From contig CAKTPP010000004.1 in NCBI GenBank assembly GCA_934591895.1, positions 81,582 through 145,581 of the forward strand: a stretch of 64,000 nucleotides of DNA, in the 5' to 3' direction. This DNA comes from an uncultured Oscillospiraceae bacterium. Its GTDB lineage: Bacteria; Bacillota; Clostridia; Oscillospirales; Oscillospiraceae. Below the pieces are notes generated by a model. The model saw only the letters and a program-made list of their open reading frames with translations. It did not search any database and was not told the DNA's origin. The position numbers and the translations under genes were made by a program. Within the stretch, counting starts at the first letter, position 1. Every line of letters begins with the position of its first letter. Below are positions 1 through 64,000 of this stretch, one piece after another.

Positions 1-2
1 TG

Positions 3-95
3 CGCAACTGCGTCAACCAGTACATGGCCGTCGTCCTGAATGAGAAGCCGCTCGACCCGACGCTCGTTGAGTTCGACGACTCCGCGGCGTACTAA
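3..95 (+). CDS. 3' end of an unidentified protein gene (starts before the window)
   Basis: Open frame from the window edge ending ...LVEFDDSAAY* with TAA at 93-95. GC3-rich codon usage matches neighbours. No family recognised. Confidence 0.4.
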   Translation, partial: RNCVNQYMAVVLNEKPLDPTLVEFDDSAAY

Positions 96-113
96 GAAAG
101 GCAGGTACCGACT

Positions 114-293
114 ATGAATATGAAACTCGCTGCAAAAATCATGGGCAAGGTCGGCCTTGTCGGCTTTATCGGCTTCGTTGCGACCTTCACGATCTATATG
201 TTCAATCTGGAAAACAAGCTCATCTACTATGTGCTGCGTCCCTTCCTGACCAAGCACTATGATTCTCAGGTGCGCGATAAGCGCATCGTCTGA
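114..293 (+). CDS. small hydrophobic protein, 59 aa, unknown function
   Basis: ATG at 114 preceded by GAAAGG. Translation is MNMKLAAKIMGKVGLVGFIGFVATFTIYMF..., with one predicted TM segment. Followed by the terminator at 326-351. Below the 60-aa cutoff of the ORF track. Confidence 0.5.
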   Translation: MNMKLAAKIMGKVGLVGFIGFVATFTIYMFNLENKLIYYVLRPFLTKHYDSQVRDKRIV

Positions 294-325
294 GGATTCC
301 GCAGAGCAACCCACAAATCAGCAAA

Positions 326-351
326 CCCCGCTGCTTCGGCAGCGGGGTTTT
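326..351 (+). terminator. intrinsic terminator
   Basis: Stem CCCCGCTGC, loop ttcg, stem GCAGCGGGG, followed by TTTT. Confidence 0.7.
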
Positions 352-354
352 GTG

Positions 355-542
355 ACAGTCAAAAAAGTATTACTTTTTTGACAAAGGGGTTTGCGGCCTG
401 ACTGCATCGCACGCGCCGTCCGCCGTTGGCGGACGGCGCGCACGTTTGCAGGCCGAGCGGTATTTTCTTCGCCGCACATGTCGCCGAAGAAAATAATTGG
501 GTCTTTTTGCGCCTGCGGGCGCAAACTCTACGAGGTTTTGTG
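355..542 (+). repeat. hairpin-rich intergenic repeat, copy A (full length)
   Basis: Contains four hairpins: GTCAAAAAAGTAtTACTTTTTTGAC (358-382), a 13-bp GC stem (412-440), TTTTCTTCG..CGAAGAAAA (463-493) and TTTGCGCC..GGCGCAAA (506-525). Aligns end to end with the reverse complement of 32938-33128. Confidence 0.75.
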
Positions 543-585
543 CCGTTATGGGGCTTTGTGATGCTTGAACCATACCGCAGGGCGC

Positions 586-615
586 GAAAAAGCCCGCGTG
601 CAGTGCACGCGGGCT
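586..615 (-). terminator. intrinsic terminator of rpmE
   Basis: On the minus strand: AGCCCGCGTG..CACGCGGGCT stem followed by TTTTT. Confidence 0.7.
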
Positions 616-641
616 GATTTCGCAGGAACGCAGATCCGATC

Positions 642-848
642 TTACTTGATGCCGTACTTCTTGTTGAACTTATCAACGCGGCCGCTGGTGTCAACGAGCT
701 TCTGCTTGCCGGTGTAGAACGGGTGGCACTTGGAGCAGATCTCGATGGAGATGTTCTGCTTCGTGGAGCGGGTCTCATACACGGCGCCGCAGGCGCAGCG
801 GATCGTGGTCGGCTGGTAATTCGGATGGATACCGTCTTTCATAGTCAT
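642..848 (-). CDS. rpmE: 50S ribosomal protein L31
   Basis: 68 aa. MKDGIHPNY... with the CxCG...[10 protein letters not shown] zinc-ribbon signature typical of L31. Confidence 0.95.
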
Positions 849-953
849 TCACCTCATAATAAGCTGTCTTGAGCACGGGCTGGTCCATGGTTACAAGACG
901 CAGACTGAATTGTAGCATGCCGGTGACAAAAAAGCAAGCGTTTTTGCGCTTTT

Positions 954-3900
954 TTATGCGTCCGTCTCCGGAACGTCGGCGCTGCAGCCGCAGTGCAGGA
1001 AATACAGCGTCCTCCGGCAGACCGGCCGGCCGGTGATGCGCGCCATCGCCCCGGCATACGCGCGCAGCTGTGCGGCATAGTACGCCGTGCGCTCCGGCAC
1101 AGCATCGGGGTGGATGCGGTCGGTCTTGTAGTCCACGATGACAAGGCCGTCCTCTGTTTCGAACCACGCGTCCACCACGCCCTGCAGCAGCACCTGCTCC
1201 TCACCCGCGCCGGGGAAGAAGGTCTCTGCCGGACACAGGAGCGAGAAGCGGAATTCCCGCCGCAGTGTGCCCGCGGCCTCCGCCGCCGCGAGCGCCGCGC
1301 CGAGCGGTGTGCGCATCAGCTGCAGGAGCGAGGCCGTGTTTACCGCCTGCGCTTCGCGCGCCGTCAGCTGTCCGCGCGCGGCGAGGGCCTGCACCTGCGC
1401 GGCGATGCCCTCGGGTGTGCGCGCGTCGGCAAAGCGCAGATATTGCAGCGTGCGGTGCGTGGCCGTGCCGCGCTCGGCCGCGGTGAGCCTGCGCTCACGC
1501 GCCGAGAAATCCGGCCGGCGAAAGACCTGCGTGCGCGGCGCGCCCTTGAGCAGCGGCGTACCGGCGTCCTCGGGCGGCGCGGTCTCCGGCTCGAGGCGCT
1601 TGAGCTCTGTCGCCGTCACCTTGGACGGCAGCCCGGTCGCCCGCTCGTGCGCATAGCGGAACGAGAGCGTGCGCGCAAGCTGTGCCAGCAGGGCGGGATC
1701 CGGCTCCGGCGGCGTGGGTTCGGCCTCTGTCTCCGTGCTTCCGGCCGCGGCGTCCGCCTGCAGACGGACGTAGTTCCGGCGCAGGAAGCGCTCGTCCCGG
1801 TCGAGCAGTGCGCTCTGCAGCAGCCAGAGAAACGGGCTGCCCATGCCGCGCAGCACCTCCGGCGCGAGCGGCGCGGCGGCTGTCGCGGCCAGCGTGCTGA
1901 CGGTCTTATCGATGTCGCGCGTCGTGCCCGTGATGATCATGCGCTCCTTCGCGCGCGTCATGGCCACGTACAGCAGGCGCATCTCCTCCGAGAGCGTCTC
2001 GGTCAACAGCTGCGCTGCGATGGCCTGCCGCGCGACCGTCGGATACTCCACGCCGTTTGCCTGATCCGTGCACTTCGGCCCGAGACCGAGCACCGGATGC
2101 ACGAGCACGCTCTCGCGTGCGTCGGATTTGTTGAACAGGCGCGCCGTGTCGCACAAAAACACGAACGGGAACTCCAGCCCCTTGGATTTGTGGATGCTCA
2201 GGATGCGCACGCTGCGGCTCTCCTCGGCGGGGACGGCGGGCGCCTCGCCCTCGTCCTCCTGCCGCTGCATCCAGAGCAGGAAGCGGTGCAGTCCGCGCGC
2301 GCCGGTGCTCTCAAACTGCTGCGCGAGATCGAGCAGCAGCAGCACGTTGCGCCGCCGCAGCTCGCCGTCCGGCATTGCGCTCGTGAGCGCCATGATCGCG
2401 CACTCGTCGACGATGTGCCACAGGAATTCTCCCAGCGGCAGCTCGATCGACAGCGCACGGCAGCGCGCGAGCAGGTCGAGAAAGTCCCGGCAGTCGCCGC
2501 GCGTCTCGGCGGCGAGCGTGACGGCGGTGTAAAAGTCATGCTCACGGTCGCACGTGCGCACGGCGGCCAGATCGTCCGCCGTCAGGCCGAACAGCGGCGA
2601 GCGCAGCACCGCGATCAGCGGCACGTCCTGATGCGGGTTGTCGATCACCGCCAGCAGCGAGCGCAGCACCGACACCTCCTCGGAGGTGTAAAAGCCGCCG
2701 CTCGTTTCTGCCGACACGGGGATGCCCTGCGCCGTGAGCGCCGCGCGGTATACCGGACCGATGCTGTTGGCGCTGCGCAGCAGAATGGCCACATCGCCGT
2801 AGTGCGCAGGGCGCGCAGCGCCGTTTTCCCACACGGATGCGCCGCCGTCGATGAGCGCCCGGATGCGCTGTGCGACATAGTCCGCCTCCAGCGCGGACTT
2901 TTCCGGCGTCGGCGCGTCGTCGTCCGCGTCCGGCAGCTCGAGCACGGCGAGCTCCGGCCGCTCGCCGTCGTCGGGATAGCTCGCTCCGGCGCGCAGGCGC
3001 GCCGCGTCGTCATAGTCGAGCTCGCCGAGCGCGCGCGACATGATGTTGGAAAAGACGTGGTTCGCGCCGGCCAGCACCGCACGCCGCGAACGGAAATTCT
3101 CCCGCAGGAGGATGCGCCGCGGCTGACCGGGCGCGGCCTCGCGGAAATCTGCAAAGCGCGCGTATTTGTCGAGGAAGATCGTCGGATCGGCGAGACGGAA
3201 GCGGTAGATCGACTGCTTGACGTCGCCGACGAAAAAGAGGTTATTGCCGCCGCGCGACACGGCGCGGAAGATGAGATCCTGCACCTCCGACACGTCCTGA
3301 TATTCGTCGACCATGATCTCCGTGTAGCGCCCCGAGAGCTGGCGCGCAAGCTCCGTCGGCGCGCCGTCCTCGTCCGTGAGCAGCTGCGCCGTCATGTGCT
3401 CGAGATCGGAGAAGTCCACGAGGCTGCGCCGCCGCTTTTCGGCGGCATAGGCCGCGCCGAAGTCGAGCGTCAGCGCCAGCAGCGCCTGCATGGCGGGCGC
3501 GGTCGCGTGCAGATCGGCCAACGCCTGTGCCGAGTCCGTGGTCATCTGCTTTTGCAGCGTCTGCACGGCTTTTTTCGCCGCGTCACGCTGCGCCTTGACG
3601 TGCTCGCGCGTGTCCGGGTCGGGCACGTTGCGCGCGATGCCGAGACGCGGGAACGGCACGCTCTGCAGCGCCGCGATCGCCTCGTCCCAGCTCCGGTCAC
3701 AGGCATCCGCGAGCGTGTGCAGACCGTCGACCGTGGCCGAGATGCTGCCGCCGTAGATGCCCATGAGCCATTCCATACCCGCGTCCGCCATGACTTCGAG
3801 CTGCGCCTCAAGTACGCCGCACCAGTGCGCCGCGCTCTCATGCACGCGCGCCAGCAGCGCCTGACCCCACGGGGTGCTGCCGACGTCGGTCACGCCGTTG

Positions 3901-4511
3901 AGCGCGAGCAGCTCTACCTGCCGCTGCGCCCACAGCTCGGGGCGCGCGTGGCACTGCATCTTGTCGTAGAGCGAGAGCACGAGCGCGCTCAGGCGCGCGT
4001 CGTCGCGCCCGCCGCCGACGGTGTCGGCCAGCAGCCGAAAGCCGGCGTCGGCATCCATGCGGGCATAGGCGCGCTCGAGCGTGTGCTCCAGCGCCGTTGT
4101 GCGCAGGGCGACGCAGCGCTCGGTATCGGCGATCTGAAAGTCCGGCGCGAGCGCGAGCGCGGCGCAGTTGGCGCGCAGGAAGTCGGCGCAGAAGCTGTGG
4201 ATCGTGCCGATCTCGGCGTGGGCGCACAGCGCGACCTGCCGCCGCAGGCTGCGGTTTTCGGGGTCGGAGGCAATGCGCGCATAGATCCCGTCGAGGATGC
4301 GGCTGCGCAGCTCGGCCGCGGCCGCGCGCGTGTAGGTGATGACGAGGAAGCGGTCGATGTCGACCGGATCTTCCGCGTCCGTGAGGTAGGCCATGAGCCG
4401 CTCGGTGAGCACGCGGGTCTTGCCGCTGCCCGCCGCCGCAGACACGAGCACGGTGCTGCCGCGTGTGTCGATTGCAGCGCGCTGTTCGGGTGTGAAGTTC
4501 AGTTCAGCCAT
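954..4511 (-). CDS. addA: ATP-dependent helicase/nuclease subunit A (UvrD-like helicase plus C-terminal nuclease)
   Basis: 1185 aa. Walker A AAGSGKT near the N-terminus and UvrD/Rep helicase motifs. The C-terminal VDYKTD PD-(D/E)XK-like motif is present. Overlaps the end of addB by 8 nt. GGAGG RBS. Confidence 0.9.
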   Translation of the reverse strand: MAELNFTPEQRAAIDTRGSTVLVSAAAGSGKTRVLTERLMAYLTDAEDPVDIDRFLVITYTRAAAAELRSRILDGIYARIASDPENRSLRRQVALCAHAEIGTIHSFCADFLRANCAALALAPDFQIADTERCVALRTTALEHTLERAYARMDADAGFRLLADTVGGGRDDARLSALVLSLYDKMQCHARPELWAQRQVELLALNGVTDVGSTPWGQALLARVHESAAHWCGVLEAQLEVMADAGMEWLMGIYGGSISATVDGLHTLADACDRSWDEAIAALQSVPFPRLGIARNVPDPDTREHVKAQRDAAKKAVQTLQKQMTTDSAQALADLHATAPAMQALLALTLDFGAAYAAEKRRRSLVDFSDLEHMTAQLLTDEDGAPTELARQLSGRYTEIMVDEYQDVSEVQDLIFRAVSRGGNNLFFVGDVKQSIYRFRLADPTIFLDKYARFADFREAAPGQPRRILLRENFRSRRAVLAGANHVFSNIMSRALGELDYDDAARLRAGASYPDDGERPELAVLELPDADDDAPTPEKSALEADYVAQRIRALIDGGASVWENGAARPAHYGDVAILLRSANSIGPVYRAALTAQGIPVSAETSGGFYTSEEVSVLRSLLAVIDNPHQDVPLIAVLRSPLFGLTADDLAAVRTCDREHDFYTAVTLAAETRGDCRDFLDLLARCRALSIELPLGEFLWHIVDECAIMALTSAMPDGELRRRNVLLLLDLAQQFESTGARGLHRFLLWMQRQEDEGEAPAVPAEESRSVRILSIHKSKGLEFPFVFLCDTARLFNKSDARESVLVHPVLGLGPKCTDQANGVEYPTVARQAIAAQLLTETLSEEMRLLYVAMTRAKERMIITGTTRDIDKTVSTLAATAAAPLAPEVLRGMGSPFLWLLQSALLDRDERFLRRNYVRLQADAAAGSTETEAEPTPPEPDPALLAQLARTLSFRYAHERATGLPSKVTATELKRLEPETAPPEDAGTPLLKGAPRTQVFRRPDFSARERRLTAAERGTATHRTLQYLRFADARTPEGIAAQVQALAARGQLTAREAQAVNTASLLQLMRTPLGAALAAAEAAGTLRREFRFSLLCPAETFFPGAGEEQVLLQGVVDAWFETEDGLVIVDYKTDRIHPDAVPERTAYYAAQLRAYAGAMARITGRPVCRRTLYFLHCGCSADVPETDA

Positions 4512-7500
4512 GCATCTCGCCTCCTTTCAGGCTGCTCCAGATCTTGTCGGCGGGGAGCTTTGTCAGCACGCGGTGGCAGTCGCCGTCCGCGCCGGGCGTA
4601 AAGTGGCAGACGCTCAGATAGTCGCAGTGCGTGCAGGCGGTGTCCTGCCCGGAGCGGAAATAGGGATCCGCCGTGATGCTGCCGCCGCGCAGCTCATGCG
4701 CCAGATCGAGCAGCGTCGTCTCAATGTGCCGTGCAAGCAGACCGAGCTGCTCCGCGCTGGCAAGGGCGTCCGCCCTGCGCCGGGACGAGAGGGGCAGGTA
4801 CTGCGGCGTGTCACTGTGCTCCATCGCGTGCAGCACGGCGTCGTCGTCGAGCAGCAGACCGGAGCGGCGCACGGCGCCGGCGCGCTCTCTGGCCGCCTCC
4901 TCCGGCGAGAGCCGGCGGTCGGCCGGGATGAGCACATCGCGCGCCGGGACATAGAGCACGCCGGCCGGCACGATCTCATGGCCGTAGCGCTCCTGCCCCG
5001 AGCGCTCGAGCGCGAACAGGTACAGCAGCATCTGCAGCCCCATGCCGTACCACACGTCCGAGAGCGAGAACGCCTTGCGTCCGGTCTTGTAGTCGACCAC
5101 GCGCAGGTAGAGCTTGCCGTCGTGCAGCCAGCCGTCCACGCGGTCGGCCACGCCGCTCATGTTGAGCGTCACCTCGCCGTCCGAGAGCGTGATCGGCGCG
5201 ATCTGCTCGGGGTCGGCGAAGTTGAGCTCGAAATCGAGCGGCACGAAATCGCCCGCGCGCAGCTCGTGCGCCATGTCGGCCACCACCTGCCGCACCTGCC
5301 TGCACAGGCGGCGGAAGAGGTAGACGAAGCGTGCGGATTTTTCCTGAAAATCGTTGAGCTCGTCGTGGATGTAGCGCTGCGTCCAATGGTCGGTGAAGCG
5401 CCCGAGCTCCTCGTCGGTCACGACGGCGAAGCCGCCGGCGGCCGTCGCGTCCTGCGCCGTGTGCTGCAGGACATAGTGGAAGAACGTGCCGATCTCCGGC
5501 GGGCTGAACGCCGCCGGGCGGCGGGGCTTGGCCTTGAGCCCGTATTGCAGGAAATAGGCATAGCGGCAGGCACTGAAGCGCTCGGCCTTCGACGCCGAGA
5601 GGTACAGCCGCTGGCCGTAGAGCGCGCGCACGCGCTCGGGCGAGAGCCGGCCGCGTGCGGTGTGCGCCGCGCGTGTGAGCGCCGCGAGCGCAGCGGGGTC
5701 GTGCTGCCGGAACCATGCGCGCGCAGCGGCAGCTCTGGCGTCCGTCGCGCCGCGCAGCGTGCGCGCGGCCAGCTCCAGCGCCGGTGCGGGGGCGAGCAGC
5801 CGCTGCGCATCGGGGTCGACGGGCTGCGGCAGCGTACCGAACAGCTGCCCGATGCGCGTGACGAGGAACGCCGCGCGCGTGGGCGTGCCGCTGCCGTCAA
5901 AGAGCGGGTAGGTCACCGTGAGCGTCTCGGACGGGAGCGTCACGCACTGGTAGACAAGGTTGTATTCGCGCCAGAGCGCGTCGTCCGTGCCGCCGCCGAT
6001 GTCGAGCTCCAGCTCCAGCAGCTCGCGCCGTTCCTCGGGCGAGAACACGCCGTCCGGCTCGCCGGCGCGCGGCAGCCGGTCGTCCGACGCGCCGAGCACG
6101 ATCAGGTGCCGGATGCCGCGCCGGCGCATCCGGTCAAGGTCGCCGGCGGTCACGCGGTCGAGCGCGACGGGGATCGTGCCGATGTCGTAGCACGAGAGCA
6201 TACGCAAAAACAGCGTCGCAAACGTGTCGGCGTCCATCTGTGTGTCGCCGAGGATGGCGGCAAACTGCTCGAGCGCGCCGACCGTCAGCTCCCAGAGCTG
6301 CGCATATTCGGCCGCGAGCGCGCCGCGCCCATCACGGCGCAGATCCTCGGCGAGCGTGTCGAGCCGCTGCGCCAGATGCAGCCGCTCGAGAAAATCCGCC
6401 AGCGCCATGGCCTGCGCCTGTGCGGTGGCGGCGGCGTGGCTCTGCGCGCTGAGCCGCCGCAGCGGGTCTGCTGCCCGCTGCCGCAGATCATTGATCCCCG
6501 CAAGGCGGGCGGCGGCCTCGTCCGTGTCCGGTGCGCCGTAGCCGTCGGGGTGCTGCCGCCACGGCTCGGGGCGCGTCCATGCTCCGCCGCGCAGCGACCA
6601 GAGCAGGACATAGTTTTCGAGCGTGTCCGTCTCCTCGGGCGTGAGCCCGGCGAGCCCCGTGCGCAGGTAGGCCGAGACGTCCTCGGCGTCCCAGCCGCCG
6701 GTCACGATGTCGTAGGCGGAGCGGATGAGCGCCACGAGCGGCTTTTGCAGCAGGTCGGTGCGGCGGGCAAAATAGAGCGGCACGCCGTAGTAGGCACACA
6801 TACGCTCGAGCGCGGGCGCGTAGTCGGAAAAGCCGCGCGCGGCGATGGCGATGTCGCGCCAGCGGCAGCCGGACTGCACGAGCTGAAGTGCGTGCGCCGC
6901 TGCCCACGCGCACTCGGCCGTGAGATCGTCCGCCGTGCGCACGCTGATCGTGTGCGCAGGGTCGTCAAAGTGCGCGGAGGTGTAGGAAAACAGCTGCTGC
7001 TCGAGCACGCGCAGCGGCGTGTCGGCGGCACGGGCGGGGCAGGCCTCGGCGGTGCCGGGCACGCCGCAGTCGTCCGCCATGTCCAGCAGCACGCGCGCCG
7101 TGTGCCGCGCCGTGCCGAAGATCTCGTTGCCGTCCGTGAGCGCGTCGAGCGTGAGGCAGACCGTCACATCCGCGCCCGCCGTCAGCAGCGCGCGCACGAC
7201 GGCCAGCTCCTGCCGCGTGTAGTCGGTGAAGCCGTCGAGATAAAACTGCCCCGTGCGTCCGAGTGTGCTCCCGGGGATGCGCTCGGCCAGCCGCGTCAGG
7301 CGGTCGGTGGGGTCTGCGTGCCCCTGCGCGGTCACGGCGTCATACGCTGCGAGCACGAGCGCGAGATCGCGCAGCTTGTCGCCCAGATAGCCGGGGCAGC
7401 GCGCGGCGGTCTGCTCGAGCGCATCGGGCGTGACGCACGCGGTCTTGAGCTCGTCGACCGCGCCGAGCAGCGTCTGCTGCATCTGCGCCCGGCGGGCAGC

Positions 7501-7827
7501 TGCGCCGAACAGCCGCAGCCGCGGCGCGACCTGATCGAGCGCCAGCGCCATGCACAGCAGCCGCCCGCCCTGATCGAGCAGCGGCGCATCGCCCGCGCCG
7601 GTCTCCGCCGCGACGCGGCGCGCCAGTCCCGTGAAGCTCAGCACCTCGGCGTACAGGCTCAGGCTGTCGCCGCAGGCGGCGCACAGTGCGCGCTCGGCCT
7701 CGTGGCTGTATTGCTCCGGCACGAGCAGCACCTGCCCCGGTGTGCGCGCCGCGACGGCTGCGCGGATGCGCCCCATGAGCAGATCGGTCTTGCCGCTGGC
7801 GGCAGGACCATAGAGCAGATGCAGCAT
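4504..7827 (-). CDS. addB: ATP-dependent helicase/nuclease subunit B
   Basis: 1107 aa. N-terminal GPAASGKT P-loop. C-terminal nuclease domain with VDYKTG and cysteines (C..CTHCDYLSVC) typical of the AddB Fe-S cluster. GGAGG RBS. Lies immediately upstream of addA. Confidence 0.9.
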   Translation of the reverse strand: MLHLLYGPAASGKTDLLMGRIRAAVAARTPGQVLLVPEQYSHEAERALCAACGDSLSLYAEVLSFTGLARRVAAETGAGDAPLLDQGGRLLCMALALDQVAPRLRLFGAAARRAQMQQTLLGAVDELKTACVTPDALEQTAARCPGYLGDKLRDLALVLAAYDAVTAQGHADPTDRLTRLAERIPGSTLGRTGQFYLDGFTDYTRQELAVVRALLTAGADVTVCLTLDALTDGNEIFGTARHTARVLLDMADDCGVPGTAEACPARAADTPLRVLEQQLFSYTSAHFDDPAHTISVRTADDLTAECAWAAAHALQLVQSGCRWRDIAIAARGFSDYAPALERMCAYYGVPLYFARRTDLLQKPLVALIRSAYDIVTGGWDAEDVSAYLRTGLAGLTPEETDTLENYVLLWSLRGGAWTRPEPWRQHPDGYGAPDTDEAAARLAGINDLRQRAADPLRRLSAQSHAAATAQAQAMALADFLERLHLAQRLDTLAEDLRRDGRGALAAEYAQLWELTVGALEQFAAILGDTQMDADTFATLFLRMLSCYDIGTIPVALDRVTAGDLDRMRRRGIRHLIVLGASDDRLPRAGEPDGVFSPEERRELLELELDIGGGTDDALWREYNLVYQCVTLPSETLTVTYPLFDGSGTPTRAAFLVTRIGQLFGTLPQPVDPDAQRLLAPAPALELAARTLRGATDARAAAARAWFRQHDPAALAALTRAAHTARGRLSPERVRALYGQRLYLSASKAERFSACRYAYFLQYGLKAKPRRPAAFSPPEIGTFFHYVLQHTAQDATAAGGFAVVTDEELGRFTDHWTQRYIHDELNDFQEKSARFVYLFRRLCRQVRQVVADMAHELRAGDFVPLDFELNFADPEQIAPITLSDGEVTLNMSGVADRVDGWLHDGKLYLRVVDYKTGRKAFSLSDVWYGMGLQMLLYLFALERSGQERYGHEIVPAGVLYVPARDVLIPADRRLSPEEAARERAGAVRRSGLLLDDDAVLHAMEHSDTPQYLPLSSRRRADALASAEQLGLLARHIETTLLDLAHELRGGSITADPYFRSGQDTACTHCDYLSVCHFTPGADGDCHRVLTKLPADKIWSSLKGGEMHG

Positions 7828-7906
7828 AACATTGCCTCCTTGCGGTGTTTTCTAAAGTGTAGCATATTTGGTGTCCCGATAAAAGGACAGTGCCCGGCGG
7901 TGCGGC

Positions 7907-9247
7907 TCACCACACCTGCCAGCGCAGGGCGAACGCGGCGAGATAGCCGAGCGCGGCGAGCGCGCTCAGAGCGGTGAGGGCGATGTTTGCGGCGCGCTTT
8001 TGCGCCCACTGTGCCAGCGCCAGCGGCACGGGCAGCAGCACGAGCAGGTAGCGCGGCGCGCTCAGCAGCCATGTCGCGCCGACGGCGACGATGTAATACG
8101 CGAGAAACCACGCCGTCTGGCTTGCGCGCAGCCGCGGCGCGGCCTTTGCCAGCAGAATGAGAGCGGAAAAGCACGCGATGAGGTTCGGCAGCCAGAGGCC
8201 GAGCGCGTCGCGCCAGTTTCCGCTGCGCAGGTAGCGCAGCAGGTAGTCCGTCTGATATGCGGCGGTGCTGAAAAACAGCCCCGTGCGCTGGTTCCAGTGC
8301 TCGCGCTGGTAGATGAGAAACTGAAACGGGTTTCCCGACACGTGCCGGTTGATGCAGCAATACGCCGCGAAGCCCAGCGGCACGAGCAGCAGCCCGGCGG
8401 CCTGCCGGACGCTGACACGGCGGCACTGCACGGCGTCGTGCACCAGCTCCCACAGCAGCGGCACGATCAGCAGCAGCCCGAGTGAGCGCGTGAACGCGGC
8501 ATATGCCCCGCACAGCCCGCCGAGCACGGGTCTGTGCGTGCGCGCGAGATAGAGCGCCGCCGCCGTCAGCAGCAGAAACAGGCTCTCGCTCATGGGTGCG
8601 GCGAAGAAAAAGCTGCCCGGTGCGAGCACGAGAAACCGCAGCGCGCGCAGCGCCTGCCGGTGCGGCAGGTCGAGCCGCAGCAGCCGGTAGACCACGTACC
8701 CCGCGCCCGCAAAGCACACGGCCGATGTCAGCAGCCCCGCGCAGATGTCCGACGGGACGAGCAGCATCACCGCGCGCACCGCAAGCGGGTAGCCCGGCAG
8801 AAACACGAGCTGCACGACGCGGTCGCGCTCGCCGGCGGCGATGTAGCCGTCACGCGCGATGTCGAGGTAGTGGCGGCTGTCGAGGCAGCGCCAGAATTCG
8901 AGCGCCTGCGTGAGCGTCTCCGCCCGTCCGGCGAGGGCGCGGACGCCCCATGTGAGCAGCAGCAGCGCAAGGTCGAGCGCGAGCAGCGCGGCAAAAATGC
9001 GCGCGGCCATGTGCGCCGGCTCCTGCGCCGGGACGGTGGGCGGCGCTGCCTCCCGCTGCCAGAAGCGCACCCACGCGGGCACGAACCGCAGCCCTGCGGC
9101 GGCAAACAGCGCTGCGCTGCACCCGGCGGCGATGCCGCCCGCGGCAGTGAGGTCGGGCGTGTGTACGCACCAGAGGACAAACAGCGCCGCGACTGCGGCG
9201 AGTCCCAGCGCATCGAGCGCGGCGACGGCGCGGGTTTTCGGCTGCAT
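7907..9247 (-). CDS. polytopic membrane protein, GT-C-like glycosyltransferase candidate (PIG-V/mannosyltransferase-like)
   Basis: Start moved to the internal ATG at 9247 (MQPKTRAV...), which has an AGGAGG RBS. The upstream part of the 526-aa ORF is Arg-rich junk. Many TM helices. The family call is tentative. Confidence 0.55.
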   Translation of the reverse strand: MQPKTRAVAALDALGLAAVAALFVLWCVHTPDLTAAGGIAAGCSAALFAAAGLRFVPAWVRFWQREAAPPTVPAQEPAHMAARIFAALLALDLALLLLTWGVRALAGRAETLTQALEFWRCLDSRHYLDIARDGYIAAGERDRVVQLVFLPGYPLAVRAVMLLVPSDICAGLLTSAVCFAGAGYVVYRLLRLDLPHRQALRALRFLVLAPGSFFFAAPMSESLFLLLTAAALYLARTHRPVLGGLCGAYAAFTRSLGLLLIVPLLWELVHDAVQCRRVSVRQAAGLLLVPLGFAAYCCINRHVSGNPFQFLIYQREHWNQRTGLFFSTAAYQTDYLLRYLRSGNWRDALGLWLPNLIACFSALILLAKAAPRLRASQTAWFLAYYIVAVGATWLLSAPRYLLVLLPVPLALAQWAQKRAANIALTALSALAALGYLAAFALRWQVW

Positions 9248-9318
9248 GGCGGCACCTCCTGTGTGGATCGGATGATGATAAATTGTAGCACGTGCGGCGG
9301 GAAAAGACAACGACGCGG

Positions 9319-9462
9319 TCATTTCACCGCGCCGTCGTCTTGCTCTGTGTCCTGAAGATGTTTTTCCTCGCAGGCTTGCTGCGCACGGATCAGCACCTCG
9401 ATCGCCGTTTCCGTTGCGCGAAACAGCATCCGGTACAGCTCCTGATCGTCCGGCATGGACAT
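9319..9462 (-). CDS. possible 47-aa acidic micro-protein divergent from the XRE regulator
   Basis: ATG at 9462 with a GAGAGGTG RBS. Translation is MSMPDDQELYRMLFRATETAIEVLIRAQQACEEKHLQDTEQDDGAVK*. Not in the ORF track (under 60 aa). Codon usage resembles that of the neighbours. Confidence 0.4.
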   Translation of the reverse strand: MSMPDDQELYRMLFRATETAIEVLIRAQQACEEKHLQDTEQDDGAVK

Positions 9463-9480
9463 CACCTCTCAATTCAGAAT

Positions 9481-9520
9481 AGAACAAAATGGTCTAAATG
9501 TAAATAGAACAGTTTGTTCT
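9481..9520. promoter_or_regulatory. two inverted-repeat operator candidates between divergent genes
   Basis: AGAACAaaaTGGTCT (9481-9495) and the perfect AGAACAgttTGTTCT (9506-9520), just upstream of a TATACT -10-like hexamer at 9525-9530. Confidence 0.45.
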
Positions 9521-9547
9521 TTCTTATACTGTTTCCGGTGATGCAAA

Positions 9548-9781
9548 ATGGAGCAATATCCACGGCTGCGCGATCTGCGCGAGGACGCCGATCTCACACA
9601 GGCGCAGGTCGGACAGGCGCTGCACCTGACGCAGCGGGCATATGCTTATTATGAGAGCGGGCAGCGGATGCTGCCGCCGCAGGTGCTGTGTGCGCTGGCG
9701 CGGCTTTACGGCGTGAGCGTGGACTATCTGCTTGGTGAGACGGATGTGCGCACGCGCTACCCGGCGGCGAAAAAGCCGTGA
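9548..9781 (+). CDS. XRE-family helix-turn-helix transcriptional regulator
   Basis: 77 aa. The segment LTQAQVGQALHLTQRAYAYYESGQRMLPPQVLCALARLYGVSVDYLLG is a canonical HTH_3 (Cro/C1) domain. Confidence 0.85.
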   Translation: MEQYPRLRDLREDADLTQAQVGQALHLTQRAYAYYESGQRMLPPQVLCALARLYGVSVDYLLGETDVRTRYPAAKKP

Positions 9782-9888
9782 GGGCTGCGGCGCGCCGAGC
9801 CGTTTGACGCAAGCGCGCAGGGCATTTTCCGACGCACGCAGAAAACGGGGCTGACCGGTCGGTCAGCCCCGTTTCGTTATGCGGGTGT

Positions 9889-10329
9889 TTACTCGATCTC
9901 GACGACGCCGCCGTCGAGGATGCGCACGGTCTGCCCCGTCTGCACGGCGGCGAGAAATTCGTCGCCGAGGCAGTCGATGACCGGCATGTCGGCGTCTGTC
10001 CACACGGACGCAAGGATCGCGCCCGAGGCCGCCAGCGAGTCGATGTGCTTGGAAAAGAGCAGGCACGCCGGCTGCTTTCCGGAGGCGCAGGCGGTGTAGA
10101 GCACCATGCCGCCGGTGGTCGAGCCGATGGTCTCCGGCAGGCACAGCGCCTTGCCGAGCATTGGCTTTTTGTACAGGTCGGGGTTGTTCTGGTCGCCGCA
10201 TTTGACCTGCTTGTCGTGGAACATCAAGGCCATCTGATAGCTGGCGAGCGTGTTGAAGCCGCCGTGCGACACGAGCGCTTGCGCCTCACACGTGCCGGGG
10301 CAGATGACGCGGCCCTGAAACTGTTTCAT
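9889..10329 (-). CDS. aconitase X swivel-domain subunit (DUF126)
   Basis: 146 aa. MKQFQGRVICPGTCEAQALVS...GGTTGG pattern typical of the AcnX small subunit. Lies 1 nt downstream of the DUF521 gene. Confidence 0.75.
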   Translation of the reverse strand: MKQFQGRVICPGTCEAQALVSHGGFNTLASYQMALMFHDKQVKCGDQNNPDLYKKPMLGKALCLPETIGSTTGGMVLYTACASGKQPACLLFSKHIDSLAASGAILASVWTDADMPVIDCLGDEFLAAVQTGQTVRILDGGVVEIE

Positions 10330-10330
10330 C

Positions 10331-11605
10331 TTACTTCGCCCCCTTTGTAATCATGGTGATGATCTCGTCCTCGGTGTAGTAGCGCGCGGTCGTGTACGTG
10401 CGCAGCTTGTTCGACGAGGTGATGACGGGCATGGCCTTGCTGAGCGGGTTGTTCATGTACATGAGCGGGCAGATGTAGCTGAGCACGACGCCGGTGCTGC
10501 GCAGGCGGGCGGCATACTGCGTCTTTTCAAACTCCTCGATGACGGCGGGCGCGGCGGTGAACACCGTCGGGATGCAGACCTTGCTCTGCCCGTGTGCCCG
10601 CAGACCCGCCTCGACGCGTTCGGTCGTGTCGATGAGCTGCTGCAGCGTCATGTGCGGGCAGCCCATGAAGCACAGCTTCGGCCTGGCGTTGAGGTTTTTC
10701 CACACGCACGGGTAGCTCTCGCGCACGCGCCGCAGCTCCGCATCGTCGATGACGTACACCGGTGCGCCGTCGCGGATGAGCGCCTCGCCCTGCTGCACGG
10801 CCTCGGGCGTGAGGTGCTCGATGTGGTACAGGCCGACGGCGCCGTTGGACGCGGTGGCCGCGCCGAAGTCCTTGAGATAGGTGATGGCTTCGTCGTTGAT
10901 CTCCGTGCCGAGCCACTGGTCAAGCCCCTTGATATACGGCACTTTTTCCATGACCTTCATGCCGATGGCGGAGCCGAGCAGCTGCGGCTCGGGCTTTTTC
11001 GTCGTGCGCACCTCAACGATCCAGTCGGCGCGGCGGCCGTCGTCGGTCAGAAAGCCGAAGTACGGCACGCAGCCCGCGATCGAGCCCATGAGCTCGATCA
11101 TGCCGGAGTTGCGGTTGCAGCGCGCGCCGAGCACGCTGTTGGCGTAGACCACGGCGGACGATTCCGCCCACGAGAGCACCTCGCCCTGCTTGGGCTTGTT
11201 GCCCACCTCGTCGAGGTAGCAGGTGCAGGTGTAGTCCTTGTCGCTGAGGATGCCGAGTCTGCGCAGCTGCTGCTCGTAGCGCGCCTGCTGCTTGTACATG
11301 AACTTGCGGAACACCAGATCCTGTAGCGGATTCGAGGGGACGTTTTTATCGAGCGGGAGCGGGTCTGCGGTGAACTTCTGGGCGCTGAACGCGCCGGCTT
11401 CGATGAGCTGATCGTACAGGTCGTAGACCGGCTTCATGGCGTTGATGCCGAAGCTGATGACCGTGTGGCCGTAGGTGCTCGTGATGGGCACCATTTTTTC
11501 CGCGCCGAAGGCATCGCCGTACATGACGAGCGTTTTCATGACCTTGGCCATGACGGCGCCCTTGCTGCCGTCGAGCACGGCCTGCTGTTCGGGTGTCAGT
11601 TGCAT
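10331..11605 (-). CDS. aconitase X catalytic subunit (DUF521)
   Basis: 424 aa. The N-terminal LTPEQQAVLDGSKGAVMAKVMKTLVMYGDAFGAEKMVPI is characteristic of DUF521/AcnX large subunits. GGAGG RBS. Confidence 0.75.
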   Translation of the reverse strand: MQLTPEQQAVLDGSKGAVMAKVMKTLVMYGDAFGAEKMVPITSTYGHTVISFGINAMKPVYDLYDQLIEAGAFSAQKFTADPLPLDKNVPSNPLQDLVFRKFMYKQQARYEQQLRRLGILSDKDYTCTCYLDEVGNKPKQGEVLSWAESSAVVYANSVLGARCNRNSGMIELMGSIAGCVPYFGFLTDDGRRADWIVEVRTTKKPEPQLLGSAIGMKVMEKVPYIKGLDQWLGTEINDEAITYLKDFGAATASNGAVGLYHIEHLTPEAVQQGEALIRDGAPVYVIDDAELRRVRESYPCVWKNLNARPKLCFMGCPHMTLQQLIDTTERVEAGLRAHGQSKVCIPTVFTAAPAVIEEFEKTQYAARLRSTGVVLSYICPLMYMNNPLSKAMPVITSSNKLRTYTTARYYTEDEIITMITKGAK

Positions 11606-11781
11606 GAGATCGACCTCCTTATGAACTCACTTGCTGTGAATTTCTTAACAGAAATTATAGACCCATTCGGGCAAAAGCGCAAGGGGATATCGGGACAAGT
11701 ATGCAAAGCGGCGCAAAAAATCCCCGCCAGCACCCTGCCGCTTAGCGGGTTCTGCACGAGGGGAAATACGCGAAAAAGCGC

Positions 11782-11810
11782 TTGACGAAAGAACCAAAAG
11801 TTGTCATACT
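11782..11810 (+). promoter_or_regulatory. sigma-70-type promoter candidate for the orphan gene
   Basis: TTGACG (11782-11787), 17-nt spacer, CATACT (11805-11810). Confidence 0.45.
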
Positions 11811-11870
11811 GAAATTGGCGCGATTTTTACACTGCCTGTTGAGAAAATATATCACAACGGAGGTACGGAT

Positions 11871-13028
11871 ATGAATGAACTTATCAATAAGGACCATTTC
11901 CTGCAAATGATGGCCACGACAGAGGTCGCGCCGGCGGCGCTTAAAACCGAATTGAATGTGCAGTCATATGGGAAGCTGCCTCTGTCGCAGCTGGCTGCCT
12001 TGGGGGTTGGATTTGAGCCGGTCGTGTCGGCAATCCAGCAGATCACAAATCATGGACAGGCGGTGAGCGGCTACTATAAGGTGACAATTCCAGAGGGAAC
12101 ACATCTCGCAAGTTTTCGAGATGGGAGCGGCTTTTTAGGAACCGCTCTGGGTGACGTGACAAACAGCTTCGACGCACAAGCTCGCCTGAATCCGCTGATT
12201 TGCAATCCGACGCTGCTGTTTGCTGCAGCCACACTTATGAGTATGGAGCGGAAGCTGGATGCAATACAGGAGACGCAGCGAGAAATGATGGATTTCTTGC
12301 TGCAAAAAGAAATTTCCAAGCAAAAAGGAGATTTGGATTTTTTGTCGGATGTGCTTGCGAACTACAGGTTCAACTGGAACAACGATAAGTTTAAGACGGC
12401 AAATCACAGTCAGGTGTTAGCAATCCGGCGCGAAGCAGGGCAGCAGGTGGACTTTTTCCGAGAGCAAGTAAAAAAGAACTTTCTGAAAGGTGGATTTCTG
12501 CCCGCGGCTCGGGATGTGCAAAAGCAACTGGATGAACTGACGAGGGCGTTTCAGAGTTACCAGTTGGCTCTATATCTGTATGGGTATGCATATTTTCTGG
12601 AGATTTTGCTGCAGGAAAGCTTTGATTCCGAGTATTTGAATGCCGCAGCCGCCAAGCTGGAGCAGATGTCTCTTGCGTACCGCGAATTATACACAGAGGC
12701 TTATGAATGCATAGAGAAACGCACAAAATCGTCTCCTGAAGCATATATGCTTCGCGGCGTATCGTCTGCAAGTAAGGTGTTTGGCGAAACGATTGCCAAG
12801 CTGCCGGTTATCAGCCGGACACAAGTGGACGAATCACTTATCGGCGCCGGTCAGAAGATTGGGGACTACGAGAAAAAGCGTGCTGCCGAGAAGATGCGGC
12901 AGCTTGTGGAGCATCAGAACAGCTGTGTTCATCCGTTCATTGATCAGCTGCAATCCATGAACAGGATTTATCACGGCGAACTTACTCTGATCTTCAATGA
13001 CGAGACGCTCTATTTAGGAACGGCCTGA
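11871..13028 (+). CDS. orphan hypothetical protein, 385 aa, compositionally foreign
   Basis: Long ORF with a GGAGG RBS 8 nt upstream. Visibly A/T-rich third codon positions, unlike all neighbours. No recognisable catalytic motif or family. Predicted mostly helical after residue 130. Confidence 0.8.
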   Translation: MNELINKDHFLQMMATTEVAPAALKTELNVQSYGKLPLSQLAALGVGFEPVVSAIQQITNHGQAVSGYYKVTIPEGTHLASFRDGSGFLGTALGDVTNSFDAQARLNPLICNPTLLFAAATLMSMERKLDAIQETQREMMDFLLQKEISKQKGDLDFLSDVLANYRFNWNNDKFKTANHSQVLAIRREAGQQVDFFREQVKKNFLKGGFLPAARDVQKQLDELTRAFQSYQLALYLYGYAYFLEILLQESFDSEYLNAAAAKLEQMSLAYRELYTEAYECIEKRTKSSPEAYMLRGVSSASKVFGETIAKLPVISRTQVDESLIGAGQKIGDYEKKRAAEKMRQLVEHQNSCVHPFIDQLQSMNRIYHGELTLIFNDETLYLGTA

Positions 13029-13070
13029 AAAAAGCGGATGATTCCGTAAACCGGAATCATCCGCTTTTTG
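13028..13070. terminator. bidirectional intrinsic terminator
   Basis: AAAAAA, then AGCGGATGATTCCG, loop taaa, then CGGAATCATCCGCT, then TTTT. Lies between the convergent orphan gene and the DMT transporter. Confidence 0.8.
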
Positions 13071-13075
13071 CTGTC

Positions 13076-13999
13076 TTATTTGCTTTCCGCGCGGGCGGTT
13101 TTGGCCGGCAGCGGGATCTGCGCGAGGATCACGGCGAGGAACATCAGCACGCAGCCGAGATATTCGCGCGCGGTCATGCTCTGATGCAGGATGATCGCGC
13201 CCGCGATGACGGCGAACACGCTCTCGAGACTCAGCAGGATGGTGACGACCGTGGGGTTCGAGCCCTTCTGCGCGAGGATCTGCAGCGTGTAGCCCACGCC
13301 GCACGAGAACACGCCCACATACAGCAGCGGCAGCGCGCACGAGAGCAGGGCGGCGGCGTCGACGTGCTCGAAAAACGGGATGCACACGCCCGACCACAGC
13401 GCCGCGAACAGAAACTGCACGCAGCTGAGCTTCACTCCGTCGCACTTGGCGCTGAAGCGGTCGATGACCAGAATGTGCACGGCAAAGCACACCGCGCACA
13501 CGAGCACGAGCAGGTCGCCCGCAGCGAGCCGGAAGCTGCCCTTGATGCACAGCAGGTACAGCGACACGACCGACAGCGCGACCGCGCCCCAGACCGGCGC
13601 GCTGACCTTGCGCCTGAAAAACAGGCCGAACACCGGCACGAGCACCACGTACAGCGCCGTGAGAAAGCCGGCCTTTCCGGCGTCCGTTCCGGCGACGATG
13701 CCGGCCTGCTGGAAGTTCGAGGCGATGGCCAGCGCCGTGCCGCAGCAAAAGCCGCCGAGCCAGAGCTGTCTGCGCGCGGCGCGTTTTTCCTCCGCCGTGG
13801 GCTGCGCGGCGTCCTTATGCACGGCGCCGCGCACCGCAATCAGCACCAGCAGCGCGAGCACGGCGATGGCATAGCGCGCGGCGTTGAAGGTGAACGCGCC
13901 GATCGTGTCGGCGCAGACGTCCTGCGCGACGAAGGCCGTGCCCCAGATGAGCGCGGCGAGGATGGGAAAGACTACTTGACGAATCGGATCCTGTTTCAT
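13076..13999 (-). CDS. DMT-superfamily (EamA-like) transporter
   Basis: Start moved to the ATG at 13999 (MKQDPIRQVVFPILAALIWGTAF...) with a GAGGAG RBS. Ten-TM EamA-type repeat architecture. Confidence 0.85.
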   Translation of the reverse strand: MKQDPIRQVVFPILAALIWGTAFVAQDVCADTIGAFTFNAARYAIAVLALLVLIAVRGAVHKDAAQPTAEEKRAARRQLWLGGFCCGTALAIASNFQQAGIVAGTDAGKAGFLTALYVVLVPVFGLFFRRKVSAPVWGAVALSVVSLYLLCIKGSFRLAAGDLLVLVCAVCFAVHILVIDRFSAKCDGVKLSCVQFLFAALWSGVCIPFFEHVDAAALLSCALPLLYVGVFSCGVGYTLQILAQKGSNPTVVTILLSLESVFAVIAGAIILHQSMTAREYLGCVLMFLAVILAQIPLPAKTARAESK

Positions 14000-14146
14000 A
14001 TGCGGGGTCTCCTCTGAGATGTCGGCGGCAAATACAAAAGCAGTCAGACTCCATCGCCTGACTGCCGGTAGATGCGCACCCGTGCCCATAGCATAGTACA
14101 GGCACGGGCGCTTGTCAATCGGTTTTTTGCTGTAAATCGTGAAATT

Positions 14147-14530
14147 TCACGCCTTATGCGCGCGGCCGCCGCCGTGCATGGCGGCGTGCTCCTTGGCGAT
14201 CTCGGCGTAGAGCGCGGGGGCGGTCCATGCGGCGTTCGTGTCCGTCAGCACGGCCTTGAGTGCGACGGGCGGGACGTGCGCGGCGCGAAGCCCCTGCAGC
14301 AGCCCCTCGAGCATGCCGGGGCGAAGGTGCGCCAGGACGAGCATCTCCCCCGGGAGCGGGGCGGCGGGGGCGTCCGGATTCCGCGGCAGCACACCGGCCA
14401 GCGCGCCGATCGGCTGGCCGAAATCGGCCGGATCGACCGCCTGCACCCGGATGCCGAGCCGCAGGCACACGACCTGCATTTTCCCGAGCTTTCCGGGCTC
14501 GATTTGATAGGCGAGAAGGGTGGGGGTCAT
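14147..14530 (-). CDS. DUF3783-family protein
   Basis: 127 aa. The pattern LLAYQIEPGKLGKMQVVCLRLGIRVQAVDPADFGQPIGALAG matches DUF3783 proteins of Clostridia. Confidence 0.7.
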   Translation of the reverse strand: MTPTLLAYQIEPGKLGKMQVVCLRLGIRVQAVDPADFGQPIGALAGVLPRNPDAPAAPLPGEMLVLAHLRPGMLEGLLQGLRAAHVPPVALKAVLTDTNAAWTAPALYAEIAKEHAAMHGGGRAHKA

Positions 14531-14531
14531 G

Positions 14532-14810
14532 TCAGATCACCTGCTTCCAGATCAGAATGAGATACACCACGGCCGCGCACTGCACGCCGAGCAGCGCGGG
14601 AAAGCCGAAGCGAAACGCCCTGTGCTTCGTCTTGTGGTGAAATACGCGCATGCCGAGCGTCCCGCCGAGCGCGCCGCCGAGCGCGGCGAGGGCGAAGAGC
14701 GTGCTCTCCGCGATGCGCCATTTGCCTGCGCGCGCCTTTGCCTTGTCGATGCCCATGGCGGCGAAGGCGATGACGTTGACGGCGGCAAGGTAGACGAAGA
14801 GATAGCTCAT
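14532..14810 (-). CDS. DUF1294-family membrane protein
   Basis: 92 aa. Motif IDKAKARAGKWRIAESTLFALAALGGALGGTLGMRVFHHKTKH. Overlaps the ygiQ stop by 4 nt. Confidence 0.8.
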   Translation of the reverse strand: MSYLFVYLAAVNVIAFAAMGIDKAKARAGKWRIAESTLFALAALGGALGGTLGMRVFHHKTKHRAFRFGFPALLGVQCAAVVYLILIWKQVI

Positions 14811-16837
14811 CGGCGGCCGCCTTTCGCGCCGGATCTTCCGGACTTACTGCCGGGCTTGCCGCCCGGTTTTCCGGAGGGGGCGGGCTTGGCGGCTCTGCCG
14901 GACCTGCCGGACTTTCCGCTCCCGGCGTTCTGCGCGCCGCGGGCGGCTGCGGGCTTTTTGCCGCCGCCGTAGACCTTGCCGTATTTGCGCTGGGGCGGCT
15001 GTGGCTCGGCGGGTTTGGGCTGCCTGCGCCGGTCGGCCATCGGGCGCACGAGGCAGTCCTTGCCGAAGCCGATCAGATCCTCGCGCCCGGCCTCGTGCAG
15101 CGCCTGAATGACGAGGCGGCGCTTATCCGGGCGGCGCCACTGCAGCAGCGCGCGCTGCATGTCCTTTTCGTGCGGCGTCTTGGCGACGTAGACCGGCTTC
15201 ATCGTGCGAGGGTCGATGCCGGTGTGGTACATGCAGGTGCTGATCGTGCCGGGCGTGGGGTAAAAATCCTGCACCTGCTCGGGCTGGCGGCCGCGGCGGT
15301 TGAGATATTCCGCGAGCGCCACGGCGTCGGCAAGCGTGCTGCCGGGGTGCGAGCTCATGAGGTACGGTACGACGTACTGTTCCTTTTCGTACTTGTTGTT
15401 GAGCCGGCGGTATTCGTCCATGAAGCGCTCATACGTGCCGATGTGGGGCTTGCCCATGTAGTCGAGCACGGCGTCGATGCAGTGCTCGGGCGCGACCTTG
15501 AGCTGGCCGGAGATGTGGTAGCGCACGAGCTCGCGGAAGAACGCGTCGTTGTCGTCGCAGAGCATATAGTCGTAGCGGATGCCGCTGCGCACGAACACCT
15601 TCTTTACGCCGGGGATCTGGCGCAGCTTGCGCAGCAGGGCGAGATAGTCCGAGTGGTCGGCGTCGATGTTCGGGCACGGCGTCGGCGCAAGGCACAGCCG
15701 GTTCGGGCACATGCCGCGCTCTTTCTGCTGCTTGCACGACGGGTGGCGGAAATTCGCCGACGGACCGCCGACATCGGACACGTAGCCCTTCCAGAGCGGG
15801 TGATGCGTCATGGCCTCGACCTCGCGGATGACGCTCGCGTGGCTGCGGCTTGTGATCATGCGTCCCTGATGGAACGCCAGCGCGCAGAAATTGCACCCGC
15901 CGAAGCAGCCGCGGTTGTGGATGACGCTGAAGCGCACCTCCTCGATCGCGGGCACGCCGCCGAGCGGCTCGTACATCGGGTGCCACTCGCGGGTGTAGGG
16001 CAGGTCGGCCACGCGGTCAAGCTCCCTGGTGTCGAGCGGCATGGCGGGCGGGTTGATGACGAGATAGCGCCCCTCGCACGGCTGGATCATGGCGCGGCCG
16101 CGCACGGGGTCGTGCTCGGCGTATTCGGTGCGCGTGGCCTCGGCATAGAGGCGCTTGTCATCACGCACGTCCTCATACGACGGGAGCGTGATGTGCTCGA
16201 ATGCGCACGTCTCCGGGTCGCGCGTGATATAGCCCGTGCCGGGGATGTCGGTCATGGTGCGCACGGACTGCTTTTTCCTGAGCCGGTGCGCGATCTCGAT
16301 CGTCGCGGCCTCGCCCATGCCGTAGACCAGCAGGTCGGCCGGAGCGTCAAAGAGAATGGCGCGGCGCACCTGATCGTCCCAGTAGTCGTAGTGCGCAAAG
16401 CGGCGCAGGCTCGCCTCGAGCGAGCCGAGAATGATCGGCATATCGGGGCCGAAGGCCTCGCGCGCGCGGTTGCAGTAGACGATGGCGGCGCGGTCGGGGC
16501 GGCAGCCGGTGCGCTTGCCGGGGGAGTAAAAGTCCTCGCTGCGGCGGCGCTTTGCGGCGGTGTAGTGCGCGACCATGGAGTCAAGATTGCCCGCGCCGAT
16601 GAACACGCCCAGCCGCGGCCGGCCCATGGCGCGGAAGGCCTCCGCATCGTGCCAGTCCGGCTGCGCGAGCACGGCCACGCGCAGACCCTCGGCCTCGAGC
16701 ACGCGGCTGATGACCGCCGTGCCGAAGCTTGGGTGGTCGACATAGGCGTCGCCGCCGACGACGAGCGCATCGTACCACCACCAGCCGCGCTCGTGCATCT
16801 CCTCGGCGGAGACGGGCAGGAAATCACACCGATCCAT
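14807..16837 (-). CDS. ygiQ: YgiQ-family radical SAM protein (UPF0313) with a Lys/Gly-rich C-terminal tail
   Basis: 676 aa. N-terminal FLPVSAEEMHERGW...VVGGDAYVDHPSFG and the CGGCNFC radical-SAM cysteine triad. The basic low-complexity tail covers the last ~80 residues. Confidence 0.9.
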   Translation of the reverse strand: MDRCDFLPVSAEEMHERGWWWYDALVVGGDAYVDHPSFGTAVISRVLEAEGLRVAVLAQPDWHDAEAFRAMGRPRLGVFIGAGNLDSMVAHYTAAKRRRSEDFYSPGKRTGCRPDRAAIVYCNRAREAFGPDMPIILGSLEASLRRFAHYDYWDDQVRRAILFDAPADLLVYGMGEAATIEIAHRLRKKQSVRTMTDIPGTGYITRDPETCAFEHITLPSYEDVRDDKRLYAEATRTEYAEHDPVRGRAMIQPCEGRYLVINPPAMPLDTRELDRVADLPYTREWHPMYEPLGGVPAIEEVRFSVIHNRGCFGGCNFCALAFHQGRMITSRSHASVIREVEAMTHHPLWKGYVSDVGGPSANFRHPSCKQQKERGMCPNRLCLAPTPCPNIDADHSDYLALLRKLRQIPGVKKVFVRSGIRYDYMLCDDNDAFFRELVRYHISGQLKVAPEHCIDAVLDYMGKPHIGTYERFMDEYRRLNNKYEKEQYVVPYLMSSHPGSTLADAVALAEYLNRRGRQPEQVQDFYPTPGTISTCMYHTGIDPRTMKPVYVAKTPHEKDMQRALLQWRRPDKRRLVIQALHEAGREDLIGFGKDCLVRPMADRRRQPKPAEPQPPQRKYGKVYGGGKKPAAARGAQNAGSGKSGRSGRAAKPAPSGKPGGKPGSKSGRSGAKGGRR

Positions 16838-17987
16838 GCGTCACCGTCCTGTGGATGAGCCGCCCCATGAGCAGCAGGCGCTCGCGCACGCCGGGGTCGC
16901 GCCCGATCTGCGTGAAGCCGCTGCGCCGGTAAAAGTCAATGGCGCGGGCGTTGTTTTCCGACACGTGCAGGCGCACGGCGTTGCGGTCATGATTCTCATA
17001 AAACCAGAACGCGTAGCCCAGCAGCTGGATCGCCCAGCCGCGGCCGCGGTATTCCGGCAGCATATACAGCAGACTGATCCAGCCGCAGCCGGCCTGCTCG
17101 TCGCGCGCGGGGTCGAGCTCGACCAGACCGACCACGCGGTCCCCGCTCAGGGCGCGCACGACGGAGCCGGGGTGCTCCTGCGCGTGGCGGGCTGCGCTGC
17201 GGGCGTAGAGCCCAGGCACGAAGTCCGCGTCCGAGCCGTGCACGTTGCACCACGCATCGCGGTAGCACTGCAGGTAAAACGCCTCGTCGCGCGGGAAACG
17301 CAGCGGCTCATAGCGCAGATCCTCCACGCCGCTGCCGGTGCCGTGCCACCAGGTCTGGCGGCCGAACGTGCTCAGCGCGGGCGGGAGATGGCGGTTGTCG
17401 TTATAATACTCCACGGTCGTGTTGTCCCCGTCGACGAGCAGCAGGCTCACGGACGTGTTGTCGCCGTAGGGCAGGGTGGACATCTCGCTGTTCGGGATGC
17501 CCAGCACGGTGCACAGATAGGCGCGGATGGCCATGCCGTGGCTCACGACGGCGACGGTCTGCCCGTCGTGCCGCGCGGCGAGGTCCCGGATCGCGCGCGT
17601 CATGCGCTTTTGCACCTCGCGTATCGGCTCGCAGCCGGGCACGGACCACCGATCGGGGTCGGTGTTGAAGCAGCGCATCTGCTCGGGAAACTCGTGCTCC
17701 ACGTCGCCCCATGCGCGGCCCTCCCACACGCCCATGCAGACCTCCGTCAGGCGCGGCGTGGTCACGGTCGGGATGTCGTGATAGCGCGAGATCGCCTCGG
17801 CCGTCGCGCGCGCGCGCGACAGGTTGCTGCAGTAGAGCGCGTCGATGTGCTCGTGCCGGAACCGCTGCGCGAGCGCGTCGATCTGCTGCAGGCCGAGCGC
17901 GGTGATGCTGCCGTCCCAATGCCCCTGGATGCGGCGGTAGAGATTGCCCTCCGCCTCCGCGTGCCGGATCAGATAAATTTTCGTCAT
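16824..17987 (-). CDS. histidine phosphatase (PGAM-like) fused to a GNAT acetyltransferase domain
   Basis: Start at the ATG at 17987 (MTKIYLIRHAEAEGN, the RHG catalytic motif) with a GGAGG RBS. The C-terminal half carries a GNAT-like RGRGWAIQLL motif. Overlaps the ygiQ start by 14 nt. Confidence 0.8.
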   Translation of the reverse strand: MTKIYLIRHAEAEGNLYRRIQGHWDGSITALGLQQIDALAQRFRHEHIDALYCSNLSRARATAEAISRYHDIPTVTTPRLTEVCMGVWEGRAWGDVEHEFPEQMRCFNTDPDRWSVPGCEPIREVQKRMTRAIRDLAARHDGQTVAVVSHGMAIRAYLCTVLGIPNSEMSTLPYGDNTSVSLLLVDGDNTTVEYYNDNRHLPPALSTFGRQTWWHGTGSGVEDLRYEPLRFPRDEAFYLQCYRDAWCNVHGSDADFVPGLYARSAARHAQEHPGSVVRALSGDRVVGLVELDPARDEQAGCGWISLLYMLPEYRGRGWAIQLLGYAFWFYENHDRNAVRLHVSENNARAIDFYRRSGFTQIGRDPGVRERLLLMGRLIHRTVTHGSV

Positions 17988-18134
17988 TGCGCGCCTCCAA
18001 AACTTGACCATAGTGGAATGATACAGTATAATAATTTGAATCCGCATATGTCATTTGTGCGGGAATGTGTCAATGCCTGTACGCACGCATTATACCGTGT
18101 TTTTGCGGTGCGCACAAGTGCTTTGGAGGGCAAA

Positions 18135-20360
18135 GTGAAAGTAATCCACCTCATCAGCGGGGGCGACACCGGCGGCGCCAAGACGCACGTCTACTCCCTG
18201 CTGAAATATCTGAATCAGATCATCGACGTGCAGCTCGTGTGCTTTCGCGGCGGTGATTTTGCCGACGGTGCGGCCGCGCTCGGTATTCCGACGGTCGTAC
18301 TCGGCGGGAACTTCTTTTCCAATCTCCGCGCGGTCAAAAAGCTGGTCCGCGACGGGGAGTATGACCTCGTGCACTGCCACGGCGCGCTCGCCAACGTCAC
18401 GGGGGCACTGCTGCGCCGGAGCCTGCGCGTGCCGGTCATCAGCACCGTGCACAGCGACTACCGGCTGGACTATCTCGGCCGGCCGTTCGCCCGCGCCGTC
18501 TACGGCACGCTCAACACCTGGGCGCTGCACCGGCTGGACTACCGCGTGTGCGTGTCCGACCCCATCCGCCAGCGCCTGATCGACCGCGGCTTTGTGCCGA
18601 ACCGGCTCTTTTCCATCTACAACGGGCTCGACTTTTCACACGTCGTGCCCAAGACCGACCGCGCGGCGTATTTCGCGCAGTTCGGCTACACCGTCGGGGA
18701 GGACGACATCATCGTGGGCATCGCCGCCCGCCTCGACCCCGTCAAGGACATCGCAACGCTCATCCGCGCCGTGGCGCTGGCGCAAAAGGCCTGCCCGCAG
18801 CTGCGCCTTGCCATCGCCGGCGAGGGCATGGAGCGCAAAAAGCTCGGGGCGCTCGCGGCGGAGCTCGGCATTGCCGACAGCGTCTTTTTCCTCGGCTGGG
18901 TCGACGATCTCGACAGCTTCTACGGCGCGCTCGACATCAACGCCCTCTCGTCCCTGTCGGAGACCTTCCCCTACGCCCTGACGGAAGGTGCGCGGGCGCA
19001 TCTGGCGACCGTGGCCTCAAATGTCGGCGGCGTGCCGGTCATCATCGAGCACGGCGTGACCGGTCTGCTCTTTGAGCCGGGCGACGTGCGGCTGTTCGCG
19101 GCCTATCTCGCGCGCTGCGCGCTCGATGCGGACTACCGCCACACGCTGGGCGAGGCGCTCTACCGGCGCGGCAAGGCCGACTTCTCCGAGGAGGACACCG
19201 GCCTGCGCCAGCTGGAGATCTACAACAGCGTCTTCCGCATGGAGCGAAACCTCCGCGACGGCGTGCGCGACGGCGTGCTCATCTGCGGCGCCTACGGCTT
19301 CGGCAACACCGGCGACGACGCCATTTTGCAGGCCATCATCGGCGAGATGCGCCGCATCGACCCGCACATGCCGCTGACCGTGCTCTCCCGCCGCCCGAAG
19401 GACACCCAGCGCGCGTTCGGCGTCAACGCCTGCCACCGGTTCGGTGTGTGCTCCATCCGGCGCGTTCTGCGCCGCAGCCAGCTGTTCATCAGCGGCGGCG
19501 GCAGCCTCATGCAGGACGTCACGAGCCGCCTGAGCCTGTGGTACTACCTCGGCACGATCCGCATGGCGCACGGCTGCGGCTGCAAGGTGCAGATGTACGG
19601 CTGCGGCATCGGCCCGATCATCTATGACAGCGACCGGAAGCTCGCCGCGCGCATCATCAACACCTGCGTCGACAAGATCACCCTCCGTGAGCCGGACAGC
19701 CGCGAGACGCTCAGGGACTTCGGCGTCACGGTGCCGGAGGTCATCCTTGCGTCCGACCCCGCGCTCACGCTGCCGCCCGCCGGCCGCAGCCGGATCGACA
19801 GCATCTTGCGCGCGCATGACATGGAGCTCGACGGCAAGTATATCGGCTTCGTGCTGCGCAAGTGGCCCGGCATGGAGGAGAAGGCCACCGCGTTTGCCGC
19901 CGGCGCCGTGTACGCCTATCTGAAATACGGCCTGACACCGGTGTTTCTGAGCATCAATTTCCGCTCCGACGGCGAGGCCGGCCAGCTCGTCACGGAGCAT
20001 CTGAGTATCCCGTTTTATGTGATCGACGAGCAGATGTCCTCGGGCGAGGTGATCGGCGTGCTCTCGCGCATGACCACGGTCGTGTCCATGCGCCTGCACG
20101 GGCTCATCTTTGCCGCCGGACAGGGCGTGCCGCTCATCGGCGTCGCCTATGACCCGAAGGTCACGGCGTTTCTCGACTATGTGGAGCAGAATAACTACAT
20201 CCAGCTTGCGGCGCTCAACGAAAAGGACCTGTCGGACATGATCGACTCGGCCGTCACCCTCGCCGGCAGAGGCGAGGAGATGCGCCGCCGCACCGAACTG
20301 CTCAACCGGCAGGAGGATAACAACCGCGCCACAGCCGCCCGGCTGCTGGGGAAGGAGTAA
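18135..20360 (+). CDS. fusion of a GT4-family glycosyltransferase and a CsaB-type polysaccharide pyruvyl transferase
   Basis: GTG at 18135 follows GGAGGG. The N-terminal half has the GT4 E..P..LTEG...GGVP motif. The C-terminal half has CGAYGFGNTGDDAIL and GGGSLMQDVTS, typical of CsaB. The earlier part of the 1174-aa ORF is an antisense shadow. Confidence 0.8.
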   Translation: MKVIHLISGGDTGGAKTHVYSLLKYLNQIIDVQLVCFRGGDFADGAAALGIPTVVLGGNFFSNLRAVKKLVRDGEYDLVHCHGALANVTGALLRRSLRVPVISTVHSDYRLDYLGRPFARAVYGTLNTWALHRLDYRVCVSDPIRQRLIDRGFVPNRLFSIYNGLDFSHVVPKTDRAAYFAQFGYTVGEDDIIVGIAARLDPVKDIATLIRAVALAQKACPQLRLAIAGEGMERKKLGALAAELGIADSVFFLGWVDDLDSFYGALDINALSSLSETFPYALTEGARAHLATVASNVGGVPVIIEHGVTGLLFEPGDVRLFAAYLARCALDADYRHTLGEALYRRGKADFSEEDTGLRQLEIYNSVFRMERNLRDGVRDGVLICGAYGFGNTGDDAILQAIIGEMRRIDPHMPLTVLSRRPKDTQRAFGVNACHRFGVCSIRRVLRRSQLFISGGGSLMQDVTSRLSLWYYLGTIRMAHGCGCKVQMYGCGIGPIIYDSDRKLAARIINTCVDKITLREPDSRETLRDFGVTVPEVILASDPALTLPPAGRSRIDSILRAHDMELDGKYIGFVLRKWPGMEEKATAFAAGAVYAYLKYGLTPVFLSINFRSDGEAGQLVTEHLSIPFYVIDEQMSSGEVIGVLSRMTTVVSMRLHGLIFAAGQGVPLIGVAYDPKVTAFLDYVEQNNYIQLAALNEKDLSDMIDSAVTLAGRGEEMRRRTELLNRQEDNNRATAARLLGKE

Positions 20361-20367
20361 ACCGCTT

Positions 20368-20988
20368 ATGATCCGCAGTGCTGTTCTGGTTTCCGGCAAG
20401 GGAACGAAATTTCAGAGCCTGCTCGATTCCGTGTTCTTCGGCGAGATTCCGGAGCTGCAGCTCGTCGCCGTCATCTCGTCCGATGCGGGCGCCTACGCGC
20501 TCAAGCGCGCGCGCAACGCCGGCATCGAGACCGTCGTCGTCGAGCCGAGCGTGTTCCCGAACGACACGTCGTATGACATGGCCATCCGCAACAAGCTCAA
20601 GGATATGGACATCGAGCTTGTGATCAACGCGGGCTTTTACCCCGGCATCGGCCGCGAGACGGCAAAGAGCTTCCGCAACAGGGTCATCGCGGTGCAGCCG
20701 TCGCTCGTTCCGGCGTTCGAGACACTGCGCGGCGACGCGGTGCACGAGGCGGTGCTCGCCCGCGGCCTGAAGGTCACGGGGGCGACGGCCTACCTCGCGG
20801 ACGAAAACGGCGGCATCGGTCCGGTGCTGCTGCAGAAGGCCGTGCCCGTGCTTGCCGACGACGATCTCACGACGCTCAAGCGCCGCGTGCTCACGGACGC
20901 GGAGTGGAAGCTTCTGCCCGAGGCGGTCAAGCGCTTCTGCGCCGGAAAGATCCGGCTGCACGGCGGCCGCGCGCAGCTCCTCGAGTGA
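20368..20988 (+). CDS. purN: phosphoribosylglycinamide formyltransferase
   Basis: 206 aa. VLVSGKGTKFQSLLD N-terminus and a formyltransferase fold-like sequence. No other pur genes are adjacent. Confidence 0.8.
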   Translation: MIRSAVLVSGKGTKFQSLLDSVFFGEIPELQLVAVISSDAGAYALKRARNAGIETVVVEPSVFPNDTSYDMAIRNKLKDMDIELVINAGFYPGIGRETAKSFRNRVIAVQPSLVPAFETLRGDAVHEAVLARGLKVTGATAYLADENGGIGPVLLQKAVPVLADDDLTTLKRRVLTDAEWKLLPEAVKRFCAGKIRLHGGRAQLLE

Positions 20989-21044
20989 ACATGAGATAAA
21001 AAAGCAGCCCCGAACCGTGTCGGTTCGGGGCTGTCAGCTTGTCA

Positions 21045-21128
21045 GAAACCTTATAGAGCTTGCGCCCGCAGACGCAAAGAAAGTCCGGTCGTTTTCTCAG
21101 GCGGCCTGTGCGGCTGAGAAAATGCTTC
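21045..21128 (-). repeat. diverged, truncated copy F of the intergenic repeat
   Basis: Aligns with the copy C core: AGAGcTTGCGcccgcagaCGCAAAGAAAGTCC..TTTTCTCAGgcggcctgtgcggCTGAGAAAA. Ends at the stop codon of the ACT-domain gene. Confidence 0.5.
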
Positions 21129-21573
21129 AGCCGGCCATGATGTGCACGCGGATGACGCCCTCGGCGGACTTGAGCGCCGCCATGAACGCCTCCATCGTTG
21201 TCTGCATGCTCTCGGTCGCCGCCGTGATCGTCACCGGAGCGACGCCGCTGGTCGGGATGCTCTGATTGATGGTGAGTATATTCGCGCCGTTTTCGGCAAA
21301 AATAGCAAGGACGGACGACAGCACACCCTGCCGGTCGAGCAGCTCAAGGTTGAATGTCACAAGATGGCCGCGCGACATGTCCTGAAACGGGGACACGAAG
21401 TCCTTGTATTTATAAAACGCGCTGCGGCTGATGTCCACGCGCGCCACAGCGTCCGCCACTGTGCGCACCTGACCGGTCTCGAGCAGCTCCTTGGCCTCGA
21501 TCACCTTGACAAAGATCTCGGGCAGGACGCTCGCCTCCACGAGGTAGTATTTTGATTTGTTGCCTGCTGCCAT
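21127..21573 (-). CDS. ACT-domain protein (UPF0735/PheB-like)
   Basis: Start at the ATG at 21573 (MAAGNKSKYYLVEASVLPEIFVKV...) with an AGGAGG RBS. N-terminal HTH-like region plus a C-terminal ACT domain. Confidence 0.8.
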   Translation of the reverse strand: MAAGNKSKYYLVEASVLPEIFVKVIEAKELLETGQVRTVADAVARVDISRSAFYKYKDFVSPFQDMSRGHLVTFNLELLDRQGVLSSVLAIFAENGANILTINQSIPTSGVAPVTITAATESMQTTMEAFMAALKSAEGVIRVHIMAG

Positions 21574-21673
21574 GCCGGAAGCCTCCTTTTGTGCGCGTGC
21601 TGCGGGCAATTGTTTGCCCATGCAATACAGTGTAACATATTCCGAACGGCAGTGCAAGAATTTCTTTGAAGGG

Positions 21674-22114
21674 ATGCGATGGTTTTTGGGCGGATTTCTC
21701 GCGTGCATCCTCGCCGGAGCGGCGATGAGCATTCAGGGCGTGATGAACACGCGCCTCGGCGAGCACATCGGCACGCTGAAGGCCAACGCCTTCGTGCAGT
21801 GCACGGCGGCGGTGCTGTCGCTGCTCGTGCTGCTGTTCTGGCACACGGGCAGCTTTGCCGCGCTGAGCGCCGCGCCGAAATACAGCTGGTTCGGCGGCGT
21901 GCTGGCGCTGGCCATCACGGTCACGGTCATGCTCGGCATGGGCAGGCTCGGCCCGACGCTTGCCGTGGCGGTGATCCTCATCGCGCAGCTTTCTGCGGCC
22001 GCGGCCATCGACGCCTTCGGCATCATGGGCACGGAAAAGCTCGCCTTCGGCTGGGGCAAGTGGGCGGGGCTCGCGCTCATGACGGGCGGGATGCTGCTGT
22101 TCAAGATGAAATGA
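21674..22114 (+). CDS. DMT-family membrane protein (YdcZ/DUF606-like)
   Basis: Start at the ATG at 21674 (MRWFLGGFLACILAGAAMSIQGVMN...). About 146 aa with five TM helices, the typical DUF606 pattern. Confidence 0.7.
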   Translation: MRWFLGGFLACILAGAAMSIQGVMNTRLGEHIGTLKANAFVQCTAAVLSLLVLLFWHTGSFAALSAAPKYSWFGGVLALAITVTVMLGMGRLGPTLAVAVILIAQLSAAAAIDAFGIMGTEKLAFGWGKWAGLALMTGGMLLFKMK

Positions 22115-22123
22115 GGCGGCGAG

Positions 22124-22316
22124 ATGGGCCAACGAGACCCACTGCGTTGGGCTCTCGTTGGAAGAGCTGCGGCTCGCTGCAGCGCACGCGCCGAGCGCGC
22201 ACGTTTGCGAGCCGAGCGGTATTTTCTCCGCCGCACATGTCGCCGGAGAAAATGATTGGAATTTCTTTGCGCCTGCGGGCGCAAACTCTGCGAGGCTTTT
22301 TACAGACCAAACAGAT
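22124..22316 (+). repeat. intergenic repeat copy B
   Basis: The core GAGCCGAGCGGTATTTTCTCCGCCGCACATGTCGCCGGAGAAAATGATTGG...TTTGCGCCtgcgGGCGCAAACTCTGCGAGG matches copy A. The left end differs and carries the hairpin CCAACGAGA..TCTCGTTGG. Confidence 0.7.
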
Positions 22317-22363
22317 CAAAATGAGGCGGCGAGCCATGCTCGCCGCCTCATGTTTCGGTTTTC

Positions 22364-22567
22364 TTACAGGCCGATGCTTGCCAGCAGGTCTGCGATGCCG
22401 GTGGATTTGATGAACGTGAAGATCGCACCGATGTCGTAGTGCTCATACGCCGCGTCCCAGATACGGTCGGGGCTGCCGCCGGTCGCAAGACCGACGCCGA
22501 GCACGATCTCGCCGACGATCAGGATGCACAGCGCGATGATGAGAATGGTTTTCCATGCTTTTTTCAT
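22364..22567 (-). CDS. small membrane protein, 67 aa
   Basis: Start at the ATG at 22567 (MKKAWKTILIIALCILIVGEIVLG...) with an AAGGAG RBS. Overlaps the upstream gene stop by 4 nt. Confidence 0.6.
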   Translation of the reverse strand: MKKAWKTILIIALCILIVGEIVLGVGLATGGSPDRIWDAAYEHYDIGAIFTFIKSTGIADLLASIGL

Positions 22568-23505
22568 GCGGCGATCTCCTTTCTGCACCAGCGCTGACCC
22601 AGCCGCACCAGCAGCCTGACCCAGCCGATGACCAGGCGGATGAACAGCCAGACGGCCAGCCACACCACCACAAGCGCGATGGCGAGCACGGCGGCGCCGC
22701 CGCCGAGCAGGATGAGCATATCCGCCACCATGGGCAGACCGATGAACGCGGTCATGATCAGACCGACACCGGCCGCGCCGCACGCAGCGCCGATGGCCAG
22801 CACGGCCAGATCCAGCACCAGCAGCACGGCAAACACCGGCACGCCGACGATGATCGCGCCGAGCGTGTACAGGATCGCCAGAAAGACGTTCGTCTTGTAT
22901 TCCGGCTCGTAGTCGTCGTAGTATTCGTCGTATTCCTCGCCGGATTGTTCGTCATAGTAGCCGTCGTCTTCAGCGGGCTGCTCGTCATAGTAGCCGTCGT
23001 CTTCAGCGGGCTGCTCGTCGTAGCGGCCGTCGTCTTCGGCGGGCTGCTCGTCATAGTAGCCGTCGTCTTCAGCGGGCTGCTCGTCATAGTAGCCGTCGTC
23101 CTCGGCGGGCTGCTCGTCGAACGAGAGCTGACCGTCGAGCACGGGCGCTGCGTCCGTTTCGGGCTCGTCAGGATCCTCCGGCAGCTCCGGGAACGTGAAC
23201 GACGGCGCGGGCTTGCGCGCTGCGGCCGCGGTCATCGGGCGGTACTGCTCGGCGCGCGGACGCGGCTGGGGTGTACGCTTGGGCTGCGCCTGCGCGGGTG
23301 CGACCACGGGCGCGGCGGCCGGCGTGATCTTGCCGCTGTCGGCATACCGGATGAGGGCAACGGCGACTTTGGTCGGGTTGCCGATCTCCTGAATGAGGCG
23401 CTCCTCATCGGGCGCATTGTCAAACATATTCTCCATCTGCGCGATGAGCGCCTGACGTGTCTGTTCGTCGGTGATCAGGCCGAGCAGGCTGCTGATCTCC
23501 GCCAT
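22564..23505 (-). CDS. membrane protein with a DUF1700/HAAS-like N-terminus, an acidic tandem repeat linker and a C-terminal TM bundle
   Basis: 313 aa. The N-terminal helical segment resembles DUF1700. It carries five DEQPAEDDGYY repeats followed by about four TM helices. The RBS for the ATG at 23505 is poor, so the start is uncertain. Confidence 0.6.
   Translation of the reverse strand: MAEISSLLGLITDEQTRQALIAQMENMFDNAPDEERLIQEIGNPTKVAVALIRYADSGKITPAAAPVVAPAQAQPKRTPQPRPRAEQYRPMTAAAARKPAPSFTFPELPEDPDEPETDAAPVLDGQLSFDEQPAEDDGYYDEQPAEDDGYYDEQPAEDDGRYDEQPAEDDGYYDEQPAEDDGYYDEQSGEEYDEYYDDYEPEYKTNVFLAILYTLGAIIVGVPVFAVLLVLDLAVLAIGAACGAAGVGLIMTAFIGLPMVADMLILLGGGAAVLAIALVVVWLAVWLFIRLVIGWVRLLVRLGQRWCRKEIAA
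22948..23119 (-). repeat. 33-bp in-frame tandem repeat, about 5.2 units
   Basis: The unit CTCGTCATAGTAGCCGTCGTCTTCAGCGGGCTG repeats head to tail with 1-3 substitutions. It encodes (Y)DEQPAEDDGYY on the minus strand. Confidence 0.85.
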
Positions 23506-23717
23506 GTAACTCTGTCTGTTGATAGATGGTCACCTCCAAGGGGTTCGATTGCACATTGTATGGCATTCTAATTTACATATTATATTGCACGAATCAGGCG
23601 CGGTCAAGACCGAAATGCACTTTTCGCCCGCGCACCGGCTCTTGACAGGCGGTCTGCGGCGGGGTATCCTGTGAAAAAAGAGCCGGTTTGTCACCTGACC
23701 GGCAGGGAGGAACGCGT

Positions 23718-24119
23718 ATGCAGAACGAGCATCCTTACACAGAGCCCGCGCCTGAGACCGCGGAGGCCGGGCCCGTCGGGGCCGAATCCGCCAGGCCCGC
23801 GCCGGAAAAGCCGCGCGAGTCGTTTTTCCGCCGCCAGCGCCGCGAGCTTGCGGACATCTGGCGCGAGGTCTACTGCAACAGCCGCGCGCGGCGCATCCGC
23901 ACGTGGCAGATCGCGGTGTTCGCGCTCATGATCGTCGAGGCGGCGGTCATGGCCGTCGCCGTCAACCCGGTCTACTGGGTCGGCGCGGGGCTGCTTGCGC
24001 TTTTGTGCGTGGGGCAGCTGTTTGACCGCCGGCCGGAGCGGCACACCGTCGCCGGTGTCGTGCTCTACGGCGTGATCGCCGTGCTCATCGGCATTTTTGT
24101 CGCCGAGCAGGTGCTTTGA
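23718..24119 (+). CDS. hypothetical membrane protein
   Basis: ATG at 23718 follows GGGAGG. A proline/acidic N-terminus is followed by three hydrophobic helices. No family recognised. Confidence 0.55.
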   Translation: MQNEHPYTEPAPETAEAGPVGAESARPAPEKPRESFFRRQRRELADIWREVYCNSRARRIRTWQIAVFALMIVEAAVMAVAVNPVYWVGAGLLALLCVGQLFDRRPERHTVAGVVLYGVIAVLIGIFVAEQVL

Positions 24120-24131
24120 GCGCTGCGCGCT

Positions 24132-24160
24132 TGACAAACGGCGGGCGATTGCATAAAATA
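24132..24160 (+). promoter_or_regulatory. sigma-70-type promoter upstream of proS
   Basis: TTGACA (24132-24137), 17-nt spacer, TAAAAT (24155-24160). Confidence 0.6.
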
Positions 24161-24234
24161 TAAAAGTTGCCCAATACATTATTAATTATGGCTGCGCGGG
24201 TGCTCCGCGCAGCATACAGAGGAGAGTTGCGCTT

Positions 24235-25671
24235 ATGGCCAAAGAAAAAAAGGTCGAGCAGATCACCGATATGGAAGTGGATTTCGCCCAGTGGTTCACC
24301 GACGTGTGCACCAAGGCGGAGCTTGTGGATTATTCCGACGTCAAGGGCCTGTTCATCCTGCGCCCCTACGGCTACGCCATCTGGGAGAACATCCAGCAGA
24401 TCCTTGACGGCAAGTTCAAGGCGACCGGTCACCAGAACGTGTCCATGCCGATGCTGATCCCCGAGAGCCTGCTGCAGAAGGAGAAGGATCACGTCGAGGG
24501 CTTCGCGCCCGAGTGCGCGTGGGTCACCATGGGCGGCAGCGAGGAGCTGCCGGAGCGCCTGTGTGTGCGCCCGACGTCCGAGACGCTCTTCTGCCAGCAC
24601 TGGAGCCACATCGTGCACAGCTGGCGCGACCTGCCGTGCCTGTATAACCAGTGGTGCAGCGTCATGCGCTGGGAAAAGACCACCCGCCCGTTCCTGCGCG
24701 GCCGTGAGTTTCTCTGGCAGGAGGGGCACACTCTGCACGCCACGGAGGCCGAGGCGCGCAAGGAGACGCTGCAGATGCTCGAGATCTACGCCGACACCTG
24801 CGAGCAGGAGCTGGCCATGCCCGTCATCCGCGGCAACAAGACCGACAAGGAGAAGTTCGCCGGTGCCGTGAACACCTACACCATCGAGTGCATGATGCAC
24901 GACCGCAAGGCGCTGCAGTCCGGCACGAGCCACTACTTCGGCGACGGCTTTGCCCGCGCGTTCGACATCACCTACACCGACAAGAACAACCAGCAGGCCT
25001 ATCCGCACCAGACCTCGTGGGGCCTGTCCACGCGCATCATCGGCGGCCTGATCATGACCCACGGCGACAACAGCGGCCTTGTGCTGCCGCCGCACATCGC
25101 GCCGATCCAGGTCATCGTGCTGCCCATCGCGGCGCACAAGCCCGGCGTGACCGAGAAGGCCGAGGAGCTCGTCGCGCGCCTGAAGGCCGCCGGTCTGCGT
25201 GCGCAGGGCGACTTCAGCGACAACAGCCCCGGCTGGAAGTTTGCCAACTGGGAGATGAAGGGTGTGCCGCTGCGCGTCGAGATCGGCCCGAAAGACATCG
25301 AGGCCGGTCACTGCGTCGCCGTCCGCCGCGACAACGGCGAGAAGATCACCGTCGCGCTCGACGAGCTCGAGGCGCGCATCCCCGAGCTGCTCGAGACCGT
25401 GCAGCAGGGGCTGTTCGACAAGGCCAAGCGCAATCTCGACGAGCACACCTATGCCGCGCACTCGCTGGCCGAGGCCAAGGAGCTGCAGGAGAAAAACGGC
25501 GGCTTCATCAAGACCATGTGGTGCGGCGACCTCGCCTGCGAGCTCGAGATGAAGGACAAGGCCGGCATGTCCAGCCGCTGCATCCCGTTCGAGCAGGAGC
25601 ACATCGACGATGTCTGCCCCGTGTGCGGCAAGCCCGCCAAGTGCATGATCTACTGGGGCGTGGCGTACTGA
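24235..25671 (+). CDS. proS: proline--tRNA ligase, archaeal/eukaryote-like type
   Basis: 478 aa. [35 protein letters not shown] and class II aaRS motifs. A C-terminal zinc-binding C..C...CPVCG is present. The short form lacks the bacterial INS editing domain. Confidence 0.95.
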
Positions 25672-25693
25672 GCGCACCCGAACCCAAAACGCA

Positions 25694-25728
25694 ACCCGCC
25701 CGCTGCGGTCGCAGCGGGCGGGTTTTTC
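25694..25728 (+). terminator. intrinsic terminator of proS
   Basis: ACCCGCCCGCTGC, loop ggtc, GCAGCGGGCGGGT, followed by TTTTT. Confidence 0.75.
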
Positions 25729-25733
25729 TGCGT

Positions 25734-35151: not shown

Positions 35152-36240
35152 TCAGCCGGTGGTGACATAGCTGCCCGACTCCGGCGCCTTGGCGAGAAAC
35201 GGCACAAAGCGCGTCGCCGCATCGAAGCTGCTGTCGGCGGCGATGACGCTGCGCAGCGCGGCGACGTTGTCCGCCGTGGCGAACACGCACACGCGGTCGA
35301 GCAGCTTCGGCAGCACCGTCATGTCCTGCCCGGATTGCGCGGCCTTGTCCTGCAGGATGGAGTCCGCACTCACGATCGCGCTCACGCGCAGCCCCGTTGC
35401 GCTCAGGCTCGTGCGCAGATACTTTGTCAGCGCGACGACCGCGTCCGTGCGCGAGGGCGAGCCCGTCTGATCCGCGTATTTGAGCTCTGCAGCCGCAAGC
35501 GGCTGCTGCAGGTACGAGAACGCGACCTCGTCAAAGCCGAGCTCCCGCAGCTCCTTGCAGAGGCTGACGAGGTACGTGCGCGTGAAGGTGTTGTACGGGT
35601 CGACCCAGCCGCCGGAGCTGTCGGTGTACGCGCTGCCGGAGGCGGTCTGCTGCGCGGTGGCGGCGTAGCGCTCGGCCATGAGCGAGTCCACGCACGCGCT
35701 CACGACCGCGACGAGGTAGATGTCCTGCCCCTTGACGGTTCGGATCGCATCGGCGAGCTCGGCCGTGCCGTTGACGCCGTAGGCTGACGCCTCCGAGACG
35801 CCGGACTTCCAGCTGAGCGTGCCGCCGGGCGCTTTCATCTGCAGCACGAGGGCGTTGCCGCCGGCGGCCTTCACGGATGCTGCGGCGCGCGTGAGCCCCT
35901 CGGGCGTGATCTTGTCGGCGGTCAGATACTGCGCGTGCAGCTCCGAGAGATTCTTGCCCGCGTCGGAGATGATGCCGGAGTAGTCCGGATCTTCGAGCAC
36001 GAGCTCGGTGTCGACCGTCTCGGGCTGGCCGTCGTCCGTCACGGGGGCGGGTGTTTCCATGATGGGGAAGATGACGTGCAGCGAGCCGTCGCTGCCGTAG
36101 ACGATGTATTTCTGACCGGCGTAGAACAGGATCACGGCCAGCACGATCAGTCCGGCGAGGATCCACAAGAGCACCGGCCAGACCTTGCCCCGGCTGCGCC
36201 GGGCGCGGTAGACGTCGTTTCGATGGGCGCGCATCGGCAC
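35152..36240 (-). CDS. membrane-anchored extracytoplasmic protein, possible glycoside-hydrolase-like TIM barrel
   Basis: 362 aa. Basic N-terminus with a single TM anchor, followed by a large external domain. The functional call is weak. Confidence 0.55.
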   Translation of the reverse strand: MPMRAHRNDVYRARRSRGKVWPVLLWILAGLIVLAVILFYAGQKYIVYGSDGSLHVIFPIMETPAPVTDDGQPETVDTELVLEDPDYSGIISDAGKNLSELHAQYLTADKITPEGLTRAAASVKAAGGNALVLQMKAPGGTLSWKSGVSEASAYGVNGTAELADAIRTVKGQDIYLVAVVSACVDSLMAERYAATAQQTASGSAYTDSSGGWVDPYNTFTRTYLVSLCKELRELGFDEVAFSYLQQPLAAAELKYADQTGSPSRTDAVVALTKYLRTSLSATGLRVSAIVSADSILQDKAAQSGQDMTVLPKLLDRVCVFATADNVAALRSVIAADSSFDAATRFVPFLAKAPESGSYVTTG

Positions 36241-36262
36241 ACCTCCTTTGGGTCAGGCGGCC

Positions 36263-36703
36263 TCAGCCGCGGTTTTCAATGTCGCTGATGAGCGCGACGC
36301 GGCGCGCGTGGCGGCCGCCCTCAAAGTCCGTGGTCAGGAAGGTGTCCACGATCTTGAGCGCAAGCCCCGTGCCGAGCACGCGCGCGCCCATGGCGAGGAT
36401 GTTCGCGTCGTTGTGGCGGCGGGTCATCTCGGCCGAGTAGCAGTCCCCGCACAGGGCGGCGCGGATGCCCTTGACCTTGTTGGCGGAGATGGAGATGCCG
36501 ATGCCCGTGCCGCAGATGAGGATGCCGCGCTCGCATTCGCCGCCCGCGACCGCGCGCGCGACGGCCTCACCGTAGACGGGGTAGTCGCAGCTCTCCTCGC
36601 TGTAGGTGCCGAAGTCCTGATAGGCGAGCCCGAGCTCGTCAAGATGGCGCATGACCTCCTGCTTGAGGGCATAGCCGCCGTGGTCACATCCGATCGCAAT
36701 CAT
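36263..36703 (-). CDS. rpiB: ribose-5-phosphate isomerase B
   Basis: 146 aa. MIAIGCDHGGYALKQ...ICGTGIGISISANK signature of RpiB/LacAB. Confidence 0.9.
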   Translation of the reverse strand: MIAIGCDHGGYALKQEVMRHLDELGLAYQDFGTYSEESCDYPVYGEAVARAVAGGECERGILICGTGIGISISANKVKGIRAALCGDCYSAEMTRRHNDANILAMGARVLGTGLALKIVDTFLTTDFEGGRHARRVALISDIENRG

Positions 36704-36736
36704 AAAAAATACCTCGATTTCTGAAATTTCCCGGCG

Positions 36737-38515
36737 TTAAAATGGCCAGTCCGGGAGCCATTTGAGCACATTCCATGCGTAGCTGCGCGAGACCGTCACG
36801 CCTGTGAGCACAGGATAAAACAGCGCGAGCAGCGCGCCGCTTGCCGCGGTGAAGGCATATACGATGCCGAAATAGCCCCGCTGCCGCAGCCGGTCGAACA
36901 CATACCCGAGCGCGAGCACGAGAAAGAGCGTCGCCGCGAAGTAGTGGTATTCGAACGTCAGGCGCGAGATGAACACCCACGGCAGCACCTGCGCAAGATA
37001 GCCGATGAGGATGAACAGCGCCGTGCGGTCGCGCCTGACCGCGCGGTATGCAAGCACCGGCAGCGCCAGCAGCCCGCCCCAGCACAGCAGGGGATTGACG
37101 AACGCGCCGATGGTCGACACCGTCCCGTTGCCGTACGACAGGTAGTAGAGGATCGGCCGCAGGTCGAGCAGCCACTGCCACCAGCGTGAGGAATACGGGT
37201 GCGTTGCGACAAGACCCGCGTGATACGTGAACATGAAGCGCTGGTTTTCCAGAACGATGGCGGCGTATTCGCGCGTGAAGTACATGCCCACACCGCGCAG
37301 ACCGCGCGCCGCGCCGTAGGGGTAGTAGCTCGCATAGTAGATCATGCCCGGAATGAGCACGAAAAACACGAGGCAGAAGCCGATGTTCGCAAGCAGCCTG
37401 CGCGCATAGCGGCGGCCGTCGCCGTCGCGGTGCGCCTGCACGCCGGAAAACACCCAGTGCAGCGCCCAGAGCACGCCGAGCCCCGCCCCGGCATACAGGC
37501 ACGTCCACTTCGTGGCCGCGCCCACGCCGAACGCAATGCCGCAGGCGGCGAGATGGCGCAGCCTGCCCTCCGTGAAGTACCGGTACAAAAACAGGTACAT
37601 GAGCAGGATGAACAGCGTCGCAAAGCTGTCGACCGTCGCAATGCGCGTCTGCGTCAGGTGCATGAAGTCAAACGCCAGCAGCGCCGTGCCGCACAGCGCC
37701 ACGCGGTCGTCGCGGAACATCCGGCGCAGCAGATCCCACATCAGCGGCAGCATGGCCACGCCGAACAGCGCGCCCATGCAGCGCCAGCCCAGCGGCGTCA
37801 TACCCAGCAGCGCGATGCCGAGCGCGATCAGCTCCTTGCCGAGCGGCGGGTGCGACACCTCGTACGGGTACACGCCGCGCAGATGCTCATAGGCCGTGCG
37901 CGCGTGGTAGATCTCGTCAAAATACGAGCTGTTGCAGTACGTGGACGATGCCGGCACGGTGTCCGCCTCGTCGCAGAGGGCGTCCGCAGACGCAGGCCCC
38001 GTGATCTCGCGCACGGCGATGCGTTCGCCCTGCGCGTCGAGCAGCGCGAGCTCGCCAAGCTCCAGATGCGTGCTCGCCGTGACGCGCACGTAGGCCGCCG
38101 TCGCGGGCGCGGCGTCCGACGGCTGCGGCTGCAGCCATTTGAAGAGGTCGGCATAGCCCTGCGGCATCGTTCCGGCGGCGGTGTAGGTGATGCCGTCGTC
38201 AGAATAGGCAAGGGTGTATTCGCCCGTGTACAGGCCGGTGTAGTACCAGACGGTGTCGATGCCGTGCACGCCGTCGAGCGCGAGCGTGGCGCTCTCGCCG
38301 GCCTCAAGCGTGCAGAAGCGCTGCGGGTCGCGCGCAGAGCCGAGCCCCGTGAACGCGGCGACGGCGTACACCGCCGTCAGCACCGCGATGCCGATGCCGC
38401 CGCGGTGCGATGTGCGCCGGGGGATCGCGTCGCGCGCGGGCCACGCCAGCTGCAAAAACAGCGCCAGCGTCAGCGCGATGGCCGCCGCGGGCAAGATGAT
38501 CCGAAGCGCTGCCAT
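36737..38515 (-). CDS. PMT-family (GT39-like) phospholipid-carrier-dependent glycosyltransferase
   Basis: 592 aa polytopic protein. YFDEIYHARTAYEHLRGVYPYEVSHPPLGK motif of dolichyl-phosphate-mannose protein mannosyltransferase homologues. Confidence 0.8.
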   Translation of the reverse strand: MAALRIILPAAAIALTLALFLQLAWPARDAIPRRTSHRGGIGIAVLTAVYAVAAFTGLGSARDPQRFCTLEAGESATLALDGVHGIDTVWYYTGLYTGEYTLAYSDDGITYTAAGTMPQGYADLFKWLQPQPSDAAPATAAYVRVTASTHLELGELALLDAQGERIAVREITGPASADALCDEADTVPASSTYCNSSYFDEIYHARTAYEHLRGVYPYEVSHPPLGKELIALGIALLGMTPLGWRCMGALFGVAMLPLMWDLLRRMFRDDRVALCGTALLAFDFMHLTQTRIATVDSFATLFILLMYLFLYRYFTEGRLRHLAACGIAFGVGAATKWTCLYAGAGLGVLWALHWVFSGVQAHRDGDGRRYARRLLANIGFCLVFFVLIPGMIYYASYYPYGAARGLRGVGMYFTREYAAIVLENQRFMFTYHAGLVATHPYSSRWWQWLLDLRPILYYLSYGNGTVSTIGAFVNPLLCWGGLLALPVLAYRAVRRDRTALFILIGYLAQVLPWVFISRLTFEYHYFAATLFLVLALGYVFDRLRQRGYFGIVYAFTAASGALLALFYPVLTGVTVSRSYAWNVLKWLPDWPF

Positions 38516-38630
38516 GCGCCGTTCCTCCCTTCGCCGGAGCGTTGGATGCTCGCATTTGTCGGATGGTCTATATTATAGTACAGCGCGGCGGCGCTGTCCA
38601 GAAAAGAATCCGGCGGACGGCTGCCGGTAC

Positions 38631-38659
38631 TTGACAACGGTGCGGAATAAAGTTAAAAT
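38631..38659 (+). promoter_or_regulatory. sigma-70-type promoter candidate upstream of rny
   Basis: TTGACA (38631-38636), 17-nt spacer, TAAAAT (38654-38659). Confidence 0.5.
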
Positions 38660-38801
38660 AATGTGATTATATTTTTGGCGGCGGATGGAGCACCGCCACA
38701 AATATCGTTATGTTCCCGGCGGGTACGCTTGATGGCCCGCCTTTTCCAACTTGAAAAAATATCGTGAAGAAATCTGAAGAAACGGAGGATTACAATTTCA
38801 T

Positions 38802-40343
38802 ATGTCGTTACCAATAGCACTCGGTTGTATCATCGCAGCGCTTGTGGTTGGTTGTATCCTTGGCGGGCTCTACCGCAAAAAGGTCTCGGAACGCGAGATC
38901 GGCAGTGCGGAGGAGAAGGCCAGGCAGATCATAAATGACGCCTATAAGAGTGCCGAGAGCAAGCGGCGCGAGACCCTGCTCGAGGCCAAGGAAGAGATCC
39001 ACAAGAGCCGTTCGGAGTATGAGCGCGAGGTCAAGGAGCGCCGCGCGGAGCTGCAAAAGCAGGAGCGCCGCCTTCAGCAGAAGGAGGAGACGCTTGACCG
39101 CAAGACGGACACGCTCGACAAAAAGACCGATGCCCTCAACCAGAAGATCGCCGCGATCGACACCAAGCAGAACGAGATCAACCAGCTCAAGAAGACCCAG
39201 ATGGAGCTGCTCGAAAAGATCTCCGGCTACACGGTCGAGGAGGCCAAGGCCTTCCTCATCAACAGCCTGAAGGACGACGTGGTGCACGAGCAGGCGCTCA
39301 TGGTCAAGGAGATCGAGACCCAGTACAAGGATGAGGCCGATACCCGCGCCCGCGAGATCATCGCCACCGCCATCCAGCGCTGTGCCGCCGATCATGCCAG
39401 CGAGGTGACCGTGTCGGTCGTGCCGCTGCCGAACGACGAGATGAAGGGCCGCATCATCGGCCGCGAGGGCCGCAACATCCGCGCCATCGAGACGCTCACC
39501 GGCTGCGACCTCATCATTGACGACACGCCCGAGGCCATCACGCTCTCGAGCTTCGATCCCGTGCGGCGTGAGGTCGCGCGCATCGCGCTCGAAAAGCTCA
39601 TTCAGGACGGACGCATCCACCCCGCCCGCATCGAGGAAATGGTCGCCAAGGCTCAGAAGGAGGTCAACGCCACCATCAAGGCCGAGGGCGAGCGCGCCGT
39701 TTTCGAGACGAACATCCACGGTCTGCATCCCGAGCTGATCAAGCTGCTCGGCCGCATGAAGTACCGCACCAGCTACGGCCAGAATGTGCTCAACCACTCC
39801 ATCGAGGTTTCGCACATTGCCGGCCTGCTCGCTTCCGAGCTCGGCGTCGACGTGGCCACCGCCAAGCGCGCCGGCCTCCTGCACGACATCGGCAAGGCCA
39901 TCGACCACGAGGTCGAGGGCAGCCATGTGACCATCGGCGTGAACATCGCCCGCAAGTACAAGGAGTCTGAGGAGGTCATCCACGCCATCGAGGCGCACCA
40001 CAACGATGTGGAGCCGCACACCGTCGTCGCCTGCCTGGTTCAGGCGGCCGACGCCATCTCCGCCGCCCGCCCCGGCGCACGGCGCGAGAACATCGAAAAC
40101 TATGTCAAGCGTCTGGAAAAGCTCGAGGAGGTCTCCAAGAGCTTCCCCGGCATTGCTAACAGCTTTGCCATTCAGGCCGGCCGCGAGATCCGCATCATGG
40201 TCAAGCCCGAGGAGGTCTCGGAGGATCAGATGGTGCTGCTTGCGCGCGACATCGCCAAGAAGATCGAGGACGAGCTGACCTATCCCGGTCAGATCAAGGT
40301 CAATCTCCTGCGCGAGACCAAGGCCGTCGATTACGCGAAGTAA
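38802..40343 (+). CDS. rny: ribonuclease Y
   Basis: 513 aa. N-terminal TM anchor, coiled coil, KH domain ([15 protein letters not shown]) and HD domain (LLHDIGKA). Confidence 0.95.
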
Positions 40344-40361
40344 ACCACAGCACAAACGCCA

Positions 40362-40391
40362 AAACGCCCGCCGGGAAACCGGCGGGCGTTT
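40362..40391. terminator. intrinsic terminator behind rny (left copy of a duplicated 30-mer)
   Basis: AAACGCCCGCCGGgaaaCCGGCGGGCGTTT, flanked by an A-run and a T-run. Confidence 0.8.
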
Positions 40392-40592
40392 TGGCATATC
40401 CAAAAGTCTCGCAGTGTTTCGCCGATGGCGCGGCGAAAGAAAATGAAATCATTTTTTCCGGCGACATGTGCGGCGGAAAAAATACCGCTCAGGCTGCAAG
40501 TGTGGAATTTGTGCGCCGTCGGCGCACAAATTATGCGCGCAGCAGACCGTGAGCCTTTTGTCGGAAAACTTTTTGGGTTTTCCGACAGGCTC
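40392..40592 (-). repeat. intergenic repeat copy D
   Basis: Same module order as copies C and E: TTTCGCCG..CGGCGAAA, TTTTTTCCG..CGGAAAAAA, AATTTGTGCGCC..GGCGCACAAATT and the terminal hairpin GTCGGAAAAC..GTTTTCCGAC. Confidence 0.7.
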
Positions 40593-40622
40593 AAACGCCC
40601 GCCGGGAAACCGGCGGGCGTTT
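40593..40622. terminator. second, identical copy of the 30-nt terminator hairpin
   Basis: Identical 30-mer to 40362-40391, as read from the sequence. Lies 10 nt from the stop of the minus-strand gene at 40632. Confidence 0.7.
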
Positions 40623-40631
40623 GCTGTCTGT

Positions 40632-41243
40632 TCAGAGGTAGGTTTGCGGCGCTTTTTCGACGTATGTTCCGCAGTTGGTGCAATATGTGCACCCTTCGGA
40701 GAGCGAAGAGCCGCAGTTTCGGCAAAAGCGGGGGCGCTGCGTGTAAGCAGGGGCTGCGGGAGCCGGACTCTCGACAGGAGACCTGTCCGGGACTACGGTG
40801 TACTCCGCGTCGAGCTGTATGGGCGGTGCGTTTTTCGGCAGGGGAGAGAACAGCAGCCGCCGCTTCATGAAGTATATCCAGCTCGGGACGGCGACGATGC
40901 CGCAGCCGATGATCTGGCCGATGGTGGTTGCAGCGGACGGGTATGTCAGCCGGTAGGTGTAAATGATCACAAGAGCCGCGATCGAGTCGAGGATGATCAG
41001 ACCCCATGTCCCGAACAGCGCCAGCACACCGTACCACTTCATGGAGTTCAGGCCGGCGGCGGCTGCAATGGTGAGCAGCAGGCCGGCTGCGGCATAGACA
41101 AGCGTATATGCATTGGAGCCGGAGCGGAACAGCTGCGCACCCTGCACGAAGCGCGCAATGACCCCCAAGATAAGTACAATGCGCAGAAAATGATAATATT
41201 TCAGGGGCGTCTGCTCCTTGTTGACGTATTGGGGGGTGATCAT
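40632..41243 (-). CDS. membrane protein with a C-terminal zinc-ribbon
   Basis: Start at the ATG at 41243 (MITPQYVNKEQ...) with a GGAGA RBS. Four TM helices are followed by CRNCGSSLSEGCTYCTNCG. Confidence 0.6.
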   Translation of the reverse strand: MITPQYVNKEQTPLKYYHFLRIVLILGVIARFVQGAQLFRSGSNAYTLVYAAAGLLLTIAAAAGLNSMKWYGVLALFGTWGLIILDSIAALVIIYTYRLTYPSAATTIGQIIGCGIVAVPSWIYFMKRRLLFSPLPKNAPPIQLDAEYTVVPDRSPVESPAPAAPAYTQRPRFCRNCGSSLSEGCTYCTNCGTYVEKAPQTYL

Positions 41244-41416
41244 AGAAAACGGTCTCCTTCCGAAGCGTGATTGGATGCACATGCCAAGGCATCCATATGT
41301 TACATACTAATACTTGTGCCGTTTCTTGTCAAGTGTGAGAAAAATGGGCGCACAAAGCCCCCGGCACGCATTGCGTACCGGGGGTTTGCTGTCTGTTGTT
41401 TTGCGGGGCAGGGGAA

Positions 41417-43057
<1,641 letters not shown>

Positions 43058-43081
43058 CTAATGAATCCAAGCAGTAGTGTC

Positions 43082-43366
43082 TTACTCGACGACGGCCAGA
43101 ATGTCGCTCTGGCGCACGATGGAATACTCCTCGCCGTCCACCTTCACGGTGGTGCCGGAGTACTTGCCGACGATCACACGGTCACCGGCAGCGACGGTCA
43201 TCTTCACTTCGTTGCCGTCCACCATGCCGCCCGGGCCGACTTCAACGACCTCGAACATTTCGGGTTTCTCCTGCGCGGATGCTGCCAGGATCAGGCCGCT
43301 CTTGGTCTTTTCCTCGGCCTTGAACTGCTTGAGGATTACACGGTCTGCCAACGGTTTGAGTTTCAT
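43082..43366 (-). CDS. groES: co-chaperonin GroES
   Basis: 94 aa. MKLKPLADRVILK...GDRVIVGKYSGTTVK. Confidence 0.95.
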   Translation of the reverse strand: MKLKPLADRVILKQFKAEEKTKSGLILAASAQEKPEMFEVVEVGPGGMVDGNEVKMTVAAGDRVIVGKYSGTTVKVDGEEYSIVRQSDILAVVE

Positions 43367-43408
43367 GATCTATATGCCTCCTAATATTGAATACAAAAAA
43401 GCGATGCG

Positions 43409-43435
43409 TTAGCACTCCGTTCCTCTGAGTGCTAA
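43409..43435 (-). promoter_or_regulatory. CIRCE operator (HrcA binding site)
   Basis: TTAGCACTC-N9-GAGTGCTAA, a perfect match to the CIRCE consensus, upstream of groES. Confidence 0.9.
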
Positions 43436-43518
43436 CGCATCATACTATACCACAAATTTTCGGATTATCAAGCCCCTGACGAAATTTTTTTGTAAACGTT
43501 TTATGACCGCGTTTTTCG

Positions 43519-44451
43519 TCAGGAATGGACAAACTCGCGCGTCTCGTGGCCGCCCGCGGTCTCGGGATGGAAGAAGGCCATGTTCGCCGGCACGAGGAAG
43601 TTCACGCCGCTGGGAATGAGGTCAAAATTCACGTGCCTGCTGTAGAGCGCCTCACCGTCGATGTTGACGACGATCTCGTTTTCGCTGTCGATCTCGAGGT
43701 GGCCGCCCTCAAGGTGCGTGATGAACTGCTCCAGCTCGCGGTAGCGCCCCTTTGCGTACTTGCCGACGAGCCGGACGAACTGCAGGCGCGAGACGTCGCG
43801 CACGACGAGAAACTCGAGCTTGCCGTTGTCGGGCATGGAGTCGGGGATGGGGTTGAAGCCGCCGCCGTAGAACCGGCCGTTGCACGCGCAGATGAGCGTC
43901 GTGCCGCCGGAATACTCCATGCCGCAGCCGCGCACGGTCAGCGGCTGGGTGATGCCCTTGAAGAGGTTTGCCACGGCGGAGAAAATGTAGTTGTCGTGGT
44001 ACTGGTGCACCTCCGTGCCGATGCGCGCGTCGATGCCGACCGAGCAGATGTTGAGCGCGTAGCGCCCGCAGCATTCGATGATGTCAAAGGGGCGCACCTC
44101 GCCGCGCACGAGGTCGGCAAGGTCGAAAAAGCGCGTCTTTTCCTCCCCGAACATTTTGATGAAATCGTTGCCCGTGCCGCAGGGAAAATGCGTCACGGCG
44201 ACGTTGCTGCGGCCGACTGCGCCGTTGACGCACTCGTTGAGCGTGCCGTCACCGCCGCAGGCATACACCCGCAGCTCCTCGCCGGAGGCCGCCTCCGCGG
44301 CGATCCTGGCACACGCGTCCATGGGCGCGGTCGTGACATAGACCTCGTAAGCGTCCTCGCTGCCCTCGAGCGCAAGGCGCGCCTGCTCGGCCACGTATTC
44401 GCGCCGGTCCTTGCCGCCGGCGACGGGATTGACGATGAACAGATGTTTCAT
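43519..44451 (-). CDS. diacylglycerol/lipid kinase family protein (YegS/BmrU-like)
   Basis: Start at the ATG at 44451 (MKHLFIVNPVAGGK...). GGDGTLNE motif present. Confidence 0.85.
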   Translation of the reverse strand: MKHLFIVNPVAGGKDRREYVAEQARLALEGSEDAYEVYVTTAPMDACARIAAEAASGEELRVYACGGDGTLNECVNGAVGRSNVAVTHFPCGTGNDFIKMFGEEKTRFFDLADLVRGEVRPFDIIECCGRYALNICSVGIDARIGTEVHQYHDNYIFSAVANLFKGITQPLTVRGCGMEYSGGTTLICACNGRFYGGGFNPIPDSMPDNGKLEFLVVRDVSRLQFVRLVGKYAKGRYRELEQFITHLEGGHLEIDSENEIVVNIDGEALYSRHVNFDLIPSGVNFLVPANMAFFHPETAGGHETREFVHS

Positions 44452-44582
44452 AGAGAATTCCTGCACTTTCGACAAAATAATACAATAACTATACCGCGTG
44501 CGGCGGGGTCGCGCAAGAGGGGAATTGTGAATATTTGCGGAATTTTAACTACCGGTGTGAGCATATGCGGCGGTATGCTGCC

Positions 44583-45704
44583 TCACACATCCTTCGTGTA
44601 CTGGAACAGGTCGCAGCGGAGCGTGCCGTTGTAGAGCTTGCGCTTTTTGTCCGCCGGGCGGCCGAAGGCGCGCTCAAACTCCGTGTGCGACGACAGGAGG
44701 TAGAGCTTCCAGTGCTCCGTTTTGGCATAGGCTGCGCCGAAGGCGGCGTAGAGCGCCTCGGCCTCGCGCTTTTCCATCAGGCGTTCGCCGTAGGGCGGGT
44801 TCGTGACGATGAGGCCGCGCTCGGTCGTGCGGTCAAACTCCCGCGCGTCGGCGACGGCGAACGTGATGCAGTCGTCCACACCGGCGCGGCGGGCATTGTC
44901 GCGCGCCATGGCGACGGCGCGCGGGTCGATGTCCGAGGCGAAGATGTGATATTCGCCGTGAAATTCCCGCGCACGCGCCTGCTCGCGCGCGTCCTGCCAG
45001 ACGGCCTTGTCCGGCCACGCCCACTGCATGGCGGCAAAGTCGCGCCGGATGCCGGGGGCGCGGCCTTTGGCGGCCAGCGCCGCCTCGATGGCGATGGTGC
45101 CGCTGCCGCAAAACGGGTCGCAGAAGTCGCCCCGGCCGCGGTAGCCCGCGATGTCCACGAGCGCGGCGGCCAGCGTCTCGCGCAGGGGCGCCGCCACGTG
45201 CGCCGGACGGTAGCCGCGCTTGTGCAGCGGCGTGCCGGTCGTGTCGAGGTAAAGCGTGGCCGTGTCGTGCACGAGCGAGAACTGGATCTGGTACAATGCG
45301 CCGGTCTCGGCGAACCAGCCGACGCGGTAGCGCCGCTTGAGCGACTCGACGACGGCTTTCTTGATGATCTTCTGGCAGTCGGGCACGGAGTGCAGCGCCG
45401 ACTCCAGACTGTAGCCCTTGACGGGGAAGGCCGCGTCCGCCGGCAGATAGTCCGCCCACGGCAGCGCCTTGACGCCCTCAAAGAGCGCGTCGAACGTCGG
45501 CGCGGGGAAGCTGCCCAGCTCGAGCAGCACGCGCTCGCCGAAGCGGCAGCGGATGTTCATGCGCGCGATGTCCGCGTCCGTGCCGGTGCAGCGCACGCGG
45601 CCGTTTTCGGGCATGACGTCACGCAGACCCATGTGGCGCAGCTCATTGCCGAGCGGGCCCTCGAGCCCGAACAGGCACGGCACGCACAGCTTGTGATCAG
45701 GCAT
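44583..45704 (-). CDS. THUMP-domain class I SAM-dependent RNA methyltransferase (COG0116, RlmL/YpsC-like)
   Basis: 373 aa. CLFGLEGPLGNEL THUMP-type N-terminus, DPFCGSGT SAM-binding motif and NPPYGERL catalytic motif. Confidence 0.85.
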   Translation of the reverse strand: MPDHKLCVPCLFGLEGPLGNELRHMGLRDVMPENGRVRCTGTDADIARMNIRCRFGERVLLELGSFPAPTFDALFEGVKALPWADYLPADAAFPVKGYSLESALHSVPDCQKIIKKAVVESLKRRYRVGWFAETGALYQIQFSLVHDTATLYLDTTGTPLHKRGYRPAHVAAPLRETLAAALVDIAGYRGRGDFCDPFCGSGTIAIEAALAAKGRAPGIRRDFAAMQWAWPDKAVWQDAREQARAREFHGEYHIFASDIDPRAVAMARDNARRAGVDDCITFAVADAREFDRTTERGLIVTNPPYGERLMEKREAEALYAAFGAAYAKTEHWKLYLLSSHTEFERAFGRPADKKRKLYNGTLRCDLFQYTKDV

Positions 45705-46701
45705 CGGGCGTGTCCTCGGTTTCTTCGGATTTTTCGGGTTCTTCGGATCCTTCGGCTTTTTCGGCGTCCGACTCCGGCTCGCTTTCCGGAATCGGCTCCG
45801 GCGCAGCGTCTGCGTCGGGGGCTTCTTCCGCCTCGGGCGTCATGTCCACGAGCTCGAAGGTGATGTCCGGCAGCTTTTCCTGCTCATACTTGCCGCAGAG
45901 GATGCGGATAAAGACCACAATGGCGTAGATCAGGCAGGCGACGGCGGCGACCGTCAGTCCCTCGACCCAGCCCTGCGGGATGCTGCCGACGGTGTCCACG
46001 CACACGATCTCGTCGGGCAGGTAGTCGGCCGCGTCCTCACTGTCGCCGATCGCGCCGATCTGCTGCAGGTAGGAGCGGTTTTCCGTGTACCAGTCATAGA
46101 GCGCGGACGAAACGGCATCCGGCATGGTCTTGACCGTGCCGGTGACGCGGATGAAGCTGTCGACCGAGTAGCTCTGGCCGGACAGAACGCTCGTGGTCGC
46201 ATCGGAGATGGTCTTGACCGAGGCGTTCCAGCGCGCGGGGAAGCGGAAGGCCACAAGCTGTCCGCCGATGGGCACGACGCCGTACTGCGCGCTGCCGCCG
46301 TTGGGGTCTGAAAACGTGTTGAGGATGAAGACGATGTCGTGCTGCACGAACGTGCCGGGCTCGGCATCGAAGGAGCCGGAGATCTCCTGCGCGCCGCGGG
46401 CGATGCGGAACACGCCGAAGCCGGACGCCGCCAGCAGCACGATGGCCGCCAGCAGGCCGGCCACACCGCGCCGGAGCGCATGACGCGCGCGGACGCTCAT
46501 GGGCGCTTTCTCCGCCGGAGCGGGGGCTTCGGCAGTATCGGCTTCGCCAGCGGGGATTTCGGCAGTATCGGCTTCGCCAGCGGCGGTCTCGCCGGCTGTG
46601 ACTTCTTCCGGCTGCGCGCACGCTTCGGGCGCATCGGTCTCCGGGGCGTCCGGCGCGGTGCTGCCGTTGATGTTTTCTTCGGGGGTCTTGTGTTCGTCCA
46701 T
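45697..46701 (-). CDS. hypothetical single-pass membrane protein with acidic termini
   Basis: Start at the ATG at 46701 with an AAGGAG RBS. Contains a 30-bp x2 in-frame duplication (46527-46586, AGEADTAE(I/A)P). One central and one C-terminal TM helix. Confidence 0.6.
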   Translation of the reverse strand: MDEHKTPEENINGSTAPDAPETDAPEACAQPEEVTAGETAAGEADTAEIPAGEADTAEAPAPAEKAPMSVRARHALRRGVAGLLAAIVLLAASGFGVFRIARGAQEISGSFDAEPGTFVQHDIVFILNTFSDPNGGSAQYGVVPIGGQLVAFRFPARWNASVKTISDATTSVLSGQSYSVDSFIRVTGTVKTMPDAVSSALYDWYTENRSYLQQIGAIGDSEDAADYLPDEIVCVDTVGSIPQGWVEGLTVAAVACLIYAIVVFIRILCGKYEQEKLPDITFELVDMTPEAEEAPDADAAPEPIPESEPESDAEKAEGSEEPEKSEETEDTPDA

Positions 46702-46715
46702 GATGGGCTCCTTTC

Positions 46716-47723
46716 TCAGATCGTGGCGGCGCTGTCGAGCATGGCATCGAGCACGCAGCAGGCGAGCGCTGCCTCCATGACGGGGATCGCGCGCGGGGCA
46801 AGGCACGGGTCGTGCCGGCCGTTGATGCGCAGCGGCGTCTCCTCCATGGTCACGAGGTCGACCGACGGCTGCTCGCACGCGATCGACGGCGTCGGCCGCA
46901 GAGCCATGCGAACGACGAGCGGCATGCCGTTGGTGATGCCGCCGTTGATGCCGCCGGCGTTGTTGGACGCCATGGTGATGCGCCCGTTCTGCAGGCGGAT
47001 GGGGTCGTTTGCCTCACTGCCGCGCATTTCGGCGAGGGCGAAGCCGCGGCCGAACTCCACGCCCTTCACGCCGGGGATGGCATAGAGCATGCCGGCGATG
47101 CGGCTCTCCATGCCGCCGAAGAGCAGACCGCCGACACCGGCGGGCACGCCCGTGACGACGCACTCAAGCTCGCTGCCGACGGAGTCTCCGGCGCTGCGCG
47201 CATCGAGGATGGCGCGCTTCATGTCGAAGTTGAGCTCCTTGCCCGTCGCCTGGCCGACGCGCACGGCGTTGGCCGTGATCGTGATGCCGCGGCGCTCAAG
47301 GATCTGGCGGCAGACCGCTCCGGCAAACACGAGGCACGCCGTGAGCCGGCCGCTGAACGCGCCGCCGCCGCGCAGGTCGGCATGACCGCCGAAGCGCACG
47401 GTCGCGGCGTAGTCCGCGTGGCTCGGGCGTGGGATCTCCGGATGGTAGGCCGCGCTGTTCTGGTCCTTGTTGCGGAAGATGGCCGAGATGGGCGCGCCGG
47501 TCGTCACGCCGTTGAGGATGCCGCTCATCACGAGCGGGTCGTCGGTCTCGGAGCGGTGGGTCGTCAGGTCGGACGAGCCGGGGGCGCGCCGGCGCATCTG
47601 AATGCGCACGGCGTCCATGTCCACGGCCTCTCCGGCCGGGACGCCGTCGAGCACGACGCCGATCGCCGGGCCGTGCGACTCGCCGAAGATCGTCACTTTT
47701 ACACGTTCGCCATAGGTGTTCAT
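46716..47723 (-). CDS. aroC: chorismate synthase
   Basis: Start at the ATG at 47723 (MNTYGERVKVTIFGESHGPAIGVVLDG...). Canonical AroC signature. Confidence 0.9.
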   Translation of the reverse strand: MNTYGERVKVTIFGESHGPAIGVVLDGVPAGEAVDMDAVRIQMRRRAPGSSDLTTHRSETDDPLVMSGILNGVTTGAPISAIFRNKDQNSAAYHPEIPRPSHADYAATVRFGGHADLRGGGAFSGRLTACLVFAGAVCRQILERRGITITANAVRVGQATGKELNFDMKRAILDARSAGDSVGSELECVVTGVPAGVGGLLFGGMESRIAGMLYAIPGVKGVEFGRGFALAEMRGSEANDPIRLQNGRITMASNNAGGINGGITNGMPLVVRMALRPTPSIACEQPSVDLVTMEETPLRINGRHDPCLAPRAIPVMEAALACCVLDAMLDSAATI

Positions 47724-47942
47724 GCGGATGCCTCGCTGTTCGTTCAAAAATCGGTTTACAGTTAACCATACAACATTTTCGCGGTCTTGTAAATGCCTTT
47801 TGCGCGCTGTGTGCGCCGTGCGGCCGCGCAGGCGCGGATTTTACAGATTGGACATGAAAAATGTGCGCTGCTTGTTTATAATGGAATCAACCATTGGATC
47901 ATTATGTCCGGCGCGGCGCGCCGGTGAAGGAGGCAACATCAC

Positions 47943-48632
47943 ATGAGCCAGAAAGTGCTCGTCGTGGAGGACGATATCAACATTGCGGAATTGCTGCGTC
48001 TGTACCTGCAGAAGGATGGCTTTGAGGTGTCGCACGCGGCCGACGGCGGCAAGGCCGTCGAGATGGCCAAGGAGATCCAGCCCGACCTCGTGCTGCTCGA
48101 TATCATGCTGCCCGTGATGGACGGCTGGCAGGTCTGCCGCGAGCTGCGCAAGAGCATGAAGATGCCCATCATCATGCTCACCGCCAAGGGCGAGACCGAG
48201 GATAAGGTCTCCGGTCTGGAGATGGGCGCGGACGACTACATCGTCAAGCCCTTTGAGGTCAAGGAGCTGCTTGCGCGCGTGCACGCCGTGCTGCGCCGCA
48301 CCGGCGACGACGGCAAGCCGCAGAGCAAGAAGCTCACCTTCGACAAGCTCGTCATCAACCTCGACTCCTATGAGCTGATCGTCGACGGGAAAAAGGTCGA
48401 CACGCCGCCCAAGGAGATGGAGCTTCTGTACCACCTTGCGGCCACGCCCAACCGTGTCTACACCCGCAACCAGCTGCTTGACGAGGTGTGGGGCTTTGAC
48501 TACTTCGGCGACAGCCGCACCGTGGACGTGCACATCAAGCGTCTGCGCGAAAAGCTTGAGGGCGTGTCCGACAAGTGGGCGCTCAAGACCGTCTGGGGCG
48601 TGGGCTACAAGTTCGAAGCGGAAGAGGCGTAA
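47943..48632 (+). CDS. OmpR-family response regulator
   Basis: 229 aa. Receiver domain (VLVVEDD...LLDIMLPVMDG) plus a winged-helix output domain (TVWGVGYKF). Confidence 0.9.
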   Translation: MSQKVLVVEDDINIAELLRLYLQKDGFEVSHAADGGKAVEMAKEIQPDLVLLDIMLPVMDGWQVCRELRKSMKMPIIMLTAKGETEDKVSGLEMGADDYIVKPFEVKELLARVHAVLRRTGDDGKPQSKKLTFDKLVINLDSYELIVDGKKVDTPPKEMELLYHLAATPNRVYTRNQLLDEVWGFDYFGDSRTVDVHIKRLREKLEGVSDKWALKTVWGVGYKFEAEEA

Positions 48633-48641
48633 GTGCCGTAA

Positions 48642-50129
48642 GTGAAGAGCATCTATTTCAAAAACTTCGCCGCGACCGCCGCCATGGTGCTGTTCAGCTT
48701 CCTGATCCTCGGCACGGCGTTTGTGTTCCTCGGCCGCAGCTATGTCATCAGCGAATACCGCGGCAACATGGTCTCCAACGCCGAGGAGGTCAGCCACGCG
48801 GCGCAGGCACTCGTGCGCAGCGGCGAGCTCACGAGCTGGGATCTGCGCATGGTCATCAGCACGCTCGCGCAGTCGACCGGCAACCACATCTTCATCGCCG
48901 ACACCGACGGGACGATCGTGTCCTGCTCGTGCCGGAACATCGCCTGCGAGCACCTCGGCCGCACGCTCACCGGCAGCACCATGACCCAGCTGCGCAGCGA
49001 GGGCAAGCTCAACCTCATCACGAATCTCGGCGGGTTTTACAGCTCCGCGCACTACGTCGTCGCCCAGCCGATCACCGTCGGCACGGACGCGCGCATCATC
49101 GGCTATGTGTTCGTGACGACCAACAGCGCCGCGATCATTTCCGGCTGGCGCACGTTTTTGTGGGTGTTTCTTGCGGCGTCCGCGGCCGTGATGATGATCG
49201 CGCTGCTGCTCTCGCTCGTGACGAGCAAGCGCATGGCGCAGCCGCTCGACGAGATGGCCGTCGCCGCCAAGAAATTTGCCCACGGCGATTTTTCCGCCCG
49301 CGTCACGGATGACGGACGCACCGACGAGGTCGGCGCGCTCATTTCGGCGTTCAACACCATGGCGGACTCGCTCGAGACGAGCGAGGAGCGCCGCAACGCC
49401 TTCATCGCCAACGTCTCGCACGAGCTCAAGACGCCCATGACCACCATCGCCGGCTTTGCCGACGGCATTCTTGACGGCACGATCCCCAAGGATCAGGAGG
49501 ACAAGTACCTCGTCACCATCGCCGACGAGACGCGCCGTCTCTCGCGCCTTGTGCGCAGCATGCTGGACATGTCGCGCATGGAGAGCACGGGTGAGGATCT
49601 GACGCGCCGGCGCGAATTTGACATCTCCGACAGGATCGTCAGCACCATGCTCAGCTTCGAGGCGCGCGCCAACGACAAGCAGCTCGACGTCGACCTCCAG
49701 CTTCCGGAGGATCCGATGCTCGTGCTCGGCGATCCGGACGCCATCACGCGCGTACTTTATAATCTGATGGACAACGCCGTCAAGTTCGCCGCGCCCGGCA
49801 GCACGCTGTGCGTCTCGCTCTGGAAATCGGACGGCAAGGCCTACGTCTCCGTGCGCGACCACGGCGAGACCATCCCGCCGGACGACCTGCCGTTCATCTT
49901 CGACCGCTTCCACAAGTCCGACCGCAGCCGCAGCCTCGACCGCGACGGCGTGGGGCTCGGGTTGTATCTGGTCAAGAGCATCCTCGATGCGCACGGCGAG
50001 GACATCGCCGTCACGAGCCGCGACGGGGAGACGGAGTTCGTGTTCACTCTCACGCTCGCAAAGCCCGCGCCCAAGCCCACCGCAAAGCCCGAAGGCACCG
50101 GCCGGCGGGGCGGACGCAAGAGTTCATGA
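48642..50129 (+). CDS. sensor histidine kinase (two TM helices, HAMP, HisKA, HATPase_c)
   Basis: GTG start. H-box FIANVSHELKTPMT. N/G boxes DNAVKF...GVGLGLYLVK. Confidence 0.9.
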   Translation: MKSIYFKNFAATAAMVLFSFLILGTAFVFLGRSYVISEYRGNMVSNAEEVSHAAQALVRSGELTSWDLRMVISTLAQSTGNHIFIADTDGTIVSCSCRNIACEHLGRTLTGSTMTQLRSEGKLNLITNLGGFYSSAHYVVAQPITVGTDARIIGYVFVTTNSAAIISGWRTFLWVFLAASAAVMMIALLLSLVTSKRMAQPLDEMAVAAKKFAHGDFSARVTDDGRTDEVGALISAFNTMADSLETSEERRNAFIANVSHELKTPMTTIAGFADGILDGTIPKDQEDKYLVTIADETRRLSRLVRSMLDMSRMESTGEDLTRRREFDISDRIVSTMLSFEARANDKQLDVDLQLPEDPMLVLGDPDAITRVLYNLMDNAVKFAAPGSTLCVSLWKSDGKAYVSVRDHGETIPPDDLPFIFDRFHKSDRSRSLDRDGVGLGLYLVKSILDAHGEDIAVTSRDGETEFVFTLTLAKPAPKPTAKPEGTGRRGGRKSS

Positions 50130-50224
50130 ATTGTTCGCGGAATTCATAGAATGTTTGTTTTCCATTCATAAGCAGCACAAAATCATGTGTTATCATCAAA
50201 TCGTTCCTTGGGAGGGACACCAAC

Positions 50225-51511
50225 ATGTACGACAACGATCGCAAACCGGAGTCCGACTGGTATGAGGCCGGCTATACCGCGCCCCGCCGCGAAGCATCCG
50301 GAAGCGGCTGCTATGACTCCTACTGGAGCCCGACGCAGGCCGCCTCACCGAAGAAAGCGTCCCATCAGGGGCTGAAGATCACGATGATCATTCTCGGCGT
50401 GTTGGTGCTGATCATCGCCTCGTGCTATGTGTTCGCGGCGCGCGGACGGGACTCCGTTCCCGGCACCGACCCCGGACAGCACGGCAGCGTGACGATCCCA
50501 CAGGACGAACCGGACGATGACACCACCGTCACCGGCAAGAACGAGCTGCCGGGCGCGCCGACGAATTCCGGCGTGACCATGGAGCTCCGCCCCGCCGGCG
50601 GCAGTACGCTCTCGCTGCAGAGCGTGTATGCCAAGTGTCTGCCGTCCGTCGTCGGCATCCATGCCGACATCCGCCGCGGCGAATACAGCACCGGCACGGG
50701 CGTTGTGCTCACGGCCGACGGCTACATCGTCACGAACACGCACGTGCTCGACGGCGCGAAGAGCGTCACCGTGACTACGTCGGACGGCGCCGAGTACACC
50801 GGCGCGCTTGTCGGCGCAGACGCCGTGAGCGACATCGCCGTGCTCAAGATCGACGCACAGGGGCTCACTCCCGCCGAGTTCGGCGACTCCAGCTCCCTGC
50901 AGGTCGGCGATGACGTCGTGTCCATCGGCAACCCGCTCGGCGAGCAGCTGCGCTGGACGATGACCGACGGCATCATCTCCGCCATCAACCGCGACATGGT
51001 CTATAACGGGCACAGCATGACCCTCCTGCAGACCAATGCCGCCATCAACGAGGGCAACTCCGGCGGCCCGCTCATCAATATGTATGGGCAGGTGATCGGC
51101 ATCACGAACATGAAGGCGCTGTCCACCGGCGTGGAGGGCATCGGCTTCGCGATCCCGACAGCATCCATCCGGCCGATCGTCAATGCACTGCTTGCAGACG
51201 GCCGCGTTTCCGGCCGCGTGAGCATCGGCATCACCGTGGGTGCGGTCTCCTCCGCCGCTTCGGAGTATTATGATCTGCCCGATGGGCTGTATATCAGCGA
51301 CGTTGCTGAGGGCTCGGACGCCGAAAAGCAGGGCATCCAGTCCGGCGATATGCTTCTGGCGGTCAACGGTCAGGCCGTGACCACCACCTATGATGTCAGC
51401 GCCGTCAAGGATGGCTTGCAGGTGGGCGACACCGTCACACTGACCATCTACCGCGACGGCAAAACGTTCGATGTCAAAGTCAGACTCGTCGACACGAACG
51501 ACATCTCTTAA
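50225..51511 (+). CDS. HtrA/DegP-family serine protease with a PDZ domain, membrane anchored
   Basis: 428 aa. TM anchor, catalytic TNTHV...D...GNSGGPL triad motifs and a C-terminal PDZ domain. Confidence 0.9.
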   Translation: MYDNDRKPESDWYEAGYTAPRREASGSGCYDSYWSPTQAASPKKASHQGLKITMIILGVLVLIIASCYVFAARGRDSVPGTDPGQHGSVTIPQDEPDDDTTVTGKNELPGAPTNSGVTMELRPAGGSTLSLQSVYAKCLPSVVGIHADIRRGEYSTGTGVVLTADGYIVTNTHVLDGAKSVTVTTSDGAEYTGALVGADAVSDIAVLKIDAQGLTPAEFGDSSSLQVGDDVVSIGNPLGEQLRWTMTDGIISAINRDMVYNGHSMTLLQTNAAINEGNSGGPLINMYGQVIGITNMKALSTGVEGIGFAIPTASIRPIVNALLADGRVSGRVSIGITVGAVSSAASEYYDLPDGLYISDVAEGSDAEKQGIQSGDMLLAVNGQAVTTTYDVSAVKDGLQVGDTVTLTIYRDGKTFDVKVRLVDTNDIS

Positions 51512-51552
51512 TTTGATAGTTTCTCCCTCCTCATATTCTCCTCTCTATTGAA

Positions 51553-51786
51553 CGAACCCCAGGCGGCTTGCCGTCTGGGGTTTGTTCTATATCCGGTCAG
51601 GAAACGCGGCGCAAGCGTGGGATGACAGAGCAGCGGGGGAGCCCGAGGGGGCAAGACCCGCCTCGGTTTCCATGGCACGCGCTTGCGCAGCAAGCCGACG
51701 AACCCCAGGCGGCTTGCCGTCTGGGGTTTGTTCTATATCCGATCAGGAAACGCGGTGCGAGCGTGGGATGACAGAGCAGCGGGGGG
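51553..51786 (+). repeat. direct duplication of an ~87-bp terminator-containing unit, period 146 bp
   Basis: Units at 51553-51639 and 51699-51786 differ at about 4 positions. Each starts with the hairpin ACCCCAGgcggcttgccgtCTGGGGT. Confidence 0.8.
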
Positions 51787-51788
51787 GC

Positions 51789-51827
51789 AAAAAACAGCCC
51801 GTTCCGGATGGAACGGGCTGTTTTTTT
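51789..51827. terminator. bidirectional intrinsic terminator
   Basis: AAAAAA, then CAGCCCGTTCC, loop ggat, GGAACGGGCTG, then TTTTTTT. Confidence 0.85.
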
Positions 51828-51856
51828 CATGCGCTTTTGTGCGCTTGCGGCTCATG

Positions 51857-52450
51857 TCACGGCGCTGCAAACGCGCTGCCGGCATACGCATATACCGTGC
51901 AGCCGAGCGCGTCGGCGTCGGCGGGGTCGTGCGTTGCGAGCACGAGCGTCCTGCCCTGCGTCTCGGCGGCGATGCACGCGATCACGCGCGCACGCAGCGC
52001 CGCATCCAGACCGCGAAACGGCTCGTCGAGCAGCAGCACCGGCGCGTCATACGCGAGCGCGCGCGCAATGGCCACGCGCTGCTGCATGCCGCCGGAGAGC
52101 GCCGCGGGGTACTGCTCCGCCGCCTCGCCGAGCTCCAGCCGCTCCAGCCATGCGCGCGCCTGCGGCATGGTCTGCGCCCGGTCGGAGAGTACGGCGTTGA
52201 CGTTTTCCGCCGCCGTGCGCCACGGCAGCAGACGCGGCTCCTGAAACACGCACGCCATGCGCCCGGGCGAAACGCGCACGCTGCCGCCGTCCGGCGCGCG
52301 CAGCCCGGCAAGCACGCGCAGCAGCGTCGTCTTGCCGCAGCCGGACGGACCCATGAGCGCGATGTGCGCCCCGTCGGGCACGGTGAGCGTGACATTGTGC
52401 AGTACGTCGCGCCCGTCGTAGGTCACGGTGAGGCCATGCACCTCGATCAT
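51857..52450 (-). CDS. ABC transporter ATP-binding protein (NitT/TauT family)
   Basis: 197 aa. Walker A GPSGCGKTT, signature LSGGMQQR and Walker B LLLDEP. Confidence 0.9.
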   Translation of the reverse strand: MIEVHGLTVTYDGRDVLHNVTLTVPDGAHIALMGPSGCGKTTLLRVLAGLRAPDGGSVRVSPGRMACVFQEPRLLPWRTAAENVNAVLSDRAQTMPQARAWLERLELGEAAEQYPAALSGGMQQRVAIARALAYDAPVLLLDEPFRGLDAALRARVIACIAAETQGRTLVLATHDPADADALGCTVYAYAGSAFAAP

Positions 52451-53193
52451 GTGCCGCCGCCTCCTTTCCCGCGCGGGGTCAGCGCGCGCAGCACCAGCCG
52501 CTCAAGCCCGACGCTCAGGAGAATGACCGCGAGCGTCCACGCGAAGAGGTCGGTGGTCTGCAGATACAGCTTCGATTCGTAGATCATGCGGCCGATGGCG
52601 CTGTGCGGCACGGTGAGCACCTCGGCGGCGATGCCGGACTTCCAGCCGAAGCCGATGCCGGAGCGAAGCGCCGCGAGAAAGTGCGGCCGCACGCCCGGCA
52701 GATAGATCCGCCGCAGGATGCGCCCGCGCGGCCAGCCGTACACCTGCGCGAGCTCGAGCAGCGCGGGGTCGGCCGAGCGGATGCCGGTGCAGACGTTGCT
52801 CCATATCACGGGCAGCACCATGAGCAGCGAGATGAACACCGGCAGCCAGTCGCGCGCGATCCACACGAGCGCGAGCACGACGAACGACGCCACCGGCGTG
52901 GATTTGACGACCGTCATGAGCGGGCGCAGCAGCGCGTCGGCGGTTCCGGACGCGGCGCACGCGACGGCCATGCCCGTGCCGAGCGCGACCGCCGCCGTGA
53001 TGCCGAGCAGCACGCGGCCGATGGATACGGCCGTGATGCGCCAGAACGCCGCCGTCGCCGCAAGCTCACACAGTCTGCGCACGACGACCCACGGCGCGGG
53101 CAGCAGCAGTTCCCGGTTCACGAGCAGCGCGAGCGCCGTCCACGCAGCGAGCCAGAATGCAAGCGTCAGCGCGCCGCGGGCAAAACGCTTCAT
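52447..53193 (-). CDS. ABC transporter permease (NitT/TauT family)
   Basis: 248 aa. Six TM helices with a BPD_transp_1-type EAA-like loop. Stop/start overlaps with both neighbours. Confidence 0.9.
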   Translation of the reverse strand: MKRFARGALTLAFWLAAWTALALLVNRELLLPAPWVVVRRLCELAATAAFWRITAVSIGRVLLGITAAVALGTGMAVACAASGTADALLRPLMTVVKSTPVASFVVLALVWIARDWLPVFISLLMVLPVIWSNVCTGIRSADPALLELAQVYGWPRGRILRRIYLPGVRPHFLAALRSGIGFGWKSGIAAEVLTVPHSAIGRMIYESKLYLQTTDLFAWTLAVILLSVGLERLVLRALTPRGKGGGGT

Positions 53194-54188
53194 TTCAGCA
53201 CGCAGTAGAAGTCATCCCCCGGCACGCTGCCGCCGATGCTCTGCGGGGCGACGGTGCTCAGCGCGGTGAGAAACGCCGTGAGCGGCGCCTGCATCTCCGC
53301 GCCGGCCACGAAGCAGACGTTGCAGTTCGGAATGGCCTTGGCAGCCACGGCGGCCTTGGCAAAGATGCCCGCGTCCTGGATCATCTGGCCGGCCTGCTCG
53401 GGCTCAGCGGTCAGAAACTCGATGGACGCCTTGTATTCGTCGAGGAATGCCTTGACCTCGTTCGGGTGCTCGTCTGCGAACGCCTTGCGCACGACGACGC
53501 AGCCCTGCACGAGGCTGCCGGACTCGGAGACCTTGTCCCACTCGGCGGTCAGGTCGAGCGCGACGGTGAGCTCCGGGTTGGCTGCGCGGGCGATCGTGAC
53601 CATCGGCTCGGGCAGCACGGCGATGTGCACCTCACCGGAGGCAAGCGCCGTGTTGAGCTCGGCCGGTTGGGCATAGGTGTTGTCGATGGTGATGTCCGTG
53701 CCGGCGGTCAGACCGTTTTTCTCGCACAGGTACTGGAAGATGAACGTCGGGTTCTGCACGGGGACATAGACGGTCTTGCCGCGCAGGTCGGCGAAGGAAG
53801 TGATGTTCTCCGTGCCGTCGGTCACGACATAGAGCACACCGCGTGTGTTGAGCGCGAGCACCTGCACGGCGCCGTCGGTCTTGTTGTAGAGCGCGGCGGC
53901 GGCGTTCGTCGGCAGGGCGGCGATGTCGGCCGTGCCGTTGACGAGCGCGGCGGTGGCGTTGCTCGGGTCGGTCTCAACGGTGAAGTTGTAGTTGAGCGCG
54001 GCGCTGCCCGCCTTGCTGTCGGACATGAGCTTGGCCATGCCGAAGCCGGTCGTGCCGTTGAGCGAGACGACGTTGACGGTCAGCTCCTTGTCGACGGCGG
54101 CGGTGTCGTCCTTCTGGCCGCAGGCGGCGAGGGCGAGCACCATCAGGACGGCCAGCAGCAGAGCCGTGCATTTGCGCAGATGTTTCAT
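53190..54188 (-). CDS. ABC transporter substrate-binding lipoprotein (NMT1/THI5-like)
   Basis: Start at the ATG at 54188 (MKHLRKCTALLLAVLMVLALAAC, a lipobox) with an AAGGAG RBS. Confidence 0.85.
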   Translation of the reverse strand: MKHLRKCTALLLAVLMVLALAACGQKDDTAAVDKELTVNVVSLNGTTGFGMAKLMSDSKAGSAALNYNFTVETDPSNATAALVNGTADIAALPTNAAAALYNKTDGAVQVLALNTRGVLYVVTDGTENITSFADLRGKTVYVPVQNPTFIFQYLCEKNGLTAGTDITIDNTYAQPAELNTALASGEVHIAVLPEPMVTIARAANPELTVALDLTAEWDKVSESGSLVQGCVVVRKAFADEHPNEVKAFLDEYKASIEFLTAEPEQAGQMIQDAGIFAKAAVAAKAIPNCNVCFVAGAEMQAPLTAFLTALSTVAPQSIGGSVPGDDFYCVLK

Positions 54189-54410
54189 AGCAGATCTCTC
54201 CTTTTCATGATTGCCGGCCGCACAAAGAGACAGAAAATGCCATGCCTGAAAGGCATGGCGGTGCAGCAAAGCACGCACGCAGCCTTCCACCTCATGGGCG
54301 ATTCGGTGTCAGATTCGGTGCGGGATCGGCGGCGGCCGGGCCGGCAGCAGAGCTTGCGGCGCGGGCGCATAGTTTGGTTCGATTATGACATGGGAACGCA
54401 GATGTGTCAA
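54189..54410 (-). promoter_or_regulatory. promoter plus a long leader with an internal intrinsic terminator (attenuator or riboswitch candidate)
   Basis: On the minus strand: TTGACA (54405-54410), 17-nt spacer, CATAAT (54382-54387). The leader hairpin GCCATGCCtttcaGGCATGGC plus a U-rich tract lies at 54224-54260. The direct repeat CACCGAATC lies at 54300-54308 and 54312-54320. Confidence 0.45.
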
Positions 54411-54616
54411 GCGTTTGCGGCGATTTTTCCAAAAGATGCACAGCGGTTGAAAAATGGAACATGTTGTGAAAAAATCTCTCAGCTTGTCGTTATCAAAACG
54501 ACGGGGCTGGGCATTGAAATTCCAGAAAAAATCCTGTATATTAATAAATAAGGAACCTGCATCAGCCGGGGTAGGAGCCGGCAAAGTGCAAATTTGTTGG
54601 AAAGGGAATCGAAATT

Positions 54617-55096
54617 ATGGAACAAATCGATTACAAGTTCATTGACCAGGTCCTCGCGGATCACGCCTGCGACGCCTCGCAGATCATTGCGATCATGCAG
54701 GATGTTCAGGCCAAGTATCGGTATCTGCCGAAAGACGCGCTGCGCTACATTGCGGACAAGGTTGGCATCAGCGAGTCGAAGATCTACGGCGTGGCGACGT
54801 TCTATGAGAACTTCTCGCTTGACGTCAAGGGTAAGTATGTGCTCAAGGTCTGCCGCGGCACGGCGTGCCATGTCCGCAAGTCCGGCAACGTGCTGCAGGC
54901 GCTGTATGACGCCACCGGCCTGAGCGAGAGCAAGCCGACCACGGACGACGGCCTGTTCACGATCGAGATCGTCTCGTGCCTCGGCGCGTGCGGTCTGAGT
55001 CCGGTCGTGATGGTCAACGACACGGTCCACCCGGCCATGACCCCTGAGAAGGCCATGGACCTGATCCAGGAGCTGCGTGAAAAGGAGGGTGCGTAA
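54617..55096 (+). CDS. hydC: NuoE-like [2Fe-2S] subunit of a NAD(P)-linked [FeFe] hydrogenase
   Basis: 159 aa. Thioredoxin-like 2Fe-2S pattern C..GTAC...C..LGAC. First gene of a three-gene cluster. Confidence 0.85.
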   Translation: MEQIDYKFIDQVLADHACDASQIIAIMQDVQAKYRYLPKDALRYIADKVGISESKIYGVATFYENFSLDVKGKYVLKVCRGTACHVRKSGNVLQALYDATGLSESKPTTDDGLFTIEIVSCLGACGLSPVVMVNDTVHPAMTPEKAMDLIQELREKEGA

Positions 55097-56979
55097 TGCG
55101 TCAGAGAATCGAATCCCTGGAGCAGTTTCGCGCGCTGCAGGCCGAGTACATGGCCGCACGCGAGGCGGAAAAGCGTAAGATCCTTGTCTGCTGCGGCACG
55201 GGCTGTGTCGCCGGCGGCAACCTGAACGTCTATCATGAGCTCAAAAAGCGCATGGATGAGCTGGGGATCCCCTGTGAGGTCTCTCTGACCGAGCACCATG
55301 CCGATTCCGTCGGCCTGAAAAAGTCCGGCTGCCACGGCTTTTGCGAGATGGGACCGCTCGTGCGCATCGAGCCCGAGGGCTGGCTGTACACCAAGTGCCA
55401 GGTCAGCGACGTGGAGGAGATCATTCAGAAGACCATCCTCGGCGGTCAGTTCATCGAGCGCCTCGGCTACAACCGGGGCGGCGAGCTCTATGAGCGCCAG
55501 GAGGACATCCCGTTTTACAAGCGCCAGACCCGCCGCGTGCTCGAGCACTGCGGCCACATCGACGCGGAATCCATCGAGGAGTATCTGTCCATCGGCGGCT
55601 ACGGCGCGCTGGCCAAGGCACTGTTTGAGATGCAGCCGGAGCAGATCGTGCAGGTCGTGAGTGATTCCGGTCTGCGCGGCCGCGGCGGCGCGGGCTTCCC
55701 GACGGGCAAAAAGTGGGCGCAGGTCGCTGCGCACACCGAGGAGCCCGTGAAGTACATCGTCTGCAACGGCGACGAGGGCGACCCCGGCGCCTTCATGGAC
55801 CGCTCCTGCATGGAGGGCGACCCGCACAAGGTCATCGAGGGCATGATCGTCGCGGGCGTGGCCACCGGCTCCACCGAGGGCTACATCTATGTCCGCGCCG
55901 AGTATCCCATGGCCGTGCACCGTCTCACCGTTGCCATTGAGCAGGCGCAGGAGATGGGCCTGCTGGGCGACAATATCCTCGGCAGCGGCTTCAATTTCCA
56001 TATGCACATCAACTGCGGCGCGGGCGCGTTCGTCTGCGGCGAGGGCTCGGCCATGACCGCGTCCATCGAGGGCAACCGCGGCATGCCGCGCACGAAGCCC
56101 CCGCGCTCCGTCGATAAGGGCCTGTACGGCAAGCCCACCTGCCTGAACAACGTCGAGACGTTTGCCAACGTCCCCGACATCATCAAGAAGGGCGCCGACT
56201 GGTTCAAGTCCGTCGGCACGGAGGGCAGCTCCGGCACAAAGGCCTTCGCCCTGACGGGCAACGTCGTCAACACCGGTCTGATCGAGGTGCCCATGGGCAC
56301 GACGATGCGCGAGGTCGTGTATGAGATCGGCGGCGGCATCAAAAACGGCAAGGCGTTCAAGGCTGTGCAGATCGGCGGCCCGTCCGGCGGCTGCCTGACC
56401 GAAGAGCACATGGATCTGCCCATGGACTTTGACTCGCTGAAAAAGGCCGGCGCGATCATCGGCTCCGGCGGCCTCGTCGTCATGGACGAGGACACGTGCA
56501 TGGTGTCCATCGCGCAGTTTTTCATGAACTTCATCTGCAACGAGTCGTGCGGCAAGTGCACCCCGTGCCGCGAGGGCACGACCCGTATGCTCGACATCCT
56601 CACCCGGATCACGAAGGGCAACGGGAAACCCGGCGACATCGAGGAGCTGCGCTCCCTTGCCAAGATGATCCAGAACTCCTCCCTGTGCGGTCTCGGCAAG
56701 ACGGCGCCGAACCCCGTACTGTCCACGCTCGCAAACTTTGAGGATGAATACCGCGAGCATATCTTCGACAAGAAGTGCCGCACCGGCAGCTGCCGCAGCC
56801 TGACGACGTATGTCATCGACCCGGCAGTGTGCAAGGGCTGCACGAAGTGCGCGCGCAACTGCCCGGCCGGCGCCATCACCGGCGAGCTGAAAAAGCCGCA
56901 CCACATCGATCCGGAAAAATGCATCAAGTGCGGCGCCTGCAAGGCCGGCTGCCCGTTCGGTGCGATCAAGGAGGCGTGA
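55096..56979 (+). CDS. hydB: NuoF-like flavoprotein subunit of the [FeFe] hydrogenase (FMN/NADH binding, Fe-S)
   Basis: 627 aa. GLRGRGGAGFPTGKKW, the SLBB/4Fe-4S region ESCGKCTPCREG, and two C-terminal ferredoxin motifs. Confidence 0.9.
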   Translation: MRQRIESLEQFRALQAEYMAAREAEKRKILVCCGTGCVAGGNLNVYHELKKRMDELGIPCEVSLTEHHADSVGLKKSGCHGFCEMGPLVRIEPEGWLYTKCQVSDVEEIIQKTILGGQFIERLGYNRGGELYERQEDIPFYKRQTRRVLEHCGHIDAESIEEYLSIGGYGALAKALFEMQPEQIVQVVSDSGLRGRGGAGFPTGKKWAQVAAHTEEPVKYIVCNGDEGDPGAFMDRSCMEGDPHKVIEGMIVAGVATGSTEGYIYVRAEYPMAVHRLTVAIEQAQEMGLLGDNILGSGFNFHMHINCGAGAFVCGEGSAMTASIEGNRGMPRTKPPRSVDKGLYGKPTCLNNVETFANVPDIIKKGADWFKSVGTEGSSGTKAFALTGNVVNTGLIEVPMGTTMREVVYEIGGGIKNGKAFKAVQIGGPSGGCLTEEHMDLPMDFDSLKKAGAIIGSGGLVVMDEDTCMVSIAQFFMNFICNESCGKCTPCREGTTRMLDILTRITKGNGKPGDIEELRSLAKMIQNSSLCGLGKTAPNPVLSTLANFEDEYREHIFDKKCRTGSCRSLTTYVIDPAVCKGCTKCARNCPAGAITGELKKPHHIDPEKCIKCGACKAGCPFGAIKEA

Positions 56980-56982
56980 ACC

Positions 56983-58677
56983 ATGGCTGAAAAGAAAATG
57001 ATCATCGACGGTGTGTCCTGCCCGTTCACGACCGAGCGCAACGTGCTCGAGGTCGCCCGCAACAACGGCATCGACATCCCCTCGCTTTGCTACTGTGAAA
57101 ACCTGTCCATCTACGGCGGCTGCCGCCTGTGCCTTGTCGAGAACGACCGCGGCAAGATGGACGCGGCCTGCTCCATGCAGCCGCGCGACGGCATGGTCGT
57201 CAATACCCACACCAAGCAGGTGCTCGACAGCCGCCGCACGACGCTGCAGCTGCTCATGAGCAGCCACCGCGCCGACTGCCTGACCTGCGATCAGAGCGGC
57301 CGCTGCAAGCTGCAGGAGTATGCCCGCCGCTACCATGTGGACGAGCATCGCTTCGAGCCCAACACCTACTGCACCGAGCCCGTGGATCTCTCGTCGCCGA
57401 GCATCGTGCGCGACCCGAGCAAGTGCATCCTCTGCGGTCTGTGCGTGCGCACCTGCGCCGAGATCCAGAACATCGGCGCGGTCGATTTCAGCGGCCGCGG
57501 CAAGAAGGCGCACATCTCCGCCGACTTCGGCAAGACCCTCAAGGATACCGACTGTGTCGGCTGCGGCCAGTGCGCCGCCGTGTGCCCGACGGGCGCGATC
57601 ACGATCCGCAACGAGACCGAAAAGTTCTGGTCGATGCTGCAGGATCAGACCCGCAAGGTCGTCGTGCAGTACGCACCGAGCGTGCGCGTCGGCATGGCCG
57701 AGCGCTTCGGCCTGCCCGCAAACGAGCCCTGCACCGGCAAGCTCGTCGCCGCGCTGCGCCGCCTCGGCGCCGACGTGGTGTATGACACAAACCTCACCGC
57801 CGACCTCACGATCATGGAGGAGTCGGCAGAATTCCTTGAAAAGGTCAAGACCGGCGCGAAGCTGCCGATGTTCACCTCCTGCTGCCCCGGCTGGATCCAG
57901 CACGTGGAGCACCGCCACCCGCACCTCATGCCCCAGGTGAGCACCTGCGGCAGCCCGATGGCGATGTTCGGCTCGCTCATCCGCAAGCAGTTTGCGGGCG
58001 AGGATGTCTATTCCGTGGCCATCATGCCCTGCACCGGCAAAAAGTTCGAGGCTGCGCGCCCCGAGCTTGAGAAGGACGGCGAGCGGCTCATCGACCTCGT
58101 CATCACGACGAGCGAGCTGTGCGACATGATCGAGGAGGCCGGCATCAACTTCGCCGCGCTCCCGGATGAGGAGCCCGACGCCCCGCTTGGCGACTACACC
58201 GGCGCCGGCGTCATCTTCGGCGTGACCGGCGGCGTGACCGAGGCCGTCATCCGCCGCGTGCTCGACGACGCCAGCCCGAACACCCTGCAGACCATCGCCG
58301 AGTGCGGCGTGCGCGGACTTGAGGGCACGAAGGCGTTCAGCGTCACGGCCGGCGATCTGACCATCCGCATCGCGGTGGTAAACGGTCTGGCCAATGCCGA
58401 CCGGCTCATCGCCAAGGTCGAGTCCGGAGAGGAGCAGTTTGACTTCATCGAGGTCATGGCCTGCCCGAACGGCTGCATCGGCGGCGGCGGTCAGCCCCCC
58501 GCCTGCAACAAGCGCAAGGCCGAGCGTGCCGAGGCCATCTTCAAGGCGGACGAGGCGTGCGCTCTGCGCATCCCGCAGCAGAACCCCGATCTGTCGTATG
58601 TCTACGACAATCTGCTCAAGGGCCGTGCCCACGAGCTGCTGCACATCCACTATCCGGCACACGGCGACCACGCCTGA
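56983..58677 (+). CDS. hydA: [FeFe] hydrogenase catalytic subunit
   Basis: 564 aa. N-terminal 2Fe-2S and 4Fe-4S domains. H-cluster motifs TSCCPGW, MPCTGKKFE and EVMACPNGCIGGGGQP. Confidence 0.9.
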   Translation: MAEKKMIIDGVSCPFTTERNVLEVARNNGIDIPSLCYCENLSIYGGCRLCLVENDRGKMDAACSMQPRDGMVVNTHTKQVLDSRRTTLQLLMSSHRADCLTCDQSGRCKLQEYARRYHVDEHRFEPNTYCTEPVDLSSPSIVRDPSKCILCGLCVRTCAEIQNIGAVDFSGRGKKAHISADFGKTLKDTDCVGCGQCAAVCPTGAITIRNETEKFWSMLQDQTRKVVVQYAPSVRVGMAERFGLPANEPCTGKLVAALRRLGADVVYDTNLTADLTIMEESAEFLEKVKTGAKLPMFTSCCPGWIQHVEHRHPHLMPQVSTCGSPMAMFGSLIRKQFAGEDVYSVAIMPCTGKKFEAARPELEKDGERLIDLVITTSELCDMIEEAGINFAALPDEEPDAPLGDYTGAGVIFGVTGGVTEAVIRRVLDDASPNTLQTIAECGVRGLEGTKAFSVTAGDLTIRIAVVNGLANADRLIAKVESGEEQFDFIEVMACPNGCIGGGGQPPACNKRKAERAEAIFKADEACALRIPQQNPDLSYVYDNLLKGRAHELLHIHYPAHGDHA

Positions 58678-58696
58678 GCCGCGGGCAAAACAGAAT

Positions 58697-58736
58697 AAAA
58701 ACGTGCATGGAAGCTCGCTTCCATGCACGTTTTTTG
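58697..58736 (+). terminator. intrinsic terminator of the hydrogenase operon
   Basis: ACGTGCATGGAAG, loop ctcg, CTTCCATGCACGT, followed by TTTTT. Confidence 0.85.
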
Positions 58737-58826
58737 CTTGCGGGCGCGCGCCGCGCAGCCGGGATGGACTGCGCTGCACCTCCGGTCGGGCGGAAGGGTG
58801 AGAAAATCTCCGGTGTCCGGAACGCC

Positions 58827-58960
58827 GGAAAAGCCTCGCAGAGTTTCGCCGCCGGAGCGGCGAAAGGAAATTTGACCATTTTCTTCGGCGACATGTGCGT
58901 CGAAGAAAATACTTCTCAGGCTGCAAGTGTGGAATTTGGGCGCGGAGGGGGCGTCTGCGT
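58827..58960 (-). repeat. intergenic repeat copy E (truncated at the distal end)
   Basis: Near-identical to the first ~110 nt of copies C and D (GCAGAGTTTCGCCGCCGGAGCGGCGAAAG...TTTTCTTCGGCGACATGTGCGTCGAAGAAAATACTTCTCAGGCTGCAAGTGTGGAATTT). It lacks the two distal hairpins. Confidence 0.65.
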
Positions 58961-59011
58961 ACCTCCGGTCGAGCGGAAGGGCGAGAAAATCTCCGGTGTC
59001 CGTAACGTCAG

Positions 59012-59042
59012 AAAACCCCGCGCCGGATGGCGCGGGGTTTTG
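59012..59042. terminator. bidirectional intrinsic terminator
   Basis: AAAA, then CCCCGCGCC, loop ggat, GGCGCGGGG, then TTTT. Confidence 0.75.
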
Positions 59043-59109
59043 TGTGTTTTGCTGTCTGCTCAGGCAGAGCGGGGAAGCCGCACGATCTGCCGGGCGGGGC
59101 GGGGGACGC

Positions 59110-59655
59110 TCACTCCGCCGTGTCGGAGATGAGGCCGTAGCCGCCGTCCTTGCGCCGATAGACCACCGACACCGCACCGTCGGCCGCGACATCGCGGAAG
59201 ACGAAGAACGTGTGCTCGAGCAGATCCATCTGCAAAATCGCCTCCTCGACGCTCATGGGCTTGATGGGGAAGCGCTTGCGGCGCACGATCTCGAACGCGC
59301 CGGCCTCGGCCGTGTCGTCCGCGGGGAGGTAATCGGGCTGCACCTCGCGCTCGAACGCACCGTCGCGCAGCTTCTTGGCGAGGCGGGTCTTGTTCTTGCG
59401 GATCTGGCGCTCGATCGTCGCCACGGCGGAATCGACGGAGGCGTACATGTCGCTCGTCGTCTCGTGGGCGCGGAAGAACGTGCCGTTGTTCTTGATCGTG
59501 ATCTCGGCCGTGAAGCGGCCGCGCTCCGTGCTGAAGGTGACGTTTGCCTCGCTTTCCGTGCGGAAGAGCCGGTCGATCTTGCTGACCTTCTTCTCCGCAT
59601 ACGCGCGCAGGGAACCGGACGGGGCCATTTTCTTTTCGATGAACGTGAACTTCAT
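59110..59655 (-). CDS. hpf: ribosome hibernation promoting factor, long form
   Basis: 181 aa. The N-terminal S30AE/YfiA domain (RLFRTESEANVTFSTERGRFTAEITI) plus the C-terminal dimerisation domain (KRFPIKPMSVEEAILQMDLL). Confidence 0.9.
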   Translation of the reverse strand: MKFTFIEKKMAPSGSLRAYAEKKVSKIDRLFRTESEANVTFSTERGRFTAEITIKNNGTFFRAHETTSDMYASVDSAVATIERQIRKNKTRLAKKLRDGAFEREVQPDYLPADDTAEAGAFEIVRRKRFPIKPMSVEEAILQMDLLEHTFFVFRDVAADGAVSVVYRRKDGGYGLISDTAE

Positions 59656-59804
59656 AAAACGCCACTCCTTTCAGGTTTGCACTCCGGGTCATCCCGGATC
59701 GTTGTGTACATGATAGCCGACTTCGCGGCAAAAAGAAAGCAGAATCTGTGAACTTTTCCCCGATCACCGCGCGATCGGCGTTTTTTTCCAGCGGGAAGCA
59801 GGGC

Positions 59805-60194
59805 TCAGCCCTTTTTCGCCTCCGCCTTGGCGAGAAACTTCTCGGCCATGATGAGGAAGCGCTCGTGCGTGCCCTGACCGATCGGACCGGCATCGTCGGA
59901 CGCCGTGACGCGGAACACGAGGCGGCGGCGGTCGACCTCAACGAGCTCGGCCTTGGCCGTGACGTGCATACCGACGGGGGTCGCCGCGTCGTGTGAGACG
60001 TCAAGCTTCGTGCCGACGCTGCTCTGGCCTTCCTCCAGAGCGTCTGCAATGGCGTTGCAGGCGGCATTTTCCATCAGGGCGATCATATACGGCGTCGCGA
60101 ACACCGGCAGGGAGCCGGAGCCGACAGCGGCCGCAGTATTTTCAGGCGTCACGACGGTGGAAGCGGTACCGACGGCGCCAACGGAAATGGACAT
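59805..60194 (-). CDS. hotdog-fold thioesterase family protein
   Basis: Start at the ATG at 60194 (MSISVGAVGTASTVVTPENTA...) with an AAGGAGAG RBS. The pattern resembles fluoroacetyl-CoA-thioesterase-like hotdog proteins. Function is tentative. Confidence 0.65.
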   Translation of the reverse strand: MSISVGAVGTASTVVTPENTAAAVGSGSLPVFATPYMIALMENAACNAIADALEEGQSSVGTKLDVSHDAATPVGMHVTAKAELVEVDRRRLVFRVTASDDAGPIGQGTHERFLIMAEKFLAKAEAKKG

Positions 60195-60349
60195 GGGAAA
60201 TCTCTCCTTTACTACGTTTGTGAGCCACCGGCGACGCCCGACGTATGTGCGTTTGCCGACCGGGGGTAAGGTTAGTTTAACATGATTCCAGAGGGAACGC
60301 AACCAAAATTCCGCGCCGCACGCGCGGTCGTGTTAACGTTGTGTCAGTC

Positions 60350-60378
60350 CTTGCAGGACGGGCATTCCGGTGCTATAA
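60350..60378 (+). promoter_or_regulatory. sigma-70-type promoter upstream of glyQS
   Basis: TTGCAG (60350-60355), 17-nt spacer, TATAAT (60373-60378). Confidence 0.55.
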
Positions 60379-60487
60379 TATTTATTTGTCCGGCAGAGGT
60401 ATTTCCGGCCGGGCGCGTCCCGCCGAAGCCATCGGCGGAGAACATTTGGCTTCCGCCATCGCCATTGGCGGAGCAGGGAGGAACATC

Positions 60488-61888
60488 ATGAAAAACACCG
60501 AAAAGACAATGGACAAGATCGTCGCCCTGTGCAAGAACCGCGGCTTTGTATACCCCGGCTCCGAGATCTACGGCGGCCTCGCCAACTCCTGGGACTACGG
60601 CCCGCTCGGCGTGGAGCTGAAAAACAACGTCAAGCGCGCATGGTGGCAGAAGTTCGTGCAGGAAAACCCCTACAACGTCGGGCTCGACTCCGCGATCCTC
60701 ATGAACCCGCAGGTCTGGGTGGCTTCCGGCCACGTGACGACGTTCAACGATCCGCTCATTGACTGCAAGTCCTGCAAGATGCGCCACCGCGCCGACAAGC
60801 TCATCGAGGGCTGGCTGGCCGAAAACCCCATGCCCGACGTGAATGTCGAGGCCATGACCAACGACGAGATGGTGGCCTTCATCCGCGCCCAGCAGATCCC
60901 CTGCCCGGGCTGCGGCAAGAGCGACTTTACCGATATCCGCAAATTCAACCTCATGTTCAAGACCCATCAGGGCGTGACCGAGGACACGGCCGCCGAGGTG
61001 TATCTGCGCCCCGAGACCGCGCAGGGCATTTTCGTCAACTTCAAGAACATCCAGCGCACGACGCGCCGCAAGATCCCGTTCGGCGTCTGCCAGGTCGGCA
61101 AGAGCTTCCGCAACGAGATCACGCCGGGCAACTTCATCTTCCGCATCCGCGAGTTTGAGCAGATGGAGCTGGAGTTCTTCTGCGAGCCGGGCACGGATCT
61201 GGAGTGGTTCGATTACTGGCGCAGCTTCTGCCATGAGTGGCTCAAGGGTCTGCGTATGCAGGACGAGAACCTCCGTCTGCGCGACCATGAGAAGGAGGAG
61301 CTGAGCTTCTACTCCAAGGCCACGACCGACTTTGAGTATCTGTTCCCGTTCGGCTGGGGCGAGCTCTGGGGCGTCGCCGACCGCACGAACTATGACCTGA
61401 GCCAGCACCAGAAGTTCTCCGGTCAGGACATGGACTATTTCGATCAGGAGAAAAACGAGCACTACATCCCCTACGTCATCGAGCCGTCGCTCGGCGCCGA
61501 CCGCGTGACGCTGGCCTTCCTGTGTGAGGCGTATGACGAGGAGGTCGTGGACGAGGCCAAGAACGACACCCGCGTCGTGATGCACTTCCACCCGGCGCTC
61601 GCGCCGTTCAAGTGCGCGGTGCTGCCGCTGTCGAAAAAGCTCTCCGAGCCCGCGACCGAGCTCTACCACCAGCTGCAGAAGCACTTCATGTGCGACTACG
61701 ACGAGGCCGGCTCGATCGGCAAGCGCTACCGCCGTCAGGACGAGATCGGCACGCCGTACTGCGTGACGTTCGACTTTGACTCGGCGGAGGACGGCTGCGT
61801 GACCGTGCGCGACCGCGACAGCATGCAGCAGGAGCGCATCCCCATGGATCAGCTCGCCGACTACATTGCCGCGCGCATCCGGTTTTAA
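60488..61888 (+). CDS. glyQS: glycine--tRNA ligase (homodimeric class II type)
   Basis: Start at the ATG at 60488 ([41 protein letters not shown]) with a GGGAGG RBS. Confidence 0.95.
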
Positions 61889-61891
61889 GCC

Positions 61892-62272
61892 ATGCCGAAG
61901 ATCGTCCCGCCGCCGGACCCGATCGCGAAGGAGGAACCCGGTGCGCAGATCGCCCGCTGGCTCGGGCCGGTGGGCGGCGCCTTTGTGCTGCTGCTGTCGG
62001 TGCTGATGATCGTGTTTTGCTTCACGGCGGGGGCAAACCCCGTGCCGGGCTACGACCCGCCGCATGACAGCGATTATTACGCCGCACATCCCGAGGAGCT
62101 CGCGCAGGAGCTCAACGCGAATTTCCTGCCCGCGCTCGACGAGACCGCGCACGCCGAGGCAAACGGCGATACCGTTACCGTGACGGCCTCGGCCAAGGAG
62201 TACGTGCCCGTGCGCGGCGCGGTGCTGAAGTTTTACGACGCGGCGCTCTTTACGTTTGAGAAGGCAGATTAG
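61892..62272 (+). CDS. hypothetical membrane-anchored protein
   Basis: 126 aa with one TM helix. Lies 3 nt after the glyQS stop. No family recognised. Confidence 0.5.
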   Translation: MPKIVPPPDPIAKEEPGAQIARWLGPVGGAFVLLLSVLMIVFCFTAGANPVPGYDPPHDSDYYAAHPEELAQELNANFLPALDETAHAEANGDTVTVTASAKEYVPVRGAVLKFYDAALFTFEKAD

Positions 62273-62307
62273 ATCAGAATAGAAATAGAAGAAAAGGAAG
62301 AATCAAT

Positions 62308-64000
62308 ATGAAACACGGATTTATCAAGGTTGCAGCGGCTGCTCCCGAGATCCGGGTAGCAGACCCGATGTTCAATGCGGATGCCGTTATCCGCGCCATG
62401 GACGAGCATGCGCGCCTCGGCGTGAAGGTGCTCGTGTTCCCGGAGCTGACGCTCACAGGTGCGACCTGCGGCGATCTGTTTTACCAGAACACGCTGCTTG
62501 CAGGCGCGGCGGCCGCGCTCGAGAAGGTCGTTCAGGCGTCCGCGGGCAAGGACATGCTCGTGTTCGTCGGCCTGCCGGTCGCGCAGGGCGCGAAGGTGTA
62601 TGACGCGGCGGCCGTCGTGTGCAACGGCGAGCTGCTCGGCGTCGTGCCGGCGAGCTGCCCGGGCGACAAGCACTTTGCGCTGCCCGGCGCGCTGCTCGAC
62701 GACATCACGATCGGCGCGCTCGGCCCGGTCGATTTCCACGCGCAGCAGCTGTTCCAGCACAGCGAGGTCGGTGAGCTGACCGCCGCCGTGCTTGTCGGCG
62801 CGGACGTGACCGCGCCGGTGTCTCCGGCCGTGCGCCACGCGCTCGCCGGGGCGACCGTGCTCGTCGAGATGGCGGGCTTCCCGATGACGACGGACTCCGT
62901 CTGCCGTGTGACCACCGCCGTGCGCGCCGAGAGCGCGAGACTGCACGCCGGTGTCGTGCTCGCGGCGCCCGGCTTCGGCGAGTCGAGCACCGATGCGACG
63001 TATTCCGGCCTGTGCCTCATCGTCGAGGACGGCAAGGTGCTCGAGAGCGCCGAGGACGGCTGCACCGACGTCGTGACCGAGCTGGATGTGCAGATGCTCA
63101 TCGCCGCGCGCCGCAGGGACGCCGCCTTCACCGGCGACGCCGCGTCCTACGTCGTCACCGAGTGGGGCGAGGGCATGGAGGAGACCGTGCTCACCCGCCC
63201 GTTCGGCAAGTACCCCTACCGTCCGGACGATCCGGCGGATTACCACGCGGCGGCCGAACGCCTGCTGCATATGCAGGCTGCGAGCCTTGTGCGCCGCATG
63301 CAGTACGCCAACCTCAAGCATCCGGTCGTCGGCATCTCCGGCGGTGTGGACTCGACGCTCGCCGTCATCATCTGCGCCGAGGCCGTGAAGATGATGGGGC
63401 TGCCGGCCGACTATGTGACCGCCGTGACCATGCCGTGCTTCGGCACGACCGACCGCACGAAGTCCAACGCCATCATCGTGTCCGAGCAGCTTGGCGCGAC
63501 CGTGCGCGTGATCGACATCGGCGAGAGCGTCATGCAGCACTTCAAGGACATCGGCCACGACCCCGAAAACCGCAACGTCGTGTATGAAAACGCGCAGGCG
63601 CGCGAGCGCACCCAGATCCTCATGGACGTGGCCAACGGCTTTGCCGACGGCGGCATCCATGTCGGCACGGAGGACATGTCCGAGTACGCCGACGGCTGGT
63701 GCACCTACAACGGCGACCATATCTCGATGTATGACGTCAACGTCGGCTCGACCAAGACCATGGTGCAGATGGTCGTGCGCTACGTCGCCGAGACCACGGA
63801 CGACGACGTGCTGTCCAAGGCGCTGCTGGACGTGCTTGACACGCCGGTCAGCCCCGAGCTGCTGCCGCCGACGCGCAACGGCGAGATCGCCCAGAAGAGC
63901 GAGGACTCCGTCGGCCCGTACAACCTTCAGGACTTCTTCCTGTACTATCTGGTCGATCACGGCTTTGCGCCCGAGAAGGTGCTGCGTCTGGCCGATGCCG
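62308..64000 (+). CDS. nadE: glutamine-dependent NAD+ synthetase (3' end beyond the window)
   Basis: My own translation from the ATG at 62308 gives MKHGFIKVAAAAPEIRVADPMFNADAVIRAMDEHARLGVKVLVFPELTLTG (CN-hydrolase domain). Later, GISGGVDSTL (PP-loop) appears. The ORF stays open to the window end and is absent from the ORF track because no stop is reached. Confidence 0.9.
   Translation, partial: MKHGFIKVAAAAPEIRVADPMFNADAVIRAMDEHARLGVKVLVFPELTLTGATCGDLFYQNTLLAGAAAALEKVVQASAGKDMLVFVGLPVAQGAKVYDAAAVVCNGELLGVVPASCPGDKHFALPGALLDDITIGALGPVDFHAQQLFQHSEVGELTAAVLVGADVTAPVSPAVRHALAGATVLVEMAGFPMTTDSVCRVTTAVRAESARLHAGVVLAAPGFGESSTDATYSGLCLIVEDGKVLESAEDGCTDVVTELDVQMLIAARRRDAAFTGDAASYVVTEWGEGMEETVLTRPFGKYPYRPDDPADYHAAAERLLHMQAASLVRRMQYANLKHPVVGISGGVDSTLAVIICAEAVKMMGLPADYVTAVTMPCFGTTDRTKSNAIIVSEQLGATVRVIDIGESVMQHFKDIGHDPENRNVVYENAQARERTQILMDVANGFADGGIHVGTEDMSEYADGWCTYNGDHISMYDVNVGSTKTMVQMVVRYVAETTDDDVLSKALLDVLDTPVSPELLPPTRNGEIAQKSEDSVGPYNLQDFFLYYLVDHGFAPEKVLRLADA

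Follow-up and report, generated by a model that had tools for sequence, protein, structure and literature searches.

Terminator hairpins are the duplicated insertion target of a hairpin-rich miniature transposon in Oscillospiraceae

Positions 21092-21122 of the stretch of Oscillospiraceae DNA analysed here (64,000 nt, hereafter the window) form the second hairpin of an intergenic repeat, in which both arms of a 9-bp outer stem differ from copy to copy while remaining complementary. The initial annotation took these paired changes for the mark of selection on structure, as a structured RNA or a ssDNA recognition hairpin would show. The locus therefore raises the questions of what kind of element the repeat is and of what keeps its stems paired. 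[quoted passage not shown]

A miniature transposon without genes

We identify the repeat as a MITE, a non-autonomous DNA transposon ~202 bp long and non-coding. In the consensus of 87 copies it has sharp ends and terminal inverted repeats of 15 bp that match imperfectly, 5'-CAGCTTGTCAAAAAA...TTTTTTGACAGTCTC-3', where CAGCTTGTCAAAAAA agrees with the reverse complement of the 3' end, GAGACTGTCAAAAAA, at 12 of 15 positions, a match conserved across 66 copies. The interior consists of four hairpins and zero genes, and the last of these, hairpin 4, forms between the 3' terminal repeat and a further copy of this repeat inside the element. Besides terminal inverted repeats, the features expected of a MITE that were found are a locus-specific duplication, an empty site and a small, multi-copy, non-coding unit; an autonomous partner with the same ends did not turn up in the ~2 Mb of DNA searched. 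A coding region, already discounted in the initial annotation, can be rejected, since the copies are intergenic and differ in length by 1-3 nt, and the sole ATG of the consensus falls within the ACATGT motif in the loop of hairpin 2. Rfam returned 0 matches in the 64-kb window at the gathering threshold and only sub-threshold chance matches, with no family, in E-value mode; searches for tRNA and tmRNA genes and for a solo hairpin-4 mini-element found none. With no ORF constraint, no Rfam family and no promoter in copies C and D, no other class fits.

A search of the 64-kb window with nhmmer yielded exactly six copies, A to F, with hairpin 2 in each at the position given in the initial annotation (Table 1). 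Copies A and B lie in reverse-complement orientation relative to C-F, a point that had gone unmentioned and that leaves the earlier comparison of stems unaffected because the hairpins are palindromic. Copy F, which contains the hairpin under study, stops where a minus-strand ACT-domain gene ends, and the second copy of its target hairpin is missing because of this truncation; its hairpin-2 haplotype, CTCAG/CTGAG, also occurs in 11 copies elsewhere. The orthologue of copy A at locus L023 is complete and has a duplicated hairpin of 26 bp. Copy B, a variant, has another hairpin (CCAACGAGAGCCCA..TGGGTCTCGTTGG) as its 3' module.

Table 1. Copies of the element in the window, with their hairpins and flanking repeats
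Feature	Position	Strand	Hairpin 2, position and outer stem	Description
Terminator-like hairpin at copy A	323-351			AAACCCCGCTGCTTCGGCAGCGGGGTTT; adjoins the 3' end of copy A
Copy A	352-539	-	463-493; TTTTCTTCG/CGAAGAAAA	3' terminal inverted repeat at 352-366, hairpins 1-4; without 5' terminal repeat
Terminator-like hairpin of the upstream formyltransferase gene	20998-21034	+		Target hairpin; adjoins the 5' end of copy F
Copy F	21035-21128	+	21092-21122; TTTTCTCAG/CTGAGAAAA	5' half of the element only; hairpins 1 and 2
5' terminal inverted repeat of copy F	21035-21049	+		CAGCTTGTCAGAAAC
Hairpin 1 of copy F	about 21059-21079	+
Hairpin 2 of copy F (interval under study)	21092-21122	+		Stem as above, loop GCGGCCTGTGCGG
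Copy B (variant)	22131-22323	-	22222-22252; TTTTCTCCG/CGGAGAAAA	Shared hairpins 1-3; no terminal inverted repeats or flanking duplication
Copy C	32934-33132	+	32993-33023; TTTTCTTCG/CGAAGAAAA	Full length; 5' terminal repeat degenerate
Direct repeat flanking copy C	32872-32918 and 33133-33184			Imperfect, 47-52 bp; includes part of a terminator hairpin
Upstream target copy at copy D	40362-40391			RNase Y terminator hairpin AAACGCCCGCCGGGAAACCGGCGGGCGTTT
Copy D	40392-40592	+	40452-40482; TTTTTTCCG/CGGAAAAAA	Full length, 201 bp; hairpin 3 of AATTTGTGCGCC type
Downstream target copy at copy D	40593-40622			30/30 bases identical to the upstream RNase Y hairpin
Copy E	58829-58950	+	58879-58909; TTTTCTTCG/CGAAGAAAA	Truncated beyond the 5' arm of hairpin 3; no terminal repeats; one change in the hairpin-2 loop
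Direct repeat bracketing copy E, left	58778-58825	+		48 bp; not a hairpin duplication
Direct repeat bracketing copy E, right	58960-59007			48 bp; not a hairpin duplication

No autonomous parent or transposase was found in the ~2 Mb of fetched DNA. Orphan pairs of terminal repeats, sought in the 97 loci of the genome scan and the window, were limited to one short deleted derivative, and clustering of multi-copy ORFs over the loci returned orthologous loci only. With E. coli IS30 InsI1, IS5 and an rve protein as queries, tblastn gave no match in the window or in any locus (~2 Mb), while the matches of IS30 to plasmids were dominated by enterobacterial sequences and were uninformative. Partial nhmmer matches proved to be divergent, deleted or contig-end copies, none of which extends into genes. 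Looking for duplicated palindromes around larger inserts led only to a Mu-like phage region with operator-like palindromes, and a 50-kb sample of the 860-kb replicon of Vescimonas fastidiosa contained five copies and no transposase. Matches of viral contigs to the 14-nt 5' end were dismissed as chance, two of them (L144, L152) lying within a phage terminase and portal region and a further one (L156) being a chance match. Assemblies of metagenome-derived genomes (MAGs) usually break at IS copies, and the missing partner is therefore weak evidence against the proposed element. A further point against it is that the terminal repeat is both short and imperfect.

Insertion into terminator hairpins

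The element inserts into the palindromic hairpin of an intrinsic terminator at a gene 3' end, in either orientation. Insertion is centred on the dyad, and the entire hairpin (24-36 bp) is then present on either side. A locus-specific direct match with a score of at least 15 abuts both ends in 49 of 87 copies, compared with 1 of 400 controls with mismatched flanks. The clean duplications (n = 39) are 24-36 bp long, with a mean of 31.4 bp; their left and right offsets mirror one another around the palindrome centre, and in 24 of the 39 both edges of the duplication lie at most 2 nt from the edges of the palindrome. A gene 3' end is the location of 56 of the 59 copies that were scored for it, and relative to the neighbouring genes 28 copies are convergent, 19 antisense and 9 sense. 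For one locus, that of copy D, a filled and an empty site can be compared directly: the window has hairpin, element and hairpin in succession 3' of RNase Y, and the related strains L236 and L249 show the same flanks with one hairpin and no element. Within the species this locus showed no polymorphism, the element being present in all 10 contigs with identical RNase Y. That the repeat is mobile, ends in terminal inverted repeats and duplicates terminator hairpins upon insertion had been overlooked in the initial annotation.

We propose a model in which a transposase supplied in trans would cut both strands symmetrically at the base of the target palindrome, which it probably reads as a hairpin or cruciform, and in which repair of the gaps following these cuts would duplicate the hairpin. 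IS1630, of the IS30 family, is reported to act in such a manner. As the duplication comprises the whole palindrome and is variable in length and sequence, structure-reading by a transposase is directly testable, with thousands of natural insertions that could be used for this.

Paired changes in the stems

The complementarity described for the 9-bp outer stem of hairpin 2 holds in full, with 54 of 54 pairs complementary over the six window copies and four different stem sequences among them; the chance expectation for the 31-mer is 0.00. Hairpin 1 also switches as had been described, from TTTGCGCC/GGCGCAAA in copies A and B to TTTCGCCG/CGGCGAAA in C, D and E, with copy F close to the A/B type, and the sequence difference in the long stem between copies A and D likewise stands. 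Among 86 unique copies elsewhere, from ~35 Oscillospiraceae genomes, 764 of 774 cells in the outer stem of hairpin 2 are Watson-Crick pairs, the remainder being 4 G:T and 6 A:C, and at least 10 fully paired haplotypes were counted, in a genome scan whose pattern held the outer TTTT/AAAA and the loop constant and left only the inner five pairs free to vary.

For the 66 aligned copies, pairing over 50 pairs in hairpins 2, 3 and 4 amounts to 95.6% of cells, compared with 89.9% after shuffling, a level that 0 of 500 shuffles reach; in controls with a slid register, it is only 35-50%. The covariation score is 0.179 versus 0.090 in shuffles, the comparison being shuffle-based with statistics that ignore phylogeny. 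Changes on both sides are seen in 25 of the 50 pairs (12.2 ± 1.5 in shuffles). The concerted changes of the two arms are thus genuine, and there are many of them. Nor can they be traced to just two subfamilies, since the types of hairpins 1, 2 and 3 occur in nearly all combinations. They do not establish selection for a structured RNA or a ssDNA recognition hairpin, the conclusion that had been drawn from them. Covariation of the kind expected of a structured RNA is present; membership in a curated Rfam family is not.

As to what keeps the stems paired, we lean modestly towards folded DNA over folded RNA. The palindrome arms may be copied from each other in DNA by template switching, which would keep the stems complementary and would also flip loops; lineages still able to fold would at the same time be the lineages still spreading, and stems would be retained in this way. 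In hairpin 3, one and the same stem can carry the loop in either orientation (TTT/AAA, TTG/CAA, TCC/GGA). Each of these flips would require three substitutions if made by point mutation, and the flips point to DNA-level copying or inversion between the arms, a process that can yield concerted arm changes without selection. An interaction of the arms in DNA is also indicated by a flipped loop in one duplicated target hairpin, that of L016, and by G:T and A:C numbers that are balanced in hairpins 2 and 4.

An unlikely alternative is that the arm changes are purely mutational, arising by quasipalindrome correction through replication template switching or by arm-to-arm conversion, with no structural selection involved. 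Template-switch correction of quasipalindromes is established in E. coli. Apart from the hairpin-3 loops, it could account for the flipped loop in the duplicated target hairpin of L016, for private mutations that are at least as frequent in stems as in linkers, and for the symmetry of G:T and A:C in hairpin 2 (2 vs 4; 4 vs 11 in hairpin 4), where, as in hairpin 4, the 66 copies show no G:T excess and no strand bias. However, a tandem G:T, a G:G mismatch and the apex bulge of hairpin 2 persist across genera, and the imperfections retained in hairpin 3 weigh against efficient template switching, because switching should have erased them. Hairpin positions and the sequences of loops and linkers are moreover kept between genera, which needs some constraint. 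Our own explanation has to face an interior that looks more constrained than would be expected of a passive MITE interior, with 0.65-0.73 private variants per column compared with 1.67 in the 5' terminal repeat; between orthologous pairs, element identity is 0.91-0.99, similar to that of the coding flanks. In several species the interior also occupies conserved positions while lacking terminal repeats, which suggests a role other than transposition.

It is quite unlikely, in our estimation, that hairpins 1-3, in line with the initial annotation, constitute a structured RNA without coding function (a small RNA or part of a 3' or 5' UTR) that is kept by selection on the RNA fold, with the transposon ends serving only as a vehicle. 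The strong covariation, the conserved loop of hairpin 2 on its variable stem and an interior more conserved than the 5' terminal repeat are consistent with such an RNA. So are the variants lacking terminal repeats that occupy conserved loci, such as the one 5' of recO in three MAGs and those directly 5' of ribosome-binding sites. The tandem T:G/G:T at the base of hairpin 3, a tandem G:U in RNA, persists in 62-64 of 66 copies, with C-G/A-U in its place in L005 and L025, and G:T exceeds A:C in this hairpin by 180 to 23 overall and, when the conserved columns are set aside, by about 40 to 18, as counted from the per-column table. When both strands are folded, the plus strand is slightly better in 51 of 86 copies, with z of -6.95 (plus) and -3.75 (minus) for copy C. 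However, the strand-specific G:U signal is restricted to hairpin 3 and absent from hairpins 2 and 4, G:U totals on the two strands are similar (396 vs 447), and the element is often found in either orientation to its neighbouring genes. Copies C and D yielded no sigma-70-like promoter, no Rfam family matches, the genes downstream of element copies are unrelated among themselves, and flipped loops would be unexpected in a selected RNA.

More doubtful still are two readings that would break new ground. In one, transposition would be structure-guided in a way new for any MITE, the enzyme reading DNA hairpins or cruciforms instead of a sequence, cutting any terminator palindrome at its base and also needing the element's covarying hairpins, with their conserved loop GCGACATGTGCGG, as folded recognition modules; in the other, the conserved interior would be a mobile structured RNA that moves from one terminator to the next and has been domesticated at some loci (upstream of recO, and in leaders carrying a ribosome-binding site). 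We retain the MITE with DNA-level copying of its arms as the working model.

Related elements and consequences for the host genomes

The closest known behaviour is that of IS1630 (IS30 family), and the closest known structured element is bcr1. Like the element, IS1630 of Mycoplasma fermentans and ISMhom-1 of M. hominis target and duplicate variable, terminator-like palindromes at gene 3' ends. IS1630 is described as targeting and duplicating inverted repeats, with duplications of 16-26 bp (PMC3317919), and the element, too, inserts into an inverted repeat and duplicates it, with longer duplications of 24-36 bp. ISMhom-1 is described as similar, with insertion-site-specific repeats that leave the flanking ORFs intact (PMC7648426). 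The paper on the IS30-bounded 'IScream' phages (PMC12823448) contains no target-site information. Both insertion sequences are autonomous, measure 1.2-1.4 kb and have 27-bp terminal repeats and a transposase gene, whereas the element is ~200 bp, gene-less and bounded by imperfect 15-bp repeats; its hosts are Clostridia instead of Mycoplasma, and no IS30-like partner was seen in the ~2 Mb searched. The bcr1 repeat (group A of the bcr repeats, Bacillus cereus group) is a mobile element of ~155 bp in which predicted stem-loops are kept by compensatory changes (PMC3184786). It resembles the element as a small, non-coding, mobile, intergenic Firmicutes repeat with compensatory stem changes, and differs in having 5-bp direct repeats and in being reported as transcribed, while the element has whole-hairpin duplications and flipping loops.

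Like the element, Correia/NEMIS, ERIC, RUP and QMITE have terminal inverted repeats, duplicate their target, lack ORFs, lie between genes in high copy number and are predicted to fold stably (PMC10969869, PMC3184786). In contrast, classical MITEs make 2-9-bp duplications and their fold is mostly terminal-repeat pairing, where the element has four independent covarying hairpins and duplicates a target defined by structure. REP, BIME and REPIN sequences also populate gene 3' ends as GC-rich extragenic palindromes in high copy number, but lack terminal inverted repeats and duplications and carry a GTAG or CGTC tag (PMC3733652). A REP/BIME-type sequence or REPIN mobilised by a RAYT transposase (TnpA-REP), or else a palindrome-associated element of the IS200/IS605 type, perhaps with a guide RNA, would explain a high-copy, hairpin-rich intergenic repeat with the consensus GTAG immediately 5' of hairpin 1, yet is very improbable: the tag is unconserved (GCAG, GCAG, GCAG, GTAG and ATAG in window copies), four different hairpins over ~200 bp contrast with a palindromic unit of 20-40 bp, and the element has both the terminal repeats and the target duplication that are absent from REP/BIME sequences and from the subterminal-hairpin organisation of IS200/IS605.

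CRISPR repeat duplication leaves an insert flanked by two ~30-bp, often palindromic copies. By analogy only, Cas1-Cas2 resembles the element in placing its insert between two such copies through staggered end cuts; unlike CRISPR, the element takes any terminator hairpin as target and is bounded by terminal inverted repeats, and cas genes were not observed. A Cas1-like integrase of the casposase type, which in place of a DDE transposase would cut both ends of the palindromic repeat as in spacer acquisition, could produce 24-36-bp duplications with palindrome symmetry and variable sequence akin to CRISPR repeat duplication, but is hardly credible, as known casposons have 14-15-bp duplications and long terminal repeats, unlike the element, and no enzyme was identified in the ~2 Mb of DNA searched. 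The IS30-family precedent documented for IS1630 and ISMhom-1 (PMC3317919, PMC7648426) also argues against such an enzyme.

The family is widespread and highly repeated in Oscillospiraceae, with six copies in the 64-kb window and at least 97 loci in the scan, and as far as we found it is apparently unannotated, with no Rfam entry and no paper found that links MITEs to these taxa. Flipped loops reveal a DNA-level route to the same compensatory pattern, and compensatory changes in palindromic mobile repeats should therefore be taken with caution, since they do not necessarily reflect RNA structure under selection. At a density of ~1 element per 10 kb in these abundant human-gut bacteria, every insertion remodels a gene 3' end by placing two terminator hairpins around a 200-bp hairpin cassette. 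Because gene 3' ends are rebuilt in this manner, the family is likely to affect termination, 3' UTRs and recombination in these genomes.

The element and its relatives

Six copies of the element could be confirmed in the window by direct reading, with the stems as initially described, and a profile search returned exactly these six. Hairpin 2, the 31-nt central hairpin, was recovered in copies A, B, C and E with at most three mismatches (0.00 matches expected by chance in the 31-nt search), and its more divergent versions in D and F were identified by direct reading. Copies A and B are inverted relative to C–F, a point on which the initial annotation was silent and which is harmless to its comparison because the hairpins are palindromic. 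Copies E and F are truncated. A 48-bp direct repeat (CCTCCGGTCG.GCGGAAGGG.GAGAAAATCTCCGGTGTCCG.AACG) flanks E; it has no other occurrence in the window or any fetched locus and is no hairpin duplication.

Alignment of 87 unique full-length copies with flanks gave sharp boundaries and a 202-bp consensus with the ends 5'-CAGCTTGTCAAAAAA...TTTTTTGACAGTCTC-3', an imperfect 15-bp terminal inverted repeat matching at 12 of 15 positions. The final hairpin (GTCAAAAAAGTAATACTTTTTTGAC) forms by pairing of the 3' terminal repeat with a further copy of the terminal repeat inside the element. No coding constraint was detected, in agreement with the initial view of the element as non-coding; Rfam gave no match to it, and no promoter-like site was found in copies C or D. 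A pattern fixing only the hairpin 2 loop and the outer TTTT/AAAA, run against a single genome from each species, matched at least 97 loci. Among the matches listed, the sources are nearly all gut Oscillospiraceae or Clostridiales MAGs and isolates, with UMGS596, SQ_MAG_9, ERR1600716-bin.16, Pseudoflavonifractor sp. An85, Intestinimonas, Lawsonibacter, Dysosmobacter and Butyricicoccus as hosts, of which ERR1600716-bin.16 (91–96% identity) and SQ_MAG_9 (90%) are closest to the window. A full element typical of Oscillospiraceae also lies on L057 (SFOB01000196.1), a 3.3-kb contig that was placed, probably wrongly, in a Treponema sp. bin. The 860-kb 'plasmid' pMM35_01 of Vescimonas fastidiosa holds 22 matches to the element; the genes it encodes, among them rpoB, rpoC, recA, cysS and gap (L311, NZ_AP023416.1 510001–560000), suggest a chromid or second chromosome.

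The family is mosaic. In a second class hairpins 1–3 are kept, a different 3' hairpin (CNAACGAGAACC-CAGCGAAGC-GGTTCTCGTTNG) replaces the terminal-repeat hairpin, and both terminal inverted repeats and flanking duplication are absent. Another class is formed by three SQ_MAG_9 copies with the end ..AAACGAG.CT.C.GAAAGGAG, each lying some 8 nt ahead of the start codon (ATG) of an M16 peptidase, Lgt or thiamin pyrophosphokinase gene (Pfam assignments); the genes are unrelated, and the end of the element seems to provide their ribosome-binding site. Upstream of recO, three MAGs/isolates (Candidatus Enterenecus faecium, Pseudoflavonifractor sp. An85 and MGYG-HGUT-00339) share the position of a copy that lacks terminal repeats; the 96% identity among the three elements is level with that of the flanking coding sequence. 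In an 85-bp derivative, an internal deletion has removed hairpins 2 and 3 and left hairpin 1 between the 5' terminal repeat and the terminal-repeat hairpin. A divergent relative on an unannotated gut 'phage' contig (MT838551.1) has other sequence in place of hairpin 2, and its hairpin 3 outer stem is changed on both arms (GCTCCGC...GCGGAGC).

Positions of element copies and associated features (L numbers denote loci or contigs from other genomes or metagenomes)
Feature	Locus	Position
Hairpin 2, copy A (minus strand)	window	463-493
Hairpin 2, copy B (minus strand)	window	22222-22252
Hairpin 2, copy C (plus strand)	window	32993-33023
Hairpin 2, copy D (plus strand)	window	40452-40482
Hairpin 2, copy E (plus strand)	window	58879-58909
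Hairpin 2, copy F (plus strand)	window	21092-21122
Hairpins flanking copy D	window	40362-40391, 40593-40622
48-bp repeat flanking copy E	window	58778-58825, 58960-59007
Second class, copy B	window	22131-22323
Second class	L035	3396-3589
Second class	L075	2313-2527
Second class	L040	4973-5164
Second class	L087	4367-4581
GAAAGGAG-ending copies	L053	5704-5889, 2742-2950
GAAAGGAG-ending copy	L033	3003-3221
Copy upstream of recO	L004	3048-3269
Copy upstream of recO	L009	5014-5234
Copy upstream of recO	L019	584-805
Internally deleted derivative	L083	336-415
Divergent relative, 'phage' contig	L098	2060-2270
Second element end after hairpin	L081	5808-6070
Copy flanked by target hairpins with inverted loop	L016	2137-2336

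Covariation in the stems

The outer stem of hairpin 2 had been described as variable yet complementary, which holds for 54/54 window pairs over four stem sequences. Hairpin 1 likewise switches as a unit: copies A, B and F carry the GCGCC type and copies C, D and E the CGCCG type. The difference between the long stems of copies A and D was also confirmed. Over 86 copies, the 774 cells of the hairpin 2 outer stem comprise 764 Watson-Crick, 4 G:T and 6 A:C, and the fully paired haplotypes number at least ten (CTTCG/CGAAG, CTCCG/CGGAG, CTCAG/CTGAG, TTCCG/CGGAA, CTCCA/TGGAG, TTCCA/TGGAA, CCCAG/CTGGG, TTGCG/CGCAA, CCGCC/GGCGG, TTGTC/GGCAA), to which Vescimonas adds CTCTC/GAGAG and TCACC/GGTGA. For hairpin 1, perfect pairing over 8 bp or more was seen in 66 of 85 copies, and these stems come in no fewer than nine sequences.

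For a formal count, 50 pairs from hairpins 2–4 of the 66 aligned copies with terminal repeats were compared with 500 shuffles. Observed against shuffled values were 95.6% and 89.9% for cells paired, 25 and 12.2 ± 1.5 for pairs changed on both sides, 174 and 47.7 for cells changed on both sides, and 0.179 and 0.090 for the covariation score, with 0/500 shuffles matching the observed value on any measure; structures slid by 1–3 columns paired in only 35–50% of cells. Variants of hairpins 1, 2 and 3 were found in nearly all combinations and therefore do not trace to two subfamilies related by one conversion event.

Duplication of target hairpins

A locus-specific direct match (score ≥15) abuts both ends in 49/87 copies, compared to 1/400 for mismatched flanks. 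What is duplicated is an intrinsic-terminator hairpin: a GC-rich palindrome preceded by an A-run and followed by a T-run. In 39 clean cases the duplication measures 24–36 bp (mean 31.4) and its left and right edges mirror each other about the palindrome dyad; in 24 of them, neither edge is more than 2 nt away from that of the palindrome. Insertion is centred on the palindrome, with a duplicated length that roughly tracks palindrome length, and occurs in both orientations with precise ends. Copies are located at gene 3' ends: neighbours of the 59 scored copies with terminal repeats are convergent in 28, tandem in 28 (19 antisense, 9 sense) and divergent in only 3, and values are similar for all copies.

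Copy D lies downstream of RNase Y between two identical 30-bp hairpins. Two metagenome contigs (L236 and L249) display the same RNase Y end and downstream flank with one hairpin and no element, so that the window contains a 235-bp insertion of one hairpin copy plus the element. This insertion is present in 10/10 contigs encoding identical RNase Y and is therefore fixed in the window's lineage. At loci whose RNase Y is 98% identical to that of the window (L231–L257), at least three arrangements follow directly after the same terminator hairpin; the intergenic region downstream of RNase Y is a rearrangement hot spot. At L081, a second element 5' end (ACAGCTTGTCAAAAACCTTGTAGCC...) begins directly after the downstream hairpin copy, which looks like a tandem insertion with one hairpin common to both.

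We propose a model in which an in-trans transposase would bind the terminal repeats and attack both target strands at symmetric positions at the palindrome base. In a cruciform target, the two attack positions would adjoin across the four-way junction, which would explain the target-dependent 24–36-nt stagger, and gap filling would then duplicate the target hairpin. No parent transposase was found in about 2 Mb of fetched DNA, which is weak evidence because the contigs of MAGs tend to end at IS copies. IS1630-type elements are reported to handle their targets similarly, with IS1630 as documented precedent, and ISMhom-1 behaves like IS1630 (PMC7648426). REP/BIME or IS200/IS605-type identity was rejected, since the element has terminal repeats and a duplication and GTAG is not conserved.

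Maintenance of the stems

The initial annotation read the matched arm changes as selection on a structured RNA or ssDNA hairpin. This reading is supported in part, but selection is not the necessary cause of the changes, as loop inversions point to a DNA-level route. The hairpin 3 apical loop reads either way round on an unchanged stem (TTT in 10 copies and AAA in 3, TTG in 3 and CAA in 2, TCC in 18 and GGA in 1, AAC and GTT), as does the hairpin 4 loop (AAT and ATT). At L016 the duplicated target hairpins share their stem with the loop reverse-complemented (ATCC vs GGAT); at the orthologous locus L013 both loops have the same orientation. Inversion of a three-base loop is far more likely to result from arm-to-arm templating or inversion between arms than from three point mutations, and either process would also yield matched arm changes without selection. 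The mechanism underlying arm templating would be quasipalindrome correction by template switching. Further signals are strand-symmetric or at DNA level: A:C mismatches are as numerous as G:T in hairpins 2 and 4, G:U counts in minimum-energy folds are equal between strands (396 vs 447), orientation relative to transcription is not fixed, copies C and D yielded no promoter, and stems are not depleted of private variants (0.73 per column vs 0.65 in linkers).

Constraint, possibly on a plus-strand RNA, is suggested by other features. The tandem T:G/G:T at the hairpin 3 base (CGTGCG opposite CGTGCG) is retained in 62–64 of 66 copies, and in L005 and L025 it is replaced by C-G/A-T, thus these columns do pair. 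Outside them, hairpin 3 still shows more G:T than A:C (about 40 vs 18, as counted from the per-column table). Folding both strands of copy C gave -96.6 kcal/mol (z -6.95) for plus vs -82.4 (z -3.75) for minus; the plus strand is more stable in 51/86 copies, with a mean advantage of 2.2 kcal/mol. The interior, with 0.65–0.73 private variants per column, is kept better than the 5' terminal repeat with 1.67. The hairpin 2 loop retains 11 or more of its 13 bases in copies outside the search-pattern selection, and a G:G mismatch and bulge at the hairpin 2 apex are left uncorrected.

In our reading, DNA-level arm-to-arm copying and some selection on architecture both act, where copying would supply the concerted stem changes and selection would hold the hairpin architecture. 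As a small mobile repeat in which compensatory changes occur, the element resembles bcr1 of Bacillus cereus (PMC3184786). Prokaryotic MITEs were recently reviewed with short duplications only and no terminator-duplicating element among those listed (PMC10969869), and no paper linking MITEs to Oscillospiraceae was found in the literature searched. The element is a structured MITE with a hairpin-length, structure-defined target duplication, unusual in its target mechanism and conserved interior, and selection on its architecture most likely works via its continued spread, and possibly via a host or RNA function.

Follow-up and report, generated by a model that had tools for sequence, protein, structure and literature searches.

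Introduction

Targeting of terminator hairpins by bacterial mobile elements is already known (PMC4923244; PMC5678879). The staphylococcal elements IS1272 and TnSha1, of the IS1182 family, choose inverted repeats able to form hairpins, regardless of their primary sequence, and many of these sites are confirmed transcription terminators; an individual hairpin may receive several insertions, in either orientation, and a cruciform target has been proposed (PMC4923244; PMC5678879). IS1272 is an autonomous 1.9-kb IS that has 16-bp inverted repeats and encodes a 548-aa DDE transposase. On its insertion, the stem-loop is replaced or partly lost, and the target is not duplicated (PMC4923244). In Wan et al. 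(2017), duplication of a whole stem-loop is drawn as pathway b of a cruciform model of ‘structure-dependent transposition’ (PMC5678879, Fig. 13).

Very long target duplications characterise the IS1202 subgroup of the IS1202 family, in which autonomous elements of about 1.5 kb generate fixed duplications of 27–28 bp (10.1101/2022.12.17.520857). REP/BIME extragenic palindromes downstream of genes are targets of IS1397, ISKpn1, and the IS110-family elements ISPpu9 and ISPpu10 (PMC1525189, PMC12288879). Classical bacterial MITEs (Correia, RUP, BOX, and ERIC) are short, ORF-less, intergenic, multi-copy elements with inverted-repeat ends and stable folds that are co-transcribed with their neighbours (PMC10969869), and the analogy between CRISPR acquisition and transposition has also been discussed (PMC8390005).

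Here, we describe a dispersed family of elements of about 200 nt, one copy of which (copy D) lies immediately downstream of rny, encoding RNase Y, in a 64,000-nt stretch of DNA from an uncultured Oscillospiraceae bacterium (hereafter, the window), and compare it with these systems. The pattern of insertions points to a mechanism that reads DNA shape, not sequence.

Results

Twin hairpins around copy D

The spacer downstream of rny contains an identical 30-nt palindrome, AAACGCCCGCCGGGAAACCGGCGGGCGTTT, in two places (Table 1), each forming a GC-rich 13-bp stem with a GAAA loop. Both occurrences were found on the + strand with 0 mismatches and were the only two in the window, while the expected count of the 30-mer was 0.00 (100 dinucleotide-preserving shuffles). 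The left copy starts 18 nt past the rny stop codon, and the right copy, the sole terminator-like site recovered on the + strand by a simple scan of 40250-40750, is separated by 9 nt from the stop codon of a convergent gene, the product of which matched Zn_Ribbon_1 just below threshold (E 3e-5; 24 bits, against a Pfam cut-off of 25). The insert between the hairpin copies is 201 nt long, starts with TGGCATATCCAAAAG (a degenerate 5' inverted repeat), finishes with GTTTTCCGACAGGCTC, and is a member of a dispersed repeat family. The first-pass annotation of this locus had described a perfect 30-bp duplication of the hairpin, with an element of about 200 nt exactly between its two copies, and both descriptions were accurate. 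The identical 288-nt rny spacer was present in ten independent metagenome assemblies encoding an identical RNase Y, which rules out an assembly artefact.

Table 1. Features of the rny locus, helices predicted within copy D, and further copies of the family in the window.
Feature	Position	Strand	Remarks
rny (RNase Y)	38802..40343	+	513-aa ORF; identical protein encoded in 10 contigs, with Pfam domains RNase_Y_N, KH_1, and HD; its own terminator is the insertion target
Left terminator stem-loop copy (target-site duplication, left)	40362..40391	.	Exact 30-nt match to 40593-40622; orthologous empty site in L103 has one copy only
Copy D, ~200-nt MITE-like element	40392..40592	+	nhmmer match to model positions 2-198, E 2e-53; absent from L103
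Helix 1	40417..40438	+	TTTCGCCG...CGGCGAAA; from the MFE fold; other copies have GCGCCCGCAGGCGC or CCGTCGTC..GACGACGG here
Helix 2	40451..40483	+	ATTTTTTCCG GCGACATGTGCGG CGGAAAAAAT; best-conserved region of the element; of its 13 pairs, 6 show two-sided changes; 99% of cells paired across 61 sequences
Helix 3, long, with variable tip	40488..40553	+	CTCAGGCTGC...GCAGCAGACCGTGAG; 15 pairs, 11 with two-sided changes; conserved tandem U-G/G-U
Terminal hairpin	40560..40586	+	GTCGGAAAAC..GTTTTCCGAC; 3' inverted repeat formed by the 3' arm; GTCAAAAAG..CTTTTTGAC in most copies
Right terminator stem-loop copy (target-site duplication, right)	40593..40622	.	Original downstream context retained here
Convergent 203-aa gene, C-terminal zinc ribbon	40632..41243	-	Terminator in common with rny; gene called in L093-L103
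Copy A	element 355-544 (span 326..562)	-	Intact terminator copy 326-354 (CACAAAACCCCGCTGCCGAAGCAGCGGGG); decayed left copy 545-562
Copy F	21034..21122	+	5' part of the element, about 84-89 nt, abutting a terminator hairpin; 3' part and right hairpin copy deleted
Copy B, variant with different 3' hairpin	element ~22129-22305 (span 22109..22333)	-	Partial flank repeat CTCGCCGCCTCATTT at 22319-22333 and 22109-22123, score 15
Copy C	element 32935-33131 (span 32872..33154)	+	Partial flank repeat TTCCGGTGyCCGTCTGTTTTTT at 32872-32893 and 33133-33154, score 19
Copy E, 3'-truncated	element 58829-58945 (span 58778..59018)	+	Bracketed by a 58-nt direct repeat, 58778-58835 / 58961-59018, 90% identical

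Empty sites and repeated hits

RNase Y relatives were found by protein search, and their contigs were then compared at the rny 3' spacer. An empty site was carried by contig L103, from a sister lineage with a 98% identical RNase Y, in which the same flanking genes enclose one terminator and no element, and the spacer between rny and the convergent gene measures 55 nt, versus 288 nt in the window. The L103 spacer reads ...CACAAACA / AAACGCCCGCCGGATATCCGGCGGGCGTTT / GCTGTG..., and the window reads ...CAAAACGCC..GCGTTT / TGGCATATCC...GACAGGCTC / AAACGCC..GCGTTT GCTGTC across the insert; from this comparison, the insert measures 201 nt, and what was duplicated is the 30-nt palindrome in full. Thus, copy D landed in a single bidirectional intrinsic terminator common to rny and the convergent zinc-ribbon gene. 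The search for an empty site in relatives, which the first-pass annotation had proposed, therefore bore out its reading of a single ancestral terminator between the two genes and of an element that arrived together with a duplication of the complete hairpin, present once in L103 and twice in the window.

Further filled and empty alleles were found at other loci. In one pair (L025/L071), a stem-loop of 31-33 nt is single in the empty allele, a second pair was recovered from L056/L048, and in a third (L072/L042) the second hairpin copy is no longer present. Relatives of window copy F (L077/L086) have one terminator with its T-tract and no element.

Copy F is one of five further family copies in the window (A, B, C, E, and F; Table 1), and reads as hairpin / TCAGCTTGTCAGAAACC..., the element remnant being fused to the next stop codon. 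The orthologue of copy A in a sister genome (L017) retained both 29-nt hairpin copies, and the left flank repeat of copy C lies about 40 nt away from the element. The 58-nt repeat around copy E extends into element-like 5' sequence. Another locus (L052) contains a hairpin-element-hairpin arrangement and then the initial 60 nt of another, distinct element, indicating that a hairpin copy can be hit again. Repeat hits of this type explain why some flank repeats continue into element-like 5' sequence, as in copy E and in V. fastidiosa locus L090, and by analogy with L052 copy E probably represents a nested or successive insertion.

A dispersed MITE-like family

A scan for the helix-2 motif, using one genome per species, retrieved 89 loci, nearly all from Oscillospiraceae or Clostridiales genomes, including one genome (ERR1600716-bin.16) that was 94-95% identical to the window. 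A profile search of the Oscillospiraceae loci yielded about 108 unique copies with flanks. The family consensus is about 201 nt long, with conservation beginning sharply at CAGCTTGTCAAAAA and ending at TTTTTGACAGnCTC(A). The terminal inverted repeats are imperfect, with 11/14 matching positions between the 5' end CAGCTTGTCAAAAA and the reverse complement of the 3' end, GAGACTGTCAAAAA. An outward-facing TTGACA hexamer can be read at both element ends. Among 36 clean cases, the insert had constant ends and a length of mostly 193-204 nt (mode, 200). The ORFs listed across 40392-40592 were 53-87 aa, and the same span is filled by four helices that compensatory changes have preserved. The element is therefore MITE-like and non-autonomous, with inverted-repeat ends and no apparent coding capacity.

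A direct repeat abutting the element was detected in the flanks of 60 of the 86 full-length copies at a score above the 99th percentile of mismatched-flank controls, the outcome of a catalogue of flank duplications that had also been suggested in the first pass. The median score was 17.5, versus 7 for mismatched left and right flanks, and the repeats usually started a few nucleotides from the element ends. These repeats differ from copy to copy, and each is a GC-rich stem-loop of the terminator type; with a different flanking GC-rich palindrome at every copy, the family has no primary-sequence target. In its short length, inverted-repeat ends, abutting duplication, and dispersed multi-copy distribution with presence/absence polymorphism, this mobile element corresponds to a MITE.

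Retrieval by the helix-2 pattern favours one young subfamily. In a less biased sample, 290 kb of the complete Vescimonas fastidiosa chromid reached through BLAST, the hairpin duplication was observed in only 4-5 of 13 full-length copies, and many copies had no 5' inverted repeat and no left hairpin and kept the right hairpin. In V. fastidiosa, some copies lie immediately between a sigma-70-like promoter on the upstream side and a terminator on the downstream side, and one copy is preceded by TTGACA-17 nt-TACTAT. Window copy B belongs to a variant subfamily whose 3' hairpin is different and covarying and which shows no clear duplication and no inverted repeats; 5 of its approximately 10 copies lie about 25 nt upstream of an RBS and ATG. 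The clean twin-hairpin signature is thus the mark of a young subfamily bearing inverted repeats, and older copies are eroded.

Geometry of the duplication and gene context

Clean duplications were 25-38 nt long, with a median of 32 (38 non-redundant cases), and perfect ones of 25, 28, 29, 30, 31, 32, 33, 35, 36, and 38 nt were observed. In 28 of the 38 cases, the centre of the duplication was at most 1 nt from the palindrome dyad, and where the palindrome was well defined, both ends of the duplication mostly fell 0-3 nt from the stem base. The length of the duplication correlated with the Watson-Crick span of the palindrome (Pearson 0.52, p 8e-4; Spearman 0.61, p 5e-5), a relationship that the first-pass annotation had put forward as a check, with a regression slope on hairpin span of less than 1. 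Hairpins of 23-24 nt were accompanied by duplications of 29-31 nt (overshoot), and palindromes of 38-39 nt by duplications of 33-37 nt (undershoot). Because of this slope, cutting exactly at the stem foot is unproven, and the data are also compatible with a ruler of about 32 nt centred on the dyad. Hairpins were measured by local helix tracing and then by Watson-Crick palindrome spans; a measure based on the outermost pair around the hairpin, when folded as RNA with 40 nt on each side, was discarded, as it captured long-range pairs and gave a meaningless negative correlation.

The upstream A-run occurred only with the left hairpin copy and the T-run only with the right one, so that the left hairpin is followed by CAGCTTGTC and not by a U-tract. 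According to a rough gene caller, 54 of 58 copies were located at the 3' end of at least one gene; the contexts were convergent (23), co-oriented tandem (11), anti-oriented tandem (20), and divergent (4). The orientation of the element relative to the flanking genes was not biased (11 vs 20 in tandem contexts), which fits a symmetrical DNA target and not recognition through the transcript. Co-transcription was accordingly rejected as the basis of targeting.

Conserved helices within the element

The RNA fold of 40355-40630 had a free energy of -160.6 kcal/mol (z -12.4), and the four predicted helices are listed in Table 1. Formal covariation scoring covered helices 2 and 3. Among 61 copies with less than 90% identity, 96.3% of the cells in these two helices were paired and 17 of the 28 pairs showed two-sided changes; 0 of 500 shuffles reached the observed values, and pairing fell to 33-56% in slid controls. 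The loop of helix 2 served as the search pattern, and its invariance among the fetched loci is partly an effect of ascertainment. The tandem U-G/G-U of helix 3 is conserved on one strand, while the other strand would have A-C mismatches. Helix 1 and the terminal hairpin were not recovered by RNAalifold on a MAFFT alignment, in which indels put both out of register; by inspection of the copies, their pairing is preserved through changes on both arms.

No match to Rfam 15 reached its gathering score anywhere in the window, and none was credible in an E-value scan of 40300-40700, where the best match, P15, scored 24.6 bits against a gathering score of 70 and was driven by the terminator. The conserved core may have a role at the RNA level.

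Search for a transposase or autonomous partner

No autonomous element with the same ends was found in the 89 loci, the window, or the sampled 290 kb of the V. fastidiosa chromid; the source genomes are mostly MAGs, which are often devoid of IS copies. A direct-repeat scan of all 89 loci for hairpin duplications more than 290 nt apart detected nothing IS-like, and an all-against-all megablast of the loci for internally bounded repeats of 0.5-4 kb returned syntenic matches only. In the window, no transposase was found, and the sole atypical gene, a 385-aa ORF in a low-GC island at 11.6-13.05 kb, had no transposase domain. The annotation of the 290 kb sampled from the V. fastidiosa chromid lists no transposase, and that genome looks IS-poor. 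BLAST of the consensus against phage and plasmid collections gave more small copies only. Since these searches yielded neither a partner nor a transposase, the enzyme and its chemistry as described below are inferred.

Discussion

Proposed mechanism and alternatives

Copy D is probably a non-autonomous, MITE-like element inserted by a structure-directed transposase that cuts at the feet of an extruded terminator palindrome, with repair duplicating the stem-loop. Such a transposase, supplied in trans, would recognise the palindrome by its structure, in the form of a hairpin or of an extruded cruciform, and would join the two 3' ends of the element at the two stem feet, which would be close in space and 25-38 nt apart along the duplex. 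Gap repair would then copy the stem-loop and give a duplication of about hairpin length, in which the left hairpin copy would usually lose the T-tract and the right copy would keep it. Each hairpin copy should still be a target, allowing tandem arrays to accumulate, and later deletions may wear away one hairpin copy or one end of the element. The first-pass annotation had suggested a hairpin- or terminator-targeted insertion that was either staggered or replication-linked. Its hairpin-targeted, staggered part stands, while the replication-linked route has no specific support, given that the element has defined termini with inverted repeats.

The main rival is a ruler-type transposase that would cut ordinary duplex DNA with a long, near-fixed stagger of about 32 +/- 4 bp, being drawn to and centred on terminator palindromes, with no cut at the hairpin feet. 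Clean duplication lengths do fall within a narrow, dyad-centred band, their slope against palindrome span is below one, with short stems overshot and long stems undershot, and the IS1202 subgroup provides an example of fixed duplications of 27-28 bp (10.1101/2022.12.17.520857). The perfect duplications, however, cover a range much wider than 27-28 nt, their length correlates significantly with palindrome span, and in most well-defined cases both ends lie within 3 nt of the stem base; moreover, the words palindrome, hairpin, terminator, and secondary structure do not appear in the main text of the IS1202 preprint (10.1101/2022.12.17.520857). We consider such an enzyme unlikely. It is also conceivable from the rny locus alone that a 231-nt direct duplication of the hairpin is a product of slippage, and more generally that the arrangement arose locally through tandem duplication, recombination, or assembly error and involved no mobile element, or that it was generated by a site-specific recombinase using the 30-mer as an att core. 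However, the insert belongs to a dispersed family of more than 100 copies, the same structure occurs in 10 independent assemblies, an empty allele exists, and each copy is surrounded by a different hairpin, leaving no common att core; these observations refute a local or att-core origin, the probability of which we regard as negligible.

The internal helices, with their compensatory changes and conserved G-U pairs, are not predicted by a plain DNA transposon model and count against the structure-directed transposase that we favour. They raise the possibility that function resides in the predicted four-helix RNA, which would be a family of sRNAs or leaders or would be required for its own mobility, so that the element would have spread in an RNA-dependent manner or been retained for its RNA function, the hairpins acting as a 5' protective stem and a 3' terminator. 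The extent of paired cells and two-sided changes that no shuffle reached, the one-strand tandem U-G/G-U, and the strongly negative fold z-score all agree with this possibility, as do the variant copies with no inverted repeats, half of which precede an RBS and ATG, and the V. fastidiosa copies placed between a promoter-like sequence and a terminator. Nonetheless, the inverted-repeat termini and the constant insert length speak against it, and with no orientation preference relative to flanking genes, read-through would be antisense as often as sense. There is also no poly(A) tail, no reverse transcriptase in the annotated V. fastidiosa stretches examined, and no Rfam family match, and we find this explanation very improbable. 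A related and more far-reaching proposal, which we view as distinctly doubtful, is that the family is a mobile structured-RNA gene and not a decayed IS. The predicted RNA would then be the payload or a cofactor of its own mobility, the terminator duplication would be an evolved strategy, and the shape-reading enzyme could lie outside any described IS family; each new copy would gain a ready 3' terminator and 5' hairpin at an already transcribed site where it is harmless to the host.

Comparison with described systems

Both this family and IS1272 have palindromes or hairpins as targets with no primary-sequence specificity. Unlike in IS1272, the stem-loop is here duplicated whole (25-38 nt) by a 200-nt element with no ORF and no related transposase found, and the IS1272 outcome, in which the stem-loop is deleted with no duplication, was not observed. 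Duplications recorded in ISfinder for the IS1182 family overall range from 0 to 60 bp; consequently, the duplication described here does not exclude membership of that family. [quoted passage not shown] The IS1202 subgroup likewise makes very long target duplications; those found here vary between 25 and 38 nt, following the palindrome, and are not fixed at 27-28 bp.

The duplication of a whole palindromic unit around an insert also recalls CRISPR spacer acquisition, in which Cas1-Cas2 attacks the two borders of a unit of ~28-37 bp, often a palindrome, by staggered transesterifications, and gap repair duplicates that whole unit. There, however, a single fixed repeat next to the leader receives variable inserts with the aid of cas genes, whereas here constant inserts enter many unrelated hairpins. 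The use of extragenic palindromes as safe-haven targets resembles that of the REP/BIME-targeting IS. Those IS recognise one conserved repeat sequence and generate a short duplication or none, as opposed to the sequence-unrelated hairpins duplicated whole in this family. The short length, lack of an ORF, inverted-repeat ends, intergenic location, multiple copies, and stable folding are common to classical MITEs, from which the family differs in that their targets are sequence-defined and they generate short duplications of 2-9 bp. Bacterial class C group II introns home just past intrinsic-terminator stem-loops; they are ribozymes of at least 700 nt that use reverse transcription and leave no target duplication. 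An intron of this class was rejected for the present element, as a duplication is present and no credible intron model match was obtained in Rfam, and site-specific integration at an att core was rejected because the flank repeats differ between copies. In the literature that we searched, which was not exhaustive, we found no MITE or other family with regular duplication of a whole terminator that tracks hairpin length.

Significance

Target-site duplications are normally a fixed, short mark of transposase geometry, whereas here they comprise a whole regulatory structure and their length follows that structure, a footprint to be expected of an enzyme that recognises its target in cruciform or hairpin form. 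The more than 100 natural insertions and several empty alleles provide a data set on structure-directed transposition, a mechanism hitherto based on the target-destroying insertions of IS1272. For safe-harbour insertion, an integrase that reads shape and leaves intact the genes behind which it inserts would be an attractive tool. For genome annotation, such insertions should be expected wherever twin terminators are encountered in Oscillospiraceae genomes. For the host, the elements double the terminators behind housekeeping genes such as rny, can shift transcript ends, and lengthen 3' UTRs by about 200 nt of highly structured RNA, while their flanking direct repeats allow precise loss of the element.

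Structural variation within the 200-nt element family

A variant subfamily of the 200-nt, MITE-like non-coding element retained helices 1–3, and had a different, covarying terminal hairpin, with arms CCAACGAGAGCCC..GGGTCTCGTTGG or GTTTGGCAAACC..GTTTGCCAAAC and the loop AGCGAAGCG. Members were located in the window (copy B) and at loci of related genomes (see table). Flank duplication was not clear in any of the variant-subfamily copies. Approximately half of these copies were followed within ~25 nt by a conserved GAAAGGAG together with an ATG, and are thus arranged as a 5′ leader would be.

In helix 3, a tandem U-G/G-U was kept in 56–57 of the 61 copies in alignment A6 (columns 142-143 / 173-174), which argues that the structure is read as RNA, from the + strand of the element. 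The element consensus also carried an outward-facing TTGACA in each inverted repeat, at both ends, which could act as the −35 box of hybrid promoters or of a promoter formed at the junction of a circular intermediate.

Several copies in Vescimonas fastidiosa (L090:23185-23423, and others in L113 and L114) were without the 5′ inverted repeat; their first bases were AAAAGCCTCGCAGAG, and the region upstream was AT-rich with a −10-like sequence, including a complete TTGACA-17 nt-TACTAT promoter ahead of one copy. An unrelated terminator of its own lay downstream of each. Judging from the promoter-like sequence upstream and these separate terminators, the V. fastidiosa copies may be small RNAs that are transcribed independently. 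Divergent copies of the RNA-like core were found in two short human faecal virome contigs labelled 'Bacteriophage sp.', MT838551.1 (L091:2060-2290) and MT838656.1 (L092:2248-2460), without inverted repeats and with a terminator of its own at the end of each.

Features of the element family, the rny terminator insert and the low-GC island
Feature	Location	Strand	Detail
Variant-subfamily member (copy B)	window 22129-22305	-	
Variant-subfamily member	L025:3423-3578		
Variant-subfamily member	L037:2780-2931		
Variant-subfamily member	L037:5742-5895		
Variant-subfamily member	L024:3033-3184		
Variant-subfamily member	L048:2329-2501		
Variant-subfamily member	L028:4981-5138		
Helix 3 tandem U-G/G-U, copy D	window 40502-40503 / 40533-40534 region		
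TTGACA in inverted repeat, example	window 33120-33131		
TTGACA in inverted repeat, example	window 32935-32950	reverse	
Insert junctions at rny terminator	L104/L105		AAAACGCCCGCCGGGAA / TGGCCGGTGTTCGTAAGG ... CTTACGAACGCCCTGCG / AAACCGGCGGGCGTTTG
Sole ORF of low-GC island	window 11871-13028	+	385 aa

Other repeats and a low-GC island

At 51552-51788, a 146-nt unit was present in 1.6 repeats, giving direct repeats of 91 nt each (96% identity, 55 nt apart). The unit begins with the terminator hairpin ACGAACCCCAGGCGGCTTGCCGTCTGGGGTTTGT, directly past a gene end, and is a second instance of a duplicated terminator; no member of the 200-nt family lay between its copies. A 33-nt unit, TCGTCATAGTAGCCGTCGTCTTCAGCGGGCTGC, occurred in six head-to-tail copies at 22883-23146, inside the ORF at 22564-23529(-), where it encodes an 11-residue protein repeat. 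At the edge of the locus L083 (1-279), a 113-nt unit containing the hairpin CCCGTACCGCTTGCGGTACGGG was repeated in tandem ~2.5 times.

The region 11600-13050 was a low-GC island (GC 0.47-0.50 vs 0.64 window-wide). Its sole ORF had a GC3 of 0.55, compared with ~0.87 elsewhere, and possessed a promoter-like sequence and a terminator of its own. This ORF had no match in NCBIfam and only a sub-threshold match in Pfam, and is therefore probably a recently acquired gene.

The rny terminator as an insertion site

A different insert of ~750 nt was observed within the loop of the rny terminator in strains of a sister lineage with a 98%-identical RNase Y (L104:3055-3835 and L105), at the position equivalent to window 40362-40622. 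This insert has the inverted repeats GTTCGTAAG/CTTACGAAC and carries an interrupted ORF, which by eye looks like a putative DUF559-type endonuclease. The convergent zinc-ribbon gene was absent from this rny locus. The rny terminator is an insertion hotspot, used by elements of more than one kind.
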